From positions 10,147 through 74,146 of the IMG/VR virus record IMGVR_UViG_2881096153_000005: 64,000 nucleotides of DNA. One strand, given 5' to 3'. This DNA comes from a virus. Lineage: Duplodnaviria > Caudoviricetes. Positions 1-64,000 of the stretch are shown one piece after another. Under the pieces are notes generated by a model, which saw nothing but the letters and a program-made list of their open reading frames with translations, did no database searches and had not been told where the DNA came from. Position 1 is the stretch's first letter, and every line of letters starts with the position of its first letter. The position numbers were made by a program, and so were the translations under genes.

Positions 1-819
1 GTTAAGGGCAATGAGCAAGCGATTGCACAATGGTTAGACCAAAATATAAAAATTACCCAGGAAGCCTTCAAAATTGAAAAACGCAACCAAATTGCAATAT
101 TAACACGGACAACTAGAACAGGTGAAATTATAAACAACGAGCTTAAAGAACCTCATAAACTATCAGTCAGTAATGAATTAGACACGAACCTTAATGTGTG
201 GTCATCAATATTCTCAAATTTACTAAGTTTTGGGTATGATAAAAACTATAAATTTAATGATGTTATTGAATTATTTACATCATATGACAATTTCAGCAAT
301 AGTGATTTACAAAAGCTTAAAAGTTCAAAAGAAAAAATTGTAAATTTTTTTTCATCAAATACATTAAATAAAGAAGAACTAATTATCGAGTTCATAAATG
401 TTGCTAAAATTATTGCCCCTAATTCAAAAGGACAAGAATCAATAGATCTATTGAAATCTGTATTAGAAAATGCTATAGAACTAAAATCATACGAACCAGC
501 AAATGAAAACGAAGTCAATATATTGACTTTACATAAATCAAAAGGACTAGAATATGATTTTGTTTTTCATTTAGACCTATATGAATGGGTGTTTCCAAAT
601 AAACAACCTGGAAATAATAACGATTTCAATAATCCTATTTATGGTGATTGGACACAAGATCTGAACTTGCATTATGTTGGAATTACAAGAGCCAGAAAAG
701 GATGTTGGCTAGTTTCAAGTACGCAAAGGACAAATAGTGAAGGTATATCGAAGAAAGGAAATGATTCTGAATTTATTTGGAAAGATAAAATTGAAGATTT
801 GAGATTCCCTATTACATAG
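1..819 (+). CDS. UvrD/Rep-like superfamily 1 helicase, C-terminal part (5' end outside window)
   Basis: Frame is open from base 1 (VKGNEQ...IAILTRT...). It contains SF1 helicase motifs LTLHKSKGLEYD (motif V) and YVGITRARK (motif VI). Confidence 0.8.
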   Translation, partial: VKGNEQAIAQWLDQNIKITQEAFKIEKRNQIAILTRTTRTGEIINNELKEPHKLSVSNELDTNLNVWSSIFSNLLSFGYDKNYKFNDVIELFTSYDNFSNSDLQKLKSSKEKIVNFFSSNTLNKEELIIEFINVAKIIAPNSKGQESIDLLKSVLENAIELKSYEPANENEVNILTLHKSKGLEYDFVFHLDLYEWVFPNKQPGNNNDFNNPIYGDWTQDLNLHYVGITRARKGCWLVSSTQRTNSEGISKKGNDSEFIWKDKIEDLRFPIT

Positions 820-1057
820 CTCTTTAACTAACTGAAAAAACCTAAATTTGGAAGAGTCAAATGAGAAAATTATTGTATCTAAGTACTCTTTTCAATTTAA
901 ATTGACGACCTATATTGCCAATCATCAGGCTAAAGTCAGGTCAAAATGCTCTTTCAGGAAACTAAGCAACAAAGCCGATTTGAAAGATAAAGAATAAAGA
1001 AGCTAAAACAGAAAAAGGACGACTAAAAAAACAACTAACCGCAAATAGCGGTTTTGA

Positions 1058-1075
1058 AAAAGCTTAGGTTTTGTG
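1058..1075 (+). repeat. Left copy of a degenerate direct repeat flanking the 1237-2163 gene
   Basis: AAAAGCTTAGGTTTTGTG matches AAAAGCGTGGGTTTTGTG at 2263-2280 at 16 of 18 positions. Both lie in longer intergenic tracts. Confidence 0.45.
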
Positions 1076-1236
1076 CTTCAAAGTAGGTAAAGTGCTTTAT
1101 TGAAATTCTATAATTCTAATAAAGTTTAATTCTGAAAACCAACGTCTTTGCAAAGCAAAAAAAATATTTGGATTGATAACCGACCCATTTGAACAGTAGT
1201 ACTAACTCGAAAAATTTATCAAGATATAAATAGATC

Positions 1237-2163
1237 GTGGATATATCAGCAATAGATAAAAAAATTTCTGAACTAACTACCAAGTTGAATAGTAAAGTTC
1301 CGAAAATGAAAAAGGATAAAGTAAAAATGGGTTCAATACCTGTTCACCTGAAGAAATATTATGCCGAAGAAATTGCGAAACTTGAAAAACAAAAAACTTA
1401 CTTACAAAGCCTAGAAGAAGTTCATACAACAATCGATTGGAGCAATGTCAAATTTGAAAACTTTCAGATAAGAGTAATAATTAACGGGCAGTATTCAGAA
1501 CCGTTTCAACTTTTGGAATCTCGTAGTTCCTATGAGTTTTTAAAACCTTATTTTTTAAAATCTGACTTGAATCCATTATCAGTTTCAATGCTGGGAAATA
1601 AAATTTCTTCAATAAGTGATTTATCTGAACTGAATTGTGTATTAAACATACTTTCAATTCAAGACGAAATCAATAACTATTTCAACGACTTCGAATCTAC
1701 TACCATTGAAAAAATCTTATTAAAGCTGAAAAACATTTTGAACCAACATCTTTTTTACTTTTTCAAAATAAAGGAACGAAGTTTATACCTTAATTTTTTA
1801 TGCGAGATTCAAAGCAATGATTTCAAAATTATCCCAACGACAGAAATTTTATTGAGTAACGATAAAGTTATTTCGCACGAGGAAACTTTTCTTTTCACAG
1901 TAAAGAATCCAAAGTACGTTTATATCATTTGGGAAAGCACTCTTATAAACAGAGCAACTTACATTTTTCAAACAAGCGACAACTCCTACACAGAAGATGT
2001 GCAAAGATTATTTGACTTCATTGCATCAGGAGAAAATAGTAAGAGGAGAAAACTTAGATATTCAATTAAAACAACGGAAAATCCTTTTAAAAGTATTGGA
2101 ATAATTCAACATTCAAACATTGACGGATGGAAAATGAAAATAAAAAGTTTGGTGCAGAAATGA
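1237..2163 (+). CDS. Hypothetical protein (308 aa)
   Basis: Long AT-rich ORF with no recognised motif; GTG start uncertain. Confidence 0.65.
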   Translation: MDISAIDKKISELTTKLNSKVPKMKKDKVKMGSIPVHLKKYYAEEIAKLEKQKTYLQSLEEVHTTIDWSNVKFENFQIRVIINGQYSEPFQLLESRSSYEFLKPYFLKSDLNPLSVSMLGNKISSISDLSELNCVLNILSIQDEINNYFNDFESTTIEKILLKLKNILNQHLFYFFKIKERSLYLNFLCEIQSNDFKIIPTTEILLSNDKVISHEETFLFTVKNPKYVYIIWESTLINRATYIFQTSDNSYTEDVQRLFDFIASGENSKRRKLRYSIKTTENPFKSIGIIQHSNIDGWKMKIKSLVQK

Positions 2164-2262
2164 TACCATGCGATCCTTCATCAATCAACTAAAAGATCGT
2201 TGTGCTTACTTGTTTGGCTGCTTCGGAAAGACAGCAGCACATTCACAAAACAATACTGATGC

Positions 2263-2280
2263 AAAAGCGTGGGTTTTGTG
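2263..2280 (+). repeat. Right copy of the degenerate direct repeat flanking the 1237-2163 gene
   Basis: See 1058-1075. Confidence 0.45.
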
Positions 2281-2461
2281 TTAAAGCTCAGTTCTTCAAT
2301 TGAACATTAGTACCAAAATCCCTCCAAAGCAAAATCCAGACTCTCAGCCGAAACAGCCAGTCTTCCCCCTCACCCATCATAAATTTCTCCTTGGAAGCTG
2401 AAAAATTGACCGTGGTAAACTATCTTGTGACCCCTACAAGATTTTTAACTAATTCCACGAT

Positions 2462-4225
2462 ATGCCTACCCTTCATTGGATCGGAAAAGATAAGGTGGTT
2501 AACCATCATCTGGATGTTCCCTACCGAGTACTGAATCACGAATATGGTTTTTCTGGCGATTCCGGTAAGACAAGAACGCCTACCCAGAGCGGTAACAAGA
2601 TTATCCACGGCGACAATCTTGAAGCCCTCAAAGCCCTCTTGCCAGAGTACGAAGGCAAAGTCAATTGCATCTACATTGACCCACCATATAACACCGGAAA
2701 CGAGGGATGGGTCTACAATGATAACGTCAATGACCCCAAAATAAAGAAATGGCTGGCCACTGTTGTCGGCAAGGAAGGCGAAGATTTGACAAGGCATGAT
2801 AAGTGGCTTTGCATGATGTATCCTAGATTGATGCTTCTAAGTAAATTACTGTCTCAAGATGGTAGAATGGTCATTAGTATCGGATATCAAGAGGTTTTTA
2901 ACCTAATCCAAATTTGTAATGAGATTTTTGCTAAAAAGCAAATAGTCTGCATAACAATTCAGACTTCTGGTGGAAAGCCTGCTGGTGGGTTTAATTTTCA
3001 ACATGAGTATTTAATTTTCATTGTACCATATGACTTTAAACCAAATCCATTGCTATTTACAGGTGGCAAGTTAAGGACACCTTTTGAAGGATTGACATTA
3101 GCCACTTTTGATAAGACTCAAAGGCCTAATCAAACTTATCCTATATTTATCAATACTGATAACGGCACTCTTGCTGGAATCGGAGAATCTCTTCATGAAA
3201 GAATAAAAACAGGAGAGTATATCGACAAACCAGAAAATTTTCCATTTGATTACAATGAGGCGCCAGAAGGTACAGTCGCGATTTGGCCAACCACCTCAAA
3301 AGGGAAAGACTGTGTATGGCGTTTAAGCCCAGCAAGATTGCTTAAAGATTGGGAAAAAGGCTATATCAAAATAAGTAAAAATAGATCTAAGAAAAGTCAG
3401 AATAAATATAGTATTCAATATTTACCTGATGGGGTAATAAAAAAAATTGAATCTGGAAAACTTGAAGTAAATGGAAAAGAACCTGCAGCTCCCACTTTAA
3501 CATTTGGTAGTAATCTTACTGTGGGAAGTGAAATACCAACTCTATGGCAGGAAAAAGATTTCTATACTGTAAAAGGGACTACACAGTTAAGTCAAATTTT
3601 CAGTAAGAAGCTATTTAATTATCCAAAGCCACTAGAACTAATAACTGAAATTTTGAGATCAATCAGTTCTCTGGATGATATTATCTTGGATTCCTTTGCT
3701 GGTTCTGGCACAACAGGTAATGCCACACTGAAATTAAATTTGGAAGATTCTGGTACGCGAAACTTTATACTAATTGAAATGGAAGAATATGCCGAAACTA
3801 CAACTGCTGAGCGGGTCAAGCGGGTCATTAATGGCTATGGAGAAGGCGAAAAAGCCGTGGAAGGTACCGGAGGGATCTTTGACTACTACACGCTTGGGGA
3901 GCCGCTATTTGATGAATACGATAATCTAAATGAAAGTGTTGGCACGGAACGGATCCGGCAGTATGTGTGGTATTCTGAAACCCGTACAGCCTATGAATCT
4001 CAGGCAGCGGGCGAATACCTACTGGGAAAAAAGGATGAATGCGCCTACTATTTTTTCTATGAACCCGATGCTATGACTGAGCTGAATTTTGATTTTCTGG
4101 CTCTCGTCAAAGTCAAGGCAGATCAGTATGTAATTTATGCTGATAACTGCCTGCTTTCAGAGGAATTCATGTTAGCCAAAAATATAATTTTTAAGAAAAT
4201 TCCACGCGATATAACCCGCTTCTAA
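2462..4225 (+). CDS. mod: Type III restriction-modification DNA methyltransferase (Mod)
   Basis: MPTLHWIGK N-terminus, IIHGDNLEALK, catalytic IYIDPPYNTG, SAM-binding ILDSFAGSGTTG (beta-class order). The central segment (about 2820-3700) is visibly more AT-rich, consistent with a target-recognition domain. Directly followed by res. Confidence 0.9.
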   Translation: MPTLHWIGKDKVVNHHLDVPYRVLNHEYGFSGDSGKTRTPTQSGNKIIHGDNLEALKALLPEYEGKVNCIYIDPPYNTGNEGWVYNDNVNDPKIKKWLATVVGKEGEDLTRHDKWLCMMYPRLMLLSKLLSQDGRMVISIGYQEVFNLIQICNEIFAKKQIVCITIQTSGGKPAGGFNFQHEYLIFIVPYDFKPNPLLFTGGKLRTPFEGLTLATFDKTQRPNQTYPIFINTDNGTLAGIGESLHERIKTGEYIDKPENFPFDYNEAPEGTVAIWPTTSKGKDCVWRLSPARLLKDWEKGYIKISKNRSKKSQNKYSIQYLPDGVIKKIESGKLEVNGKEPAAPTLTFGSNLTVGSEIPTLWQEKDFYTVKGTTQLSQIFSKKLFNYPKPLELITEILRSISSLDDIILDSFAGSGTTGNATLKLNLEDSGTRNFILIEMEEYAETTTAERVKRVINGYGEGEKAVEGTGGIFDYYTLGEPLFDEYDNLNESVGTERIRQYVWYSETRTAYESQAAGEYLLGKKDECAYYFFYEPDAMTELNFDFLALVKVKADQYVIYADNCLLSEEFMLAKNIIFKKIPRDITRF

Positions 4226-4230
4226 ACCAT

Positions 4231-6876
4231 ATGGAGTTAAAAAGCTACCAACAGGATGTCCTGAACGACCTTCGCACCTATTTTGATTACCTTACTACCA
4301 TGCAGGATCCGGCGAAAGCCTTTGATACGTATTGGGAGGAGCGGTTGGGTCCATACAATCCGATTACCCGCAAAGGCATGCGGCCCTACTTGAAAACGAT
4401 TCCAAAAGCCGTGCATTTGTGCGTGAAAGTTCCTACTGCTGGCGGGAAAACGTTTATTGCCTGCAATGCGCTAAAAGTGATTTTTGATCGAATGCCGAAG
4501 GAGGATCCAAAGGTTGTGGTATGGCTTGTACCCTGGAGCAACCTGCTGGATCAAACTGTTAATAGTCTAAGTGACCCTAACCATCCCTACCGGCAGAAGA
4601 TCAATACACTATTCAACCATCGGGTAGACGTTTACGATAAGAATAAACTATTGCAAGGGGCAAGTTTTAACCCCGGGGTTGTTAGAGAACAGCTCAGTAT
4701 CATTGTTATGAGCTTTGCCAGCCTGCGGGCTCGAAACAAAGATGATCGGAAAGTGTATCAGGAAAATGGTCAATTGGCTTCTTTTGTCGATCAATTGACT
4801 GATAAGGAGCACGTTTTAGAAAATACGGACGAGTCTGCCTTGATCAATATAATTCGCAGTTTTAATCCCGTAGTAGTAGTTGACGAAAGCCATAACGCCG
4901 AAAGTGATCTAAGCGTGGAAATGCTTAAAGCTCTGAATCCAAGCTATATTCTTGATCTTACAGCGACTCCCAAAGAAAATTCAAATATTGTAAGTATGGT
5001 GTCGGCCATGAAGCTCAAAAAAGAGCACATGGTCAAGTTGCCAATTATTGCCTACAACCATAGGGAGAAAACGGAAGTGATTGACAGTGCCCTGCACTTA
5101 CGGCAGAGTCTGGAACAAATGGCAATTGCCGAACAGAAAGCAGGCGGTAAGTATATCAGGCCTATCGTTCTATTCCAGGCACAGCCCAAAACTGGTGAGG
5201 AAAATACGACTTTTGAGAAGTTAAAAGCACTATTGATTAAAGCAAAAATTCCGGAAGAACAGATCAAGATCAAAACTGCCACGATCAATGAACTGAAAGG
5301 CGTTGACCTGCTTTCCCCTGATTGCCAGGTTCGCTACATCATTACAGTGAATGCTTTGAAAGAAGGCTGGGATTGTCCCTTTGCCTATATTTTAGCTTCT
5401 TTGGCTGATCGATCATCGGCAGTAGATGTGGAACAAATTGTTGGCCGGGTTCTTCGCCAACCCTATGTTACTGCCCATAAGCAGACACTCCTCAATATGT
5501 CGTATGTATTGACTGCCTCCCTGAAATTTGAAAACACTTTACAAAATATCATTCAGGGTTTGCAGGCCGCAGGGTTTAGTGAGAAAGATTATAGGGCCGA
5601 GAACAAAGTGACGCCGGAGGATATAGCTCAGGCAAAGGAAAAAGAAATTCAAAAGGAGTTATTTGCAGAAAGTACAGAAACCACTGCTGATGATATTGAC
5701 CCTGAAAAAATAACGTTTGATCCAGAGGAAATTAGTGAACAGCCCGCACCTGGGGTAAGTACTACAATAGAAGAAATAATTGGCCTTGCTCATGAGGAAT
5801 CGGAAAAGACGGAGGAGCAAATGAAGAATTTACGCGCAAATCCAACCGATCCTATATTCACTGAAATGGCTGACAAAGTAGTATTTTACCCTATGCGAGC
5901 AGATGTTGAAGCTCACGCTAAAGCCGTAATTCTCCCCAAATTTTACCTGAAAATTCCTTCGGGCGGCTTGCTGGAGGGTATGAATGAGAACATAGAAGTG
6001 AATAAAAATGCGCTTCTGGAAGGATTCCGCTTGGTGAAGAAAGATACAGAGATCAATTTTGAAGCTTTGGCGACGGAAGTGTATAAAATTGATATTGAAT
6101 CAGGAGCCACAACCGAAAGTTATCGACCTACTGCATCGAAAATCAAAAAAGGTGATGCGCGAAACTTGTTGATGGAGCATATCCTATCAAGGCCTAAAAG
6201 TAATCAGGTAAAAGACATTGCCCATATGCTCCGGAAGCACCTGGGAGATTTGAGCCCGGTATCAGAACAGGATGTGACCAAATATCTTACGAAAGTTTTG
6301 GAGGATATGTCAACCGAAGAGTTTACTGAAATTCTTAATCGTGAATTACTCTTTGGCCGGATACTTAAGCAGAAAATCCAGGGCTTTATGGATGAGTATG
6401 CAGAAAAGCAATTTGGTGATTATCTAGAAACAGGTAAAATTTTCATGAAACCAGTTTGGAAATTTCCAGAGCAAATTGTCCCAGGAATGGTAGGGCCCAG
6501 TATCGTGCGGTCGCTGTATGAGAAGGAAGGGAGCGTCAATAACTTCGAGCACAAAATCATACTTGAAGTGGCCAGCATGGATAATGTAGCTTTTTGGCAC
6601 CGGAACCTCGGCCGTGGAAAAGGCTTCGCAATCAACGGATTTAAATCCAACCATTACCCTGACTTTATTATACTGACACAATCGGGAAACCTGATTGTAC
6701 TGGAAACCAAAGGGGATGACCGCGACAACTCGGACAGTCAGGCCAAGGTACGGCTCGGGAACACCTGGGCTATTCGTGCCGGTCAAAAGTTCAAATACTA
6801 CATGGTGTTTGAAAAAAACAGCATCGACGGAGCCTACACCTGGGATAGGTTTAAGGAGCTGATGGAGGGATTGTGA
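4231..6876 (+). CDS. res: Type III restriction endonuclease/helicase subunit (Res)
   Basis: Walker A KVPTAGGKT, DESH box, LKEGWDCP, QIVGRVLRQP and a C-terminal PD-(D/E)xK motif YPDF...LETKG. Starts 5 bp after mod. Confidence 0.9.
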   Translation: MELKSYQQDVLNDLRTYFDYLTTMQDPAKAFDTYWEERLGPYNPITRKGMRPYLKTIPKAVHLCVKVPTAGGKTFIACNALKVIFDRMPKEDPKVVVWLVPWSNLLDQTVNSLSDPNHPYRQKINTLFNHRVDVYDKNKLLQGASFNPGVVREQLSIIVMSFASLRARNKDDRKVYQENGQLASFVDQLTDKEHVLENTDESALINIIRSFNPVVVVDESHNAESDLSVEMLKALNPSYILDLTATPKENSNIVSMVSAMKLKKEHMVKLPIIAYNHREKTEVIDSALHLRQSLEQMAIAEQKAGGKYIRPIVLFQAQPKTGEENTTFEKLKALLIKAKIPEEQIKIKTATINELKGVDLLSPDCQVRYIITVNALKEGWDCPFAYILASLADRSSAVDVEQIVGRVLRQPYVTAHKQTLLNMSYVLTASLKFENTLQNIIQGLQAAGFSEKDYRAENKVTPEDIAQAKEKEIQKELFAESTETTADDIDPEKITFDPEEISEQPAPGVSTTIEEIIGLAHEESEKTEEQMKNLRANPTDPIFTEMADKVVFYPMRADVEAHAKAVILPKFYLKIPSGGLLEGMNENIEVNKNALLEGFRLVKKDTEINFEALATEVYKIDIESGATTESYRPTASKIKKGDARNLLMEHILSRPKSNQVKDIAHMLRKHLGDLSPVSEQDVTKYLTKVLEDMSTEEFTEILNRELLFGRILKQKIQGFMDEYAEKQFGDYLETGKIFMKPVWKFPEQIVPGMVGPSIVRSLYEKEGSVNNFEHKIILEVASMDNVAFWHRNLGRGKGFAINGFKSNHYPDFIILTQSGNLIVLETKGDDRDNSDSQAKVRLGNTWAIRAGQKFKYYMVFEKNSIDGAYTWDRFKELMEGL

Positions 6877-6905
6877 GAAAAGCAATAATGTAAATCCATT
6901 CACAT

Positions 6906-8012
6906 ATGAACAAAGTTACTTATTTAATCGGAGCGGGTGCCAGTGCCAATGCTTTGCCGGTGGTTAATGGCATTCCTGAAAAAATGGCAGAAATGCGAAA
7001 TAAATTTGACGGAATTAGTTTTAGCAATAGAGAGTTTTTTTCATTCGATACTCTGAAAGAATGTAATAAACAAGAATGTAAAAATATATTTCTTGCTGAT
7101 TTAGATAAAATTAGGCTTGCCATTGAAGATCATGCAAGTGCTGACACCTACGCAAAAAAGCTTTTTTTACAGAATGATACGGAAGGACTTGTGCGTTTAA
7201 AATTGATGCTATCCATTTTGTTTAGTATAGCTCAATCAAGACATGCTGGTGTTGATAAAAGGTATGATGCCTTTTTTGCTTCTATACTTAATCGCCTAGA
7301 TGAATTTCCGACTAACTTACGAATACTTTCATGGAATTATGACCAACAGTTTGAAATGGGGTATGCACGTTTTAGCAAAAGAGGTTTAGAAGATGCACAT
7401 CAAACTTTACGTGTTCAATTTAAACATCTTGGAAAAAGTCTTCATAATAACTATAATGCTGACAAGTTTTCAATTATTAAGCTAAATGGCTCAACCGGCC
7501 TTGTTGGTGATAATAGAAATTATCGGTCGCTACTAAGTGATTACAGAGTTTCCAAAGAACAGAATAATGAAATTGATCCTAATGAGGGGTTCAGATATAA
7601 TAGTAACCAAGCTGAATACTTATTATGTAAATATCATGAAATGCTATATCCCTTCCGAAAGAATCAAAATCCTGATATGGAACCTCTAATGTCTTTTGCC
7701 TGGGAAGATGAATTTTTTGATTCAAACCATATAAAGACAAAGGCTGTAGAATCATGTATAAAAGCAAATACACTTGTGGTAATTGGCTATTCTTTCCCTT
7801 ACTTCAATCGAGAAACTGATAAGATGTTGTTCGACAATATGAGGAGTTTGAAGAAGATCTATATTCAAGATAAATATCCACAAGATGTAAAAGATCGAAT
7901 TTTGACACTTATGCCTACTGAGAAATCTCCGGAAAATCAAAAAATCTCTCCACTTCCAGAATTTGTTTTCATTACAAACTTAGATCAATTTGTGATTCCA
8001 CACGAGTTGTGA
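6906..8012 (+). CDS. SIR2-like (sirtuin-fold) protein, probable defence effector
   Basis: YLIGAGAS, LSWNYD, IIKLNGS and LVVIGYSFP motifs occur in the order typical of SIR2-like NADase domains. Confidence 0.75.
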   Translation: MNKVTYLIGAGASANALPVVNGIPEKMAEMRNKFDGISFSNREFFSFDTLKECNKQECKNIFLADLDKIRLAIEDHASADTYAKKLFLQNDTEGLVRLKLMLSILFSIAQSRHAGVDKRYDAFFASILNRLDEFPTNLRILSWNYDQQFEMGYARFSKRGLEDAHQTLRVQFKHLGKSLHNNYNADKFSIIKLNGSTGLVGDNRNYRSLLSDYRVSKEQNNEIDPNEGFRYNSNQAEYLLCKYHEMLYPFRKNQNPDMEPLMSFAWEDEFFDSNHIKTKAVESCIKANTLVVIGYSFPYFNRETDKMLFDNMRSLKKIYIQDKYPQDVKDRILTLMPTEKSPENQKISPLPEFVFITNLDQFVIPHEL

Positions 8013-8078
8013 TAATAATCCTAACGGATGTTTTAAATCATCTTAATTTTCTGACTGTACCCTCAAAAAACCACTAAA

Positions 8079-8576
8079 ATGAAAAAAATCCTAACTATCC
8101 TACTTGCATTCTTTATTTTCTCCTGCCAATCGAAAAAGGAAGAATCTCCTGAAATGGTTTTGCTGCGAGAACAAAACGAACTACTCAAAAAGCAACTTGA
8201 AGAAGCTGAAAAATCTAAAACTGAGATTAAACAGAAAGTTGTAGAACAAGCCAAAATCCAGAAAGTAAAAAAGGTCGTTATTGACGATGATAGAATAAAG
8301 CAAGACTTACTAGGGCGGAGATTCGAGTATTTACAACCTGGCTTAGTTAGGATTAGGAAAACCTGGGAATTTGCCTCCCTATCTGAATTCATTACGTTCA
8401 GTGTAGAGAATGAAATAACAAAGGAAGATTATATTGAAAAAACTATCTCCATGACTTTGGAAGATAACCGAAGTGGTCAAAAGCATTATTGCAAAATGCT
8501 TGTTAGCTATTCAAAATCAGGTAATGAATGGATTATGGTCAGAAATGATGTATTGAAGTTTAATAACATTGATTGA
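8079..8576 (+). CDS. Hypothetical lipoprotein with N-terminal coiled coil
   Basis: Signal and lipobox MKKILTILLAFFIFSC, followed by an E/K/Q-rich helix. Confidence 0.7.
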   Translation: MKKILTILLAFFIFSCQSKKEESPEMVLLREQNELLKKQLEEAEKSKTEIKQKVVEQAKIQKVKKVVIDDDRIKQDLLGRRFEYLQPGLVRIRKTWEFASLSEFITFSVENEITKEDYIEKTISMTLEDNRSGQKHYCKMLVSYSKSGNEWIMVRNDVLKFNNID

Positions 8577-8603
8577 TTTTACGGAATAGAAATTAATAAT
8601 TTT

Positions 8604-8876
8604 ATGCAAAAAAATAATGAATCTTCCGATAAGCTAGAATACTGGATAAAATTATTATTTTGGATGAGTTGTAATACCATACTTGGCTGGATGGCTAGCA
8701 AAGTTAGTTGGGTTTTAGGTTTCACTTGGTTAGATGAAGATGGATTTATTTTTGAATTCCTACATGGAACTATTATTCTAGGATTACTTTATCCGATTGT
8801 CTTAACAGTAGGACCCATAATGGATGCAGCCGTTAAACTCGAAAAAATTTACTTTACTGAGGATAAGAATTTATAA
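8604..8876 (+). CDS. Small membrane protein (two hydrophobic segments)
   Basis: 90-aa ORF, co-oriented with neighbours, with two hydrophobic stretches. Confidence 0.55.
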   Translation: MQKNNESSDKLEYWIKLLFWMSCNTILGWMASKVSWVLGFTWLDEDGFIFEFLHGTIILGLLYPIVLTVGPIMDAAVKLEKIYFTEDKNL

Positions 8877-8933
8877 TCCTTGGCCTTTGTCTCACAGGCC
8901 TATTTTGTATGGTCCAAAAACCCATACCTTTCT

Positions 8934-8966
8934 GAACCCTGCCCACCGGCAGGGTTCTTTGCTTTT
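8934..8966 (+). terminator. Intrinsic terminator
   Basis: GAACCCTGCC-cacc-GGCAGGGTTC followed by TTTGCTTTT. Confidence 0.65.
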
Positions 8967-9064
8967 GTGGCCTGCCAAAGTAGGGTTCAAAAAGTAGGTT
9001 CAGTTCAAAAACATGCGCTATCTTTATGGACCTAACTTTATGACCGCTTCTACAGACCTACTCT

Positions 9065-9628
9065 ATGAATCAAATATTCGGATACGCTCGTGTGTCGACA
9101 GCTGACCAAATTACAGACACCCAAATTGATGCTTTACAGAAATTCGGCTGTGATCGCATTTTTAAAGAGAAAATTTCCGGACTTTCCGTTCAACGTCCAG
9201 CCCTGGACGAAATGCTATCTCTCCTGCGGGAAGGTGATACTGTCGTGGTTTCCCGCTTTAACCGATTAGGCCGAAGCCGGGATCACTTGATTAGTCTGAT
9301 TGGTGAGTTCTCTAAACGCGGCATCATCTTCAAAGCCCTGGACCTGGGAATTGATTCTTCTACACCTTCGGGAAAACTGGTCATCGGCATCTTTGCCGCC
9401 TTAGCTGAATATGATCGGGAGATGATTCTTGAAAAGACCCGCGCCGGCCAAATACTGGCAAAGGCAAAAGGAAAGCACATTGGCCGGCCATCCGGAGCAA
9501 ATCAGGAGAATTATACAAAAGTGAAGAAAGCTATAGATAAGGGTTTATCTGTGATCGAAATTGTACAACTGACCGGCATCAGCATTTCCAGCGTAAAGAG
9601 GTACCGAAAGGAAATTTCCAGATCGTAA
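9065..9628 (+). CDS. Small serine recombinase (resolvase/invertase family)
   Basis: FGYARVSTADQ catalytic Ser motif, RPALDEML, LREGDTVVV..FNRLGRS, GKHIGRP and a C-terminal HTH. Confidence 0.92.
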   Translation: MNQIFGYARVSTADQITDTQIDALQKFGCDRIFKEKISGLSVQRPALDEMLSLLREGDTVVVSRFNRLGRSRDHLISLIGEFSKRGIIFKALDLGIDSSTPSGKLVIGIFAALAEYDREMILEKTRAGQILAKAKGKHIGRPSGANQENYTKVKKAIDKGLSVIEIVQLTGISISSVKRYRKEISRS

Positions 9629-9726
9629 GTTTTTGAATTTTACTTTACAAAGAAGCTGCCCAGAGCTGTACCGTACTTTGCACGCGCTTCTTCCTAATCT
9701 TATGGGTGAAAGAATAAGGTATGGGA

Positions 9727-10155
9727 TTACCTAAAAAGCAAGGTAAAATCATACATTGTTTTAGATCCAACTCCAACTGGACAACATACCCCTCCTACCT
9801 TTATTCCGTTTTCGTAATAAATAAAATCTTTATACTTTGTAGGAAAGTCCAAGTTATGAGAAAATGAGATATCAACAGATACTGCATCATAGCCCTTTGG
9901 TACATCTACTACAAATTCATAATTACCTTCTTCATTAGTATATGTCTTTCCCAGTGGAATGCCCGACTTATTCAATCCAGCGGAATTCAAGTGGATCAAC
10001 ACGCTATCGACCGGCTGTTGCGCCTCGTCGATCACCCGACCCGTGACGGTGGTGACGCGCTTGCCGGGACCACCAAGTTGGCAATCAGTCAAGCATAATA
10101 TAATCAGTAAAATATAGAAAGTAAGCAAAAAGCCCTGGGTCTGTTTCAATTTCAT
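9727..10155 (-). CDS. Hypothetical exported/lipoprotein with a carboxypeptidase-regulatory-like beta domain
   Basis: Hydrophobic N-terminus ending LTDC; VTGRVIDE...PVDSVLI and YTNEEGNYEF pattern. Confidence 0.6.
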   Translation of the reverse strand: MKLKQTQGFLLTFYILLIILCLTDCQLGGPGKRVTTVTGRVIDEAQQPVDSVLIHLNSAGLNKSGIPLGKTYTNEEGNYEFVVDVPKGYDAVSVDISFSHNLDFPTKYKDFIYYENGIKVGGVCCPVGVGSKTMYDFTLLFR

Positions 10156-10267
10156 ACTGGGTGGATTTTAGAAACTTTGTAAATGTAAAAAATTGGTAAC
10201 TTATAAAGGGTAACCTTATCAAAAAATTTGGCGCCAGATTTTTCTGATTCCTGAGCTCAGTTTTTCT

Positions 10268-10326
10268 GTCCTTCCCTCCCCCGTTTCCTACATTGATATT
10301 CGTACACTACCTAGTGTACGATAGCC
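10268..10326 (+). promoter_or_regulatory. Phage late-promoter-like motif (GTCCT-N23-ATATTCGTA) plus inverted repeat
   Basis: Same two elements and spacing as at 30168. Perfect inverted repeat TCGTACACTA-cc-TAGTGTACGA at 10300-10321. Confidence 0.55.
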
Positions 10327-13300
10327 ATGAATTTAGAGGAAGTAGCCCGCCTGAGGCTCGAAATCCTGGGTGACGAAGCCCAAAAGACCGTTCAGAACCT
10401 GGAATCAGGCCTTAGAGATGTTAACTCCGAGCTCCGTCTTATGGAGCTCAATGGGGAGAAGGGCTCCGATGCCTGGAAAGAGCTCAAAAAGGTTCAGGCA
10501 GATGTAAAGGATGAAATAAAAGACCTCACCAAAGCCCTTGACATCAATGATGCCTCCTGGCGGGAGCTTTCCAGCCTTAGTAAACAGCTTGGGCGAGATC
10601 TTGCCAACCTGAAAATCGGCTCGGAAGAATGGGTCGATAAGCTTAAAGAGATCGCTCAGGTTGAAGACCGCATGAAAGACGTGCGGTCTGAAATGCGGAA
10701 GATCAAGGACGAAGGAGAAGATCAAAAAGGCTTCTGGGATACTTTCAAGGGCACCTTTTTCGGAGCCTTTGCCGCAGACATGCTCATGCAGGCGGGTCAG
10801 GCTATCTGGGATTTTGGTAAAAAAGCCATTCAAACTGCCGCCGAATACTCCGACTCTTTTGCGGATATTCAAAAAACTACCGGTCAAACCAACGCCGAAG
10901 TACGAGAGCTCAACGAACAACTTCAAGGCATCAATACCCGAACCGCTCAGCTCGACCTTTTGAATATTGCTCAGGTAGGTGGTCAAATAGGCATTGCCAA
11001 AGAAGAAATGTTCGGCTTCGTCGATGCGATCGACAAAGCGGTGGTTGCCCTGGGCGATGAATTCAGCGGGGGCGCTGAGCAGGTAGCCAAAGAAATGGGT
11101 GTGCTGGCTAACCTGTTCAAAGAAACCAAAGATTTGGAAGCCGGTGAAGCCATTCTTCGGATCGGCTCCGCAGTCAACGAACTTGGCGCGGCTGGCCTGG
11201 CCACCGGTCCCTATCTATCAGATTTTACGGCTCGACTTGGGGCGTTGGGTGATTTGGCGCCCAAAGTTACCGAGTCGCTTGCCTTCGGATCCATCTTCGA
11301 GGAGCTGGGCTTAACCTCCGAAATCGCCGCGTCCGGATTAACCAAGGTGCTGACTGTCGGAGCTACCGAATCGGAGAAATTTGCCCGGGGTATGAACCTG
11401 GCCAAAAGTGAGGTGGAGAACCTGATCAATACCAATCCGAATGAATTTATCCTAAAACTTGCCGAAAGCTTTGAGGGGCTATCGACTACCGAGGTAGCCG
11501 CTAAGATGAAAGATCTTGGGCTGAACTCTCAGGAAGCTATCAAAGTGATGGGCGTTTTGGCTGAAAACACGGATCTGGTCCGGGAAAAGCAGGAGCTTTC
11601 AAGCAAAGCCTTTCAGGAAGCTACCTCGCTGACTAACGAATTCAACATCAAGAATGAAACATTTGCCGCGACCTTAGATAAGGCCGGGAAAGCGGTTGAA
11701 GAGCTTGAAGTTAGTCTGGGTCAGGTTCTCATCCCGATCGTCACGACACTAGTTACCAGTTTCGTTGCCCTGTTAAAAGGAATTGGTGCCATTCCAGAAT
11801 TTGTCCGCGAAAATAAGGAAATGTTTATCGCCTTGGGTGTCGCATTAGTAGGCCTCAATACGGCAAATATTGCGGCAACCGCTTCATCTCTCGCCCATGC
11901 AGCCGCAGAAAAAGGCAGATTGATCTGGACAGAAGCAGCGACCGTTGCTCAATGGGCGATGAACATCGCATTAAATGCAAACCCAATAGGAGCGGTAGTT
12001 GCTGCAATTTCTGTTCTGGTCGGTGGTTTCATTACGCTATATCAGAATTCAGAGACGCTCCGGAACATTATTGACGGTGTATGGGCTGCGATGAAGGAAG
12101 GTGTCGAAATTATTCAGGATGTAGCTCAGGCCATTGGACGAGGGTTTGATCAAATGCTTGAAAAACTTCCTTTTTTGACAGAAGGTTTGGAGTGGATTGG
12201 CGATGTTTCTGATACCATATTAACCGCTTTGGGCGACTCTCTTTCCTGGGTAGGTAGCAAGATTGGCCAGGTTATTGACTTTTTCGGCGGGCTATACAGT
12301 AAAATCTTTGAGGTAGGAAACTCGATTGGTGGAGCCTTGAGTCCAGCTTTTGATTTCATTCTTAATGGGTTCGATTTTGTCAAAAAATCAATTACTGACT
12401 TCCTGAATTTCATACAAGGCGGAGTTGAAAAGGTATCGGGTTTTCTCAAATCAATCACACCGGAAGGATTTACAGAAGCCGGTAAGCTATTTTCTGATGC
12501 AGGAAAACGCATTTCTAAATCATTTAATGATGCATTTGCCTCTGAACAGGAAGAAGGTCACAAGCAACAAAGCGCCCTGAATAAAAAGCAGCTCGACAAA
12601 AAGGTTGAAGATGAAAAAAAAGCGTCGGGTATCATCACCGAGAATGACAAACAAACCCATCAAAAAGGACTTTCGGAAAAAGGAAATGCCAACAAAAAAG
12701 CCAATGACGAAAGGATAAAGGCCAATGAGGATGCCTTGAAAAGCATTGCCAAGCTGGAAGTAACGGCTATTGCTGATGATTTGAAAAGGAATATAGCCAA
12801 TGAAAATGCAAAGTATGCCGAAGAGAAAAAGCGGATCGAGAAGTCAAAGGCGGACGCCGTTCTGAAAGCCAAATGGCTGGAAGCGCTCGAAAAAGAGCAT
12901 ACCGCCAAAATTGAGAAAATCAATGGCGATTTTCGGACAAAGAAAGAAAAGGCTGATCAGCAAACGGCTCAGAAAATTGACGCCATGGAAGCTAAATATC
13001 AGGCCGATGATCTGAAAAGAAAGATTGCCTCCATTGAAGCTTCGGCCAAAAAAGATCTGGAAGAAGCCCAAAAGCTGGTGAAGGATAAGGATCAGCTGGC
13101 CAAACTCGAAGTTGCCATCAATACAAAAAAGGAACAGGATATTGCCGCTACCCGCGACAAGTTCCGGAAGGAAACGGAAGTCAAAGAAAAAGCGGCCCGT
13201 GATCTTAAACTGAAAGAAGAAAAATCGCTTTTTGATTCGGAATTTAAAGCATTTCAGGCCAAGACCGAAGCACAGCTGGCCAATACCAGGGAAGGATCCA

Positions 13301-14835
13301 ACGCGCAATTGCAGGTCAAAATCAACTCCCTGACGCAGGAGTACGAGTATCGAAAGCGGAAGCTGTTGATGGAAGCTGCGGACGAAAAGGCTCGACTGGC
13401 AGAAAGCATTAAAGATTCGGATGCTAGGGCGGCGGCCATCAAGAATATTGATGATCGGCTGACTTCGCAGCTAAAAACCAATGATGCCAATCTGCAGGCC
13501 GAAAAGACCAGGCTCCTGGCTGAACAGCACCAGAACCGACTAACCAATACCACGCAGTTCTTTAATGCTTTGGAAGGTTTGGCCAAAGGGGACTTTAATT
13601 CCTTCACAAATTTCCTGTTACAAAAAGTCTCGAACGAGCAGGCAGCCAATCAAACAAGGCTAAGAGACTTTGCCACTAAAGGAGCTGAAACGCTGGAAAT
13701 AGCCGGCCAGGTGGTGCAGGGTATGCAGCAGCTGAACCAGGCATTTCTTGAATCGCAGCTGAGAAAGATCGAGCGTGAAAAAAACTCTCAATTGGCGAGC
13801 TGGGAGGAGCAGTACAAATCAGGCAAAATATCCAAAATTGAATACCAGGTAGGCGTTGACCGGATCAATGCTCAGGCAGCTGAAAAAGAACGGGCGGAGA
13901 AACTGAAAGCCTGGAAGCGCGATCAGGCCATGCAAATTGGGATGGCGATTATTAATGCGGCAGCAGCTGCACTCAAATCCCTGGCTACCATGGGCTGGCC
14001 ATTGGGGCTTATCGGCGTGGCCGCTTCGGCCGTGACTGCGGGGATCCAGATTGCCATGATCAAAAAACAGCAGCCGCCCAGTTTTGCAGATGGTGGTACG
14101 CTCCCTGGAAAAAAATATGTTCGTAATGCCGGTGTTCCGGAAGGGCCGGGACATGGATCCAGTTACGGAAAATCGGGTATTGCTTTGGTCAGACGTGATA
14201 CCCAACAGGAAGTAGGTGAAATGGAAGGGGATGAACCCATCATGATCCTTTCCCGAAATACCTATAAGAACAACCGAGGGACAATTGACAAATTATTGCA
14301 CAGCTCGTTGCACCGAAATGGCGCTCCCATCTTTGCCCGGAATGGGGCGTGGCTGGGTGATGCACCAATTGAGCCGCTGGGCTATGGACAGAGTTACCTG
14401 TTTGGGAGCAAGAAAAAGAAGAAAGCCTACGATGCCCAGATGCAGGCCCAATATGATGCGGATCAGGCCGCCAAGAATGGTACAACTGCGGGAGGGTATG
14501 AAGATTATGCCTACGAGGACTATAATTATGACGATGGCGGCGCTGGTGGAGATTACGGGGATTATGGAGACTATGGTGGTAGCGCTGACTATGGAGATGC
14601 CAGTGCCACCAATGCGACCACGAGCGCCCAAATCAGGGAAAGTCAGCTGATGATGGAGAATATTGCCAAAAACACCGCTCAAACGGTTGGTGCAATCAAG
14701 GAGCTGGCCGGTAAAATTGATCAATCAAATTCCCTTTTGAACGACATACGAAACAAGCCGATCGGCCCGAGCCTGCATGAAATTCAGGGTGCCGTGGCGT
14801 CGGCCACCGCAAATTCTGCTAAATCTGACCTCTAA
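10327..14835 (+). CDS. Phage tail tape-measure protein (copy A, 1502 aa)
   Basis: Coiled-coil N-terminus, TP901-type core, NPIGAVVAAI hydrophobic region, long K/E/A-rich helix. Paralogous to 52669-57687. Confidence 0.88.
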   Translation: MNLEEVARLRLEILGDEAQKTVQNLESGLRDVNSELRLMELNGEKGSDAWKELKKVQADVKDEIKDLTKALDINDASWRELSSLSKQLGRDLANLKIGSEEWVDKLKEIAQVEDRMKDVRSEMRKIKDEGEDQKGFWDTFKGTFFGAFAADMLMQAGQAIWDFGKKAIQTAAEYSDSFADIQKTTGQTNAEVRELNEQLQGINTRTAQLDLLNIAQVGGQIGIAKEEMFGFVDAIDKAVVALGDEFSGGAEQVAKEMGVLANLFKETKDLEAGEAILRIGSAVNELGAAGLATGPYLSDFTARLGALGDLAPKVTESLAFGSIFEELGLTSEIAASGLTKVLTVGATESEKFARGMNLAKSEVENLINTNPNEFILKLAESFEGLSTTEVAAKMKDLGLNSQEAIKVMGVLAENTDLVREKQELSSKAFQEATSLTNEFNIKNETFAATLDKAGKAVEELEVSLGQVLIPIVTTLVTSFVALLKGIGAIPEFVRENKEMFIALGVALVGLNTANIAATASSLAHAAAEKGRLIWTEAATVAQWAMNIALNANPIGAVVAAISVLVGGFITLYQNSETLRNIIDGVWAAMKEGVEIIQDVAQAIGRGFDQMLEKLPFLTEGLEWIGDVSDTILTALGDSLSWVGSKIGQVIDFFGGLYSKIFEVGNSIGGALSPAFDFILNGFDFVKKSITDFLNFIQGGVEKVSGFLKSITPEGFTEAGKLFSDAGKRISKSFNDAFASEQEEGHKQQSALNKKQLDKKVEDEKKASGIITENDKQTHQKGLSEKGNANKKANDERIKANEDALKSIAKLEVTAIADDLKRNIANENAKYAEEKKRIEKSKADAVLKAKWLEALEKEHTAKIEKINGDFRTKKEKADQQTAQKIDAMEAKYQADDLKRKIASIEASAKKDLEEAQKLVKDKDQLAKLEVAINTKKEQDIAATRDKFRKETEVKEKAARDLKLKEEKSLFDSEFKAFQAKTEAQLANTREGSNAQLQVKINSLTQEYEYRKRKLLMEAADEKARLAESIKDSDARAAAIKNIDDRLTSQLKTNDANLQAEKTRLLAEQHQNRLTNTTQFFNALEGLAKGDFNSFTNFLLQKVSNEQAANQTRLRDFATKGAETLEIAGQVVQGMQQLNQAFLESQLRKIEREKNSQLASWEEQYKSGKISKIEYQVGVDRINAQAAEKERAEKLKAWKRDQAMQIGMAIINAAAAALKSLATMGWPLGLIGVAASAVTAGIQIAMIKKQQPPSFADGGTLPGKKYVRNAGVPEGPGHGSSYGKSGIALVRRDTQQEVGEMEGDEPIMILSRNTYKNNRGTIDKLLHSSLHRNGAPIFARNGAWLGDAPIEPLGYGQSYLFGSKKKKKAYDAQMQAQYDADQAAKNGTTAGGYEDYAYEDYNYDDGGAGGDYGDYGDYGGSADYGDASATNATTSAQIRESQLMMENIAKNTAQTVGAIKELAGKIDQSNSLLNDIRNKPIGPSLHEIQGAVASATANSAKSDL

Positions 14836-14848
14836 TCGAATTTTATCA

Positions 14849-16258
14849 ATGCTTCAAATACGAATAAATGGCCACCGGCTGGATCTGAATCCACAGCAAA
14901 CCATTGTGCTGGAACGTTACAATCCGATTTTTGATTTTGATGTAGTGCGTGGATCCAAGGTTCTGGACTTCATGGTCCCTTTTAGTACGGTGAATGACAG
15001 GATCTTTGGCTACGCCCGGTTGCCTCAGGTACGATTTACAAATGAGGTTTTTTTCTGCGAAAAGTATGAAGGATCCGAGCTTCTGGAACGTGGCTACGTT
15101 TATCTTTTGGGAGTTTCCGAAACTGGATACTCCATTTCATACAGTCAGAATCTGGGTGAAATATTCGGAGATTACCAGCGAACACCACTCAATCAAATTG
15201 ATTTGGGGGAAGAATCCATTCCGGAAGAATTCACAGCGGCTGCAAATCACCTTACTGATGCTTACTGTTTGCCAGTCATCTCTAATCCGGCATTTTATGG
15301 TACCACCCTCCCACCCGATTTTACGGGCACCATGAACACCTACGAATCCGGCTCGTACCTGGCCAATACTCCCAAAGTCCCAATGCTGTTTTTGCGGTGG
15401 GTCTTCAAGCAGATTGAGATTCTATGCAATTTCAAGATCAAGGGTCAGTTCGTGGATGACCCGATCATGCAACGCCTGATTCTGGTCAATACTTTCTCAT
15501 TGGATTCTGCCACGGTCATCAATTACAGCAATCACCTTCCGGAGCTGACGATTCCTGACCTTTTGAAAGAGCTGCGGAAGCTCTTTAACCTGGCCTTGTT
15601 TTTCGATGTACGAAACAGGATCCTGACGATACAGTATGTTGACAATTTGATTCAGCAGGAGCCAATATTAGACTGGTCCCGAAAATTTGCACCGGTGGCC
15701 ACGCGCGCACCAGAAAGCGCCCGGCGCTTGGAACTTGACTGGGAAGTCGATAGCAATGACGGACGAATGAAAGTGCGGCCAGAAGATTTTCAGCTGTACC
15801 AATCGCCTGGGGACTCAGCACTATTTGCCATTAAATCCAAATTCAGTACCCTCGACACCGACCCGATCAGCGGCCGGCCGACGATGGAACAGCCCGGGAT
15901 CAGCACGATCAACAACCAAATGAACAACAAATTTGCGCCAAGGCTCCTATTCTGGAAGGGAGTAATTGAAAGTGAGCCATCTGCCGGAAATGCAGAAGGT
16001 GAGTATCGACTTGCCTGGCACGGATCTTCAAATTTGGCAACTAACTTTTGGTCGGAATATGAAAGTTTTCGAGCCCGGACAGACCGGCGACTGCTCTTCG
16101 GTGATCTGACGTCATCAGACGTGGCCAGGATCGATCTACATCGAACGGCCGGAGAACCCATGAAAGTCTATATTCAAGGCAGAAATTATCTCATCGGGGC
16201 GCAGCGGATTGGTCTGCCCCTGCGGGGGCTTTCGGAGGTGGAGCTTTGGGGGGTGTAA
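14849..16258 (+). CDS. Tail protein downstream of tape measure (distal tail/hub-like, copy A)
   Basis: ATG at 14849 chosen because MLQIRINGHRLDL aligns with MKKRIEIKLDGRSLDL of 57693. Shares LERYNP.F, NHLP.LT, RRLELDWE and PRLLFW blocks with copy B. Confidence 0.75.
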   Translation: MLQIRINGHRLDLNPQQTIVLERYNPIFDFDVVRGSKVLDFMVPFSTVNDRIFGYARLPQVRFTNEVFFCEKYEGSELLERGYVYLLGVSETGYSISYSQNLGEIFGDYQRTPLNQIDLGEESIPEEFTAAANHLTDAYCLPVISNPAFYGTTLPPDFTGTMNTYESGSYLANTPKVPMLFLRWVFKQIEILCNFKIKGQFVDDPIMQRLILVNTFSLDSATVINYSNHLPELTIPDLLKELRKLFNLALFFDVRNRILTIQYVDNLIQQEPILDWSRKFAPVATRAPESARRLELDWEVDSNDGRMKVRPEDFQLYQSPGDSALFAIKSKFSTLDTDPISGRPTMEQPGISTINNQMNNKFAPRLLFWKGVIESEPSAGNAEGEYRLAWHGSSNLATNFWSEYESFRARTDRRLLFGDLTSSDVARIDLHRTAGEPMKVYIQGRNYLIGAQRIGLPLRGLSEVELWGV

Positions 16259-16784
16259 GTAATTGATTTTGAAACTTGGAAAGAGAGTCTAATGCTAATT
16301 TTTGTTGGCTTACAACTTGCTTTAATGAATCAATTCGAATTTCTACATTTTTTTGGGAGTTGCTATTTGCTGATGTCTGCCATAGGGCAATTATAGATAC
16401 GAATACAGCTAAGGCACTAATGAGTGGATTTATCCACCAGAGTTTTTTTGATCTAAATTCAGCCTCAATTGCTTGGCTTTCCAATAACGATTTTGCCTTT
16501 TTCTCATTTTGTCGCCGCGTAATTTCACTTTTGATAGTTACCCAGCCGTCAACTTTTATTCTTTCACCCAAAGTTGTGTATCTGAAAGAGTTATCAAGGC
16601 GATGTTCCAAGATTTCATATTGAATTAGCCAGTCAATTACAGATCTTGCTTCCGCCTTGGTAATTGAAAAGTTATGAGCAAAGAGGTAATAAAACTGTTC
16701 TTCTGTAGTTTTACCTCCACCATTAAAATCTTCAAAAAAGGCAATATACTTTTGAAGTGATTCATCCTCAGCTGGTAAATCCAT
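16191..16784 (-). CDS. Hypothetical membrane-anchored protein
   Basis: ATG at 16784 directly follows the integrase stop. One TM segment (INPLISALAVFVSIIALW). The 3' end overlaps the tail gene by 68 bp. Confidence 0.6.
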   Translation of the reverse strand: MDLPAEDESLQKYIAFFEDFNGGGKTTEEQFYYLFAHNFSITKAEARSVIDWLIQYEILEHRLDNSFRYTTLGERIKVDGWVTIKSEITRRQNEKKAKSLLESQAIEAEFRSKKLWWINPLISALAVFVSIIALWQTSANSNSQKNVEIRIDSLKQVVSQQKLALDSLSKFQNQLLTPPKAPPPKAPAGADQSAAPR

Positions 16785-16785
16785 T

Positions 16786-18030
16786 TCAAATTTTTCGTTT
16801 TGCTTCTTCATTTTTTTCTTCCGTTCCATAAACTTTATCAGCAAATGCATCATTTTCCTCTCTTTTGGCCGCAGCAAAATAGTTTTCCGTAACTGAGATC
16901 GATGAGTGATCCAATGCTTCCGATACAGCATAAATGTCGCCGGTTTCTTTTCTGGCAATCTCAGCGAAGCTATGCCTGGCCACATGCATTGAAAAATGTT
17001 GTATGCCAGCCTGAGAAGCTATTTTTTTGAGATTTTTCCCAACGATTGAGTTGGTGGATGATATGATTTTAAACCATTCATCTTGCGTAAATCGGCCTTT
17101 CTCTTTCCCTTTAAGGAAAGGAAAGACATAATCATGGGGCTTGACGCCAGGTATAGAATAAAATTCAAGTATTTGAGAAGCCCGCTTGTGCAGTCGTATC
17201 GAACGTACTTTACCTGTCTTGTTGGCAACGTACTCATATCTGTTTTCTCGAATCTGTGACCAGGTAAGTTGTACCACGTCAGCGAAGCGGATCCCCTGCA
17301 TGTAAAAGGAAAAGAGAAAGATATTTTTCGCATGAAAGGCATTGATATCTTTCCGGATGTCAAGATTGTAGATTTTCTCTATTTCTTCAATACTCAGCTT
17401 TACCCGGCTCGACTTCTGTTTTTTGAGCTTGATCATGTCAAAAGGATTTCCTCCCTCCGGAGTAAAATGACCAGACTCAACAGCTTCATTATAGATCCCT
17501 CGTAATTTCGAGAAGTTAGATTGAATGGTATTTGCGCTATTCCCTTTTCCCTTTAAGTGTTGTCGGTAGCGATTCAACAGCTTGTGATCTATTTCACCAA
17601 AGGGCAACTCCTGATTTTTAAGGTAATCTTCCAGTTTTTTAACAACGGACGTCTGGCCAGCTCTCGACGCTGGGCTATCCAATGCGGCTATATGTGCCTT
17701 CGCAAATGTAAAGAAATTGTCACCAAGCAGATTAAATTTGACGGCCTTGATCAAGGTTTGAACGGTGGTTACCCTACCCTTAACAGTATTCTTTAGATAG
17801 GCTTGTTCCAGTTCAATCCTTTTGGCCTTTAAGATGCTGTTCTTCTGCCGATATTGCGGATCGCTCTTTCGTATTTCTTCTTTTTCAGGATTCCAATCTT
17901 TGGAAAGTACAGAGAATCCTGCACCTACTCTTTTGAGTTTTTTGTTTTGAGTGATCCTAATTTGGACAGTTTGGGTACCATCCTTTTTAACGTAATTATC
18001 CAGTTCGATGTGAAATGTGATGTTGCTCAT
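16786..18030 (-). CDS. int: Tyrosine integrase (copy A)
   Basis: Arm-binding N-terminus (MSNITFHIEL...KKDG), SAM-like middle region, catalytic R (GIRFADV), HxxR (HVARHSF), H (LDHSS) and Y (TENYF). Confidence 0.93.
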   Translation of the reverse strand: MSNITFHIELDNYVKKDGTQTVQIRITQNKKLKRVGAGFSVLSKDWNPEKEEIRKSDPQYRQKNSILKAKRIELEQAYLKNTVKGRVTTVQTLIKAVKFNLLGDNFFTFAKAHIAALDSPASRAGQTSVVKKLEDYLKNQELPFGEIDHKLLNRYRQHLKGKGNSANTIQSNFSKLRGIYNEAVESGHFTPEGGNPFDMIKLKKQKSSRVKLSIEEIEKIYNLDIRKDINAFHAKNIFLFSFYMQGIRFADVVQLTWSQIRENRYEYVANKTGKVRSIRLHKRASQILEFYSIPGVKPHDYVFPFLKGKEKGRFTQDEWFKIISSTNSIVGKNLKKIASQAGIQHFSMHVARHSFAEIARKETGDIYAVSEALDHSSISVTENYFAAAKREENDAFADKVYGTEEKNEEAKRKI

Positions 18031-18043
18031 TGAAAGTAAAAAA

Positions 18044-18268
18044 TTCTGAAACTTTTTCTGAAACTTTTCTGAGTACTGGGCACTTTCAGAAAACACCTAA
18101 AAAAGAAAAAACCGCTCAGAAATGAATTCTGAGCGGTTATCAGTCTTGTCACGTAGTGCCTGATGGCAATAAAGTGACCCATAGGGAGTTATAGCCAATC
18201 CAAGGTTATATACTGTATTTCAGGACATTAAAGAACTTTCAAAATAATTCCATGAAACTTCCATGAAA
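18044..18268. other. attP-like junction between elements A and B
   Basis: Tandem TTCTGAAACT copies (18044, 18056, partial 18067) and tandem TTCCATGAAA copies (18248, 18259) flank GTGACCCATAGGGAGTT (18174-18190). The reverse complement of that sequence ends GGGTCAC, like a tRNA 3' end. Confidence 0.55.
18101..18138 (-). terminator. Intrinsic terminator on the minus strand upstream of integrase A
   Basis: AACCGCTCAGAA-atgaa-TTCTGAGCGGTT with an A-rich tract on its left (T tract on minus). Confidence 0.7.
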
Positions 18269-18303
18269 TCAAAGCTATTTCACAATTCCAGAATGAACAG
18301 TCA

Positions 18304-18849
18304 CTAACCATTGGGAATCTGTACATGGAAAACATCTTTCAAATAACTTGCGATTGAGGCGATATTTGCACCAAGTGAGATTAAATCTATCAAGGTTTTA
18401 GCATATATTTTGCCTGTTTTCTCTACCTCGCTCTTGGCTGTTCGAAGGGTTTCTACAGCTTCACTTTTTTGCGAAGGGTTGAGTTGAGAATCATTCTGTA
18501 CTTCAATCAAAACCTTTTCCAGATTATTGACTATATGGGTTGTAATATTGATCTGGGATCCGGTGGATCCTGAGATAATATTGGGGGAGCTGGCATTGCC
18601 GAAAAAATTAACTTGGTTACTTTGGCTAGTCTTATTTTCCTTCATCTCTGTTAACCATTGTTGGAATCCTTTCTCATGAGCACGATGCCCTTCCATTGTT
18701 AATTTCCACTGGTACCTATTTACTTCTGTTATTAAACCAAGCGTCTTTAGGTTATTGTGGGCATCGCTGAGATCTGGTCGATTAGCATAAGTTAGAAGGT
18801 AAAAGCCTTCATCAATAATTTTTTGCATTAAGTGATTTTCTGAACCCAT
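18304..18849 (-). CDS. Hypothetical protein (lysogeny-side accessory gene)
   Basis: 181-aa ORF co-oriented with the repressor; no family recognised. Confidence 0.65.
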   Translation of the reverse strand: MGSENHLMQKIIDEGFYLLTYANRPDLSDAHNNLKTLGLITEVNRYQWKLTMEGHRAHEKGFQQWLTEMKENKTSQSNQVNFFGNASSPNIISGSTGSQINITTHIVNNLEKVLIEVQNDSQLNPSQKSEAVETLRTAKSEVEKTGKIYAKTLIDLISLGANIASIASYLKDVFHVQIPNG

Positions 18850-18893
18850 GATATTTTATAATCAAATTAACTTGTGACCAAAAAAAAGTAACT

Positions 18894-19346
18894 TCACCTC
18901 TCTACATTTTGAATCTCACTATCAGATGAGCACAGCTCCTTGCCCGCTTCGAGCAGGAAGCTGACATCTTTGCCTACGGTTTGTACATCGCCGATCGGGC
19001 GCCAGTCGAAGTTGTTGGAACGACCGTAGGAATTTGCCCAGCCGTTAAGAGCATAAACCTGGCCACCTTGATCTGCACGAAAAACGATTGCTTTTTCGAC
19101 ACAGTAAACCTCTCCGGACTCAATGCCGATCAAAGGCCAGGCGTGTCCAAAATCAGCGGCGAAAAATTTTCGTTTGGTTGGTTTTTGTTCTTTGACCTGG
19201 CTCTCTTTTTCAGTGGGTATTGCAGCAGCTTCACTGACCACAGGGTTATCAATTTGATCTTTTGGTTTGTCGCTAAATCTGCCAATCAGGTAAAGGATCA
19301 CAAGTACCCCTAGTAGATAATAAGGCCATCGTCTTGATTTTTTCAT
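18894..19346 (-). CDS. Membrane-anchored YebY/DUF2511-like protein
   Basis: N-terminal TM segment. The WPL...GEVYC..KAIVF.....VYALNGWA pattern resembles YebY/DUF2511. Confidence 0.5.
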   Translation of the reverse strand: MKKSRRWPYYLLGVLVILYLIGRFSDKPKDQIDNPVVSEAAAIPTEKESQVKEQKPTKRKFFAADFGHAWPLIGIESGEVYCVEKAIVFRADQGGQVYALNGWANSYGRSNNFDWRPIGDVQTVGKDVSFLLEAGKELCSSDSEIQNVER

Positions 19347-19462
19347 CTTAAATAGGCAAATAGTTATATAGATAGGAAGGGTTACTAATTTTAAATAATA
19401 CGGTTACATTGGCACCTTTTGTGTATATGTATCCGCGCTAGTTAGGCTTGAAAATTAATCCA

Positions 19463-19807
19463 CTAAGAATTTTTGAGCTGTTCAATTTGCTTTTGCTGCG
19501 ATTTTACTTTTTCCTCCAACATGTTTTTTGCTATGCGTTGAAGATCAAGTAGTTCATTGATCGGTATGGTCACATAACCAGCTTCTGGCTCAGCACTCAC
19601 AGTTGGTTTTGGTAGCTCTACTCCCCGAAATAGCCAATCCATAGAAACGTTGTATTTCTCACAGATTTTCATTGCCAAATCTACCGATGGGGTTGAATTC
19701 CCTGTCTCGATCTTGGAGATCTGCTGTCCTGACACGCCCAATTCTGCCCCAAATTCTGTAAGGTTTTTTTCGCCTCTCAGTTGACGAATTCGCTTTGAAA
19801 TAGACAT
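19463..19807 (-). CDS. XRE-family HTH repressor (CI-like)
   Basis: IRQLRGEKNLTEFGAELGVSGQQISKIETGNSTPS...KYNVSMDWLFRG; divergent from the early operon. Confidence 0.9.
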   Translation of the reverse strand: MSISKRIRQLRGEKNLTEFGAELGVSGQQISKIETGNSTPSVDLAMKICEKYNVSMDWLFRGVELPKPTVSAEPEAGYVTIPINELLDLQRIAKNMLEEKVKSQQKQIEQLKNS

Positions 19808-19841
19808 CTGATTTTATTTAGATTTAGTCTTAATACAAATT

Positions 19842-19918
19842 AGTTGTGTTTTTAAAATATCAGTTGTAATATTCAACCACTATTTTATAAATTTGAATCG
19901 TGGTTGTATTTAACAACT
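19842..19918. promoter_or_regulatory. Candidate operators and rightward promoter of the genetic switch
   Basis: Palindromes AGTTG-N7-CAACC (19862-19878) and GGTTG-N7-CAACT (19902-19918), half-site AGTTG at 19842, and a Bacteroidota -7 element TAAATTTG at 19888-19895. Confidence 0.6.
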
Positions 19919-19935
19919 ATCATTCATATTTATGA

Positions 19936-20286
19936 ATGCAAAATAACACAATAGGACAAGTGTCACAACACGTAGAATTACTTGATATGGCTGAACGGAC
20001 AGATCCAATGCTAATCGGCATTGAGGGTAAACGAGCGAGACGTCAAAGGATTAAGGAGCTAATTTCCACGGTTAAAGGCAATCGTGGTTGGCGGAAAGGT
20101 TTCACCGATCGCTATCCGGCCTTTGACAGTTTGTCCGGGAGTAGCTTACTAACTCTTGCTCAGCAAGGACGGACAGATGATCCAGAACTTCTGAAAGCAA
20201 TAGAAGAGTGGATACCCTTCGTGATTGAAACGCAACCTGACTGGTTCATCAAGCAAAATCACCTCAGAAACCCTCCAATCGTATGA
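19936..20286 (+). CDS. Hypothetical protein in Cro position
   Basis: First gene of the rightward operon; no motif recognised. Confidence 0.55.
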   Translation: MQNNTIGQVSQHVELLDMAERTDPMLIGIEGKRARRQRIKELISTVKGNRGWRKGFTDRYPAFDSLSGSSLLTLAQQGRTDDPELLKAIEEWIPFVIETQPDWFIKQNHLRNPPIV

Positions 20287-20612
20287 CCACTATTTCAATT
20301 TCCCTTCCGGAAGAGCAGCTCGAAAAGCAAGATATGCTTTTGGATGCGACGCAGGCACTTTTGGCCGAAATGCGTTCGCAGGTATGGTTGACCGAAGAAG
20401 AAGCAGCTGCACACTTCAAGGTAAGCAAAAGCACCTTTCGCCGGTGGCTTGTCGATGGGTGGATTCGGCACTACAAGTACGACGGTGTGTTGCGGTTCAA
20501 CCGTCGTGAGTTGGATGAAGATTTCAGCCGGAAAGCACTTGTGCGGGCTGCCAATGAGCCACTCCTACGAAAAATGCCTTTGCCTAACGCTCGTAAACAA
20601 GCTGCCCAATGA
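20283..20612 (+). CDS. Excisionase-like MerR/HTH_17 DNA-binding protein
   Basis: WLTEEEAAAHFKVSKSTFRRWLVDGWIRHYK....LRFNRRELDE. Confidence 0.8.
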   Translation: MTTISISLPEEQLEKQDMLLDATQALLAEMRSQVWLTEEEAAAHFKVSKSTFRRWLVDGWIRHYKYDGVLRFNRRELDEDFSRKALVRAANEPLLRKMPLPNARKQAAQ

Positions 20613-20739
20613 TATATATCGCTCTCTACATCGCTGCCTACCTGGGCGTGCTGGCCTTTGGCCGGTGGATCGTGCTTGACATGGCGAAAAACAACAATAA
20701 GTCAATCAATTAATTCACCTATACCTATCAATTAAGCAC

Positions 20740-21192
20740 ATGATAGAATTATTCACCCCTGTTACAATACCCCCGAGCGCCAGAGGAGTAGGCGCAGGTC
20801 TGCCAGCCTCGATCACGATCAGGACCACTGGTAAAATCAGTTTCAACCGCGACGCCATAAATACCTTTTTCCAGACAGGAGCTAAAACGGCGATCTTCGG
20901 AAAACTGGAAGAAGACATGCTCTTCATCCCGTCTTTGGAAAATGGCTACACGCTTCGGGCGAATAAGAGTGGTATTCTGGAATTCTCAAATATCACCCTG
21001 GCCGAAAAGCTGATCGCCGCTATTCCGAAACGGTTGCAAAATCAGGATGCCAACTGCTATCGCATCAGGATCGCTGCGCAGCCGATGGACATTGAGGAAC
21101 CGTCGCTGCCGAAAGGCACCAAAATATTTTCGATTCTGACCAGCAGCGCCGTGGCTTTACTGCCTCCCGCCAAAAAAACGGCAAAGTCATGA
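20740..21192 (+). CDS. Hypothetical protein
   Basis: Preceded by the CAATTAAGCA motif; coupled to the next gene. Confidence 0.65.
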   Translation: MIELFTPVTIPPSARGVGAGLPASITIRTTGKISFNRDAINTFFQTGAKTAIFGKLEEDMLFIPSLENGYTLRANKSGILEFSNITLAEKLIAAIPKRLQNQDANCYRIRIAAQPMDIEEPSLPKGTKIFSILTSSAVALLPPAKKTAKS

Positions 21193-21530
21193 GCAGAATC
21201 GCACAACGTCAAAAAAGCCTGTCCGAGAATATCGAAAGATTTCGGACGTCAGGCGGGAACGAAACAGCCGAGCGGGCTTCGCTTAGCTCCATTCTTAGGG
21301 ATATGCACTTTCTCGCAATCCCGCCGAGCTCACTGATTACGGTGCAGGATCGTAAAGCTAACCTACTGAATTTGTTGGATGATGCGGGTAGTGGCCGCAC
21401 GGTTGAGAGCATCGAGAGTGATAGGAAAGTTTCCTATCCCTGCGCCAGCTGCGGGAAACCGCACCCTACGCCTCAGGCCCGCGCCGCCCATGGACGTTTT
21501 TGCAAGAAAGGAGGGCGTGATGGACAATGA
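21189..21530 (+). CDS. Hypothetical protein with C-terminal CxxC...H...C zinc-finger-like motif
   Basis: CASCGKPHPTPQARAAHGRFC; ATGA-type coupling. Confidence 0.6.
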   Translation: MSRIAQRQKSLSENIERFRTSGGNETAERASLSSILRDMHFLAIPPSSLITVQDRKANLLNLLDDAGSGRTVESIESDRKVSYPCASCGKPHPTPQARAAHGRFCKKGGRDGQ

Positions 21531-21753
21531 GAATCAGGGCATTGTACGTGGGCTGCATACTCAGTTGCTTTTGTTGGCCGGAGCGAAGGCGCTGTTTCCA
21601 GAGATCTGCGAGAAGCTCACCCCAAACGACGAGAATGGGAAGCCGTTTATCAATATCTATACGATGAAGGAGCTGATAGATGCAGCCTTTGAAGCGATGG
21701 AAAATCAGGTACACAATGCACCAAATTACTTAGAGCGATGGGAAAATCTGTAA
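21520..21753 (+). CDS. Hypothetical protein
   Basis: ATG at 21520 overlaps the end of the previous gene. Confidence 0.5.
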   Translation: MDNENQGIVRGLHTQLLLLAGAKALFPEICEKLTPNDENGKPFINIYTMKELIDAAFEAMENQVHNAPNYLERWENL

Positions 21754-22028
21754 GTAAATCTGTCGAAGTGTGGATTCCTTCGGAGAACATCCGGGAAACG
21801 GAATATCTGTATGAGGTGACAGAAACGATTAGTGCCGATGGTATGCCTCGCATGGAGCAGGTGCATTTGGGGACGGTGTATCAGGATCCGAATACGCAGC
21901 ACTACATGGCCTATGTGGCGCGTCCTACTCCGGGTAAACATCTGGTAGCATTTTGGAACCTTGAAAGTGCCAAATGTGCATTGACATTCGAACTATGTAA
22001 GGGTCAAGACGATGGAAAATTACTATGA
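21738..22028 (+). CDS. Hypothetical protein
   Basis: Overlapping, coupled ORF in the early operon. Confidence 0.55.
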   Translation: MGKSVSKSVEVWIPSENIRETEYLYEVTETISADGMPRMEQVHLGTVYQDPNTQHYMAYVARPTPGKHLVAFWNLESAKCALTFELCKGQDDGKLL

Positions 22029-22267
22029 ACGAAGAGCCAGGAACAACGCCCGGACGAGCCTGGGCAAACGAGCTCTGCGCAAGGCTCGAACAGCGCTCGA
22101 AGCAATTTTCGTTTTGGGAAGCAGCCTACGAGGACTCCTTGGGTCGAACGTGGTGGGTCGTGTGGGACCGATGGGGCTGCACCCGAAACGGGATCAAGAA
22201 GAAAATGCAAAGCGCACTTAATTATTATCTCGAAACGCCCATTCCTGGGCAAGAGGAAAGTCAATAG
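22025..22267 (+). CDS. Hypothetical protein
   Basis: ATGA overlap with the previous stop. Confidence 0.5.
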   Translation: MNEEPGTTPGRAWANELCARLEQRSKQFSFWEAAYEDSLGRTWWVVWDRWGCTRNGIKKKMQSALNYYLETPIPGQEESQ

Positions 22268-22285
22268 ATAGAGGGTTTAGGATTT

Positions 22286-22545
22286 GGGGGGTGGGCTGCC
22301 TATCAGGCCACGGGGCATTCGGGAAAAGGCCCAGGTCCGGTTCGAGTCCGGGAATGCCACGAGTTTTTGATTATTGGTTAAAAGGAGGTTTGAAACGTGG
22401 GGGGTGGGCTGCCTAACAGGCCACGGTTGGGGGTGTCGGGACTATGGGCCCGCTGGCGATTCGCGATCGCCCATTCCGCAGGGTAGGACAGACCTACATG
22501 AGTGCCCAGGAACCCGAAGTGGAGTAACGTCCGCTTCGGGGAAAG
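22286..22545 (+). ncRNA. Candidate structured RNA: two tRNA-like mini-modules plus two hairpins
   Basis: 28-bp direct repeat (22286-22313, 22399-22426). Each copy is followed by an acceptor-like stem, a small hairpin and a 5-bp arm with a TTCG 7-nt loop. Further hairpins at 22483-22497 and 22513-22540. Confidence 0.55.
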
Positions 22546-22583
22546 GGGAAGTTTTTGTTGATTGTAATTACCGAAGCACCTAA

Positions 22584-24077
22584 ATGAGTAGACTAATCCG
22601 CATTGAAACCTCGGATGCGTATTCGAGGTTTCTGAACGCCTTTCGCCAGTACAATGCTAATTGCCCAGTGGAGACCCACGAGCGCAAACGTACCACGAAA
22701 GATGGAGACGCTTTCACGCAGACGGTTCCGAGGAAAGTTGGGATATTAAAAGAAAGCCTGAAAGTCACCTTTTACAACGTCCTGACGGAGTACATCTATG
22801 CCTACAATACGTCGATGAAGAATATGCCGGAAGGCATGTACACGCAAGCCGACCCGCCGGGCGTGCTGACGAACTGCGTTCACCTGGCCTGGCTGTGCGA
22901 TTGCAGCGACCGAACCGTTCGGAATCACCTGGATCGTTTGAGAGAATTGGGCTTCATAAGGACGAAATTTCGTGGCCGGAAACACGATTTTCAGCTGTGG
23001 ATAAGTAGCGAAATCCTGTTTGGCGGAGAGGGCGAAAATTTTGAAAAAATGCCCCAAAACGGCCTTCCTGAGGGGGTTTCTAAAAATTTTCCGCCTAATA
23101 ATACTCACAGAGAGTATATAGAAAAAGAAAAAGGGAATGCGGATTTGTTGATTAAACACGGAGAGAACATTTACGGAGAGAGGGGTCGGACTGACCAGGG
23201 GGACACAGCCCCATCAAACGCTTCGGAGAATGCCGAGCTGGAAGTACAGAGAGGGAGAGGTTCCGGCGGGGGGCGCGGCGAGATCGTGGCCGCAAACGCC
23301 GAAATGCGCCAAAGCCGGGCCAATGAAATGCTTTCGAAGCGAAATCCACGAACTCCACGCAATTTGCACCCGCGGCTCCGGGAAATGCTCGTCGAATTTT
23401 GGCTTTATGCCTGGAAAGTAGTCTACACTGGACGGGATTTCAGCCACGAACAACAGGAAAAGGCCATGCTTGCGATCATGGCCGGCGTTTACAACAACTT
23501 CTCCCCGGCCCGATCAGAGGCCGAATGGGTCGATTTTCAGACTTACCAACTGGGCAAGCTCGACAAGGCTGCCCGCTACTACGACCACCATCCGGATGCT
23601 TACAAACCTGATCCCTATGCGGTGCAGGTAGCTGGAAAGGGCTATTTCGATGCCGAAAACGTGAAAGGTTTTATCGGGATTGATGCCTGGGTGAAGAAAG
23701 ATGCCCTGAAAGATCTGAATAACAAAGCTGCCTATGCCGAACGGAAAGAAGCGAAGATCCGCCGGTGCGAAGGTCTGCTCCGGACTGCCCGGCGTGATTT
23801 TGAAAAGCTGCATGCTGGTATTAAGCCCAGGAAAGAAGTGGCCGAGAAGACCGAAATCGGGCTGTTTCAGTACTGGAAGGTGATCATGGAAGCGCAGGGA
23901 GACGCCTGGCTTCGGAAGTTTGCGAGCCAGTACATCGAGCAGAAAGGAAAGAATTTTGAACCGCCTAAGTATCTCAAAAGCAAACGTCTGCGCTACAAAG
24001 CTGGCGAAATGAAGCAGGAAGTCGTGGTGTATGTCGAAGACTACATGAATGATGGAGAAGGCTACTATACCGAGTAA
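22584..24077 (+). CDS. Putative replication initiator (N-terminal winged HTH)
   Basis: HLAWLCDCSDRTVRNHLDRLRELGFI wHTH, low-complexity linker, and typical position in the early region. Confidence 0.65.
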   Translation: MSRLIRIETSDAYSRFLNAFRQYNANCPVETHERKRTTKDGDAFTQTVPRKVGILKESLKVTFYNVLTEYIYAYNTSMKNMPEGMYTQADPPGVLTNCVHLAWLCDCSDRTVRNHLDRLRELGFIRTKFRGRKHDFQLWISSEILFGGEGENFEKMPQNGLPEGVSKNFPPNNTHREYIEKEKGNADLLIKHGENIYGERGRTDQGDTAPSNASENAELEVQRGRGSGGGRGEIVAANAEMRQSRANEMLSKRNPRTPRNLHPRLREMLVEFWLYAWKVVYTGRDFSHEQQEKAMLAIMAGVYNNFSPARSEAEWVDFQTYQLGKLDKAARYYDHHPDAYKPDPYAVQVAGKGYFDAENVKGFIGIDAWVKKDALKDLNNKAAYAERKEAKIRRCEGLLRTARRDFEKLHAGIKPRKEVAEKTEIGLFQYWKVIMEAQGDAWLRKFASQYIEQKGKNFEPPKYLKSKRLRYKAGEMKQEVVVYVEDYMNDGEGYYTE

Positions 24078-24117
24078 TTACCAGTCAATTTATACAACTC
24101 AATTAAGCAAAAAAACA

Positions 24118-24459
24118 ATGAAAGGACGTCAAAAATTCGGGAACAATCCTCGCCCGCCGCTGAGCGAAAACGACCGGGCAGAGCTGATCGACACAAGCAT
24201 GGCCTGTATGGTAGTGCAGTTTCACAACAATGCCAGCCAGGTGAAGCGCTGGTCGAAATGTAAGCAGCGCAAGCACCGCCACATTGGTGATGCGGTGAAT
24301 TACCTGATGTGGCTCGTGAATGAGTATGAACCGTGGTCGGGCTGCGTGGCCAGTGCAGCGATTTTCGACACGCAGCACACAAAAACCACCGGTGCAGGTA
24401 ATAAGGTGTATCAGTACGAAAAAGGCAGTTGGAAACTAGTTAACCCGATCAGCTGGTAA
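24118..24459 (+). CDS. Hypothetical protein
   Basis: ATG at 24118 follows a CAATTAAGCA motif. Confidence 0.6.
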   Translation: MKGRQKFGNNPRPPLSENDRAELIDTSMACMVVQFHNNASQVKRWSKCKQRKHRHIGDAVNYLMWLVNEYEPWSGCVASAAIFDTQHTKTTGAGNKVYQYEKGSWKLVNPISW

Positions 24460-24629
24460 TGAAAAAACCCTTCCTACGCCACGGCTGTGATTTTTTGGTT
24501 GTTACCAACCCCGATCGAAGAATCCCTGCGGATGATGTTTTCCAGATCGTTGATCTGCCCATTGAAAAAGTAGAGCCGGACCTTCATTGGATACCGTCCG
24601 TAGCATTTATTGTTCTTTCACTCAATTAA
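24459..24629 (+). CDS. Small hypothetical protein (56 aa, below ORF-track cut-off)
   Basis: TAATG coupling with the previous gene; fills the gap exactly. Confidence 0.4.
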   Translation: MKKPFLRHGCDFLVVTNPDRRIPADDVFQIVDLPIEKVEPDLHWIPSVAFIVLSLN

Positions 24630-24638
24630 GCAAATAGC

Positions 24639-24980
24639 ATGGAACCAATTAAAATAAAAATTAACTCCTGGCATGTGCAGCATGTGCTGCACTTCTGTGA
24701 AAATGCAGCTGCTATGGCCAACAACCCCAATGCCGCTGACGACCTGATTGTGCTGGCCGAATACAGCCCGAAAATGAGGACAGTGTATTACAGCAAGGGC
24801 CTGAAAGGTAAAAAATTGAGCACGGTTTCAATACCGGTATCCATTGCCCGGATTATCCACCGGCGCTGGCAGCAAGGCAAGGTCACGCAGGAAATGCAGG
24901 AAATACTATCGGCGATTGATTACGAGCTCACGGCCCGGAACCTGAAACCCGATCCATCGAAATGTCGAATTGATTTTTAA
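24639..24980 (+). CDS. Hypothetical protein
   Basis: Preceded by CAATTAAGCA. Confidence 0.6.
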   Translation: MEPIKIKINSWHVQHVLHFCENAAAMANNPNAADDLIVLAEYSPKMRTVYYSKGLKGKKLSTVSIPVSIARIIHRRWQQGKVTQEMQEILSAIDYELTARNLKPDPSKCRIDF

Positions 24981-25001
24981 CTAACTAACCGATTAAGCAA
25001 G

Positions 25002-25328
25002 ATGAAAGTACACATTAATGAAGCGCAGGCGGTGTGGGTGGTGTCGGAGGAAGAGTTGATTGAACGGGGCTTTGTGCTTGCCCCCGATGAATATAAGCGC
25101 TACCGGGACGAGCGCGTGTGGATCCACCCAGGGTGGAAGAGTCCGGAGGGATTTTTCCCAACACTCTCCCACGTAGGGAGCTACTACCACGCCACGATCG
25201 GCTGCCTGCAATGGAAGATCCGGACGCGGCAGGATCTGAAACGTTTTCTGTCTCGTAACGTGCATCCGTTTTGTAATTTGAGGTTGAAACAGGTTCGGGT
25301 ATTGCAGGAAGGAGGTGTGGCATGCTGA
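25002..25328 (+). CDS. Hypothetical protein
   Basis: Preceded by CGATTAAGCA. Confidence 0.55.
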   Translation: MKVHINEAQAVWVVSEEELIERGFVLAPDEYKRYRDERVWIHPGWKSPEGFFPTLSHVGSYYHATIGCLQWKIRTRQDLKRFLSRNVHPFCNLRLKQVRVLQEGGVAC

Positions 25329-25558
25329 TTGAACTATGCTATCCGCAGATTTCATTCGGAATTAAGGCCTTAGAAGTCACCGAAGAAAAATGGGAAGAAA
25401 TCCAGAACATGACCGAAGCCAAAAAGGCTGAGTACATCAACGAAAATCTTAATGAGAGTGAGCAGGATTGGTCATTTGGTGTACGGAATATCCGTGACGC
25501 TCTCAATGCCGAGTATGCATGGATTAAACCAAAAGTAGCCCCTGACCTAACACCCTAA
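25322..25558 (+). CDS. Hypothetical protein
   Basis: Coupled small acidic ORF. Confidence 0.5.
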   Translation: MLIELCYPQISFGIKALEVTEEKWEEIQNMTEAKKAEYINENLNESEQDWSFGVRNIRDALNAEYAWIKPKVAPDLTP

Positions 25559-25707
25559 AACCAAACATTCTTCGGTCGGTTTTCCGGGAATTCTGAAAAA
25601 CCCCTCCGGAGCCTGGTCAGATTGGCCCAGATCAGCCCCCGCAGCACCAGGTGCAGCAGCTGGGCAACCAAATAATGTTCTGTTTTCCAAATAATCAATT
25701 TTTAGTT

Positions 25708-26214
25708 ATGACTTACACAATTATTGCCGAAAGAGGTGACACCAAATTAGCTTTAATAGGTCCTAGCCCTGTAACAACATTAAACCGAATTCCCCTTTTC
25801 GAAATACAGATTGATGGTGACGAGTCTTTTATGAACCTCACAAAAGATGAAGCCAAAATGCTAGTAGATGTGCTATTGCCATGGATTGACGAAGGTAATT
25901 CAGGGAAATTGAGAGGTCCAATAAAAAGACACGCCCTAAAAACTGATAAAGGTTACTTTGATAGAGTTTGGGCAGGCCAAAAAAACTTTGAATTGCGAAA
26001 AAATGACCGAGCCTTTCAGGTTGGTGATACATTACTTTTAAGAGAATATGATCCGGAAAATAGTAGCTATTCCGGTAGGGAAATTCTTGCTGGGGTCGAT
26101 TTTATTTTTTCATCGCTGCCAGGTCTACAAGATGGGTACTGTATAATGAAGATTTTTATCGAAAAACAATACAAAGTTACTCCGGTAGAGATAGAAGGTA
26201 GGTTAACCAATTGA
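25708..26214 (+). CDS. ASCH/PUA-like DUF3850 domain protein
   Basis: HALKTDKGYFDRVWAGQKNFELRKNDRAFQVGDTLLLREYD. Confidence 0.8.
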   Translation: MTYTIIAERGDTKLALIGPSPVTTLNRIPLFEIQIDGDESFMNLTKDEAKMLVDVLLPWIDEGNSGKLRGPIKRHALKTDKGYFDRVWAGQKNFELRKNDRAFQVGDTLLLREYDPENSSYSGREILAGVDFIFSSLPGLQDGYCIMKIFIEKQYKVTPVEIEGRLTN

Positions 26215-26414
26215 GCACTATGGCGAATAAAACTACCCTATCCGAACAAATCGCTGAAATAAAGCGTGAGCTGGCGATGCGGAAGAAAGTCTACCCGGAT
26301 TGGAAACGGACTGGCAGGATTCACCCTAAGGAGGCTGACCACCGGATACAGGTATTGGAAGATCTGCTCGAACGGTTGGAAGGGTTGCCTGGCAAACAGG
26401 GCGGATTGTTCTAA
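26211..26414 (+). CDS. Small hypothetical protein
   Basis: QIAEIKRELAMRKKVYP pattern common in phage early regions; start could be ATG at 26220. Confidence 0.6.
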   Translation: MSTMANKTTLSEQIAEIKRELAMRKKVYPDWKRTGRIHPKEADHRIQVLEDLLERLEGLPGKQGGLF

Positions 26415-26574
26415 GTCCTTTGTCACCAGGTAGAGAGTAAGTAAATTAGAGACATAAGAAAGCCCCCTGTTGTGCGGCAGGGGGCATGTGTCTTTTCACC
26501 GGGCAAGGTGGGGCGACGGAAACAGGAAATTGTTAGCAATGCTAATGTACTAAATAGTAACTGATTTTTCCTGC

Positions 26575-27039
26575 ATGAAATTGTTGATTCCCGTCGAAGA
26601 ACATGTGTACGAATTTTTGACGAGTAGCGAGATGCATGGGCCGCCGCCGCTCGAACTTCGCCGCGATAGCCTGATCGGGCTGTTCGTGATTATGCTCGCC
26701 TCCAAAGGACCTACCGAGCTAAGCCATTTTTACCAGGGGCGGATATGCCCCACGGAAATCTCCTGTCCGAAATTGTTGGAGTGCCTGACGGAATTTCCGC
26801 TCCGGGCGGAGTTCCTGAAAGAAGATAACCTGATGTATGTCGGCAATGCGCTGTCGATGCTCTTTGAACACTCGGCACAGTTCTACACGCTCGGCTACAT
26901 GCGTAGAAACGGGAGTGAGCGTGGTGGGTTGGCGGAGTTCTACCGGGAGTTTCGGATGCAGGACGACCCGATTAAGCAGGAAGCCCTTCGGGCGAAGTCG
27001 AAACGTTTCCGTGCAAGGAATCGCTTACGTGCAACTTAA
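26575..27039 (+). CDS. Hypothetical protein, candidate late-gene activator
   Basis: Last gene before the structural block, with a basic C-terminal helix (EALRAKSKRFRARNR). Function inferred from position only. Confidence 0.45.
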   Translation: MKLLIPVEEHVYEFLTSSEMHGPPPLELRRDSLIGLFVIMLASKGPTELSHFYQGRICPTEISCPKLLECLTEFPLRAEFLKEDNLMYVGNALSMLFEHSAQFYTLGYMRRNGSERGGLAEFYREFRMQDDPIKQEALRAKSKRFRARNRLRAT

Positions 27040-27112
27040 AAATCGTCCCATTTCACTCAAAAATCGTCCCAAAGGGCAAAAATATTGTCCCAAAAACTCA
27101 AAAATCGTCCCA
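27038..27112 (+). repeat. Four phased direct repeats AAAATCGTCCCA
   Basis: GTCC cores at 27045, 27066, 27087 and 27107 (spacing 21, 21, 20 bp); the third copy reads AATATTGTCCCA. Confidence 0.85.
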
Positions 27113-27119
27113 GGCCAAA

Positions 27120-28178
27120 ATGATCGTACAAGAAGCAGTTTTAGGGGGCTATTCGGCCCCAAATGTCGGGTTTGTACAGTTGATTTTACTCGTACAACGG
27201 GAGTATGTTATGACGGTAGACCACCCCTACCGATACCGGCTCGATCGGCAAGAGATACAGCTTCCGACCGACACCGGCTGCATCAGCTTTTATTCAGATG
27301 CGGTTTCTTACAAAATGGTATTCCCGCCCAAAGCCTGTACGTTCGCAATACTGCCGCTTGGTGGTGGAGCGTATCAAACGACGATCAACTACGACCTGCC
27401 GGGTACGGATGTCGGTTTGGTTTCGTTTGTTGAAGCCTCCAAGAACAAACAGTGGGTGGTGATCATGCTCGACAACAATGGGCGCACCTATATAATAGGT
27501 ACGGAGGAGCAGGGCATGCGGCTGGACTGCAAGCAGGGAATATCGGCTATCTCCATCACGAACCTAACCCTCCGAAGTAAGTTGAATCAGCCGGCCATGC
27601 AGGTGGCATCTATGTCAGGCTTCACCTTGCCCCTTTTGGAAATCGGCGGTTATCGTACCCCAAATATTGGCTGGGTACGCAAGCTGTACCTGCTGGATCA
27701 CCGCGAGGTGGTGTCGGTGTTGGACCCGATCAGGCACCGCTACCCGAATGCACAGCCCGGTATGGTGCCGGTCGGTGGCCTGGCCACGTTGGTGGGTGCG
27801 AAGCTTACGCGGCTGATATTCCCACCAAGGGCTTGCACGGTGGCGGTGGAGTATCGAGGGCCATACAACTCCTACACGATTAACTGTCAGCTGCCGGGCA
27901 CGAGCGCCGAGCTGGCGCATTTCTACGAAATGGCCCGGCAGAAGCAGCACGTATGCCTGCTGGAAGACAGCAATGGCAACGGCTTTATCCTGGGCAACGA
28001 GGAACGTGGCCTACGGCTCGAACTGTCACAAGCTGTAACGAATACTGCAATGACCGACCTGCGGCTAGGCGGAATACAGAACGTACCGCCCTTTGCGCTC
28101 CTAGGCGGTCTCGTCCTTGCAGATTTGTTCGAGTCTACCGACTTTTCGGTCGAATTCTCGCTAGATTTTAACGCTTAA
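27120..28178 (+). CDS. Virion protein with two tandem tail-tube-like domains
   Basis: Internal duplication (GGYSAPNVGFV / GGYRTPNIGWV; DNNGRTYIIGTEEQGMRL / DSNGNGFILGNEERGLRL) resembling the pattern of 32752-33318. Confidence 0.5.
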   Translation: MIVQEAVLGGYSAPNVGFVQLILLVQREYVMTVDHPYRYRLDRQEIQLPTDTGCISFYSDAVSYKMVFPPKACTFAILPLGGGAYQTTINYDLPGTDVGLVSFVEASKNKQWVVIMLDNNGRTYIIGTEEQGMRLDCKQGISAISITNLTLRSKLNQPAMQVASMSGFTLPLLEIGGYRTPNIGWVRKLYLLDHREVVSVLDPIRHRYPNAQPGMVPVGGLATLVGAKLTRLIFPPRACTVAVEYRGPYNSYTINCQLPGTSAELAHFYEMARQKQHVCLLEDSNGNGFILGNEERGLRLELSQAVTNTAMTDLRLGGIQNVPPFALLGGLVLADLFESTDFSVEFSLDFNA

Positions 28179-28188
28179 CAGTACGACA

Positions 28189-29262
28189 ATGCCCTATTTT
28201 GAAAGCCTCGAACAGTTTATTGCCTCGGTGACTGCCAGGTTGAACAAGCCCCGGCGTGGCGTGTCCGGCTCGGAAGGCGTAACGGCTGCGGACTTTCGGG
28301 AAGCCATGATTGACACGGCTAAGCGTGCGGAAGATTTGATTCTGTTTGGACAGGAGAATATTGCACCGGCGATGGCCCTTATTACTCAACTGTATTCCTC
28401 ATTCCCGAAAATTACGCTGGCAGCGCTCCGGGCCCTTGAATACGATCCGGACGCAAGCGATGCGCAACCGGCCTATCTGATTACGGATCTGGATGAGTTT
28501 TTCCGGTACGATGTAAGCGAAGCCGGAGCCGACAATGGCACCACGATTGTGGTGGATGCGGCAGATGGTCGATGGGTGCGTACCTCCCTTTTTCAGGCGG
28601 CATTTTCGGCCAAAAGCGTCTATGAACAATGGCTCGATGAAGGCAATATTGGTTCGTTTTCCGACATGATGGAGACACTTGTTGGGGAGCCTGGCTCGAA
28701 TGGAGCAAGTGCTTATGCCTTATGGTTGGCGGATAATCCTGGCGGAACGCTCGAAGATTTTTTTCTGAGCTTAAAAGGAGATCCGGGCGAAGATGCTGAT
28801 ATAAGTTTCATTGATGGCGGTACCACCGGGCAGGTTTTGGCCAAGGCTTCGGCAGTGGATAAAGATGTGGAATGGATAGATCCACCTGTTCCAGATGCGA
28901 ACCTTGGGCTAATTCAGGCAGTTCAGGGCGGAAGCTCGGTCACAATGACATCGGCAGATGTACAATATACAGGATGCAGTCTCACTTTAACACCTGGAAC
29001 GTGGCTTGTTTCCGGAAGGATCGTATTTACCCGAAATTCCACCGGAATTTCGCAGTATCGAGCAGACATTAGCGGTGTTGGTGTTGCCGTTCCTACATGC
29101 TTTCAATCTTCTGTCAGCGTAAACCCTCACCAGGTTTCGATGCCGCTTATTGGAATAATTACAGTAGCAAGCAGCACATCAATTAGCATCAAAGGCATGT
29201 CTAGCACGACTGGATGTTTGATTGTGTATAGTAATATTCAAGCCGTTAAAATAGCCCCATGA
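28189..29262 (+). CDS. Tail-fibre-like/virion protein
   Basis: Short collagen-like LKGDPGEDA, GGTTGQVLAKAS..D.DVEW fibre motif, beta-rich C-terminus. Confidence 0.55.
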   Translation: MPYFESLEQFIASVTARLNKPRRGVSGSEGVTAADFREAMIDTAKRAEDLILFGQENIAPAMALITQLYSSFPKITLAALRALEYDPDASDAQPAYLITDLDEFFRYDVSEAGADNGTTIVVDAADGRWVRTSLFQAAFSAKSVYEQWLDEGNIGSFSDMMETLVGEPGSNGASAYALWLADNPGGTLEDFFLSLKGDPGEDADISFIDGGTTGQVLAKASAVDKDVEWIDPPVPDANLGLIQAVQGGSSVTMTSADVQYTGCSLTLTPGTWLVSGRIVFTRNSTGISQYRADISGVGVAVPTCFQSSVSVNPHQVSMPLIGIITVASSTSISIKGMSSTTGCLIVYSNIQAVKIAP

Positions 29263-29708
29263 TTTTTTACCCCGCCCCGATCGCTGACCCCGTAAGCATT
29301 TTCGTTATGAAAATGGTACATGAAGCGCTTGTAATTGAACACGATCTGGAACTTTCACAGACCGTGCGCATCGAATATTGGACAGACGACAACGGCGCCT
29401 TTGGTGTGCCTATCGCTGAGTATTTCGATGCGAACGAAACGCTATCGACTGAGCAGAAAGCCCGCTCGAAAGCGCAGTATTCGCCTTTTACTCGCACCGC
29501 AAGCACCCGCGGCTACATGATCAACCCGGCCACCGGCGACATCGTGCAGCCTGACGAAGCGGGTAACTACCCCGAAGGATCGGTTCCTGAGCGCATGGCC
29601 TGGCTGAGCGTACTCGCCGAAAATGTACCGGGCGATGCCCTTTCCGATAAAGTAATTGCGCTGATCGTGCAGAGTATGGGCACGATGGCGGCTAACAAGC
29701 GCCTGTAA
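29259..29708 (+). CDS. Hypothetical protein (possible fibre-associated)
   Basis: Coupled to the fibre-like gene. Confidence 0.55.
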   Translation: MIFYPAPIADPVSIFVMKMVHEALVIEHDLELSQTVRIEYWTDDNGAFGVPIAEYFDANETLSTEQKARSKAQYSPFTRTASTRGYMINPATGDIVQPDEAGNYPEGSVPERMAWLSVLAENVPGDALSDKVIALIVQSMGTMAANKRL

Positions 29709-29709
29709 T

Positions 29710-30099
29710 ATGACTCACTACCCCGACATCCGTTTCCGAAAGGACATCGACAATAGCAAGCTCGACATGTTTGTGGTAGTAGAGCCGTGCCGGGTCGAGA
29801 TCGTCGGTCCGCGGCTAAGTTTGGTGATTCCCTATGGGTATAAAACCGATTTTGCCAGTGTTCCGCAATGGCTATGGAGCATTGTACCGCCGCATGGCCG
29901 CATGACCAACGCGGCAGTGGTCCACGACTTTATGTACGACAACCGGGTTTTTGAAACCTACCTCGGTCCGGAGCTGGCACGAGCTTTTGCCGATCGCATT
30001 TTTCTGCGAAACATGCTGGCATCTGGCGTGAAGCCTGCACAGGCTCGCATGTTCTACTGGGCGGTGCGGATGTTTGGTGCCCGGTGGTGGCGCGAGTGA
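29710..30099 (+). CDS. DUF1353 family protein
   Basis: IPYGYKTDFASVPQWLW...AAVVHDFMY...ADRIF...M...GV...RMFYWAVRMFG. Confidence 0.85.
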   Translation: MTHYPDIRFRKDIDNSKLDMFVVVEPCRVEIVGPRLSLVIPYGYKTDFASVPQWLWSIVPPHGRMTNAAVVHDFMYDNRVFETYLGPELARAFADRIFLRNMLASGVKPAQARMFYWAVRMFGARWWRE

Positions 30100-30134
30100 G
30101 ATAGAAGAAAAATACATTTGGAACTACGGATTTA

Positions 30135-30165
30135 CAGCCCGGTCGCTATGCGGTCGGGCTGTTTT
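30135..30165 (+). terminator. Intrinsic terminator
   Basis: CAGCCCGGTCGC-tat-GCGGTCGGGCTG (with G-U pairs) followed by TTTTG. Confidence 0.6.
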
Positions 30166-30167
30166 GT

Positions 30168-30224
30168 GTCCTACCTTAATTTCTAAGGCCCCTGCATATT
30201 CGTAGACATAATTCAGTACTACGA
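30168..30224 (+). promoter_or_regulatory. Late-promoter-like motif before head genes
   Basis: GTCCT at 30168, ATATTCGTA at 30196, and inverted repeat TCGTAG...CTACGA ending on the start-codon A. Confidence 0.55.
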
Positions 30225-31105
30225 TGCTTCACCGTTTTTTTTCTGGCCCCTGGGCAATGGAACCCCGCCTGCACGACCGCCTGGCACCCTTGGTGCTGAG
30301 TGGCCGGGTGGATTTGAATGCCGCCAAACTTGCGCGCGATCGCCGCTCTCCCCGCTTTGAAATTGTTGCGCTCGATGCGCCAACGAAAAATGCGGTCGGG
30401 AGTGGATCTGCCTATCGGTACCTGCCTAAGTTGGGCACGAAAGAAGGGGTGGTTCCAATCATCCCGGTGATTGGTACCATGACCCGCTATGGCGATATGT
30501 GCAGCTACGGCACCGAGGATATTTCGGCGTGGATTCTGGAAGCAGAAAACGACCGCTCGGTGGTTGGAATGGTGCTCGAAATCGACTCGGGGGGTGGTGA
30601 AGTGAATGGCACCGAACTGCTGGCCGAAGTGGTGCGACAGAGTTCCAAACCCGTAGTGGCCTATGTCACAGGAATGGCGGCAAGCGCTGCCTATTGGGTG
30701 GCAAGTGCTACGCAGTGGATTGTGATGGAAAGTGCCACGGCTTCGGAAGTGGGCTCCATTGGCGTGCTGAGCATGCACGTGGACATGACCAAGGCTCTGG
30801 AAAAACAGGGAATGGCCGTGACGATCATCCGGGCGGAAGGCTCGGAAAACAAGGCCTTGTACAATTCTGTCGAGCCGATCGACGCTGCGATGATTGCCGC
30901 CGTGCGCGCAGAGATGAAGCCGATTCGGGAAGCCTTCGAGGATTCGGTGCGAGCTGGCCGGCCAAACATTTCGGACAAGGTATTTGAGAGCAAGGGCGGG
31001 ATGTTTCCTGCCTCCAAGGCCGTTGGGCTGGGCATGGCCGACGAGATTGGATTTCTTGGAAATGCAGTGGCGAAGGTGCTCGAACTGGCTCAAAAAGGAG
31101 AATGA
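30224..31105 (+). CDS. S49-family (SppA-like) prohead protease
   Basis: LEIDSGGGEV, GMAASAAYWVAS, VGSIGV, catalytic-Lys region KALYN, GMADEIG. Confidence 0.9.
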   Translation: MLHRFFSGPWAMEPRLHDRLAPLVLSGRVDLNAAKLARDRRSPRFEIVALDAPTKNAVGSGSAYRYLPKLGTKEGVVPIIPVIGTMTRYGDMCSYGTEDISAWILEAENDRSVVGMVLEIDSGGGEVNGTELLAEVVRQSSKPVVAYVTGMAASAAYWVASATQWIVMESATASEVGSIGVLSMHVDMTKALEKQGMAVTIIRAEGSENKALYNSVEPIDAAMIAAVRAEMKPIREAFEDSVRAGRPNISDKVFESKGGMFPASKAVGLGMADEIGFLGNAVAKVLELAQKGE

Positions 31106-31130
31106 GTATTCACTTAATTAATTAATAACA

Positions 31131-31619
31131 ATGGATTTAGGACGAAAAACACTTGGTCAGCTGATGGCGCAGACCTTTGGTTTTGGCGGTAAAACTGCTG
31201 ACGTCAGTGCGGATGTGGACACCGGCGAAACGGACGAAACCTCCGACGATACCGACGAAGACGAATCGGAAAACGAGACCGATGAAACCACCGAAACTGA
31301 GACGAAGCCTGCTGCCAAAACTGGGAAGAAAAAAGCTGCACAGGCAGACTCGAAAAAGGAAACGGTAGCATCGACCGTGACCCTTAGCCTGGACGATTAC
31401 AATGCTTTGAAGGCGGATGCTGATCAGGCCAAAAGCCTAAAAGCTGCTCAGGCCGATTTGAAAAAAAAGGCTGCGGCCTGGGATGCTCATCAAAAGGCCG
31501 TGGGTGGCACGAACGCTGCGGAAGACAGCACCAACGAAACGAAATCGACCGACGCGGCTGACGATGCAGAAGCTAAGGAGATCAAGCGGCTGGAAGCTCG
31601 GTACAAGGGTCTGATGTAA
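31131..31619 (+). CDS. Probable scaffolding protein
   Basis: Acidic, low-complexity helical protein between the protease and capsid genes. Confidence 0.55.
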   Translation: MDLGRKTLGQLMAQTFGFGGKTADVSADVDTGETDETSDDTDEDESENETDETTETETKPAAKTGKKKAAQADSKKETVASTVTLSLDDYNALKADADQAKSLKAAQADLKKKAAAWDAHQKAVGGTNAAEDSTNETKSTDAADDAEAKEIKRLEARYKGLM

Positions 31620-31673
31620 GGATCTGAGGTACGGGGCACGGATTATTTTTTCACTATTTTTTTTCTATTAGCT

Positions 31674-32681
31674 ATGGCAGCAAGTAATGTAGTTGATGTT
31701 TCGGCGCTGTCGGAACAATTGACCAAAGACAAAAAGGATTACGGTAAGATTTTTGGCCTGAAAATGGCCTCCGGATGGGACGCAAAGCCTGACTTTGTGC
31801 GCCTGGGGATTAATGAAGAAGTGATTCTGGTTCGTGACGAACTGGATAACCTCACGCAGCCTGGCCGGACAGGAGCAACGAACTTTTCAACCACGTTCAT
31901 CAAGCAGAAGGAGCGTATCGGAAAGTTGAAACCTGCAAAGGTTGACTTGAAATTGACCGAGGAAGAATTGTACAAGTTGCGCGTGTCGTACATCGGCAAG
32001 CGGGAGCCTGGCAACCCTCGTGATATTAACTCGCTGCCCGGTCGGAATTACATCATGGGCCGAGTAATGGCGGGTATTGGCAAGGAGATCAACAAGGCGA
32101 TTTTTAAGGGAGTTGAAAACCGGGCGACCGGGGTTCAGGGTGGCCTGAACCTGTTTGACGGGTTGAGCTTCAAATTTACCGAGGGCTACACGGCTGTGGA
32201 AGACGACGGAGTTGAAGATATTCCGGAAGGGAACAAAGTGACCGGTGCAGCTCTCGCAGTAACGGAAGCGAATATCCTGGGCGAGTTGAAGAAGATCGTG
32301 AATTTGATCTACGGCTCAGAGACGCTGATTGAGTACAAGGACGAAGCGGCATCGCTGTTTATCCCGCCAATGTGGTATCAGTACATGGTGAATGCCCTGG
32401 ACAGTGCATTGAGCAACGGCAGTCAGGTGGTGTCAAAACGTGGAAATGAGTATGTGTTCAACTTGTTGCCCAACACGGTGATCAAGCCACGTACCTACAT
32501 GATCGGCGTGGATAACATGGTTTGGACGGTGGATGGCAATCTGTTTTGGTTGCATCAGGATGTGGAGACTGATATTCCTCGTATCAAATTCCAGGAGTCG
32601 GACCGCGACCTAAAAATCCTGATCGACTTTGAGGTGAACGTTGAATATGCAGATGGCCGCCTGGTTGTACTGTATAAGTAA
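31674..32681 (+). CDS. Major capsid protein (probable)
   Basis: 335 aa after protease and scaffold; E..KAIFKG...FDG...F pattern typical of HK97-fold capsids. Confidence 0.72.
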   Translation: MAASNVVDVSALSEQLTKDKKDYGKIFGLKMASGWDAKPDFVRLGINEEVILVRDELDNLTQPGRTGATNFSTTFIKQKERIGKLKPAKVDLKLTEEELYKLRVSYIGKREPGNPRDINSLPGRNYIMGRVMAGIGKEINKAIFKGVENRATGVQGGLNLFDGLSFKFTEGYTAVEDDGVEDIPEGNKVTGAALAVTEANILGELKKIVNLIYGSETLIEYKDEAASLFIPPMWYQYMVNALDSALSNGSQVVSKRGNEYVFNLLPNTVIKPRTYMIGVDNMVWTVDGNLFWLHQDVETDIPRIKFQESDRDLKILIDFEVNVEYADGRLVVLYK

Positions 32682-32751
32682 GCGATCGATTTAAAATAAT
32701 TATTCACAGGGGTTGGGGAAGCCCACCCCCTATTTTTTCTCTACATAAAAA

Positions 32752-33318
32752 ATGGCAGGAGTATTCAAAAATCTGGGATACGTAGCCCGTGGGGCTAGTA
32801 ATTTAGGAGGCATCAGCCGCATGGTTGGTTTTGCCGAGAGCGATTTTGAGGGAGGTACTGGTTGGCCGCTGCGCAAGGACATTGTGGCCGGCGAAACATC
32901 CGTAGTGCCCCCATTGAAAGATGGTGTGGTTGGTGCGGAGTTCACGTTCGACCATGGCAGCTGCCGGGCGAAGTCGGGAAAGAAAGGAAAACTCGGCTAT
33001 CAGAACCACGACCACGAGGTAGAAGCAAAATTCGCCGGTGTGTCGAAAGGGCAAGCTGCGGCTGTGGATGCGTTTTTTAACGAAGGTGGCGTGATTGTAT
33101 GCTACTACAAGGATGGCAGTCGCCGGGTGTATGGTGCAAGCTGGAACCCGCTGGTGATTGAGGAATCGGACGATTCGGGTGCGAAGGGTGGTGATGCGAA
33201 CAGCATTACGTTTAAGGCTAAGGCCGAAGATTTAGATTTTCACGCGCCTTTCCTTGCTCCTGCGGTTGTGCTACCTACCGACGCTACGGCTGTGAAGGCG
33301 ATGCCTTTCGAGGTGTAA
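32752..33318 (+). CDS. Major tail tube protein (probable)
   Basis: NLGGI N-terminal motif; VIVCYYKDG..RVYG...NPL.....DSG...GDANSITF typical of Bacteroidota siphophage tube proteins. Confidence 0.62.
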   Translation: MAGVFKNLGYVARGASNLGGISRMVGFAESDFEGGTGWPLRKDIVAGETSVVPPLKDGVVGAEFTFDHGSCRAKSGKKGKLGYQNHDHEVEAKFAGVSKGQAAAVDAFFNEGGVIVCYYKDGSRRVYGASWNPLVIEESDDSGAKGGDANSITFKAKAEDLDFHAPFLAPAVVLPTDATAVKAMPFEV

Positions 33319-33329
33319 TTCCTTAGGCA

Positions 33330-33536
33330 ATGGCTAAGAAGAAAATGAAAATATGGCAAGTCCGGCCCGGTGTGGGCCGGATTGCCTTAGAAAAACAGGG
33401 TTCACGCATTGTGCTCAGCAATGATCTGCCGCAGGAGCTGCTTGCCGAACTGGCAAAGGAGAAACTTGCCGCAGGATTTTTGGAGCAGGTGTCTGTACCC
33501 ATAACCGAATCTACCGATGTCGAAAGCGAAAGTTAA
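33330..33536 (+). CDS. Small hypothetical protein
   Basis: 68 aa, 11 bp after the tube gene. Confidence 0.55.
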   Translation: MAKKKMKIWQVRPGVGRIALEKQGSRIVLSNDLPQELLAELAKEKLAAGFLEQVSVPITESTDVESES

Positions 33537-33978
33537 TGCGGCGCTTACCGCCCTGGACAAAGCCGCCAAAGGTGCCTATAAGGTGCTGAACGAAGTGGCT
33601 GATAATACCTACGAAGGCTCCCCCGCCGAAGCCGAACCTACGAAGCATGCGTATGAGATCAGTTTGCGGCTTCGCAAGCAGCTTGAAATCTACGAAGCCA
33701 ATGCCCAATACGACGGCATGTCTCCGGAAGAAATCGAGCTAAAAAAAGCGACCGACCTGGCCGAAGCTCGCGCGAAACTGAAAGCCGAAGCAGCTGCAAA
33801 GCTGGCCGAATTGAAGCCGAAGGCGGTGAAAGAAGTGGTGATGGAGGAAGATCCTGACCATGATGCGATGCCAGTGCCGATTAGTGATCCGGAGCCGGTG
33901 CAAGATCCTGAACCGGTGCAAGAACCTGAACCGGTTGGTGATCCTGAACCGGTGCAAGATCCAGAACCTTCGGCCTAG
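33517..33978 (+). CDS. Hypothetical protein with C-terminal DPEPVQ repeats
   Basis: Helical N-terminus followed by five hexapeptide repeats. Confidence 0.6.
   Translation: MSKAKVNAALTALDKAAKGAYKVLNEVADNTYEGSPAEAEPTKHAYEISLRLRKQLEIYEANAQYDGMSPEEIELKKATDLAEARAKLKAEAAAKLAELKPKAVKEVVMEEDPDHDAMPVPISDPEPVQDPEPVQEPEPVGDPEPVQDPEPSA
33886..33975 (+). repeat. Five tandem 18-bp units (consensus GATCCTGAACCGGTGCAA)
   Basis: Units start at 33886, 33904, 33922, 33940 and 33958. Confidence 0.9.
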
Positions 33979-33996
33979 TATGAAAAGCTATCTATG

Positions 33997-34030
33997 AAAA
34001 ACAGCCTTACGAGCGTAGGGCTGTTTTTTT
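33997..34030 (+). terminator. Intrinsic terminator
   Basis: AAAAACAGCCTTAC-gagc-GTAGGGCTGTTTTTTT. Confidence 0.8.
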
Positions 34031-34072
34031 GTGTCCTGTTGTATAGGGAAGGCTAGTGTGTATATTTGTAAC

Positions 34073-34212
34073 GCTAACGATTGATAATTTTCTGGGGTAC
34101 AAGTGTGGACATGCAATGGAATCAGGGCATGGCCGGTAAGCGTGCGGTTGTAAGTACCGCACCACTTGTACTCCGTTATTGGATTATCGGTCGTTAGCAG
34201 CGACTTACCGGC
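34073..34212 (+). ncRNA. Candidate structured non-coding RNA (unassigned family)
   Basis: 16-bp and 12-bp nested helices with G-U pairs, two inner hairpins and a 9-bp pseudoknot-type pairing. Begins just after a promoter motif (34033-34070). Confidence 0.65.
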
Positions 34213-34227
34213 TTATATTTCTCCCCG

Positions 34228-34566
34228 ATGATTCCTGCTCCTGTTGGTTTTGAAAGCCTGAATGAATTTCTCCATCGAAAAAAAATTGATGCAGAATATA
34301 TCCGCAGCTCTTTGGAATCGTACCTCGGTAGCTATGATCACCGGCAGTGTGACTCGGACGATCTCGAACTTGATCATCAGGTATGGGCCTATCGACAGAT
34401 CATTCATGAATTTGTTTTGATTCTCTACAATGACAGCAGCACAGCAGATACAGAAGCAGAAGGCAGCGCTGAGCCTGATGGAAATGAAAGTAAAGGCAGG
34501 CCGAGCACGCCCGGAGCAGCTCGACGCCCTGCGCAGCCAACTGGCCACCCTGCAAAAAAACGCTGA
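34228..34566 (+). CDS. Possible hypothetical protein
   Basis: 112-aa ORF. Its last 137 bp overlap the next gene in another frame, so it may be spurious. Confidence 0.35.
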   Translation: MIPAPVGFESLNEFLHRKKIDAEYIRSSLESYLGSYDHRQCDSDDLELDHQVWAYRQIIHEFVLILYNDSSTADTEAEGSAEPDGNESKGRPSTPGAARRPAQPTGHPAKKR

Positions 34567-35086
34567 GCAAAAACCCCCATCGCCCGATCGGGCAGCCCCC
34601 ACTACCCCAACTCCCGAAAAAACCGCAGCTGAGCGCCCGAAGGGTGAAGCCTATGCCGAAAAGCAGGCCGAACTAAGCACGGAAGCCAACGAGCTACGAA
34701 AGGAACAGGCGAAACTTAGCAACTTGCTGCACAAGGTGTCGCCCCACGTGGATTGCTACGAGTTGACGTCGCGTATCTACGAGTTGCAGGTACAGATTGA
34801 AGGACTGTGGGATGAAAAAAAGTACATCGAGCGAAACGGCCTGGATACGGGTGGCACGTTTCGTGATAGGCCAGAAAAAGTAGTGCCTGCCAAATCGCTG
34901 GACGATGTGCAGCACAAGGCCGTGCTGACCGTTGAGCTGCAACGGCTCCGGGAAAAGCGCTCGAAAGTGACAAGAAAGTTGGAAAACCCGAAATCGGCAG
35001 AATCGAAACGGGCAGAATGGAGCATCGAGCTCGCGCAGACGAATGCACGCATCGAGGAGCTGACGGCTCAGCGGTATGTACTTTAA
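34430..35086 (+). CDS. Coiled-coil hypothetical protein
   Basis: 218 aa, heptad-rich. Confidence 0.65.
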   Translation: MTAAQQIQKQKAALSLMEMKVKAGRARPEQLDALRSQLATLQKNAEQKPPSPDRAAPTTPTPEKTAAERPKGEAYAEKQAELSTEANELRKEQAKLSNLLHKVSPHVDCYELTSRIYELQVQIEGLWDEKKYIERNGLDTGGTFRDRPEKVVPAKSLDDVQHKAVLTVELQRLREKRSKVTRKLENPKSAESKRAEWSIELAQTNARIEELTAQRYVL

Positions 35087-35233
35087 GGCTTGCCCCGCAT
35101 TTTTCGCCACTCTTTCCATTCTCTATTGGTGGTGAAGGTCGGGAGCGGGAGCAGTAATTGAAACATTGCCCAAAAGTACCATTTGAGTATTCGCCAGGTG
35201 CGATTTTGTTTTTTTACATTTTTACTGTTAGCC

Positions 35234-35854
35234 ATGATTAATGAATTGTTTGTAACACAGAGGGTTGCTATTTCGGAATTGGTGCCCCACGTTAAGAATC
35301 CGCGGAAGATCAAAGCTACTGAAAAACAGAAACTTTGGGAGCGGATCCAAAAATTTGGCATGATCGGTATTCCCGTCCGGGATGCTGATAATACACTGCT
35401 AAGCGGGAATCAGCGATGTGAAGTGCTCGCATCGCATGGCCTGGGTGATTATGTCATCGACGTGCGCACGGCAGTGCGTAAACTCACCGAGCAAGAATTG
35501 CGGGAGGTGATGATGATCGAGAACAGCCACGCCGGAGAGTTTGATATGGAGGTGCTGAAAGCGGAGTTTGACGAATACATCGACCTCGATAGCTTTGGCC
35601 TAAGCCTGGACGAGCTGGCAAAGGACCTGACCGAAGCGGGCTCGGAACTCGCACCAAGCGAACCGGAGCTGCCTATTGTTGCGAAATTCAGCGAAAAGTA
35701 CGACTCCGTGGTGATCATCTGCCGAAACGAAATTGACTATAATCACCTGGCTGAAAAGCTGGGACTTGATCGCTCGCAGTGCTATAAGAGCAGCAAGGTA
35801 GGTACCACGCACGTGCTTGATGCGAAACAGGTGATTGAGGTTTTGACGAAATAA
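35234..35854 (+). CDS. ParB/Srx-like N-terminal domain protein
   Basis: LVPHVKNPRKI...IQKFG....PVRD.DNTLLSGNQR; ATG at 35234 in TTAGCCATG context. Confidence 0.8.
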   Translation: MINELFVTQRVAISELVPHVKNPRKIKATEKQKLWERIQKFGMIGIPVRDADNTLLSGNQRCEVLASHGLGDYVIDVRTAVRKLTEQELREVMMIENSHAGEFDMEVLKAEFDEYIDLDSFGLSLDELAKDLTEAGSELAPSEPELPIVAKFSEKYDSVVIICRNEIDYNHLAEKLGLDRSQCYKSSKVGTTHVLDAKQVIEVLTK

Positions 35855-35908
35855 TCTACTGAATACCTGGCGAGGCCTGCGAAGTACTCCCAAACAAAAT
35901 TTTGGCAA

Positions 35909-36649
35909 ATGAAAGAAGTTAAGATAATAATTCCCTCGCACAAACGGGCGACCCGCGTCCGGACTACGAGTGCGGTCTATGGTGCTGCACTATGCGTCGA
36001 AGAAAGTCAGGCGGATCTGTACCGAAAGTGCAATCCCGGGATTGAGATCATAACGCACCCTGACAACGTGATCGGGCTGACCCGGAAACGGGACTGGATG
36101 ATCAGGAACATTGGTGATGTGTTTATGCTCGATGATGACATTGAGCACCTGAGCAGGATCTATACCGAACCGGGTGAAGAAACGGTGGTAGATCCGGAAG
36201 TGGCGCACGATATAATCCAGATGACTGCCCACGCTGCCTGGCAGGCGGGCGCTTATTTGTTTGGGTTCAGCTCGTCACCCACCCCAATTTCCTTTAACAG
36301 CCTGAACCCCGTACAGCTGAGCGGCTACGTGACCGGCTGCGCCCATGGCGTTCTGACTGGCTCGAAGCTTTGGTACAATGGTGATATTCACTGTAACGAA
36401 GATTATTGGATATCGCTTCTTAATGCGCACCATCACCGCCTGATCTGGAAGGACACACGGTTCTATTGGGCACAAAAGGACACTTTCGTGAACCGTGGTG
36501 GCCTGGCTGAATTTCGTAACGTGGAAAATGAGGAGAAAGATTTTCTGCTACTCCGAAAGGTGTTTGGTGACGTGGTTGAGTTGCGAAAGTCGAACGGAAA
36601 GTCTAAATTGGCACATGCGTTTCAGAAAAGTTTGAGACTGCCGTTTTAA
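35909..36649 (+). CDS. GT-A fold glycosyltransferase, TET-associated (TAGT/GREB1-like) type
   Basis: IIIPSHKRA, VFMLDDDI (DxD), CNEDYWISL and NRGGL motifs; follows a ParB-like gene. Confidence 0.72.
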   Translation: MKEVKIIIPSHKRATRVRTTSAVYGAALCVEESQADLYRKCNPGIEIITHPDNVIGLTRKRDWMIRNIGDVFMLDDDIEHLSRIYTEPGEETVVDPEVAHDIIQMTAHAAWQAGAYLFGFSSSPTPISFNSLNPVQLSGYVTGCAHGVLTGSKLWYNGDIHCNEDYWISLLNAHHHRLIWKDTRFYWAQKDTFVNRGGLAEFRNVENEEKDFLLLRKVFGDVVELRKSNGKSKLAHAFQKSLRLPF

Positions 36650-36670
36650 AATCCATAGAACCAAAGTGCT

Positions 36671-36701
36671 GCCCCTGGACAATTGTTCAGGGGCTTTTTT
36701 T
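36671..36701 (+). terminator. Intrinsic terminator
   Basis: GCCCCTGGAC-aatt-GTTCAGGGGC followed by seven Ts. Confidence 0.75.
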
Positions 36702-36840
36702 GTGTGGTCCTACATTTCCTGCTACTTTTTTCGCCCCTATTCCCTACCACGCAGCGCCATTCTCACGGGCGATTTTCAGCCCAAAAAACCTCAAAAAAAC
36801 TTCATTTTTCAGGAAAAATAAATGGTTCGTGGTGTTGTTA

Positions 36841-36913
36841 ATCCGTTCTGTCGGGAGATCTTTATATCAGTTAACAATCACATATTTAACCTTTTAACTC
36901 CAATTAAGCAATG
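36841..36913 (+). repeat. Duplicated promoter/leader, copy 1
   Basis: ATCCGTTCTGTCGGGAGAT(C/A)TTTATATCAGTTAA...CAATTAAGCAATG recurs at 38541-38612. Confidence 0.85.
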
Positions 36914-37621
36914 GAAAACGTAAGCACAATTTCGCAAAATGAAGTAGTAGTAGCCACTCGCCGGAACAAAGATCGTTTCCTGGAAGCGACCGGAAAATCA
37001 GAACAAGAGTATTACGCCTGGGCTACCTTAGTCGGGCAGCGTATGCACATTAACAAACTAGATGGGCTATTGTGTGCGAAAATCGGAATCTATACGGTTG
37101 CCCACCTAATTCACAAGCAAACGCAACTGCCACAGGGCATTGAGCAAAGCGAGGTGCAGGCGTACCTGATCGAAAACAGCAACAACCCCTATGAGCTCGC
37201 GCAGATTTGGTTGAGCCTAAAATCCGACGTCGAGAATTGGGTAAGCAAAGAAAGCATCCTGAATGAGTGGTTGACCGGCATCCGGAAAGAAGATTTTGAG
37301 GCGCACGGTGATCCCAATCATGCTGCGGATGTAAGCCGGGCGTGGTGGAAAAAGGACGCTGACGGTTTGGATGGTATTTTGCAAGAAATAAACAGTATGG
37401 AATTTTTGAATACGGAAATCAGCCTGAGCGATGCCATCGAGTTCATTCGGGCCAACCGCCCAGGGCGGTGGATTTGCCCCGCACTTACCGCGCAGAAATT
37501 AGTCGAGAGCCGGTTCAAGACCTTGACCACGTTCAACATCAAGGACTACTACGTAGAGCACCTGTTGAAAATGTGCCGAATCGAAACGGAACTGATTGCA
37601 GACGAAGATCTGCCGTTTTAA
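36911..37621 (+). CDS. Hypothetical protein
   Basis: 236 aa, with its own leader and terminator (37631-37657). Confidence 0.7.
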   Translation: MENVSTISQNEVVVATRRNKDRFLEATGKSEQEYYAWATLVGQRMHINKLDGLLCAKIGIYTVAHLIHKQTQLPQGIEQSEVQAYLIENSNNPYELAQIWLSLKSDVENWVSKESILNEWLTGIRKEDFEAHGDPNHAADVSRAWWKKDADGLDGILQEINSMEFLNTEISLSDAIEFIRANRPGRWICPALTAQKLVESRFKTLTTFNIKDYYVEHLLKMCRIETELIADEDLPF

Positions 37622-37681
37622 TCACCTACCAGGCCCCGAGCGATCGGGGCCTTTTTTGTTTCACCGAAAATCAAAATACTT

Positions 37682-38476
37682 ATGAGCAATATGCAAGACG
37701 CCCCGCGGCAAGTGAGGCCGATGGTGGATGTACTGAAAGAGTTTGGGGAGTACCGTTTCGACCCGGCAGACGTTTTCCGGGATTTTATAGATTATGGCAT
37801 TGGCTGCCTGCTGGTCCACGGTGATCTGGACATGGGCAAACGCCTGCTGGATAAGTATGGAGCCGATTATGCGAAGTTCGGCACGATGCTCCGGGCGTGG
37901 ATTGGGATTCTGGATAAGGAAGTGGCAGGCGATGGACAATGGTTTGATGCTTTGGGCTCGCTGTATGAATATTTGGCCAGCCAAAACAAACGCAGTTGGT
38001 TGGGGCAGTTTTTCACCCCTGCCTCAGTCTGCGACCTGATGACCATGCTAACGATCCAAAACATAGAAGGGACTGGCAAGCGGGTGAATGATCCTGCCGT
38101 GGGAAGCGGCCGCACGCTGCTCTCCATCAATAGTCGGTGGCCAGGCAATTATATGTTTGGCGAAGACATCGACCCGATTTGTGCCAAGATGGCGGCGCTG
38201 AATTTGGCCTTTCATGGTGCCCAGGGACAGATTAGCTGTTTGGATTCGCTGCGCCTTAACAGCTGGAAATTTGGTTACGAGCTTAACCCCTACCACCGTC
38301 ACGGAGCGCCGCCGATTCCGCACCTGCTGCCGATTACGGAAGAAGGCAGCGTGGTGATGCAACACTGGCGGCAGCGAGTGCCCGACGTGGTTCAACAGCC
38401 GGTTGAAAAAGTGGCCAAACCTGCCCCGATACCAGAACCCAAACCTGTGTTTACGAGCCAATTGAGCTTGTTTTAG
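37682..38476 (+). CDS. N6-adenine DNA methylase-like protein (HsdM-type SAM-binding domain, truncated)
   Basis: LGQFFTP, VNDPAVGSGRTLL, GEDIDPICAKMA.LNL; no NPPF/Y motif. Confidence 0.78.
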   Translation: MSNMQDAPRQVRPMVDVLKEFGEYRFDPADVFRDFIDYGIGCLLVHGDLDMGKRLLDKYGADYAKFGTMLRAWIGILDKEVAGDGQWFDALGSLYEYLASQNKRSWLGQFFTPASVCDLMTMLTIQNIEGTGKRVNDPAVGSGRTLLSINSRWPGNYMFGEDIDPICAKMAALNLAFHGAQGQISCLDSLRLNSWKFGYELNPYHRHGAPPIPHLLPITEEGSVVMQHWRQRVPDVVQQPVEKVAKPAPIPEPKPVFTSQLSLF

Positions 38477-38479
38477 GAG

Positions 38480-38512
38480 AAAAATGGCTATCGGATTGAT
38501 AGCCATTTTTTT
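38480..38512 (+). terminator. Intrinsic (likely bidirectional) terminator
   Basis: AAAAATGGCTATC-ggatt-GATAGCCATTTTTTT. Confidence 0.75.
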
Positions 38513-38540
38513 AAAAAATAAATGGACTGCGGAGTTGTAT

Positions 38541-38612
38541 ATCCGTTCTGTCGGGAGATATTTATATCAGTTAAGTATCACATAATTAATCAATTAACTC
38601 AATTAAGCAATG
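38541..38612 (+). repeat. Duplicated promoter/leader, copy 2
   Basis: See 36841-36913. Confidence 0.85.
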
Positions 38613-38780
38613 AGGAATTTTAGCGAAAAAATCAGGTCCAAGCTTCGGCTAATCATGCAGCGTGCCTGGGGGTTATTCAGAAAAGGCGTTGTCAGTTTTT
38701 CGATGAGTCTCCGGCTCTCCTGGTCCATCCAGAAAGGCAAAATGAATGAAGGTCAACTCGCAAAACTGCTGAAACGATGA
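38610..38780 (+). CDS. Small basic protein (56 aa, below ORF-track cut-off)
   Basis: Translated by hand: MRNFSEKIRSKLRLIMQRAWGLFRKGVVSFSMSLRLSWSIQKG...; starts right after CAATTAAGCA. Confidence 0.6.
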   Translation: MRNFSEKIRSKLRLIMQRAWGLFRKGVVSFSMSLRLSWSIQKGKMNEGQLAKLLKR

Positions 38781-38941
38781 AAAGAAAGGATTTCAAAAAG
38801 CTGACACCGGTGGAGCAGGCAGCGCTCCGGGAGCTGATCGCCAACCAACCAAACGCCCTGGGCGGCGTACATCGGGAAAAGAAAAAAGGATATACCGATC
38901 TCCCGTTGTTTTTCAAGGACGATCAGACTAAACTGTTCTGA
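38777..38941 (+). CDS. Small hypothetical protein (54 aa)
   Basis: ATGA overlap with the previous stop; MKRKDFKKLTPVEQAALRELIA...DQTKLF. Confidence 0.5.
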   Translation: MKRKDFKKLTPVEQAALRELIANQPNALGGVHREKKKGYTDLPLFFKDDQTKLF

Positions 38942-39012
38942 AATAACAAAAGCCCGCCTTGGGAGCGGGCTTTCAGTCAATCAGTAATTAAACTAACTAA
39001 CCTCAATTAAGC

Positions 39013-39201
39013 ATGTCAAAGGTAGCGCAAAAAATCACAAAAAGGAAGGTCGGCTCGAAATACTGCCGCAGAATTAGAAACAGAGCGGTATGGGCCCCAT
39101 CGCTAAATCTTGCCGGGATCTGGATGCGGGATGCAGGGTTCAAGATCGGTGAGCGAGTAGATGTAATAGTAGTTAAGGGCAAGATAATCATTCAGAACTA
39201 A
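39013..39201 (+). CDS. symE: SymE-family toxin-like protein (AbrB fold)
   Basis: PSLNLAGIWMRDAGFKIGERVDVIVVKGKIII matches the SymE pattern P.L.L.G.W...AGF..G..V.V.V..G.I.I. Confidence 0.75.
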   Translation: MSKVAQKITKRKVGSKYCRRIRNRAVWAPSLNLAGIWMRDAGFKIGERVDVIVVKGKIIIQN

Positions 39202-39770
39202 TGGGAAAGTACGACATAACGACACAAAACGAATACGATTTCTTTGAGGTCAGCTCGGCAATGCAAAAGTGCATCCGCAGGGGAATGGAGGAAGAAGCTC
39301 TCTATTGGGCGGTGGAGCTCTACAATTCTGGATACAGCGAATATGTATGGAAGCGGCTCCGGATCATGAGCAGTGAGGATGTTGGGTTGGCGCATCCATC
39401 CATTTCATCAGAGATTTGGGCGCTTTACTGCATGTTTAAGGAACAGGCAAAGAAGAAGGAGGATAAGAACGAGCCGCAGCGCCTGTTTCTCACGCATGCG
39501 GTTTTCATCCTTGCCCGATCGCGCAAGAGCCGGCTAATTGATTGGGCGCTGCTCTGGGCATGGATCACGCATAAGTTTCGTAGGCTCGAAATCCCTGATT
39601 TTGCCTACGACAAGCACAACGAACGTGGTCGGCAGCAAAAACGTGGATGGGGTCACTTCTTTCGGGAAGGCACTCAATTGGAAAACCCGGCAGACGTCTG
39701 GAAGGAAGATGAGTATCGACGTCGGGCGATGAAGGCGATTGAAGATCCGGAGGGGATGGGTTTGTTTTAA
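39201..39770 (+). CDS. Stand-alone MgsA/RarA C-terminal-like helical domain protein
   Basis: SAMQKCIRRG..EEALYWA......VWKRL....SEDVGLA and PDFAYDKH...G; no Walker motifs. Confidence 0.72.
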   Translation: MGKYDITTQNEYDFFEVSSAMQKCIRRGMEEEALYWAVELYNSGYSEYVWKRLRIMSSEDVGLAHPSISSEIWALYCMFKEQAKKKEDKNEPQRLFLTHAVFILARSRKSRLIDWALLWAWITHKFRRLEIPDFAYDKHNERGRQQKRGWGHFFREGTQLENPADVWKEDEYRRRAMKAIEDPEGMGLF

Positions 39771-39837
39771 CTAAAAGTGTCCTATTGTGAGTGAAAGTCA
39801 CGGTGCATTTTGCATCGTGACTTTTTTGCTATTAGCT

Positions 39838-40380
39838 ATGAATGAATTAGAAAAAATGCCTCCTGGGGACTTCCTGCCCGAAAAAGGCAAACACAAGCTC
39901 GACAAGTTCAAGGACCATCTTGTTGCTCAGGTGCCACTATCTGCCAGGGATCAGGAGTATTTTGAAAAAATGAAAAAAGCCTGGTCGTGGGCGACAAAGA
40001 TGTTCTCGCCACAAAAAGTAGTCGAGATGCTGCACAACGAGTATGGCCACGAGAAAACCCACGCCTATCAGATTCTTCGGGATAGTTATGCGCTGTGGGG
40101 TGATGCCTATGACCTGGACAAAAAAGGAGCGGCAAAGGTACTCGTCGAGTCTGCGTATGTTGCCCTGCAAATTGCAGTACGTGACAAAAACGGTGAACTG
40201 ATCCTAAAAGCGGTCAAGGAGCTGCGCGAGCTCCAACAAATTGATAAGCTCGAAACAGCGATTTCTCCTGAGCAGGCCATGCCGCCAGGTACGCGAGTGT
40301 ATGTCTTTACTGCCCCCACGCAAAATGAGGGTACTGGTTCTGGAAAGGAGGTGGAAGATGGGGAATATAGTGTTGAATAG
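39838..40380 (+). CDS. Probable terminase small subunit
   Basis: Directly upstream of and overlapping terL; helical; preceded by the late-promoter motif at 39779. Confidence 0.55.
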   Translation: MNELEKMPPGDFLPEKGKHKLDKFKDHLVAQVPLSARDQEYFEKMKKAWSWATKMFSPQKVVEMLHNEYGHEKTHAYQILRDSYALWGDAYDLDKKGAAKVLVESAYVALQIAVRDKNGELILKAVKELRELQQIDKLETAISPEQAMPPGTRVYVFTAPTQNEGTGSGKEVEDGEYSVE

Positions 40381-41947
40381 TCGAGAGATACAGATCAACG
40401 TCAATCCTGCGCAGGGTCGGTTTCTTCATGCTTTGATGGAGAATGAAGCCGATTTTGAGAAAAACGGCAAAATGTATCAGACTGGTTTTCGAGCAACTTT
40501 CAACGGTGGGCGTGGATCCGGAAAAACCAATGTGCTAATGAAATTGCTGGCGGAAGTGGCATTTGCCCTGCCTCGATCTAAGGTTGGGCTTGCCTCCATG
40601 ACCTATCGACACGTGCAAGACGTTGTACTTTCACAGAGCCGAAAGGTTTTCGAGGACTATGGCTTGTACGAATATGACCCCAAGGTTCGCCCATGGGGTC
40701 ACTACACACTCAACCGCCGACCGCCCGAAACTTGGTGGCATCCCTACGAAGGGATTAATACGTACGAAAACTGTATCTGCTTCAAGAACGGATGTACGAT
40801 CGTATTTCTTTCCGCCGATCGCCCGGACACAGCACGTGGATTGAACCTCGATGTGCTGCTAATGGACGAGAGCTTTAAGTTGAAAGAGGACTTCTATAAT
40901 ACCGTATTGCGTAAAACGGTACGAGCTAACAAGTATTTGTATGCGGATCCACGTCCGCACAGGAAAGGTTTCAACCATCCACTTCATTGGCTCATTGCCG
41001 ATTTCACGTCCGCAGCATGGACCCCTGAACAGCAGTGGATCTACCGCACCGAGGAGCTCATGAAGAAAGACCCGAAGCGCTACTATTTTCAGGAAGCGAC
41101 TGCCTACGATAACCTCGATAATTTACCAGGGAACTTCATCGAAACAGAACGTGAATCCTGCGCAGACGAAATGACCTTTGAGGTCGAGATCCTGAACCGG
41201 CGCGTGATCAGGCTGAACAACGCCTATTATCCATCGCTAAGTACGAGCCGTCACACTTACAATGAAATGTACGACTATCAGTTCGATGACAAGTCTCGAC
41301 TGTATGTTCACAAGCGTATCGACTATGATGAAAACAAGCCCCTCGAAATCAGCTGCGATTTTAACGCACGGTTTACCTGTATGGTTATTGCTCAGGAGTT
41401 TCCGAGCGAGCTGCGTTTCATAGATAATATCTTTGTCAAGCGTGCCAATACTACCCTGGTTGAAGAAATGGCTACTATATTCTGTACCAGGTACAAGGCC
41501 CACAAAAAGAGGGTGCTGTTTTTATACGGTGATAGTTCTGGAAAGAAGGGTGATCCTGGTAGAACTACTACCCACTATCAACAACTAATCCAAGTACTTA
41601 GAAATAATGGGTGGTCGATTAAGGACTGCGTACAACAATCCTACCCTCCTTACAAAATACGCTACCGTGTAGTGAATACTATCCTATCTGAATCTAAGCC
41701 CTCTATACCTCGTATACGTATCAACGAGATAGAGTGTAAGTCACTACTCATTAGCCTCCAGCATGCACCAATCATTAGTGACAACTTCGAGAAAGACAAA
41801 CGTTCAGAGAACAATGAAAAGCTTGATCAGCAATATGCAACACACTTAAGCGATGCATTCGATTACATTGTATTCAAGAAGTTCTCACGTATTGTCCCAA
41901 TCACAAGCTCAGGATCAAGGCGCATGAGAACATCCAATGCCGCTTAA
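40358..41947 (+). CDS. terL: Terminase large subunit
   Basis: Walker A GGRGSGKT, ARGLN, Walker B LLMDES, nuclease motifs SCDFN, YGDSSG and HLSDAFDY. Confidence 0.92.
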   Translation: MGNIVLNSREIQINVNPAQGRFLHALMENEADFEKNGKMYQTGFRATFNGGRGSGKTNVLMKLLAEVAFALPRSKVGLASMTYRHVQDVVLSQSRKVFEDYGLYEYDPKVRPWGHYTLNRRPPETWWHPYEGINTYENCICFKNGCTIVFLSADRPDTARGLNLDVLLMDESFKLKEDFYNTVLRKTVRANKYLYADPRPHRKGFNHPLHWLIADFTSAAWTPEQQWIYRTEELMKKDPKRYYFQEATAYDNLDNLPGNFIETERESCADEMTFEVEILNRRVIRLNNAYYPSLSTSRHTYNEMYDYQFDDKSRLYVHKRIDYDENKPLEISCDFNARFTCMVIAQEFPSELRFIDNIFVKRANTTLVEEMATIFCTRYKAHKKRVLFLYGDSSGKKGDPGRTTTHYQQLIQVLRNNGWSIKDCVQQSYPPYKIRYRVVNTILSESKPSIPRIRINEIECKSLLISLQHAPIISDNFEKDKRSENNEKLDQQYATHLSDAFDYIVFKKFSRIVPITSSGSRRMRTSNAA

Positions 41948-41992
41948 CAAACTAAAAGTTTCTCATCAAGGCGCATGAAGACATCCAACGCC
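41914..41992 (+). repeat. 28-bp direct repeat spanning the terL stop
   Basis: ATCAAGGCGCATGAGAACATCCAATGCC (41914-41941) and ATCAAGGCGCATGAAGACATCCAACGCC (41965-41992). Confidence 0.8.
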
Positions 41993-42353
41993 TCTTGACT
42001 TCACATTTAGAAATCCGAAACGATCCATTGTTTCGGATTTCAATTTAAATCCGAAAATTTCAATTTTTTGAATTTTTTGAATTTTGATCGACACGACTAT
42101 TGCCACAAACCACGAATCGAATAAGTCATTGACGATCAAGCCGAAAACGAGCCTGCATATATTCACAAAAACGATTTGGCAATTGCCTTTTCGATATAGG
42201 GCGGGCAACCCCTTTAAAGGGAAGCGGAATGTTAAAGCCGTTTTTCGGAGCTAACTGCCTGAAAGTCAAAATTGAGAGTCTTGGAAACAGCGGAATGGCG
42301 TTTCTGTGAAAAATCGTCCTACTGGATTAGGGTTGATTGAGCGAATTTTCAGC

Positions 42354-42659
42354 ATGGGAACAATATACATACGTGACGTTCGGCGGCAGGTAGACCTGTT
42401 GACGAAGTTTGGAGACCAGACCTTTTCGATCACCTACCGGAAAAAGGACGGGAGCTACGGTGAGAAGAAAAATTGCAGAAACAGGTCCGCAGATGTGAAG
42501 CACCAAAAGTCGGATCTGCTTAGCATTCGGCAGGCGAGCCGTCGCGCTGGATACTTGCGTTTTGAGTTTCGCGACCAGGGCGGGCGGTGGCTGAAACGGG
42601 AGATCCTGTTTTGCCTACTGGTAAGTTTTAACGGCCACATAATTGACCACAATTTCTAA
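42354..42659 (+). CDS. Hypothetical protein upstream of portal
   Basis: ATG at 42354, downstream of the GTCCT motif at 42316. Confidence 0.6.
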   Translation: MGTIYIRDVRRQVDLLTKFGDQTFSITYRKKDGSYGEKKNCRNRSADVKHQKSDLLSIRQASRRAGYLRFEFRDQGGRWLKREILFCLLVSFNGHIIDHNF

Positions 42660-42665
42660 TTCTAT

Positions 42666-44036
42666 ATGGCGATCGAAAAAATTAAAGTTGGTACGCGCAG
42701 AATCGCAATGACGAAGCATGCCGACGCTGGGCAACGTGACACGACCGGTGTGAAACCCGGCACGGAGCGCACCGTGAATGTTGACAAGAAAAGCTACATC
42801 TATTACCCGTGGGGTGACAATAATATATTGCCCAACGAACGGGTAAAGTTGCTCCGGAGCAATGGCGATGCGCAGAACCTGGTACAAGCTCGAATCGATT
42901 TTTTGTACGGTGGTGGTTTTGGTTTCTTCAAGCACGTGAAAAAGGATAACATCATTATCCGGGAGCCATTCACAAACGATGCAATTGAAGAATACATTGA
43001 TGCCTACAATGTGCCTGATTTGAGTGAGGTAATTGATCGGGCGTTAACCTCCATTGTCGAAACGGGTAATGCATTTATCCGGAGAAATGTAGTTGAAGAT
43101 TTGCCGATATATTCCGTGAAAGATTCTCTTATCATGCGGGCAACCCTTGCTGATCCGATCGTGAAAACGTATTTGCTCTGTCCGGATTGGACGGATCAGG
43201 ATGCGATGGATAAGCATACCTCGGTTATGCCTGCCTACAATCCTGAAAGTACGGACGTTATGGACTCCATTGTTCACCTACGCCCATACCAAAGCGGCCA
43301 ACCCTACTACGGGTATGCGCAGTATTGGGGTGATCAATCCGTTCACTGGATTGAGGTCATGAACTACATTGCCAGCTCGATGATTGGCACGGTGAAGCAC
43401 AACAAGAACCTTGCCCACGTGGTCCGGGTAGCGAGCAGGTACTTCGATGAAATGGCGGCAAGTGCTTCGCTGGATGATACGACCTCCGACGAACCGGAAG
43501 ATTTCGAGAAGCAGAAAGACAAGGCCCGCGACGAATTTTACAAGTCAATTGAAAATATCTTTTCTGAGAAAAACGACACCGGCCCCCGATTGATTTTCGA
43601 CGAATGCGACCTCACGCCTGACGGCAAACTTTCCGGATTCATCCAATTTGAAGAAATTAAGCGATCGCTTAATGCGAAGGAGCTGAATGAAGCCTATCAG
43701 CTTGCGTTACTTGCGTTTTCAAACGCCTCCCGAATGCTGCCAAGTTTGGCCGGCGTCTCAGACGGCAAGATGCTCGGCGGCTCCGGATCAGAACTGAAAG
43801 TGGCTGCCAACTTCCAGCAACACTTCCGCACCGCACGGGAAAGAAAGCTGATCACCGGGTTATTCAACAGCGATGTGAAGAAAGCATTGAAGCTCCCGAA
43901 AGATGTGTATGCTGGTTTTCATGACATTCTCTTGGTCTCCGACGACAAAAACCCCGCTGGCGTTGAGCAGAAAAAAACATCTGGACTGAAACAGGAAACA
44001 GGCGACAAAGCCGAAGAAACCGACACAGAAAAATGA
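42666..44036 (+). CDS. Portal protein (probable)
   Basis: 456 aa after terL; YPWGDNN.LP, PYYG..QY and LAGV....GGSGSE..VA patterns of Bacteroidota phage portals. Confidence 0.75.
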   Translation: MAIEKIKVGTRRIAMTKHADAGQRDTTGVKPGTERTVNVDKKSYIYYPWGDNNILPNERVKLLRSNGDAQNLVQARIDFLYGGGFGFFKHVKKDNIIIREPFTNDAIEEYIDAYNVPDLSEVIDRALTSIVETGNAFIRRNVVEDLPIYSVKDSLIMRATLADPIVKTYLLCPDWTDQDAMDKHTSVMPAYNPESTDVMDSIVHLRPYQSGQPYYGYAQYWGDQSVHWIEVMNYIASSMIGTVKHNKNLAHVVRVASRYFDEMAASASLDDTTSDEPEDFEKQKDKARDEFYKSIENIFSEKNDTGPRLIFDECDLTPDGKLSGFIQFEEIKRSLNAKELNEAYQLALLAFSNASRMLPSLAGVSDGKMLGGSGSELKVAANFQQHFRTARERKLITGLFNSDVKKALKLPKDVYAGFHDILLVSDDKNPAGVEQKKTSGLKQETGDKAEETDTEK

Positions 44037-45016
44037 TACTGAAAGGCGTACAAGATCTTACGAAATACTTAGGCCGGGCCGTGATGAATGCCACGACCGA
44101 CGAATTCCTTGCCCCCTACATTCAGATGGCGCAGGATGGAGAACTGACGCGTGCGGTAGGAGCTGAGCTCGTGGCCGAAATTGATACGCAGTACAACGCA
44201 GAAAATCTTTCTGACGAAAATGAGGGACTGCTTATATACATGCAGAAGGTAGTTGCCTGGTATGCGTACCTGCACTATCTACCGTTTTCGATCGGTAATG
44301 ACGGTGACAACGGTTTGCAGGAAATGAGCACCGAAAGCACGGCCCCCGTCCGAATTGGCGTGTTGGATAAGCGACTACGGGAAACGGAACGCAATGCCAT
44401 TGAAGCATTGGAAAATCTGCTGGTTTACCTGGAAAGTTTTGATTCCGATACGTACAAAGATTCGCCGACCGCAAAGGCATCCCGTACCATGTTTGTTCCT
44501 TCGGCTACGGCTATGAGTGAATTTCTTCCGCAGATTGACCGGAACTACCGGCTGTACGTGAACATTCGCCCGTATATCGTTTTGGCCGAGTTGGATTATA
44601 TCCTACCGCGTTTGGGACAGGAGCAATACGACCAACTGAAAGAAGCTTTGCTTGAATCAACAGCCACAGATCCTGAAAAAAAACTACTTCGGCTCATTGC
44701 CCGTGCCCTGGCTCATACCGCCTACTGGATGGCGCTGCCTAATCTGCAATTTGCGCTGTTATCGTCTGGTAGCATACGGGTGCTGTCTGATTTTGATGGC
44801 ATCTATAACCGCAAAAATGCTCCGGAACAAACTGTTGCATACCTGATCGAACAGGCCGAAACCGACTCCAAGAAGCATCTGAACGCCCTGGTTAATTTTC
44901 TCCGGAAAAACCTAACCACCTACCCGCTTTATGCGGCAAGTAGTGCCGCTGGCAAGGAACAAACTAACCGGCTGCCAGACAATTCCAAGTACAACAAAGT
45001 TTTCCGGATGAAATGA
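44033..45016 (+). CDS. Head-tail connector-like protein (DUF6712-like, two repeated helical domains)
   Basis: PYIQMAQ...L..AVG.EL and PYIVLAE...I.PRLG.EQY duplication; follows portal. Confidence 0.6.
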   Translation: MILKGVQDLTKYLGRAVMNATTDEFLAPYIQMAQDGELTRAVGAELVAEIDTQYNAENLSDENEGLLIYMQKVVAWYAYLHYLPFSIGNDGDNGLQEMSTESTAPVRIGVLDKRLRETERNAIEALENLLVYLESFDSDTYKDSPTAKASRTMFVPSATAMSEFLPQIDRNYRLYVNIRPYIVLAELDYILPRLGQEQYDQLKEALLESTATDPEKKLLRLIARALAHTAYWMALPNLQFALLSSGSIRVLSDFDGIYNRKNAPEQTVAYLIEQAETDSKKHLNALVNFLRKNLTTYPLYAASSAAGKEQTNRLPDNSKYNKVFRMK

Positions 45017-45017
45017 T

Positions 45018-47003
45018 ATGGACTATCTAGCAACCATTACCCACCAAAAATTAGTACTTGCCCGAAACCCGGTCGTGATTGGCATGGAGCCGGTTGTATT
45101 GGCAGAAGGTCTCAGCCGGGTAGATCTGCTGTACATCTGTGAGCTATTCATGCAGGAAGGCTTTCAGGCTGCCGGGTTCGGCTCCACTTCGGTCCACGAA
45201 GCTAATGAAGAACCTCCTACGGACGATTCTCCTTTTTCTGCCGGTGCCTATTTCGAGATTCAAACCCGTCTCGACGACATGCTTTCGGCAGAGCCGCCGC
45301 CTTTCGATGCCAGCAAAATCCTTGTGTGTGCAGGCAATACCCGTCAGTTTTTTGTACGGAAAAGCCGGTTCAATGGCGACGATCTGCTAGACACCGAAGA
45401 CGAAACCTCCGAGTGGGCGATCAAGGCCGGAATCTCCGAGCGTGATTATGATACCTACGGCGGTCTGTTTTTCACGCGCCACATTGCCGAAGGCCGGCGC
45501 TTCCTGACTTGGCAGCCGAACAATAAGCTTGTCCGGACGGATCAGCCGGAATGGCTTTACTTCCTCACGAACTTTTCACCCGCACCGGAGCAGCTGCATG
45601 TTCGGGTAGATTGCCTTTACGAGGACAGTACCCGTGAAACCTACACGGCCCTGACAATGGAGGATATTTCGTACATGACCGTCTACGGTATTCCGGTTTC
45701 TATGCAGGCACTTGGTTTGCTCGACCGGGAGAAAACCGTGGTACGCTATGACGTGTGGTTATCGAACGAAAACACGGAACGCATTTCCGAAATCCGCAGC
45801 TACCAGGTATGGACCGAATACTTCGAGACCGTCCGGTACTTGCTCTTTCAAAACGGCCTCGGTGGTTACGACACCCTGCCGTTTGTTGGTTTGTCGGTCG
45901 AGAGCATGAAAGTTTCCCGTCAGATCCTGTCACGTTTTGTGGGGCATGATTACCTGCCAACCGTGAGCGAAGAAATAATTAACGAGGTCACCGGCGATCG
46001 GCAGATCACGCTATCAACGGGCAACCGGCTACGAGCTGAGCACCGAACGTATTTTGAGGATATGTTGCTGTCGCAGGAATTCCGGATTGCCGACAACGGC
46101 GAGTGGATTCCGGTTGTGCCGGCTTTCGATACGCTCACCACCGAGAACATTGCCGAATGGCCGATCGACCGGACGCTAACGTTCCGATACACCAACCCTT
46201 TCAGCCGATTTAGCAAGCTTCCCAAAATCGCAAAAGACGATCGGCCTACGGGTTGGCGCGACTGGATCACCTCCTGTGAGCTGGGCGCGAATGGTCTGCG
46301 TACAGGCCGACGTATTGTGAATGCTCTCGTAAAATACTATTTGGATAGTGGCGAAAATGTACGCCCTCTCGTTACTTCGGTTAATGCTCCCGGAGCCGAT
46401 GGATACATTCCGCCCTGGGAAACGGAAGATTGCGATTTGGAAACAACGCCTTTCTTTTCGGAGGAAGTGGTGTATGTATCGCAAAAGAAAAAGTCTGGTT
46501 GTTCGGTTGGATTCATCGGAGGTTCCTGGAATATAACCATTGCAGCCGAAAGTTACGGTTCTGAAATCAGTCAGGCAGATGCAAACGCTAAGGCGCTTGC
46601 TGCCGCATTGGCTATGGATACTCAGGCAAATGCAGATACGAACGCCGTTTGTATTTCTACTACACCTATTCCCCTTTCTTTGGTACAGGTCGTTTCCGGA
46701 CCGGTTAGTTATATCTATTACCCTTCCATCCAGGTACTGGCAAATTCTGTTTCTAAAATACCTGCACGAGACCCCTTTACAGCAAAGGTTTTTGCTGCTA
46801 GTCCGATGGACGCCGGTGTTTATAATATCGACCTGAAACTAACCTACATCATATTTATTTCGCGCCGGCCGGTGATTATCACGATCCCTTCCAAGGGCCT
46901 GACTTCGCCGGTACTGAACAAACCCCAAACCTACCGATTTGCCAACGTAGCCATAAATTGGGAAGATCCTGAAATAGAAATTATCGTAACCGAAGCACCA
47001 TGA
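45018..47003 (+). CDS. Virion structural protein with C-terminal DUF5977-like motif
   Basis: FQNGLGGYDT block; YGSEISQADANAKALA motif. Confidence 0.55.
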   Translation: MDYLATITHQKLVLARNPVVIGMEPVVLAEGLSRVDLLYICELFMQEGFQAAGFGSTSVHEANEEPPTDDSPFSAGAYFEIQTRLDDMLSAEPPPFDASKILVCAGNTRQFFVRKSRFNGDDLLDTEDETSEWAIKAGISERDYDTYGGLFFTRHIAEGRRFLTWQPNNKLVRTDQPEWLYFLTNFSPAPEQLHVRVDCLYEDSTRETYTALTMEDISYMTVYGIPVSMQALGLLDREKTVVRYDVWLSNENTERISEIRSYQVWTEYFETVRYLLFQNGLGGYDTLPFVGLSVESMKVSRQILSRFVGHDYLPTVSEEIINEVTGDRQITLSTGNRLRAEHRTYFEDMLLSQEFRIADNGEWIPVVPAFDTLTTENIAEWPIDRTLTFRYTNPFSRFSKLPKIAKDDRPTGWRDWITSCELGANGLRTGRRIVNALVKYYLDSGENVRPLVTSVNAPGADGYIPPWETEDCDLETTPFFSEEVVYVSQKKKSGCSVGFIGGSWNITIAAESYGSEISQADANAKALAAALAMDTQANADTNAVCISTTPIPLSLVQVVSGPVSYIYYPSIQVLANSVSKIPARDPFTAKVFAASPMDAGVYNIDLKLTYIIFISRRPVIITIPSKGLTSPVLNKPQTYRFANVAINWEDPEIEIIVTEAP

Positions 47004-47818
47004 ACCTGATTCGATACAGAAACAAAACCTACAAAGCGCCTGAGCGCTGGGAAGAATGCTCCCTCGAACAGTGGGGCGCACTCGTTGCCTTTGGCCGGGT
47101 GCCCGCCGAAGACCGAACGCCCGACATGCAGGTACTTGCTGCGCAAATGTGGCTCCAAGTTCCTGCCGACGAATGGGAAAAGTGGCAGCTGGATCTGTTA
47201 CAATGGGAAGCTTTGCAAAAAGCCTTTGATTGGATATGGACACCTCCTACGGCCCGGCCTTGTGAGCATTTCTTACACATGGACGAGAAATATTACGTTT
47301 TTGGCCCCAACTTCGAGGACACCAAGGCGCTGGAACTTAGCCTGGCGCTGATGGACTACGTTGCTTTCTCTGACCCCGACGAACCGGACCTGACCGCCTA
47401 CGAGCGTATATTGGCCACGCTTTGCCGCCCGGAGCGGAAAGATTTGTTTCACTTTCGTGAGTCGGACGAGTGGGACGGTGACCTGCGGGAGCTGTACAAC
47501 GAAGCCCGCACTGCCGACCGCGCAATCGCTCTCAGCTCGCTTAGCGAAATGTCGAAGCTCGCTCTGTTCGATTATTTCGAGCGATCGGCAAAAGCCTTCC
47601 TGACACAATACGAGCAGGTTTTTGGCGGCTCCGGCACACTCGAACCCCGCTACCCGGACGGGCGTGGCTGGATCATGCTACTGAAAAATATCGCGAAGGA
47701 AGGGCACTTCGGAAACTTCGATATGGTCTGCAAACAGCCCGCGCACCTGGTTTGGGCTAGTATGCTCGACGATGTGCTTCACAATCAGGAACTAATTAAC
47801 GACTCTGAAAATGCCTAA
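47000..47818 (+). CDS. Hypothetical tail-region protein (possible assembly chaperone)
   Basis: PERWEECSL.QW N-terminus; position in the tail block. Confidence 0.5.
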   Translation: MNLIRYRNKTYKAPERWEECSLEQWGALVAFGRVPAEDRTPDMQVLAAQMWLQVPADEWEKWQLDLLQWEALQKAFDWIWTPPTARPCEHFLHMDEKYYVFGPNFEDTKALELSLALMDYVAFSDPDEPDLTAYERILATLCRPERKDLFHFRESDEWDGDLRELYNEARTADRAIALSSLSEMSKLALFDYFERSAKAFLTQYEQVFGGSGTLEPRYPDGRGWIMLLKNIAKEGHFGNFDMVCKQPAHLVWASMLDDVLHNQELINDSENA

Positions 47819-48341
47819 TCTACCCGCTCCCTTACATATTACCGACCTGCTCACGCTGAATGACTTTTACGACGCCGTGGCCACGAAGGTCGTTTTTTCT
47901 TCCTATCACCTGGTCTCGTCGGGTGAAGAAGGGGTGCAGGAGGTGCAGCACATTTTTGAAAAGTCTGTTCTTCCCGGCGATATGATCATGACCGCCCAAA
48001 TTGCCGAAACGCCCCTGACCGACAACGATACCGGCCTTACCCGTGCCACCTTTGCCTGCACCCTAATGGTGCTCGAAAAAATGGGAGGTGGTGCCCGCAC
48101 AGCCGCCGTAAAGCTCGCAGTCCGCAACCGCACCTGGCTGAAAATGCTGGCCGTGATTGGCTTCATCCGCAGCTGTGCCGAGTACGCCGCTGCCAATAGC
48201 ACCGCAAGCGACGAGCTCGAAATCTCCCTCCATCAGGACCGCCTATTGCCCATTGGCAGCATTGCCAACGCAACCGTGCAAGGCTGGCTTATCGACATCG
48301 ACGTCACGATTCCAATCAATCACTATTTGTTTCTTGAGTAA
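47811..48341 (+). CDS. Hypothetical protein (possible tail terminator)
   Basis: Size and position only. Confidence 0.45.
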   Translation: MPNLPAPLHITDLLTLNDFYDAVATKVVFSSYHLVSSGEEGVQEVQHIFEKSVLPGDMIMTAQIAETPLTDNDTGLTRATFACTLMVLEKMGGGARTAAVKLAVRNRTWLKMLAVIGFIRSCAEYAAANSTASDELEISLHQDRLLPIGSIANATVQGWLIDIDVTIPINHYLFLE

Positions 48342-48964
48342 TGGCCATTGAAGAAGAAATCCTGCGGAAGTTCGAAAACGAAGTCGTTGAAGTCTGCGAC
48401 CACATTTTCACAGAGGGGGTGCGGCAGATGCGTACCTCGATGGAAAACGCTGGCCTGATCCTGACCGAGGAACTGAAACGCTCCATCTATTCCGAGCGAA
48501 CCTTTGTGGCCGGACAACTGGAAGTACATTTCCGTATGGGCATGCGGGGTTATGGTCGATTTAAGGACATGCGAAAACTTTCCTTCGCCAACTTCCCGAA
48601 GGTCGATGCCCTGGTAGAGTTCGTGGAAGCGGTCGGTGTAGAGAAATTCATCAACAATGAGTCTGTCACGATTAGTGGCAAGGATGTGACACTATTCGTG
48701 CCAGGCTATTACATCAACACGAAACGGCGTGCTGTGCCTACCGCTGAGCGTGCCAAAACCCGCATTGCCTACGCGATCGGGCGCAGCATGCAGCAAATGA
48801 ATACCCTGAAACGCTCGAAAAACCCTTTCTATAATCTGAATAAGGCCGATATCTACAATGATATTGCGAAATATCTGATGGAGAAACTGCCTCCTGAAAT
48901 GATGCAGGCCTTGAAAGACTACTACGAAAAACCATTTTATGAGAAAGATGAATGGTGGGGCTGA
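48341..48964 (+). CDS. Hypothetical neck/tail-completion-like protein
   Basis: TEELKRSI and YGRF.DM pattern reminiscent of HK97 gp10-like proteins. Confidence 0.45.
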   Translation: MAIEEEILRKFENEVVEVCDHIFTEGVRQMRTSMENAGLILTEELKRSIYSERTFVAGQLEVHFRMGMRGYGRFKDMRKLSFANFPKVDALVEFVEAVGVEKFINNESVTISGKDVTLFVPGYYINTKRRAVPTAERAKTRIAYAIGRSMQQMNTLKRSKNPFYNLNKADIYNDIAKYLMEKLPPEMMQALKDYYEKPFYEKDEWWG

Positions 48965-49066
48965 GTAATTGAAAGATACGGTAGGCTTTAATTCACGATC
49001 ATGACCTATATTGCAGTTCATCTGTAATAGTAGCATTAATCTTAAAATTTTCGAGTTCACCAGACC

Positions 49067-50206
49067 ATGGCTAACATCAATTTAAGCAAAGCAAAAAATG
49101 CAAAAAACGACGAGTTCTACACACAATACCACGACATCGAAAAAGAAATCAACGCCTATCTTGATTTCGACCCCGATGTCTTTCGTGGCAAAACCATCCT
49201 ACTGCCCTGCGACGATCCGGAATGGAGCAACTTCACCAAGTTCTTTGCCCAAAACTTCGAGCGCTTTGGCATAAAGAAACTCATCAGTACCAGCTACGCC
49301 GTTGAAAGCAGGCATTACAAAACAGGGTATCAAATCACGATGTTTGAGCAAAACGCCCCTCAATACGACAAAACCAAAGCCACAAAAAACGGAAAGATAT
49401 TCACCCTTACCCGTGACCAATCAGGTGATAGTAAAGTGGATGTAAATGATCTGGTATGGCAATACCTGGATGGCGACGGCGATTTCAATAGTGAGGAGGT
49501 TAAGAAACTCCGCGATGAAGCCGATATCATCATTACCAATCCTCCCTTTTCTCTCTTTCGCGATTTTTTATCCTGGATTGTTAGGGCTGGAAAGCAGTTT
49601 GTGATTATCGGCAATATGAATGCCATTACCTACAAGGAAGTCTTTCCGCTGATTAAAAAGAATAAGATGTGGCTTGGTGCAACCGGTAATGGTAATGATA
49701 TGGTTTTTGCAGTTCCAAAAGGGACAGAGGTTGATGAGAAGGATAAACAAAAGGCTGCTCGCTTGGGCTATGTAGGTGATTATACAAGACTTGGAAATTC
49801 CTGCTGGTTTACAACAATTGATCACGGCAGGCGTCACCAGCCGTTGCAACTAATGACCATGGCAGATAACCTGAGGTTTAACAAGAAGTTAAAGGGAAAA
49901 GAAAAGTATGATCAGTACGACAACTACGATGCTATTGATGTACCCTTTACAGACGCTATTCCAAATGACTTTGATGGAGTAATGGGTGTGCCGATAAGTT
50001 TCCTGGATAAATATTCCCCTGAGCAGTTTGAAATTGTAGGAATTACAGATAGAGAAGCTGACAATGCTTTTAGAACTAAGATTTATACTCGTAAGGATAG
50101 CTCAAAATTTAGTGATTTAAACAGACGGGCTACCATAAAAACTAACGATGAAATTGTACCTGTATACGCACGCCTTTTAATCAAGAGTAAAAAGTTAACA
50201 GAATAA
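49067..50206 (+). CDS. Adenine-specific DNA methyltransferase, EcoRI_methylase family (copy 1)
   Basis: [55 protein letters not shown]. Confidence 0.9.
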   Translation: MANINLSKAKNAKNDEFYTQYHDIEKEINAYLDFDPDVFRGKTILLPCDDPEWSNFTKFFAQNFERFGIKKLISTSYAVESRHYKTGYQITMFEQNAPQYDKTKATKNGKIFTLTRDQSGDSKVDVNDLVWQYLDGDGDFNSEEVKKLRDEADIIITNPPFSLFRDFLSWIVRAGKQFVIIGNMNAITYKEVFPLIKKNKMWLGATGNGNDMVFAVPKGTEVDEKDKQKAARLGYVGDYTRLGNSCWFTTIDHGRRHQPLQLMTMADNLRFNKKLKGKEKYDQYDNYDAIDVPFTDAIPNDFDGVMGVPISFLDKYSPEQFEIVGITDREADNAFRTKIYTRKDSSKFSDLNRRATIKTNDEIVPVYARLLIKSKKLTE

Positions 50207-50207
50207 A

Positions 50208-50240
50208 ATGAAAACCACCCTCAAAACCGATATCACCATA
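50208..50240 (+). pseudogene. Stub of the DUF262-HNH nuclease 5' end ([10 protein letters not shown])
   Basis: Ten codons match the start of 51432-52595, then the sequence switches to the duplicated leader. Confidence 0.85.
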
Positions 50241-50319
50241 TTTAATTCACGATCATGCCTATATTGCAGTTCATCTGTAATAGTAGCATTAATCTTAAAA
50301 TTTTCGAGTTCACCAGACC

Positions 50320-51435
50320 ATGGCTAACATCAATTTAAGCAAAGCAAAAAATGCAAAAAACGACGAGTTCTACACACAATACCACGACATCGAAAAAGAA
50401 ATCAACGCCTATCTTGATTTCGACCCTGATGTCTTCCGTGGCAAAACCATCCTACTGCCTTGCGACGACCCCGAATGGAGCAACTTCACCAAGTTCTTTG
50501 CCCAAAACTTCGAGAGTATTGGCTTAAAGAAACTCATCAGTACCAGCTACGCCGTTGAAAGCAAGCATTACAAAACAGGCTATCAGGTTACCATGTTCGA
50601 AGAAAGCGCTCCGCAATTTGACAAAAGCAAGACTACCAAAAATGGTAAGATTTTTTCTCTTACTCATGATCTATTGGGTGATGGAAAAATTGATGTGAAT
50701 GATCTGGAATGGCAGTATTTGAAAGGCGACGGCGATTTCAATAGTAAGGAGGTCAAAAAACTGCGCGATGAAGCCGATTTTATCATTACCAATCCACCTT
50801 TCTCTCTATTTCGAGATTTTTTATCCTGGATTGTAGAAGGTGATAAACAATTCGTAATTATTGGGAATATGAATGCCATTAAGTACAAAGAGGTATTTCC
50901 GCTAATAATGGAGAATAAAATGTGGCTTGGAAACGGGTTTCAAGCGGGTAATGCTTTCTTTTCCACACCATTTGCAGAAGAATACGGTGAGGGCGTTTAT
51001 AATCAAGAAACCGGATTAGTAAAATTCAGAAATGTTTGTTGGTTCACTAACCTTGATCATGGCAGGCGCCATCAGCCTATGCAGTTAATGACATTAGCGG
51101 ATAACCTGAGATTTAATAAGAAGGTTAAAAATAGTAGCGATGTCTATGAGCGTTACGAGAATTATGATGCTATTGAAGTTCCATTTACTGACGCCATACC
51201 AAGTGATTACACTGGTTTAATGGGAGTTCCAATTAGTTTTCTGGATAAATATTCTCCTGAACAATTTGAAATAGTTTGGCAAGCAAGTGGTAACACCCGA
51301 GCGTCAGCTCCAAAAAAAGTTTTACAACAACTCGGGTATATTGTTCACCCGGATGATAGAGGGGGATGCTCCATCGTCAATGGTAGAAGGACTTATGACA
51401 GGATCTTCATTAGACATAAAATTGCAAATAAATGA
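50320..51435 (+). CDS. Adenine-specific DNA methyltransferase, EcoRI_methylase family (copy 2)
   Basis: Same motifs as copy 1; differs in the segments after KMWLG and at the C-terminus. Confidence 0.9.
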
Positions 51436-52595
51436 AAACCACCCTCAAAACTGATATCACTGTTAAAGAAATCTGCGAAGGCTTTGTCTACAACGAATTG
51501 GAAGGCAAGGGCCTTTTTGGACTATCCGGCAAGCTCACCATCCAGCCCGAATACCAGCGCAACTACATCTATGCTGATGGCAAAAGGGATGTAGCCGTGA
51601 TCCAATCCATTCTCAAAGGCTACCCTTTGGGGTTGATCTACTTCAACAAAATTGATGATGAAAATCTTGAAGTACTCGATGGGCAACAGCGTATTACCAG
51701 TATCGGCCGGTATGTTACCAATAAATTTGCGGTAAAGGATGAACACGGCATGGAGCAGTATTTTAGCAGTATCGCCGCCGAGAAGCGCCAGAAGATACTT
51801 GACGCCAAACTACTAATCTACGAGTGTGAAGGAGAAGAATTTGAGATAAAGGAATGGTTTCGCACCATCAACATTGCTGGCGTTCCGCTGAACGAACAGG
51901 AGCTGAACAACGCGGTTTTTTCTGGCCCCTTTGTGACACTTTGCAAAGAGGAGTTCAGTAATTCACAAAACGCCATGAACCAAAAACGTGCGGCCTACAT
52001 CAAGGGCACTGTCAATCGGCAAGACTATCTGGAATGTGCTCTTAACTGGGTAAGCAAAGGCAATATTGTAGATTACATGAGTCGTCATCGCTTTGACAAT
52101 GATATCAGGGAGTTGAAAAATTATTTCAACAGTGTAATTGATTGGGCTTCCACATTATTTATTGACGTAGAACGGGAAATGTGCGGGTTGGAGTGGGGCC
52201 GGTTATACGAAACCTACCACAAAAAAGCCTATGACCCCAAAAAGGTTTCTGCCGAAGTAAAAAAGCTTTATGGAGATCCATCGGTCAAAAGCCGTAAAGG
52301 AGTTTTTGAATATATCCTTGGTGGCTCGATTGATGCAAAATTACTTGACATTCGAATCTTTGAAGATTCGACAAAAAAAGCTGTCTACGCTCAGCAGAAA
52401 GCCAAAGCTGAAAAGAATGGCGTTTCCAACTGCCCCCTTTGCGCCATTGGCCATGATGCCAACAAGACCAAGATTTGGAGCTTGGGCGATATGGATGCCG
52501 ACCACGTGACCGCATGGAGCAAAGGTGGTTCTACTGATGCAAAAAACTGTGAAATGCTGTGTAAAACTCATAACCGGGCAAAAGGCAACAGATAA
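51432..52595 (+). CDS. DUF262 (GmrS/ParB-like) plus HNH endonuclease
   Basis: [27 protein letters not shown], and C-terminal CPLC...DADH...WSKGG.T...NCEMLC..HN..KG. Confidence 0.9.
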
Positions 52596-52610
52596 GCCAC
52601 CATTTTTCTC

Positions 52611-52668
52611 GTCCTACTCCATACAAAAGGTACGCTGCAACTTAGTAGCGTACCTTTTTCTGTATAAG
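52611..52668 (+). promoter_or_regulatory. Late-promoter-like motif plus inverted repeat before tape measure B
   Basis: GTCCTAC at 52611; AACTTAGTA at 52639, lying within the inverted repeat AAAAGGTACGCT...AGCGTACCTTTT (52625-52658). Confidence 0.5.
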
Positions 52669-55600
52669 ATGCAACAAGTTGAAAACTCGGTCTGGAATCT
52701 CGACATAAACGGGAAACCCGCCCTGAACGCACTCGGTGAACTCGAAAAGAAGCTCTACGAAACCAAGGAAGCCCAAAAGGAGCTAACCCGTGGTACCAAA
52801 GAATGGGCTGAATCGAAACAAGACATTAAGGCTCTCGAAGAAGAAATCAAGCAGGTCCGGGAGACGATGGGTCAGGCAGGCATGACCGTCCGACAATTGG
52901 AAGGCTATGCCCGACAGCTGGGCAAGGAAATTAAGGACCTTACGCCAGGTACCGACGACTACATCAAAAAAACCGAGGAGCTCCAACAGGTCAATACCCG
53001 ACTCGCATCGGTTAGAAGTGACGTCCGGGCCGTGGCCGAAGAAGGCGAGAAAACCCAGGGCACCTGGGGCCGGATTAAGGAGTGGATCATTGGGGCGTTC
53101 GTGGTAACTGCTATTTACGAAGCCGGCCAAATGATCATGCGGTTTGTGGGTGAAGCCGTCGAGAATTTCACGAAGTACGACGCTGCCGCCAAAGAACTTT
53201 CTGCCAATACGAATATAATCGGCTCGGAACTTGAACTCCTGAAAACCAAGGCCAAAGAGTTGGGCCCGGAGGTAGGCAAAACCGCCGACGAAATGTTGGC
53301 CGCGTACCAGATGATGGGCTCCGCAAAATCGGACCTGACCGAAAACGCCGAAGCGCTGGCAGCTGTCACTAAAGAAGCCATTATCCTGAGTCAGGCCGGT
53401 AAGATCGAGCTCGCGCCGGCTACGGAACTGATGGCCGGAGCACTCAACCAATTCAACGCGCCGGCCTCGGATGCCGGTCGATTCATCAATGCCATCGCCG
53501 CAGGTGCGCAGGTTGGTTCTGCCGAAATTGTCGATATGACCGGAGCGCTTAAAGCCTCCGGTACCGTAGCCAATGCGGCGAATGTCTCTTTCGAGGAAAC
53601 AAACGGTGCCCTGCAATCGCTCTCGACCATAAACATTAAAGGAGAGCAGGCCGGTACCATGTTCCGGAACATGCTTATCAAATTGATGTCATCGACCGAG
53701 GACCTGAACCCCCAGGTGGTGGGTTTGGAAAAATCGCTGGATAACCTGGCTGCCCAAAACTTAACTACCGCCGAGCTGGCAAAGATGTTCGGCACCGAAA
53801 ACGTGGTGGCCGCTCAACACCTGATGACGCACCGGGGGCAGGTCGTAGAATTTACCGAAGCGCTCACCGGTACTGACGCCGCCTACAAAATGGCCGCTGT
53901 CAACAACGAAACGCTTGAATTTAAGCAAAAGCAACTGGACGTAGCTTTCGGAAACAGCGCCTTGAAACTAGGCGAGATCCTTGCTCCTGCCCTGAATCTG
54001 TTTTACGATACCATGCTGGAAACAGGAATTCCGGCACTGGAAGCCGTGATTCAGGCCGTGGTGGCATTCGGGAAGGCGCTTATTGCCATTCCTGAATTCA
54101 TTTCCGAAAACCGGGCTGCCTTCATTGCCCTGGGCGTTGCCCTGGTATCGCTCAATACCGCCAACATAGCAGCAGCCGCATCGACGATCGCCCTCGCAGC
54201 CGCCGAAAAAGGCCGGTTGATCTGGACCGAAGCGGGCACTGTGGCGCAATGGGCATTGAATACCGCCATGAGCGCCAACCCGATCGGCGCAGTGGTGGCC
54301 GCCGTAGCCTTACTGGTTGGTGGTTTTATTACCCTATACAATAACTCGGAAACCGTTCGTGGTGTAATTACCGGCGTATGGGAAGCGCTCAAAACCGGGA
54401 TTCAGGTCATTGTGGATGTTGCTCAGGCAGTAGGCAAAGGATTCAGCGAATTGCTCGACAAGCTGCCGTTTGTGTCGGCAGGCTTTACGCTCGTTGGTGA
54501 AATTGGGAAACTCGTTTTCAATGGACTAATCGAATTGTTGGGATGGGTCGGTGAAAAAGTCGTAGCAGCAACCGAATTTTTCGGCGGATTGTACACACGA
54601 GTTTCCAGCGTAGGGCAATCCATTGGCCAGGCCATGCAACCGGCCTTCGATTTCATCACGGGCGGGTTTGGCATCGTGAAGCAATCCATCAATAACTTTT
54701 TCGACTGGATCCAGACGAACGTTTCCAAAGTTACGAGCTTTCTGAAATCCATCACGCCTGACGGCTTCATCGAAGCGGGCAAGGTTTTTAGCGATGCAGG
54801 AAAGAAAATTTCCAAGTCCTTTCAGGATGCGTTTGTGTCGGAGCAGGTCGAAGGACAGAAAAAGCAGACCACTCTCAACACGCAAAAACACGCCGAAGAC
54901 GCCGCCAGGGTGAAGAAAGCTGCCGAAGATGAATCTAAAACGCAGACCGGCGAAAACCTGAAAGCGATCAACTCCAAGGCGGCAGACAATGCCAAAATGC
55001 GTGCGGAAGACATCGCCCGGGCCAAAGCCGCTGCCGAGAAAGCAGCTGCCGAAAAGACCGCTGCCAACGCTACCGCCAACAAGGCCATTGAGCAGATGCT
55101 TATTGCCGCCATTACCGACGAAACCGCGCGCAAAAAAGCCCAGTTGGCTTTCGAACTAAACGAAAAGCTGGCGGCCAATGCCAAATCCAAGGCCGACGAC
55201 CTCACGAAAGTAAACTACGAAATTGCCCTGCGCGCAAAGTTCAAGGCCGATACAGAAAAGCTTGAAGAAGATGCCCGCACCAAAAAGGCACTCGAAGAGC
55301 AGAAGAAGCTGACCGAAATGGCGAAGCTCGAAGAGCAGCTGCGCACCGAGCGGCTCACGCGCGAATATGCCACTACGAAGGCCGTGCTGGAATATGCCCT
55401 GACCAACGAAAAATTAACAATACTTGATCGGCAGAAGCTAAAACTGGACCTGATCGAACTCGAAAGGCAGCATACGTTCGACCGCATTGATCAGACCGCC
55501 GCCAAGGAGCGGGCAAAGGCCATCGAAACGAGCACGCAGCTGATGAAGCTTGCGGGCGATGACGATGTAAAAAAACGGCAGATTGCCGCCGATCTCGATG

Positions 55601-57687
55601 CTACTACCCGCAGCATTGACGCCAAATTGTTGGCCGACAAAAACCTTGCGAACGAAAAGTACAACGCCGAGTCGATGGCTTCGACCGAGAAAGTCTTGAA
55701 GCACGCTCTTGAAAATGAAACGCTGACGACCGCCCAAAAGCAGAAGTTGAAACTTGATTTGATTGAACTCGTCCGGACGAACGAGATTAATCGAATTGAG
55801 CTAACGGCCAAAAATGAACGGGATACGGCCATTGCTACCAGCCTGCAACTGATGAAAATGGCGGGTGATGACGATGTAAAAAAACGGCAAATTGCTGCGG
55901 ATCTGGATGCCACCACCCGGCAGATTGACGCCAAGCTTCTGGCCGACAAAAACGCCGCGAACGAAAAATACAACGCCGAGTCGAAAGCAGCTACCAAGGC
56001 CGTATTGGAACAGGCTTTGAAAGACGAAACCCTTACTACCAATCAGCGCCAGAAACTAAAATTGGACCTCATTGCCCTCGAACACCAAATGGAGATCGAG
56101 CGCATTGAGCGTACCGCCGAACTCGAACGCCAACGAGCCCGCGAAACGAGTGCCCAGCTGATGGCTCTCGCCGGTGACGACGATGCCAAAAAACGCGAGA
56201 TCAAAAACAACCTTGATGCGACTATCCGGCAGATTGACGCCAAGCTGATCACCGACACCGAAGCCGCCAACAACGCCCACCTGGCCCGCACCACCGACGC
56301 CATGCGCAAGGCTACTGCCGAACGTCTAGAAAATCAGAACAGCTTTTTCGATGCGATCAAGAGCTTGTTGAAAGGTGATTTCGATCTTTTCAGCAACTAC
56401 GTGACCCAGAAGCTGAAAAACGAAAAGGCGATGAATGACGAGCGCCTTCAAAACTGGACCGGCAAGGCGCAGGAAATCCTGAATATCGTGAAAGGCTCCC
56501 TAGAAATAATGATGGGGCTTAATGAAGCCTACCTTACTTCGCAGATCAACCGGAACAATAAGGAGCGGGACGATAAAATCAAAAAGCTCCAACAGCAGTA
56601 TCAAAAGGGCTTGATTGATAAGGCCACCTACGAGTCGGGTGTGGAAGGCATCAACCAACAGGCCGATGCCAAGGAAAAAGATTTGAAGATGAAAGCGTGG
56701 AAGCGCGACCAGGCTGGGCAAATTGCGATGGCTATCGTGAACGCCGCCGCCGCTGCCCTAAAATCGTTGGCTACTATGGGCTGGCCACTCGGTCTTGTGG
56801 GCGTGGCCGGTGCAGCGGCAGCAGCTGCTATCCAAATCGGGATGATCAAGCGGCAACAACCGCCGAGCTTTGCCCAGGGTGGAAAAATCCAGAATGCCGG
56901 TGTGCCTGACGGTCCACGGCATGGCAGCTCCTATGGGCGGTCGGGTATTGCGCTCGTTGATCGGGAAACCGGTGAAGAAAAGGGAGAAATGGAAGGTGGT
57001 GAGCCGATCATGATCCTGAGCCGAAACACGTACAAGAACAACGGCAAGGTGATTGACAAGCTCTTGTACAGTTCCCTGCACCGCAATGGTGCCCCGGTCT
57101 TTGCCGAAAATGGCACGATGATGGGCGACTATCAGGACTTTATCGAACCTATTCAGGCCGGGCAGATGTACCTTTTTGGCTCCAAAAAACGAAAGGCATA
57201 CGACAAAAAAATGCAGGAGCAGTACGACGCCGACCAGGCCGCCAAAGCTGAACTCGAATCCTACATGAACTACGATTACAGCGATATGGGGGGTAGCGAT
57301 GGTGGTGATTATGGTGGTGACTATGGCGGTGAGTACGACACCAACCTTGATTTTGGCGAGGGTAGCTACGATGAAAGCGGCTACAATGGCAACGACTACC
57401 CGGACGGATCGGAGGGAGCAAGCATTGATGGTGTTACCAATGCCCAGATCCAGAAAAGTCAGTCGATGATGGACAGTATTGCCAAAAATACCCATCTGAC
57501 CGTTCAGGCTATTACGGCTCTCAACAATACCACCAAAGACATGGCCGGGAAAATTGATCAGCTGATCAACGCTACCAACCGTGCAGCAAATGGTTCCGAG
57601 TCTGCCGCGCAGGCAGGTTGGCAAGCGGCAGCTGCGGGCAACCGGGCAGCAGACGCAGCGTCGATGGGTGGAAAAAATAACTTATAA
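52669..57687 (+). CDS. Phage tail tape-measure protein (copy B, about 1672 aa)
   Basis: ATG at 52669 chosen (upstream in-frame sequence overlaps the HNH gene). TP901-type core, NPIGAVVAAV region, three 103-aa repeats. Confidence 0.9.
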   Translation: MQQVENSVWNLDINGKPALNALGELEKKLYETKEAQKELTRGTKEWAESKQDIKALEEEIKQVRETMGQAGMTVRQLEGYARQLGKEIKDLTPGTDDYIKKTEELQQVNTRLASVRSDVRAVAEEGEKTQGTWGRIKEWIIGAFVVTAIYEAGQMIMRFVGEAVENFTKYDAAAKELSANTNIIGSELELLKTKAKELGPEVGKTADEMLAAYQMMGSAKSDLTENAEALAAVTKEAIILSQAGKIELAPATELMAGALNQFNAPASDAGRFINAIAAGAQVGSAEIVDMTGALKASGTVANAANVSFEETNGALQSLSTINIKGEQAGTMFRNMLIKLMSSTEDLNPQVVGLEKSLDNLAAQNLTTAELAKMFGTENVVAAQHLMTHRGQVVEFTEALTGTDAAYKMAAVNNETLEFKQKQLDVAFGNSALKLGEILAPALNLFYDTMLETGIPALEAVIQAVVAFGKALIAIPEFISENRAAFIALGVALVSLNTANIAAAASTIALAAAEKGRLIWTEAGTVAQWALNTAMSANPIGAVVAAVALLVGGFITLYNNSETVRGVITGVWEALKTGIQVIVDVAQAVGKGFSELLDKLPFVSAGFTLVGEIGKLVFNGLIELLGWVGEKVVAATEFFGGLYTRVSSVGQSIGQAMQPAFDFITGGFGIVKQSINNFFDWIQTNVSKVTSFLKSITPDGFIEAGKVFSDAGKKISKSFQDAFVSEQVEGQKKQTTLNTQKHAEDAARVKKAAEDESKTQTGENLKAINSKAADNAKMRAEDIARAKAAAEKAAAEKTAANATANKAIEQMLIAAITDETARKKAQLAFELNEKLAANAKSKADDLTKVNYEIALRAKFKADTEKLEEDARTKKALEEQKKLTEMAKLEEQLRTERLTREYATTKAVLEYALTNEKLTILDRQKLKLDLIELERQHTFDRIDQTAAKERAKAIETSTQLMKLAGDDDVKKRQIAADLDATTRSIDAKLLADKNLANEKYNAESMASTEKVLKHALENETLTTAQKQKLKLDLIELVRTNEINRIELTAKNERDTAIATSLQLMKMAGDDDVKKRQIAADLDATTRQIDAKLLADKNAANEKYNAESKAATKAVLEQALKDETLTTNQRQKLKLDLIALEHQMEIERIERTAELERQRARETSAQLMALAGDDDAKKREIKNNLDATIRQIDAKLITDTEAANNAHLARTTDAMRKATAERLENQNSFFDAIKSLLKGDFDLFSNYVTQKLKNEKAMNDERLQNWTGKAQEILNIVKGSLEIMMGLNEAYLTSQINRNNKERDDKIKKLQQQYQKGLIDKATYESGVEGINQQADAKEKDLKMKAWKRDQAGQIAMAIVNAAAAALKSLATMGWPLGLVGVAGAAAAAAIQIGMIKRQQPPSFAQGGKIQNAGVPDGPRHGSSYGRSGIALVDRETGEEKGEMEGGEPIMILSRNTYKNNGKVIDKLLYSSLHRNGAPVFAENGTMMGDYQDFIEPIQAGQMYLFGSKKRKAYDKKMQEQYDADQAAKAELESYMNYDYSDMGGSDGGDYGGDYGGEYDTNLDFGEGSYDESGYNGNDYPDGSEGASIDGVTNAQIQKSQSMMDSIAKNTHLTVQAITALNNTTKDMAGKIDQLINATNRAANGSESAAQAGWQAAAAGNRAADAASMGGKNNL
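55372..56298 (+). repeat. Three 309-bp (103-aa) tandem units inside tape measure B
   Basis: QKLKLDLI.L and AGDDD.KKR.I...LDAT.R.IDAKL recur at 309-bp spacing (55372, 55681, 55990). Confidence 0.9.
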
Positions 57688-57692
57688 GCAGA

Positions 57693-59138
57693 ATGAAAAA
57701 ACGAATTGAAATCAAGCTCGACGGCAGGTCACTGGATCTCTCGCCGGGCATGGCCTTTACGCTCGAACGCTACAATCCCATGTTCGAGTTTGGCAGCATT
57801 ACGGGCTCGAAGGTGTACCGGTTCACGGTGCCTTTCTCGCCAACCAACAACCGCATTTTTCAATATGCTGCGGATCCGCAGGCACTCTGGGAACCGCGAA
57901 AATATTCGGCACAGCAATATGCCGATGGCGACATGATCGAGCAAGGCGTGGTATTTCTGGAAAGCGTAAAGGCTACCGGCTACGAAATCACCTTTGGCAG
58001 CAACCTGGGCGATTTCTTTGGCGATTTGCGTGATGTACCCCTTACTGACATCGACTTTGGTACCGAAGCTCTGCCAGCTGATCACAAGGATATTTCTCCG
58101 GAGAAAATCGTGGCCGGCCAAACGGTCTATACCTTGCCCACGATCCTGAACGCGCAGTTCTACGGCACCAACGTCGTGGCCGGTTTTTCTGGAAAAGTAA
58201 ACGAATATCTGGCAGGTACCGGTTATGTGGCCGGTTCGCCGAAAGTACCCATGCTGAACCTCCATTGGGTACTTCGCAAGCTGGGTGAGCTATGCGGTTT
58301 CTCACTTCGTGGGCAATTCATGGACGATCCCGACGCGCAGCGCCTATTGATCTACAACACCTTTGCCCTGGAAGGAGCTACCGTCCTGGACTATCGCAAC
58401 CACCTGCCCGCCGAGCTCACGCCGCGCACGCTCCTGCTATCGCTCACGCTGCCGCCGTTTGGGCTATCCGCTTTTTTCGATGTACACAAGCGCACCGTTA
58501 CGCTCGACTATACCGAAAACAAGCTGGCCACTCCTACCAGGCTAAACCTAACAACGGCCACCCAACCGAGCATCTACCCCGGCAATCTGAATAACCGCCG
58601 ACTGGAACTGGATTGGGAACTCGACACGGACGACGGTTTGATGAAAACCATACCGGCTGCCGTGGCCAAATACACCGCTCCCGGATACTCGACCGCTACC
58701 CTTTTCCCATTAAAGGGAAAGTTTTCTACACTCGTAATGGACGGCGCTACTGGCCTACCCAAAGCGGAGCAGCTGGGCATCACGCCGCTGACGGCCCAAA
58801 TGGATAAGAAGTTTCGGCCACGCCTATTGTTTTGGGAAGGCATGATAGACAATGTGCCCAGGGCAAGTAGCAGCTACGGCAGCACAAGCCTGAGCTTTGC
58901 GGGCCCCAACAATCTGCGCGAAAAGTATTGGAAACGCTACGAGGAATTTCGCCTCCGGACATTCCCCGTCACGCTGCTGGTAGCGCTTACGGCCAACCAA
59001 CTGGCCCGGCTCGACTTTCACCGCACCGCAGGGCAGGAAGTGGCCGTGCACGTACGCGGGCTCGACTACTTCATTTCGGCCATTAAGGCCAGGCTCCCGC
59101 TGTCGGGATACAGCACGCTTGATGTCTGGCGCCGTTAA
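57693..59138 (+). CDS. Tail protein downstream of tape measure (distal tail/hub-like, copy B)
   Basis: Paralogue of 14849-16258; starts 5 bp after tape measure B. Confidence 0.75.
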   Translation: MKKRIEIKLDGRSLDLSPGMAFTLERYNPMFEFGSITGSKVYRFTVPFSPTNNRIFQYAADPQALWEPRKYSAQQYADGDMIEQGVVFLESVKATGYEITFGSNLGDFFGDLRDVPLTDIDFGTEALPADHKDISPEKIVAGQTVYTLPTILNAQFYGTNVVAGFSGKVNEYLAGTGYVAGSPKVPMLNLHWVLRKLGELCGFSLRGQFMDDPDAQRLLIYNTFALEGATVLDYRNHLPAELTPRTLLLSLTLPPFGLSAFFDVHKRTVTLDYTENKLATPTRLNLTTATQPSIYPGNLNNRRLELDWELDTDDGLMKTIPAAVAKYTAPGYSTATLFPLKGKFSTLVMDGATGLPKAEQLGITPLTAQMDKKFRPRLLFWEGMIDNVPRASSSYGSTSLSFAGPNNLREKYWKRYEEFRLRTFPVTLLVALTANQLARLDFHRTAGQEVAVHVRGLDYFISAIKARLPLSGYSTLDVWRR

Positions 59139-59144
59139 AATATC

Positions 59145-59210
59145 GTCCTACTGAAAAGCCTGGCTACTAGCGATTTTTGAACCGAACAAATTCAAAAAAA
59201 TCTAGTAGCC
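59145..59210 (+). promoter_or_regulatory. Late-promoter-like motif plus inverted repeat
   Basis: AAAATATCGTCCTAC (core at 59145), ATTTTTGAA at 59173, inverted repeat GGCTACTAG...CTAGTAGCC ending at the base before ATG. Confidence 0.5.
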
Positions 59211-61022
59211 ATGAAACAATTTCTTTTCCTGTTGATAGGGTTTCTCACCCTACTTTTTGAGCCGCCCGGACTGGCGCAAAGTACCATCACCTTTCCCCGA
59301 TCGGGCAAGGTGGCGACGGAAGCCTATGTGGATTCGGTCGTTAAAGCCAACCGTACGAGTATCGGGAATATTCCCGTAACTACCCCGCCGATCGTCGTTA
59401 CTCCTCCGGTAGTTGTTGACCAGGTACCGATCCTGAAACCCTGCGATGCGGGACCGGAAATACGTACTATAACCAATATCACGACTTCCAGCCTTAGCGC
59501 AGTCTTTCACGGCCAAAATGTGTTCGGCATTACGTTCCAGATCCTTAGTGGATCCACTGTGCAGCGGTCTGGTACCATCGAGCCAAAATCCAACACCCTA
59601 CCCCTAACTTTCGACGCCTTACCGCCCGGCTCCTACACACTCAGGCTGTTTGGAAGTACGTGTCAGGGCATGTCGAGCAGGGAATTCACGATACCGATTA
59701 AAGAAACCGGGGCGGTGACGCCTGCCCCGGTTTTAACTCCCAACCAACAATCGAAGGGCAATTACGAGCTATTCATGAACCTGACCGGTTTCGGCTACGA
59801 ACCCACCGCGCCTAATGGTCTGCATCACGACTGGCCCGAGCGAATTGAAGCTTTTCGATACGAATGGGGCTATGGCATTACCGGCATTCGGCTAAACATC
59901 CGCTGGAACGAGTGGGAACCAACGCCGGATAACTTCACCAGGCAAGGGCTGCAAAAAATAATTGTCTACTGCCGAGAGCGAGGATTGAAGCTCTCGGTGT
60001 TGTTTTGGCCGTGGCGCAAACAAGGCGACAATTTTATTCCGGAAGGTCACTACGTAACCGGGCACCGGGGCAAGCAGCATCAGTTCGATGGGAACACCCG
60101 AATGGGTTCGCTGGCATCGGATGTCGTGAACGCCAAAATCTATAACGCAGTCCAGGAGCTATCGCGAGAGTTGAACACCTACGAAGGAGCCTATTACCTA
60201 AGCATAGGCACGGCTACTGCCGAAGAATTTACAAACCCGGTGATCGGCGAGGGCTTGGGTGGACCAAAAGAAATTACGGGCTTTGAGCCTGTTTTTCAAG
60301 ACGGTTTCCGGGCATTTCGGCAAGCCAAAAACCGACCCTACGAGCGTCCCATTATTTCAGAATGGGACGGTGGAGCTGGTCTGGAAATGGGCAATGAGGC
60401 GGGGAAGGATTTCGCCCGTTTCATTTCACTCACGCTCACCCGCTATTTCGATAATTTCACCAGGGCAGTTAAAGATGGTTCCGGAGGGAAAGTGCTGTCT
60501 GTGTATTCCTATCCAGACGCCGGATCACCCCAAAACGCCTGGTACCTGCACGCAAATTTTGCTAGTCAGGCCAGGACTGCCGATGGAATGTTTGGCACGG
60601 ACGGGAACGACCGCTGGGACAATAGCCGAAAGCTGCTCGTGAATGCGGTGAATCTTGGCATGGGAAAGATAAGCATGAACGAGTATGACCCCTTCGATCT
60701 GTCGAGTGATGGGTATTGCACCGGTATAAATTTGGGACAGTTGGAGCGTGAGTTTGAGAAGAGCTACTCGAATGGCGTACAGGTGATTCACCTGAGTATG
60801 TCGTACTGTCCGGCAGAAATACGGGGCATGGAGCCGCACTTGCGCTACTTGTCTGAAAAGTACATCGGCAAGCCCTATGTTCGGCCCAATCGACCGGTGA
60901 CGGAGGTCTCCATCACCCCCGCCTACTGGCAAGGACAGGAGATATTTGCCCCGCACTGGACAGGCAACAACTTTCTGAAACCTGTCGATGATGAGTTTTG
61001 GGGAGCATCGGGCCGGAACTGA
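59211..61022 (+). CDS. Secreted glycoside-hydrolase-like protein (signal peptide, Ig-like domain, TIM-barrel of GH42/GH14-like type)
   Basis: MKQFLFLLIGFLTLLF...LAQ signal, P/V-rich linker, GIRLNIRWNEWEP..DNF....L..I...CRERGLKLSV typical of GH-A/beta-amylase-like barrels. Confidence 0.6.
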   Translation: MKQFLFLLIGFLTLLFEPPGLAQSTITFPRSGKVATEAYVDSVVKANRTSIGNIPVTTPPIVVTPPVVVDQVPILKPCDAGPEIRTITNITTSSLSAVFHGQNVFGITFQILSGSTVQRSGTIEPKSNTLPLTFDALPPGSYTLRLFGSTCQGMSSREFTIPIKETGAVTPAPVLTPNQQSKGNYELFMNLTGFGYEPTAPNGLHHDWPERIEAFRYEWGYGITGIRLNIRWNEWEPTPDNFTRQGLQKIIVYCRERGLKLSVLFWPWRKQGDNFIPEGHYVTGHRGKQHQFDGNTRMGSLASDVVNAKIYNAVQELSRELNTYEGAYYLSIGTATAEEFTNPVIGEGLGGPKEITGFEPVFQDGFRAFRQAKNRPYERPIISEWDGGAGLEMGNEAGKDFARFISLTLTRYFDNFTRAVKDGSGGKVLSVYSYPDAGSPQNAWYLHANFASQARTADGMFGTDGNDRWDNSRKLLVNAVNLGMGKISMNEYDPFDLSSDGYCTGINLGQLEREFEKSYSNGVQVIHLSMSYCPAEIRGMEPHLRYLSEKYIGKPYVRPNRPVTEVSITPAYWQGQEIFAPHWTGNNFLKPVDDEFWGASGRN

Positions 61023-61023
61023 T

Positions 61024-61404
61024 ATGAGTAAAACTTCAAGAAGTTTCGATTGGTCCGGGCTTTTTTTTGGGGCTTTTGCCTTAACGGCACTCCTAGGGGC
61101 GATACTCATTCACCTACTGAAACCAAGCCCCGCTACCCCTACTACCACCGCCGACAGCCTGTTGATTGAAGCAGAAAACGCACGTATTGCACATGAAAAA
61201 GCTACCTACTACTATGCAGAATATACGAAAGCGACGGCCCGGCGCGACAGCCTGGCTGAGCGCATTTGGGGGGCTGATCCTTCTGTGGCTCGTGAGCGGG
61301 ACAGCCTGCGCGCAGCCGTACAGCAAGACGTTCTCGACAGCCTACGAAGCCGCGCTGCTCGACAGCCTCCTGTTGTACCAAAGCCTGAAACCGATTCACC
61401 GTAA
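61024..61404 (+). CDS. Candidate inner-membrane spanin (Rz-like)
   Basis: N-terminal TM segment plus coiled coil, in the lysis block. Confidence 0.5.
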   Translation: MSKTSRSFDWSGLFFGAFALTALLGAILIHLLKPSPATPTTTADSLLIEAENARIAHEKATYYYAEYTKATARRDSLAERIWGADPSVARERDSLRAAVQQDVLDSLRSRAARQPPVVPKPETDSP

Positions 61405-61600
61405 GCTACAATTTGCCTATGAACACCTTAGCGAAGAAAATACGGCGCTCCGAAATAGTCTTCGACTCGAACGCCTACAACGATACGTCGAAGCGCAGCG
61501 GCATGATACTGCCCTTGCAGCCGAAAGAAAAAAACGAAAAAAAGCACGCTGGCTTGGCCGACTCGAAGGGTTCGTGCTTGGCTTCCTGGTACCGCTCTAA
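61214..61600 (+). CDS. Candidate second spanin component in an overlapping frame
   Basis: Signal-like segment ending SGTAC, coiled coil, overlaps the previous gene by 191 bp. Confidence 0.4.
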   Translation: MQNIRKRRPGATAWLSAFGGLILLWLVSGTACAQPYSKTFSTAYEAALLDSLLLYQSLKPIHRKLQFAYEHLSEENTALRNSLRLERLQRYVEAQRHDTALAAERKKRKKARWLGRLEGFVLGFLVPL

Positions 61601-61613
61601 CATTAATGCTGAC

Positions 61614-62144
61614 ATGAGAAATTACTTTGAAAACATTTTTCTGGCAGGAAAGCACTACTGCATTTTCCTCGTAGAAAATCCTTGGACCACCACCCTCGCG
61701 CTCCTGATCGGGCTGGGTGGCTGGATGATTGAGTTCGTCGAAATCTATATTTTCTCGGACTTCAAATACCTGATCTACCTGGTACTGATGATTGCCTACG
61801 ACGGCTATTCGGGCATTAAGAAGGTGCGGTTTCTACATGAGCTGGACCCTGCTAAAAATCCGGCTCCGAGTGCTAAGGTCTTCAAGGATAAGACTTTCAG
61901 CAAGATTGGCTACTACATCACTACCCTTGGCGCCCTGCACGGGCTCGCGCATTTTCAGGTACAGAATGTAGAAGTGACCGTTTTTCACGCCTTCGAGTAT
62001 GCGGCCCTAGTGGCCATGATGGCCGCTGAGTACTGGTCGGTGCAGGAGAATTATGCCGCAATCGGCAAGAAAACGATTCTGCTGCTGGGCTGGGACTACC
62101 TAAAAGCCTACCTACCGGCTGGCACCAAAAAGCCGGAAGCCTGA
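61614..62144 (+). CDS. Phage holin family protein
   Basis: Three to four hydrophobic segments; LMIAYDGYSGI.K, K.F.KIGYY and EYWSVQENYAAIG resemble holin family 4. Confidence 0.72.
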   Translation: MRNYFENIFLAGKHYCIFLVENPWTTTLALLIGLGGWMIEFVEIYIFSDFKYLIYLVLMIAYDGYSGIKKVRFLHELDPAKNPAPSAKVFKDKTFSKIGYYITTLGALHGLAHFQVQNVEVTVFHAFEYAALVAMMAAEYWSVQENYAAIGKKTILLLGWDYLKAYLPAGTKKPEA

Positions 62145-62184
62145 GCAAAATTCCAAAAAGCGTACTAAAATTTCCAAAAAGCGT

Positions 62185-62640
62185 ATGAAAATTGTTCATA
62201 ACCGTATCCGGAAGGGGCCAAACAGCACCCTTTCGGAATTTTTTTTAGATGGCATCAAACAAGGTTTCATTGTCGAAGACACCGACCGAGATTTGACGGC
62301 CGACATGCCTTTGGGCAATTTACTGGCGACAAAAGTCCACTCGCACACGGCAATCCCGACCGGTCTATATAAGGTGCAGCTGCGCTATTCGCCCAAATTT
62401 CGGCGCGTACTACCCTGGATCATGGACGTGCCCGGCTTTCAGTACATCATGCTGCACCCCGGCAACTGGATCCACGACACCGAAGGCTGTCCGATCCCTG
62501 GGCTCAGCTGGCGGAAGGACAGCAAGGGTGAATTTATGGTCGTCCGCAGTAAACTGTGTTTTGATCCGGTACTGGACGCGATCGTTAAAGCGATTAAAGC
62601 CGGGGAAGATGTTTGGTGGGAGGTAGTAGCTGCGTACTGA
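62185..62640 (+). CDS. DUF5675-family putative endolysin
   Basis: TAIPTGLYKV...YSPKF...LPWIMDVPGFQYIMLHPGN...DTEGCPIPG. Confidence 0.82.
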   Translation: MKIVHNRIRKGPNSTLSEFFLDGIKQGFIVEDTDRDLTADMPLGNLLATKVHSHTAIPTGLYKVQLRYSPKFRRVLPWIMDVPGFQYIMLHPGNWIHDTEGCPIPGLSWRKDSKGEFMVVRSKLCFDPVLDAIVKAIKAGEDVWWEVVAAY

Positions 62641-62741
62641 AAAATAGACTACATTTGTTTCAGGCAATCGTACCCTATGGAATTGAAATTACGCGATGCG
62701 TTTTAAGCGGCTTTAATCGTACCTTATAGGACTACACACAC

Positions 62742-62776
62742 AAACTGAGGGACATGCGTGTCCCTCAGTTTTTTTT
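62742..62776 (+). terminator. Bidirectional intrinsic terminator between lysis block and integrase B
   Basis: AAACTGAGGGACA-tgcg-TGTCCCTCAGTTTTTTTT. Confidence 0.85.
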
Positions 62777-62779
62777 AGG

Positions 62780-64000
62780 CTATTTTTCTTCATCCGTACC
62801 GTATACAAGTTTTGCGAACGCATCATTTTCGGCTCGCTCAGCAGCTGCAAAATAATTTTCCGTAACGCTTACGCTCGAATGGTCGAGTGCTTCGCTCACG
62901 GCATAAACATCGCGCGATTCTTGCCGGGCGATTTCAGCAAAACTATGCCTGGCCACGTGCATGGAAAAAGGTTTTAAGCCTGCATTCGTTGCGATTTTTT
63001 TTAGGTTTTTCGTAACAATGGAATTCAGCCTCGATGTGATCTTAAACCATTCGTCCTGGGTGTACCGATCTGGCGTCTTTCCTTTCAATAAAGGGAAAAC
63101 ATAGTCGGTGGGTTTTTGTCCTGGAATCCGGTAATAATCCAAAATTTCAGCAGCTCGTTTGTGCAGAAGAATACTCCTACCCTTACCCGTTTTGCGCGCA
63201 ACATAGAAGAAACGGTCATTGCTGATCTGCGCCCAGGTAATTTGTATTACGTCCGCGAAACGAACTCCCTGCATATAGAAGGAGAAAAGAAATATGTTTT
63301 TGGCGTGAAAGGCATTAATCCCTTCCCGTACCTCGTGTTTGTAGAGAATTTCAATCTCCTCTTTGCTGAGCTTAACCCGGCTGGACCGCTGCTTTTTGAG
63401 CCGGATCATGTCAAATGGATTACCTGATTCAGGCTGAAACTGTCCGGACTCAACCGCTTCATTATATATACCCCGCAGTTTGGAAAAATTGGATTGAATC
63501 GTATTGGCACCATTGCCAAGTTTCACAAGATGTTGGCGGTACCGGTTCAAGAAAACGTGGTCGATTTCGCCAAAACGTAGATCTTCCTGTTTTAGGTAAT
63601 CTTTTAGCTTCTTGATAACTGAGGTTTGCCCTGCTCTGGACGCAGCGCTGTCAAGCTCGGCAATATGGGCGTACGCAAAGTTAAAGAAGCTGTCGCCCAG
63701 GATCTGTTTCTTAACCTTTTTGAGGAGTTCGTGTGGTGTCGAAATACGGCCTGCAATCGTTGTTTTCATATATGCCTGCTCAAACTCCAATTTCTTAGCT
63801 TTGAGCACTGAATTTTTCTGCGCAGCCTGTTTATCGGTTCGCCTGACTTCCTCTTTTTCCGGATTCCAGTCGCGTTCTAAAACGCTTATTCCCGTTGATT
63901 CGCGTTTGAGTTTTTTGTTTTGTGTGATCCGGAGCATGACATTTTTTGTGCCATCCTTCCGGACATAGCTGTTCAGCTCGAAGTGGAAGGTAATATTCAT
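62780..64000 (-). CDS. int: Tyrosine integrase (copy B)
   Basis: Same catalytic motifs as copy A (GVRFADV, HVARHSF, LDHSS, TENYF), with long identical peptide blocks. ATG is at the very last bases of the window. Confidence 0.93.
   Translation of the reverse strand: MNITFHFELNSYVRKDGTKNVMLRITQNKKLKRESTGISVLERDWNPEKEEVRRTDKQAAQKNSVLKAKKLEFEQAYMKTTIAGRISTPHELLKKVKKQILGDSFFNFAYAHIAELDSAASRAGQTSVIKKLKDYLKQEDLRFGEIDHVFLNRYRQHLVKLGNGANTIQSNFSKLRGIYNEAVESGQFQPESGNPFDMIRLKKQRSSRVKLSKEEIEILYKHEVREGINAFHAKNIFLFSFYMQGVRFADVIQITWAQISNDRFFYVARKTGKGRSILLHKRAAEILDYYRIPGQKPTDYVFPLLKGKTPDRYTQDEWFKITSRLNSIVTKNLKKIATNAGLKPFSMHVARHSFAEIARQESRDVYAVSEALDHSSVSVTENYFAAAERAENDAFAKLVYGTDEEK

Follow-up and report, generated by a model that had tools for sequence, protein, structure and literature searches.

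What occupies the one sizeable non-coding stretch in the tightly packed early operon of this prophage, and what might it do in front of the replication gene? The window analyzed here (the whole stretch of DNA, 64,000 nucleotides long) contains its early prophage region at 19.4-27 kb. A cI-type repressor gene with HTH_3 and Phage_CI_repr domains (19463-19807, minus strand) faces a rightward, tightly packed operon of small open reading frames (ORFs; 19936-22267, plus strand, as are all window features given below). The last of these ORFs ends at 22267, and a replication-initiator-like gene, rep (22584-24077, 497 amino acids), begins on the same strand 317 nt further on; this gap is the only non-coding stretch of any size in the operon. 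An earlier note had placed there two tRNA-like modules sharing a 28-nt leader, followed by a hairpin and a T run, and had offered three possible roles for them: RNase P/Z processing signals, decoys against tRNA-targeting defences, or a leader controlling replication. Our main conclusion is that the gap very probably holds a conserved, tRNA-derived, sense-strand RNA cassette that is tied to rep in temperate phages of the Spirosomaceae.

The rep product matches phrog_270 ('replication initiation protein') weakly (1.4e-5), and the N-terminal winged helix of its structure model (pLDDT 72) resembles the staphylococcal RepA_N initiators 4pql and 5kbj (Foldseek E of about 0.05). All 55 rep homologues come from Spirosomaceae-type genomes, namely those of Dyadobacter, Runella, Rhabdobacter and related metagenomes, from which we take the host to be a member of the Spirosomaceae (Bacteroidota). 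The window's genome contains five related prophages or elements: that of the window and those on contigs C39:400902, C39:88650, C11:393524 and C9:79425 (loci L047, L058, L059 and L054), each of which bears a distinct rep paralogue (46-54% identity) and a distinct form of the cassette. Within the first 17 codons of rep, a GAGGTTT-like 12-nt inverted repeat, GAAACCTCGGAT/ATTCGAGGTTTC, is found at 22605-22632; it was rejected as a Rep-binding palindrome, having been seen only in this window.

The gap contains two tandem units, at 22286-22360 and 22399-22479. Each begins with the 28-nt leader GGGGGGTGGGCTGCCTAWCAGGCCACGG, which matches exactly at 22286 and 22399, as had been claimed, and has no match in shuffled sequence; no further copy exists in the 5.8-Mb genome. 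The full repeat is 40 nt long at 85% identity (22274-22313 versus 22387-22426). Within it, a hairpin forms in both copies: GUGGGCUG-CCUAU-CAGGCCAC at 22291-22311, with one G.G mismatch and ending 2 nt before the acceptor stem, and GUGGGCUG-CCUAA-CAGGCCAC at 22404-22424. Exact-pattern scans for the leader hairpin in collections of genomes and of viruses returned no match, nor did blastn against a phage collection or a DNA search of 40 relatives; a homologous leader hairpin, with loop CUGCUUACUCAGG, is present upstream of the armless tRNA-like elements of L018, L020, L021, L050 and L054. The letters GGUGGGCU...CCAC are common to the leader hairpin region (22289-22311) and to the anticodon arm in the initiator-type tRNA-Met of a relative (L008:2220-2237).

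Behind each leader lies a minihelix whose parts are those listed in the earlier note. Module 1 (48 nt, 22313-22360) has a 6-bp acceptor stem GGCATT/AATGCC (22314-22319 with 22353-22358) plus a G.A mismatch, a GGG/CCC hairpin (22321-22332) and a T-arm TCCGG-TTCGAGT-CCGGG (22336-22352), with a 5-bp stem and the canonical loop UUCGAGU; this proposed fold is also the minimum-energy fold, and measured against the tRNA pattern of a 7-bp acceptor stacked on a 5-bp T stem with a UUCRANY loop, the module departs at pair 1-72. A T run follows at 22364-22368. Module 2 (51 nt, 22429-22479) consists of a 6-bp acceptor stem GGGGTG/CATTCC with two G-U pairs (22430-22435 with 22472-22477), a CGGG/CCCG hairpin (22437-22452) and a T-arm GGCGA-TTCGCGA-TCGCC (22455-22471), in which an A-U pair replaces G53-C61 and the degenerate loop, UUCGCGA, lacks A58. 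Among the cuts folded, its proposed fold is of minimum energy for the 51-nt unit, and not for those of 49 and 79 nt. Both units have, between acceptor and T-arm, a single short hairpin with 6 or 8 nt in its loop, and neither has a D-arm or an anticodon arm with a 7-nt loop. The reading of the two as mimics of an acceptor plus T-arm with an arm missing holds: the D-arm and a proper anticodon arm are gone, and all that remains is the acceptor/T-arm minihelix.

On the window alone, the case for these modules is weak, because the units are no more stable than shuffled sequence and have no ARAGORN or Rfam match. Their folding energies are not set apart from those of shuffles (z = -0.4, -1.4 and +0.3). 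ARAGORN reported 0 tRNA genes and no tmRNA in the window, and Rfam gave no match at the gathering score in the window and none up to E=10 in 22100-22700, both as the earlier note had expected. Since thermodynamics alone does not separate the modules from shuffles, support for them comes from the comparison of loci.

We gathered loci from genomes, IMG/VR and metagenomes by means of an alignment of rep homologues (A1). Wherever a recovered rep homologue reaches 31% identity or more, a cassette lies upstream of it on the rep strand, and the prophages that bear it all belong to the Spirosomaceae (Dyadobacter, Runella, Rhabdobacter, Persicitalea). Its order is as follows: a tRNA or tRNA-like element, the discriminator base N73 and 'CA', a hairpin H1 (GGUAGG-ACAGA-CCUAC), a linker, a second hairpin H2, a purine tail and the start codon. 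The T-loop is 24 nt from H1 in nearly all loci, H1 sits 2-4 nt past the 3' end of the tRNA or tRNA-like element in all of them, and 41-54 nt separate the H2 tail from the ATG in all; the H1-H2 linker is variable and sometimes contains an extra hairpin. None of the elements encodes CCA, and N-CA-GG follows all of them. Module 2 of the window occupies the conserved slot directly before H1, with the same slot and junction as in more than 20 loci and its closest form in L015, from a Persicitalea metagenome-assembled genome; module 1 is an additional copy upstream of it. A covariance model of the cassette, R1, found 14 sites in 7 of 151 genomes of the family, all 14 directly upstream of a rep homologue, and had no match in 141 genomes from other families of the order. 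Five R1 copies reside in the window's genome, three of them being the IMG/VR loci L018, L020 and L021.

Two sets of loci help to define the limits of this association. In L012, L022 and L041, an extra ORF of about 150 amino acids (starting with MATWHLGKIAYMKEDETG... in L012) stands between cassette and rep, and its start codon lies at the usual distance, of about 45 nt, from the cassette; what the cassette marks is therefore the beginning of the replication module and not rep as such. In the more distant L039 (2150-2500) and L040 (100-700), where rep identity is 28%, a T-arm-like sequence GCCGG-TTCGAGC-CCGGT lies upstream of rep with a different structure downstream, so that the tRNA slot may predate H1-H2.

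The stems of the cassette are maintained by compensatory change, and the covariation in homologues that the earlier note had proposed is indeed observed. In each of the 22 distinct slot elements, both the acceptor and the T stem are paired, every acceptor position shows 4-7 pair types, and covariation across these elements is confined to these two stems. In a model-based alignment of 23 sequences (A4), which was fitted to part of the structure and so leans slightly towards it, 93.4% of the cells of the T stem and the two H2 stems are paired, 15 of the 18 tested pairs have changed on both sides, and 0 of 500 shuffles did as well. When partners are slid by 1-3 columns as a control, pairing in A4 falls to 32-54%. 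The raw MAFFT alignment gives compensatory changes at 10 of 12 pairs. About 9% of the paired cells of A4 (T stem and H2 stems) are G-U or U-G, which places the structure on the rep sense strand.

H1 (22483-22497) is GUAGG-ACAGA-CCUAC in the window and is preceded by the conserved junction 'CAGG'. H2 (22505-22548) comprises two stems on either side of a purine-rich internal loop AGGAA/GAAA: a lower stem CCC/GGG (22505-07 with 22545-48) and an upper stem (22513-22523 with 22530-22540) closed by the loop GUAACG (22524-22529). An A/U-rich spacer (22549-22583) leads from H2 to the rep start codon. What had been described as an 11-bp hairpin with a T run is the upper stem of H2, paired at 10 of 11 positions, and the T run of the spacer at 22552-22556; the lower stem and internal loop of H2 had been overlooked, as had H1. 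Taken together, H1 and H2 of the window match none of 200 shuffles in fold energy, being more stable than all of them (z = -3.96), and both are recovered in 26 of 26 sequences, each folded alone. Across homologues, H2 has a lower stem of 3-5 bp, a purine-rich internal loop (GAA-like on the 5' side, GNAA or AGUA on the 3' side), an upper stem of 9-11 bp and a GURAYG loop. For H1, per-sequence folds were used, as the MAFFT and covariance model alignments misalign its 3' half; they reveal compensatory variants, such as GUAUGG/CCAUGC in L050, GGGAC/GUCUC in L041 and GUAGGC/GCUUAC in L052. We considered H2 as an intrinsic terminator and rejected this: 2-4 purines intervene between stem and U run, a terminator scan reports nothing there, and L012, L022 and the first units of L005, L007 and L014 lack the U run. 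Judged from these comparisons, H1-H2 is a well-supported structured RNA, not in Rfam and strictly tied to rep.

The content of the slot before H1 is far more diverse. Some relatives have genuine tRNAs there, a point absent from the earlier note: a tRNA-Phe(GAA) of 73.8 bits and an initiator-type tRNA-Met (fMet) of 60.9 bits with the Rfam model; others have weaker cloverleaves of 32-52 bits with irregular anticodon arms; and the window, L015, L018 and L020 have forms of 48-58 nt that lack a D-arm and go undetected by the Rfam tRNA model (RF00005), whose detection level was at least 29 bits. Only a 7-bp acceptor and a 5-bp T stem are always present among slot elements. As the slot ranges from Phe and fMet tRNAs to armless forms, the identity of the anticodon is dispensable.

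Units are also multiplied and mixed. L020 and L021 have two units each, with the same kind of leader hairpin as the window; L022 has the tRNA-like element of L023 and a second tRNA inserted at the CAGG junction; and the single unit of L054 consists of the body of the first L020 unit and the trailer of the second. A second complete mini-cassette, to which R1 responds weakly (18-31 bits), is present in L005 (2354-2467), L007 (2352-2467), L008 (2358-2467) and L014 (2356-2467). It is composed of a 44-47-nt minihelix (GUGCGGG...CCCGCAA), a covarying hairpin, a conserved hairpin ACGGCAAGGUGCCGU and a short hairpin followed by GGGUAAGGGAA. From the tandem copies and the L054 hybrid, we conclude that units are gained and lost by recombination. 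The two units of the window arose by tandem duplication of one unit.

Comparison with known RNA families assigned the cassette to none of them. The closest approach is that of a paralogous unit in L020 to mascRNA-menRNA (RF01684), full-length at 29.6 bits (E 0.033) for a gathering threshold of 42.5; the window units do not match this model, and the L020 match is a resemblance of shape, not family membership. The only Rfam signal for tmRNA among relatives, at 11.9 bits, falls short of the threshold of 47, and C4-type models have no match in the window or in its relatives. Ribozymes (HDV-like, hatchet, twister and others), riboswitches and Y RNA were set aside, with no Rfam signal even at E 1-10; for an HDV-type fold, the H1 loop is moreover too short. 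An origin as an att site or host tRNA fragment was rejected, as no host sequence lies within 3 mismatches of the 3' half of module 1 or of H1, and no host tRNA shares the 3' half of module 1. An antisense immunity RNA with flanking targets was likewise rejected: the only notable complementarity to the flanks is one of 10 nt (22242-51 with 22503-12), which is absent from 16 other loci. This stretch belongs to a pair of small coincidences at the end of the upstream ORF (22236-22251), which contains CGCCCATTCC, the same letters as at the 3' end of module 2 (22468-22477), and, overlapping it, TTCCTGGGCA, a perfect complement to the linker and 5' side of H2 (22503-22512). Both matches are probably due to chance, as neither is kept in other loci.

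Upstream of the units, a further element recurs. The motif AGAGGGTTTAGG, with core GAGGGTTTA, is located at 22270-22281, just past the stop codon of the upstream ORF, and a weaker second copy, GGAGGTTTGAAA, precedes module 2 at 22384-22395. In at least nine independent loci, the core is present as a single plus-strand copy upstream of the cassette (among the relatives, at L005:2144, L007:1870, L008:2007, L013:2260, L014:1754, L015:2289, L016:2224 and L024:2241). Its consensus, (T)AGAGGAGGGTTTA, lies right behind the last small early ORF's stop codon, 20-230 nt ahead of the tRNA slot. The motif may serve as a promoter, as a site for protein binding or as a signal for processing; a sigma-70 promoter and terminator scan of the gap, and a search for the Bacteroidota -33/-7 pattern, gave nothing usable. 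Between this motif and the first tRNA, L007 (1870-2104), L008 (2007-2195) and L014 (1754-1938) have 180-230 nt of additional conserved non-coding sequence, apparently structured, and their leader is therefore an array of about 500 nt made of several RNA modules.

How might such a cassette act? An acceptor/T-arm minihelix is all that RNase P, RNase Z and the CCA-adding enzyme require of a substrate. In the explanation that we favor, the early rightward operon would be transcribed through the cassette and presumably co-transcribed with rep, host RNase P would cut the 5' end of each minihelix, and RNase Z or an equivalent enzyme would cut the 3' end. The first cut would leave an upstream early mRNA that ends 2-5 nt past the leader hairpin, with its 3' end protected; the second would leave a rep mRNA that begins at CAGGGUAGG, 4 nt before H1, with its 5' end protected. 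H2, with its internal loop, its GUAACG loop and its fixed distance to the start codon, may then be a binding site or a regulatory element, by which rep expression is set at the level of translation or stability. Of the roles proposed in the earlier note, those of RNase P/Z signal and replication-control leader are compatible with the fixed position before rep and the constant junction with H1, and nothing specific was found in support of a tRNA decoy. That tRNA-like elements can create mRNA ends is established for the t-elements of plant mitochondria (PMC1920247).

We consider this whole explanation, a punctuation cassette joined to a regulatory rep leader, to be evenly poised between right and wrong, and its central step, action through RNase P/Z processing as judged from sequence features, to have slightly short of an even chance. 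Indeed, module 2 may be a poor RNase P substrate, with its degenerate T-loop and 6-bp acceptor; the sequence of H1 (GGUAGG..CAGA) is more conserved than a generic protective hairpin needs, which speaks against a protective role; and the four unpaired nucleotides before H1 are borderline for protection of a 5' end. If the GAGGGTTTA motif is a promoter, the units lie in the primary 5' leader and not between cistrons.

The main remaining rival, though an unlikely one, is neutral decay, whereby the units would be remnants of a tRNA gene that once stood before rep, and only H1-H2 would be functional. The earlier note had foreseen that the units might prove to be an ordinary tRNA pseudogene, and part of this stands: they derive from a phage tRNA gene, as the real tRNAs in the slot of relatives indicate. 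Escape from ARAGORN and Rfam, the degenerate T-loop of module 2 and folding energies no better than those of shuffles are also what decay would produce. It does not account for the two stems kept by compensatory change, paired in 22 of 22 elements with 4-7 pair types and many single steps from G-C to G-U, while D and anticodon arms were lost or replaced in many lineages. Moreover, armless forms recur across lineages and are duplicated (the window, L020, L021, L022 and the second units of L005, L007, L008 and L014), and the spacing to H1 is fixed, which again argues for maintenance. The same minimal tRNA mimicry, and the identity of the 28-nt leader in two copies whose bodies differ, could suggest small RNAs acting in trans once released, either as decoys or sponges for tRNA-directed defences and enzymes, or as immunity RNAs like P4 CI and P1 C4, the RNase P-processed phage RNAs that control replication genes and provide a precedent. 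We find this distinctly unlikely, given the strict linkage in cis and the constant junction to H1 and rep, which favor a cis role; there is, besides, no anticodon loop for anticodon nucleases, no C4-type match in Rfam, and the 10-nt complementarity is confined to the window when compared with 16 other loci. A fuller version, in which the minihelices would be released as stable, CCA-tailed trans RNAs of 48-51 nt (decoys, or a signal of copy number or immunity among the five prophages), and H1-H2 would be a leader that senses a protein or ligand and gates replication, is very unlikely in our estimate.

Two other readings dispense with a processed RNA. The hairpins adjoin a replication-initiator gene, and the repeat units and GAGGGTTTA motif could be protein-binding sites, so that an element acting as DNA (origin, single-strand initiation signal or Rep-binding site) comes to mind. 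This is highly improbable: the stems covary instead of keeping their sequence as iterons do, G-U (G-T) pairs make them strand-specific, relatives have genuine and presumably expressed tRNA genes in the slot, and the inverted repeat inside rep is unique to the window. As for coding, both leaders could be read as the start of small peptides (MGGGLPxRPR..., from TTG 22284 and GTG 22397), with frames open for 28-29 codons and GAGG-type motifs, within an SD-like GGAGG, 8 nt upstream. This idea is hardly credible, for homologues conserve neither start codon nor peptide (no start is in frame in L020, L012, L005, L024 and L016, and every frame is interrupted by stops in L020_A and L054), the units differ in length by numbers not divisible by 3, and genuine tRNAs leave this frame just as open; SD sequences, in addition, are seldom used in Bacteroidota.

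The preferred explanation, that of tRNA-derived punctuation before a regulatory leader, has several relatives among known systems. Small tRNA-like RNAs matured by RNase P are encoded in the early operons of phages P4 (CI) and P1/P7 (C4), upstream of replication or antirepressor genes; they differ from the cassette in acting by antisense pairing to repeated flanking targets, whereas no conserved complementarity was found here. A close likeness is with the t-elements of plant mitochondria and mitochondrial tRNA punctuation (Forner et al. 2007, PMC1920247), which are non-decoding acceptor/T-arm mimics in or beside coding regions and serve as RNase P/Z cleavage signals that make mRNA ends, as mapped experimentally in an organelle setting. 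The cassette, in contrast, is located in a phage operon, is known from its sequence, and adds the conserved H1 and H2 and a leader hairpin. It shares with t-elements a position at the boundary between RNA units, on the sense strand and at the same place in all homologous loci, and with both t-elements and mascRNA the retention, across 22 elements, of an acceptor/T-arm mimic without decoding parts. The mascRNA of MALAT1 and MEN-beta (RF01684) is an armless tRNA-like element excised by RNase P and RNase Z, an adjacent structure then protecting the new 3' end of the upstream RNA; mascRNA is, however, eukaryotic and unrelated by descent, and the protecting structure is a triple helix, against a simple hairpin in the cassette. 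In bacterial co-transcripts of tRNA and mRNA (thrU-tyrU-glyT-thrT-tufB) and in phage tRNA clusters, real tRNAs are removed from the downstream mRNA by tRNA-processing enzymes, while the window units have no tRNA function, only the minihelix being left, and a dedicated H1/H2 always comes next. The tRNA-like domains of tmRNA and of Y RNA (YrlA) are also acceptor/T-arm mimics with a reduced D region, but the cassette has no tag reading frame, pseudoknots or Ro-binding helix. Taken as a candidate family predicted by comparative analysis, the cassette appears to be a new RNA motif, well supported and of a known general kind.

If the processing model is true, organellar tRNA punctuation and the MALAT1-mascRNA arrangement would have a phage counterpart, in which a tRNA gene was reduced stepwise to the smallest piece recognized by RNase P and RNase Z and kept only to cut the transcript before rep. 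The family spans the whole series, from a working tRNA to a 48-nt minihelix. It also ties H1-H2 to a poorly understood replication initiator of Bacteroidota, a phylum in which post-transcriptional control is little known. For annotation, the 'empty' gaps of 300-500 nt in Spirosomaceae prophages are to be read as RNA, not as missed genes. Finally, 1.6 kb downstream of rep, the ORF at 25651-26214 encodes a 187-amino-acid protein with a DUF3850/ASCH domain, a PUA-like, RNA-binding fold, and this protein is a candidate partner of the leader RNA.

What the first reader, a model, noticed from the sequence alone, without database searches (positions are those of the whole stretch)
34073..34212. Highly paired ~140-nt RNA with a potential pseudoknot, with its own late promoter
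Seen: P1 GCTAACGATTGATAAT (34073-88) pairs with ATTATCGGTCGTTAGC (34183-98), 16 bp with 2 G-U. P2 GGGGTACAAGTG (34094-105) pairs with CACTTGTACTCC (34163-74), 12 bp with 1 G-U. Inner hairpins are CATGC/GCATG (34110-31) and GTGCGGT-tgtaagt-ACCGCAC (34142-62). The junction strand GCCGGTAAG (34132-40) is perfectly complementary to CTTACCGGC (34204-12) outside P1, giving a pseudoknot or alternative fold. It lies after a strong terminator and starts 3 nt after the putative -7 box. G-U pairs favour RNA over a DNA palindrome. I do not recognise the family. Inference: a virion-stage ncRNA, ribozyme, RNA-polymerase decoy (6S-like rod) or switch controlling the downstream ParB/glycosyltransferase operon.
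Basis: partly seen in the sequence, partly recalled or inferred. Interest (0 to 1): 0.78.

Follow-up and report, generated by a model that had tools for sequence, protein, structure and literature searches.

The report
New start-codon-gating leader RNA family
The 140-base fold is real: it is one member of an uncatalogued family of structured mRNA leaders in Bacteroidota prophages and toxin genes, in which a loop pairs with the stretch just before the start codon of the next gene, most likely to control its translation.

Summary
No Rfam 15 family matches.

I collected 45 homologues:
- five copies in this genome;
- matches in 24 of 151 sampled genomes of the family, which includes Persicitalea (Bacteroidota);
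- matches in three other families of the class.

All share one design. A TAnnTTTG promoter box ends 4 nt before P1. P1 leads through a U-rich bulge to P2 and a three-way junction with P3 and P4. P4 carries a GNRA loop.

The "pseudoknot" is the best-supported pairing. It has 9 bp, a conserved bulged A and 2-3 further bp. It was paired in 98.8% of cells, and 8 of 11 pairs changed on both sides. Its 3' strand ends 3-18 nt before the start codon of a conserved small ORF.

A divergent subfamily leads SymE-family toxin genes in four orders.

Best reading: a leader RNA that gates translation by masking the initiation region. Whether it acts in cis or between molecules is unresolved. The resemblance to P4 CI and P1 c4 lies in the logic only; this RNA is not a member of that family.

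The ribozyme, 6S-like decoy and virion-RNA readings have no support.

Another window of this scan noted the same stretch as "c4/CI-like". No other DNA was noted before.

The parts
33996..34030 (+). Intrinsic terminator of the upstream head-gene operon (15-bp hairpin plus U run)
   Evidence: Folds at -19.7 kcal/mol, z -5.5. A U run precedes the promoter box in 35 of 45 homologous loci.
34033..34068 (+). Promoter: TTG (-33) at 34039-41 and a TAnnTTTG (-7) box at 34061-68
   Evidence: Single match of the composite pattern in the window. A perfect TAnnTTTG is present in 34 of 45 loci and ends exactly 4 nt before P1 in 32 of them. The box is not part of model R1.
34073..34088 (+). P1, 5' strand; the transcript probably starts here
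   Evidence: The outer 6 bp are 99.6% paired, and all 6 pairs change on both sides.
34089..34093 (+). U-rich 5' side of the internal loop between P1 and P2 (the 3' side is 34175-82)
   Evidence: An asymmetric loop with more bases on the 5' side occurs in nearly all homologues.
34094..34105 (+). P2, 5' strand
   Evidence: Compensatory changes are seen in close relatives. Every homologue folds into a P2.
34107..34134 (+). P3 hairpin; its 3' strand overlaps the first bases of the seed
   Evidence: In other subfamilies the 5' strand of P3 repeats the target sequence.
34132..34143 (+). Seed: 9 nt in the junction between P3 and P4, plus 3 nt that also form the base of P4
   Evidence: In all 22 sequences tested, this is the best duplex partner of the target anywhere in the RNA. 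Covariation is shown.
34142..34162 (+). P4 hairpin with a GNRA tetraloop (34150-53), an invariant U.G closing pair (34149 with 34154) and a bulged U (34155)
   Evidence: Six of 7 pairs change on both sides. The U.G pair is present in 40 of 40 sequences. Loop variants are all GNRA.
34163..34174 (+). P2, 3' strand
34183..34198 (+). P1, 3' strand
34200..34212 (+). Target: 3 nt, a bulged A (34203) and 9 nt complementary to the seed; it begins 2 nt after P1
   Evidence: Helix 98.8% paired, with 8 of 11 pairs changed on both sides, on an alignment whose model did not include this helix. The extension and bulged A are shown.
34228..34566 (+). First gene of the operon: a conserved small protein (about 70-aa core, three helices, Pro-rich N-terminus). 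Its start codon lies 15 nt after the target.
   Evidence: Protein alignments A5 and A7. AF2 model with pLDDT 77. No Pfam, PHROG or PDB fold match.
34430..35086 (+). Second gene: a coiled-coil protein that overlaps the small ORF. It is followed by ParB-like (35183-35854), TAGT glycosyltransferase (35909-36649), N6 methylase (37682-38476), MgsA_C (39201-39770) and terminase (40241-41947) genes.
   Evidence: The same gene order occurs in L002, L003, L004, L250, L396 and L400.

Best explanation
This is the 5' leader of a prophage operon, and it belongs to a previously uncatalogued family of structured leader RNAs of Bacteroidota.

Transcription starts at a host-type TAnnTTTG promoter, so the RNA begins with P1. 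It folds into a very stable rod (P1, a U-rich bulge, P2) capped by a three-way junction (P3 and P4).

A 12-nt seed spans the P3/P4 junction. It is complementary to the 13 nt that follow P1 and end a few bases before the AUG of the first gene. These bacteria do not rely on Shine-Dalgarno pairing and need an open initiation region. Seed-target pairing should therefore mask that region and shut off translation of the small ORF. Through overlap and polarity it could also affect the genes behind it.

The seed is partly locked in P3 and P4, so the RNA is poised between an open and a masked state.

Shown: the fold, the promoter position, the covarying seed-target helix and its position next to the start codon.

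Inferred: that the pairing represses translation; what flips the switch; and whether the pairing forms within one molecule or between molecules. The between-molecules case could involve either a stable leader fragment or a second transcript, as with P4 CI and P1 c4.
For: - The fold and its significance.
- No Rfam match.
- Homologues: 45 found by synteny and by model R1.
- Seed-target helix: 100% paired with 6 of 9 pairs covarying in 21 sequences. A 3-bp extension past a conserved bulged A was found. In 41 sequences it is 98.8% paired with 8 of 11 pairs covarying, and the model had no knowledge of this helix. More divergent members keep the pairing with quite different letters.
- G-U intermediates occur on the + strand only, and one U.G pair is invariant.
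- The target ends 3-18 nt before the AUG.
- Energetics: duplex -15 to -22 kcal/mol against 9-20 kcal/mol to open the seed, net -1.6 to -9.8.
- The promoter box sits at a fixed 4-nt distance from P1.
- A sister subfamily sits in the same way before SymE toxin genes in 8 of 9 loci sampled. In E. coli, SymE synthesis is blocked by an RNA that covers the start region (PMC4147584). In that subfamily a second covarying pairing also covers the start codon itself.
Against: - No expression, probing or translation data exist.
- In the window the target ends 15 nt before the AUG, which may leave room for a 30S subunit.
- P1 ends only 2 nt before the target, and the seed lies at the far end of a 19-35 bp rod. 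Pairing within one molecule therefore needs a sharp fold at the internal loop. The P1 and P2 lengths differ by -4 to +8 bp among members, which fits a rigid fold-back poorly.
- In some subfamilies the seed is almost fully buried in P3.
- Four homologues of the small ORF have no such leader, so the leader is dispensable.
Confidence: 0.55

Rival explanations
1. Trans-acting leader-derived antisense RNA, or RNA dimer. The rod is cut off, or simply outlives the message. Its seed then pairs with the target on other transcripts of the same or a co-resident prophage, giving delayed negative feedback or cross-immunity, as with P4 CI and P1 c4. Alternatively, two full leaders pair head-to-tail. This is a variant of the best explanation, not an opposite of it.
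For: - Geometry: the linker is 2 nt while the rod is 19-35 bp, and rod lengths vary.
- In several subfamilies P3 holds a second copy of the target. This gives a target-seed-target order like seqA-seqB-seqC of P4 (PMC4825925).
- The genome holds five copies in two seed classes.
- The RNA begins with a closed 5' helix, which should make it stable.
Against: - No processing signal and no terminator of its own were seen.
- The constant 2-nt spacing between P1 and the target, the conserved bulged A and the GNRA loop look more like one compact fold.
- No second target exists elsewhere in the window.
- No match to the Rfam C4 model.
Confidence: 0.25
2. Sensor RNA (riboswitch, thermometer or protein-binding operator). 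A ligand, temperature or a phage or host protein binds the junction or P4 and decides whether the long-range helix forms.
For: - The opening and pairing energies are balanced.
- Tertiary-structure hallmarks are present: a GNRA loop, an invariant U.G pair and bulged bases.
- The position in a leader fits a sensor.
Against: - Outside the helices, few unpaired positions are conserved, and the seed itself varies freely as long as pairing is kept. No ligand pocket is therefore apparent.
- The genes controlled (a phage small protein, a SymE toxin) suggest no metabolite.
Confidence: 0.12
3. Processive antitermination or RNA-polymerase-modifying leader, like HK022 put or the Bacillus EAR element. It would let transcription from this promoter read through to the terminase genes.
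For: It is promoter-proximal, lies at the head of a long operon and follows a terminator. The resemblance to put and EAR rests on my knowledge of those systems and was not tested.
Against: - The same RNA precedes single-gene SymE cassettes that have no long operon.
- Its most conserved feature is tied to the start codon, not to terminators.
Confidence: 0.05
4. Not an RNA at all, but a DNA-level site such as an origin, a pac site or a ParB-binding palindrome.
For: Long inverted repeats lie near a ParB-like gene.
Against: - Many G-U pairs, including an invariant U.G, would be A-C mismatches on the other strand.
- The stems covary without conserving sequence.
- The element is present at loci without ParB.
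Confidence: 0.02

Closest known systems
P4 CI RNA and P1/P7 c4 RNA (Rfam C4 family)
   Same: A phage leader carries a short seed complementary to sequences that flank it in the same transcript. In several subfamilies the order is target copy, seed, target copy. Seed and target covary between elements. The target sits at the start of a small first ORF of an operon.
   Different: There is no match to the Rfam model. The fold differs: a long rod plus a three-way junction, and about 125 nt against about 77 nt. The host phylum differs. This RNA lies in the morphogenesis and packaging region, not the immunity region. Processing and trans action are unproven here.
SymR/SymE and other type I toxin-antitoxin RNAs
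   Same: An RNA pairing covers the translation start region of a SymE-family gene (sister subfamily). The mechanism proposed for SymR is a translational block (PMC4147584).
   Different: SymR is transcribed from the opposite strand. Here the complementary segment is built into the toxin's own leader on the same strand. The window's ORF is not a recognisable toxin.
Small start-codon-proximal leader pseudoknots of Bacteroidota and their phages
   Same: The phylum is the same, and a covarying pseudoknot strand lies a few to about 20 nt before the start codon of genes that lack Shine-Dalgarno sequences.
   Different: Those are compact H-type knots of 20-35 nt. This is a 125-nt rod with a three-way junction and a long-range helix. 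No Rfam family reaches its gathering score anywhere in the window.
Translational operator pseudoknots (T4 gene 32; E. coli rpsO/S15)
   Same: A structured 5' element with a pseudoknot abuts the initiation region and sets translation.
   Different: Those operators bind a known protein encoded by the regulated gene. No binding protein is known or implied here. This comparison rests on my knowledge and was not tested.

Membership tests
Rfam C4 antisense RNA (P1 c4, P4 CI) | Match to the family covariance model | tested here: not met
   No match at gathering score in the window. No match at E up to 10 in 33900-34400.
Rfam C4 antisense RNA (P1 c4, P4 CI) | A seed complementary to target sequences in the same transcript, covarying between elements | tested here: met
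   A second internal target copy occurs in some subfamilies.
Rfam C4 antisense RNA (P1 c4, P4 CI) | Processed from the leader into a stable small RNA that acts in trans | not testable with these tools
   Needs Northern blots or RNA-seq and genetics.
Type I toxin-antitoxin (SymE/SymR type) | Antitoxin RNA transcribed antisense to the toxin's 5' end | tested here: not met
   The element is on the same strand as the ORF. Strand-specific G-U pairs show this.
Type I toxin-antitoxin (SymE/SymR type) | The downstream gene is a toxin | tested here: inconclusive
   The sister subfamily precedes PF08845 SymE genes. The window's ORF has no family or fold match.
Metabolite riboswitch | Conserved unpaired nucleotides that form a ligand pocket, and a coherent set of regulated genes | tested here: not met
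   Conservation lies in the helices, the GNRA loop and the bulged A, while the seed letters vary. No riboswitch model matches.
6S RNA | Match to 6S models; a rod with a central open-promoter-like bubble; a free-standing gene | tested here: not met
   No Rfam match. The RNA has a three-way junction, has no terminator and runs into an ORF.
Known self-cleaving ribozymes | Match to hammerhead, twister, pistol, hatchet, HDV-like or other models | tested here: not met
   No Rfam match. Cleavage itself cannot be tested here.
Rfam DUF805b and similar leader pseudoknots | Match to the model | tested here: not met
   No family reaches its gathering score in the window.

The most novel reading that the evidence does not exclude
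The two complementary segments sit at opposite ends of a stiff rod and are joined to it by almost no linker, so they may be unable to meet within one molecule. The RNA would then work only between molecules. Possible forms are antiparallel homodimers, head-to-tail chains of leaders, or a long-lived leader fragment acting on fresh transcripts. That would make it a concentration-sensing RNA timer. It would shut off a phage packaging operon, or a SymE toxin, once enough transcripts have accumulated, and it would allow cross-talk between the five related elements in this genome.
Probability: 0.2. Interest if true: 0.8.

Novelty: new variant of a known kind. Interest (0 to 1): 0.62.

Why it matters
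Bacteroidota largely lack Shine-Dalgarno pairing, and little is known about how they or their phages control translation initiation. This family offers a well-defined test case with strong covariation: about 125 nt, more than 40 natural variants, and a built-in set of compensatory seed and target mutants.

It also links a phage packaging-side operon to SymE-type toxin genes through one shared RNA design. A 2025 paper states that type I systems have so far been found only in Proteobacteria, Firmicutes and Tenericutes (PMC12390103 abstract). An RNA-controlled SymE in Bacteroidota would extend that range.

The family deserves a curated model in Rfam.

Tried and rejected
- **Phage-database BLAST of the element and of 10 kb around it:** no match.
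- **Exact-pattern scans of the conserved core:** the 16-mer was too short and gave only chance hits in genome contigs and mostly chance hits in viral contigs. Longer patterns found only the sister prophage in IMG/VR. They gave mostly chance hits plus one true contig in metagenomes. Two 18-mer hits were read and rejected as chance.
- **BLAST of the RNA across the family:** only close relatives were found. Synteny through the small ORF, and then a covariance model, were needed.
- **RNAcofold:** it cannot represent pairing into a multiloop, so I replaced it with opening energy plus duplex energy.
- **Fold search of the small protein:** nothing informative.
- **A conserved pairing between the P1 3' strand and the start codon in the phage subfamily:** rejected as general, although it holds in the SymE subfamily.
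- **A composite GTCC / -33 TTG / TAnnTTTG promoter pattern (a GTCC element upstream of the -33 TTG and -7 box):** it occurs only at this site in the window, so I could not confirm that the promoter is 'late'.
- **Literature searches:** no description of this RNA was found.

Full report
**The observation**

- As RNA, the + strand folds into P1, an internal loop, P2 and a three-way junction with two hairpins. The energy is -65.8 kcal/mol, against -44.5 +/- 3.7 for shuffles (z -5.7).
- The opposite strand folds 14 kcal/mol worse, because the stems use G-U pairs.
- A strong terminator hairpin with a U run lies at 33996-34030.
- A TAnnTTTG box, the -7 element of Bacteroidota promoters (established knowledge), lies at 34061-68.
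- No tRNA was found. No Rfam 15 family matches at gathering score in the window, or at E up to 10 around the element.

**Setting**

The window is a prophage.
- Head protease (30224-31105) and further head-region genes lie upstream.
- Downstream lie a small ORF (34228-), a coiled-coil ORF, a ParB-like gene, a TET-associated glycosyltransferase, an N6 methylase, an MgsA_C protein and the large terminase.
- One relative of the host genome is Persicitalea jodogahamensis, so the family is Bacteroidota.

**Homologues**

- BLAST found a second, 75% identical copy in the same genome and two copies in related genomes. The stems already differed by compensatory changes, while a core stayed fixed.
- The ORF that begins 15 nt after the element is a real, conserved small protein. 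Its few database relatives gave three more loci with the RNA.
- A profile of this protein searched in six frames found more distant homologues in the family. Most of these carry a diverged RNA of the same design upstream. Four carry none.
- I built covariance model R1 from 22 sequences. It used only P1, P4 and primary sequence.
- R1 found five copies in the window's own genome. It matched 24 of 151 sampled genomes of the family, and it found hits in three other families of the class.
- In the phage-type loci whose surroundings were read, the context is constant: a roughly 190-230-aa protein, an acidic protein, a terminator, the promoter box, the RNA, the small three-helix protein and the coiled-coil protein.

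**Anatomy shared by all members**

- A perfect TAnnTTTG box is present in 34 of 45 loci and ends exactly 4 nt before P1 in 32 of them. The box was not part of the model, so the transcript most probably starts at the first base of P1.
- P1 has 10-19 bp.
- The internal loop is asymmetric and mostly U-rich, with more bases on the 5' side.
- P2 has 9-16 bp.
- P3 is a hairpin whose 3' strand runs into the seed.
- P4 is a hairpin with a GNRA tetraloop (five GNRA variants seen), an invariant U.G closing pair and a bulged U.
- After P1 come two bases and then the target.

**The long-range helix**

On the 22-sequence MAFFT alignment, the 9-bp helix is paired in 100% of cells, and 6 of 9 pairs change on both sides. 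It continues for 2-3 more pairs beyond a conserved bulged A in the target strand. One of these extra pairs occurs as A-U (10 sequences), G-C (7) and U-A (3).

On 41 distinct sequences aligned to a model that knew nothing of this helix:
- it is 98.8% paired, and 8 of 11 pairs change on both sides;
- the whole tested structure is 96.6% paired, against 74.6% for shuffles and 28-41% for slid partners;
- 0 of 500 shuffles reach the observed values.

Divergent members keep the pairing with quite different letters. In all 22 sequences tested, the seed is the best partner of the target anywhere in the RNA. G-U intermediates lie on the + strand only.

**What the helix touches**

- The target ends 3-18 nt before the start codon of the small ORF, 15 nt in the window.
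- There is no Shine-Dalgarno sequence; the spacer is pyrimidine- and U-rich.
- Duplex energies of -15 to -22 kcal/mol roughly balance the 9-20 kcal/mol needed to free the seed from P3 and P4, leaving a net of -1.6 to -9.8. This is what one expects of a switch.
- In several subfamilies the 5' strand of P3 repeats the target sequence, so the order is target copy, seed, target.
- That is the logic described for P4, where CI RNA pairs with seqA and seqC on either side of it (PMC4825925). Another first-stage note on this stretch proposed the same comparison.
- Membership in that family fails: the Rfam C4 model does not match, and the fold and genomic position differ.

**A sister subfamily**

- One weak class-level hit (L425) lies before a gene that Pfam assigns to SymE toxins (PF08845, E 1.7e-11), in a non-phage setting.
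- I fetched nine loci for six SymE homologues from Sphingobacteriales, Chitinophagales, Cytophagales and Flavobacteriales. Model R1 scored full-length matches that end about 14 nt before the start codon in eight of them. The weakest of the eight was only 8.6 bits (E 0.44). The ninth locus gave only a partial match.
- Seed and target covary there too.
- In that subfamily the 3' strand of P1 can also pair with the start codon and the next three codons (94% paired, 4 of 10 pairs changed on both sides).
- This second pairing is not general in the phage subfamily.
- E. coli SymE is held in check by an RNA that covers its start region (PMC4147584). The association therefore supports a translational role.
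- Rfam has no match for these leaders either.

**Cis or trans**

P1 ends 2 nt before the target, and the seed lies at the other end of a rod of 19-35 bp. Pairing within one molecule needs a near-hairpin bend at the internal loop.

Against a rigid fold-back: the difference between the P1 and P2 lengths ranges from -4 to +8 bp.

For one compact fold: the constant 2-nt linker, the bulged A and the GNRA loop.

I cannot decide between these with the tools at hand. RNAcofold cannot model the pairing. I therefore commit to the function (masking of the initiation region) at about 0.55. I keep intermolecular action as the main variant at about 0.25.

**Rejected readings**

- A DNA site is excluded by strand-specific G-U pairs.
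- A metabolite riboswitch is unlikely, because no unpaired pocket is conserved.
- 6S-like and ribozyme readings have no support from Rfam or from the anatomy.
- Antitermination fits poorly with single-gene SymE cassettes.

**Novelty**

No Rfam family matches, and five full-text literature searches found no description of this RNA. The kind of element, a cis-encoded leader that pairs with its own initiation region, is known. The family, its architecture and its distribution are new as far as I can tell.

Earlier notes of this scan describe other, much smaller start-proximal pseudoknots in Bacteroidota phage leaders. I did not check those notes. They suggest that this may be one of several solutions to the same problem.

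Noticed in passing
G000 contigs C11 (L002), C39 twice (L395, L396) and C9 (L397): The genome holds five copies of the leader, each in a related prophage-like module. They fall into two seed classes: the window and C11 share one, and C39 (both copies) and C9 share the other. Another genome (G003) holds three copies with the same seed.
   Followed up: partly
L425:1501-1860 and L426-L432: A divergent subfamily of the same RNA is the leader of SymE-family toxin genes in four orders of Bacteroidota. It has an extra covarying pairing between the 3' strand of P1 and the start codon region.
   Followed up: partly
window 34181-34190 with 34225-34234: In the window only (and in L375), the inner 3' strand of P1 can form a 10-bp helix with the start codon region (-13.1 kcal/mol, z -2.1). 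It is not conserved in the phage subfamily, so it may be chance.
   Followed up: yes
window 34228-34245 and homologues: The small protein always starts with a Pro-rich stretch directly after the Met, with invariant prolines at positions 3 and 5; one lineage has four prolines in a row. Such runs can stall ribosomes close to the leader. The possible link to the RNA was not examined.
   Followed up: no
L374, L380, L391, L392: Four homologues of the small ORF have a promoter and a short plain leader without the RNA, so the module is optional.
   Followed up: partly
L399 (G040): An intact copy of the RNA is followed by a decayed small ORF and then a Dam-like methylase gene. This looks like a prophage remnant that kept the RNA.
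   Followed up: no
L421 (G002): A 41-nt mini-version has only a short P1 hairpin and a target-like tail. It is either a deletion derivative or a chance hit (31.8 bits).
   Followed up: no
window 35183-38476: ParB-like, TET-associated glycosyltransferase and N6-methylase genes sit between the leader and the terminase, and no TET/JBP oxidase was seen among the ORFs scanned. The relative L250 has the leader and the terminase but lacks this cassette.
   Followed up: no
L401, L420, L424: Low-scoring members (33-39 bits) with an intact seed-target pairing precede unrelated small proteins in non-phage settings, for example next to AraC-type and Schlafen/AlbA_2 genes in L401.
   Followed up: partly
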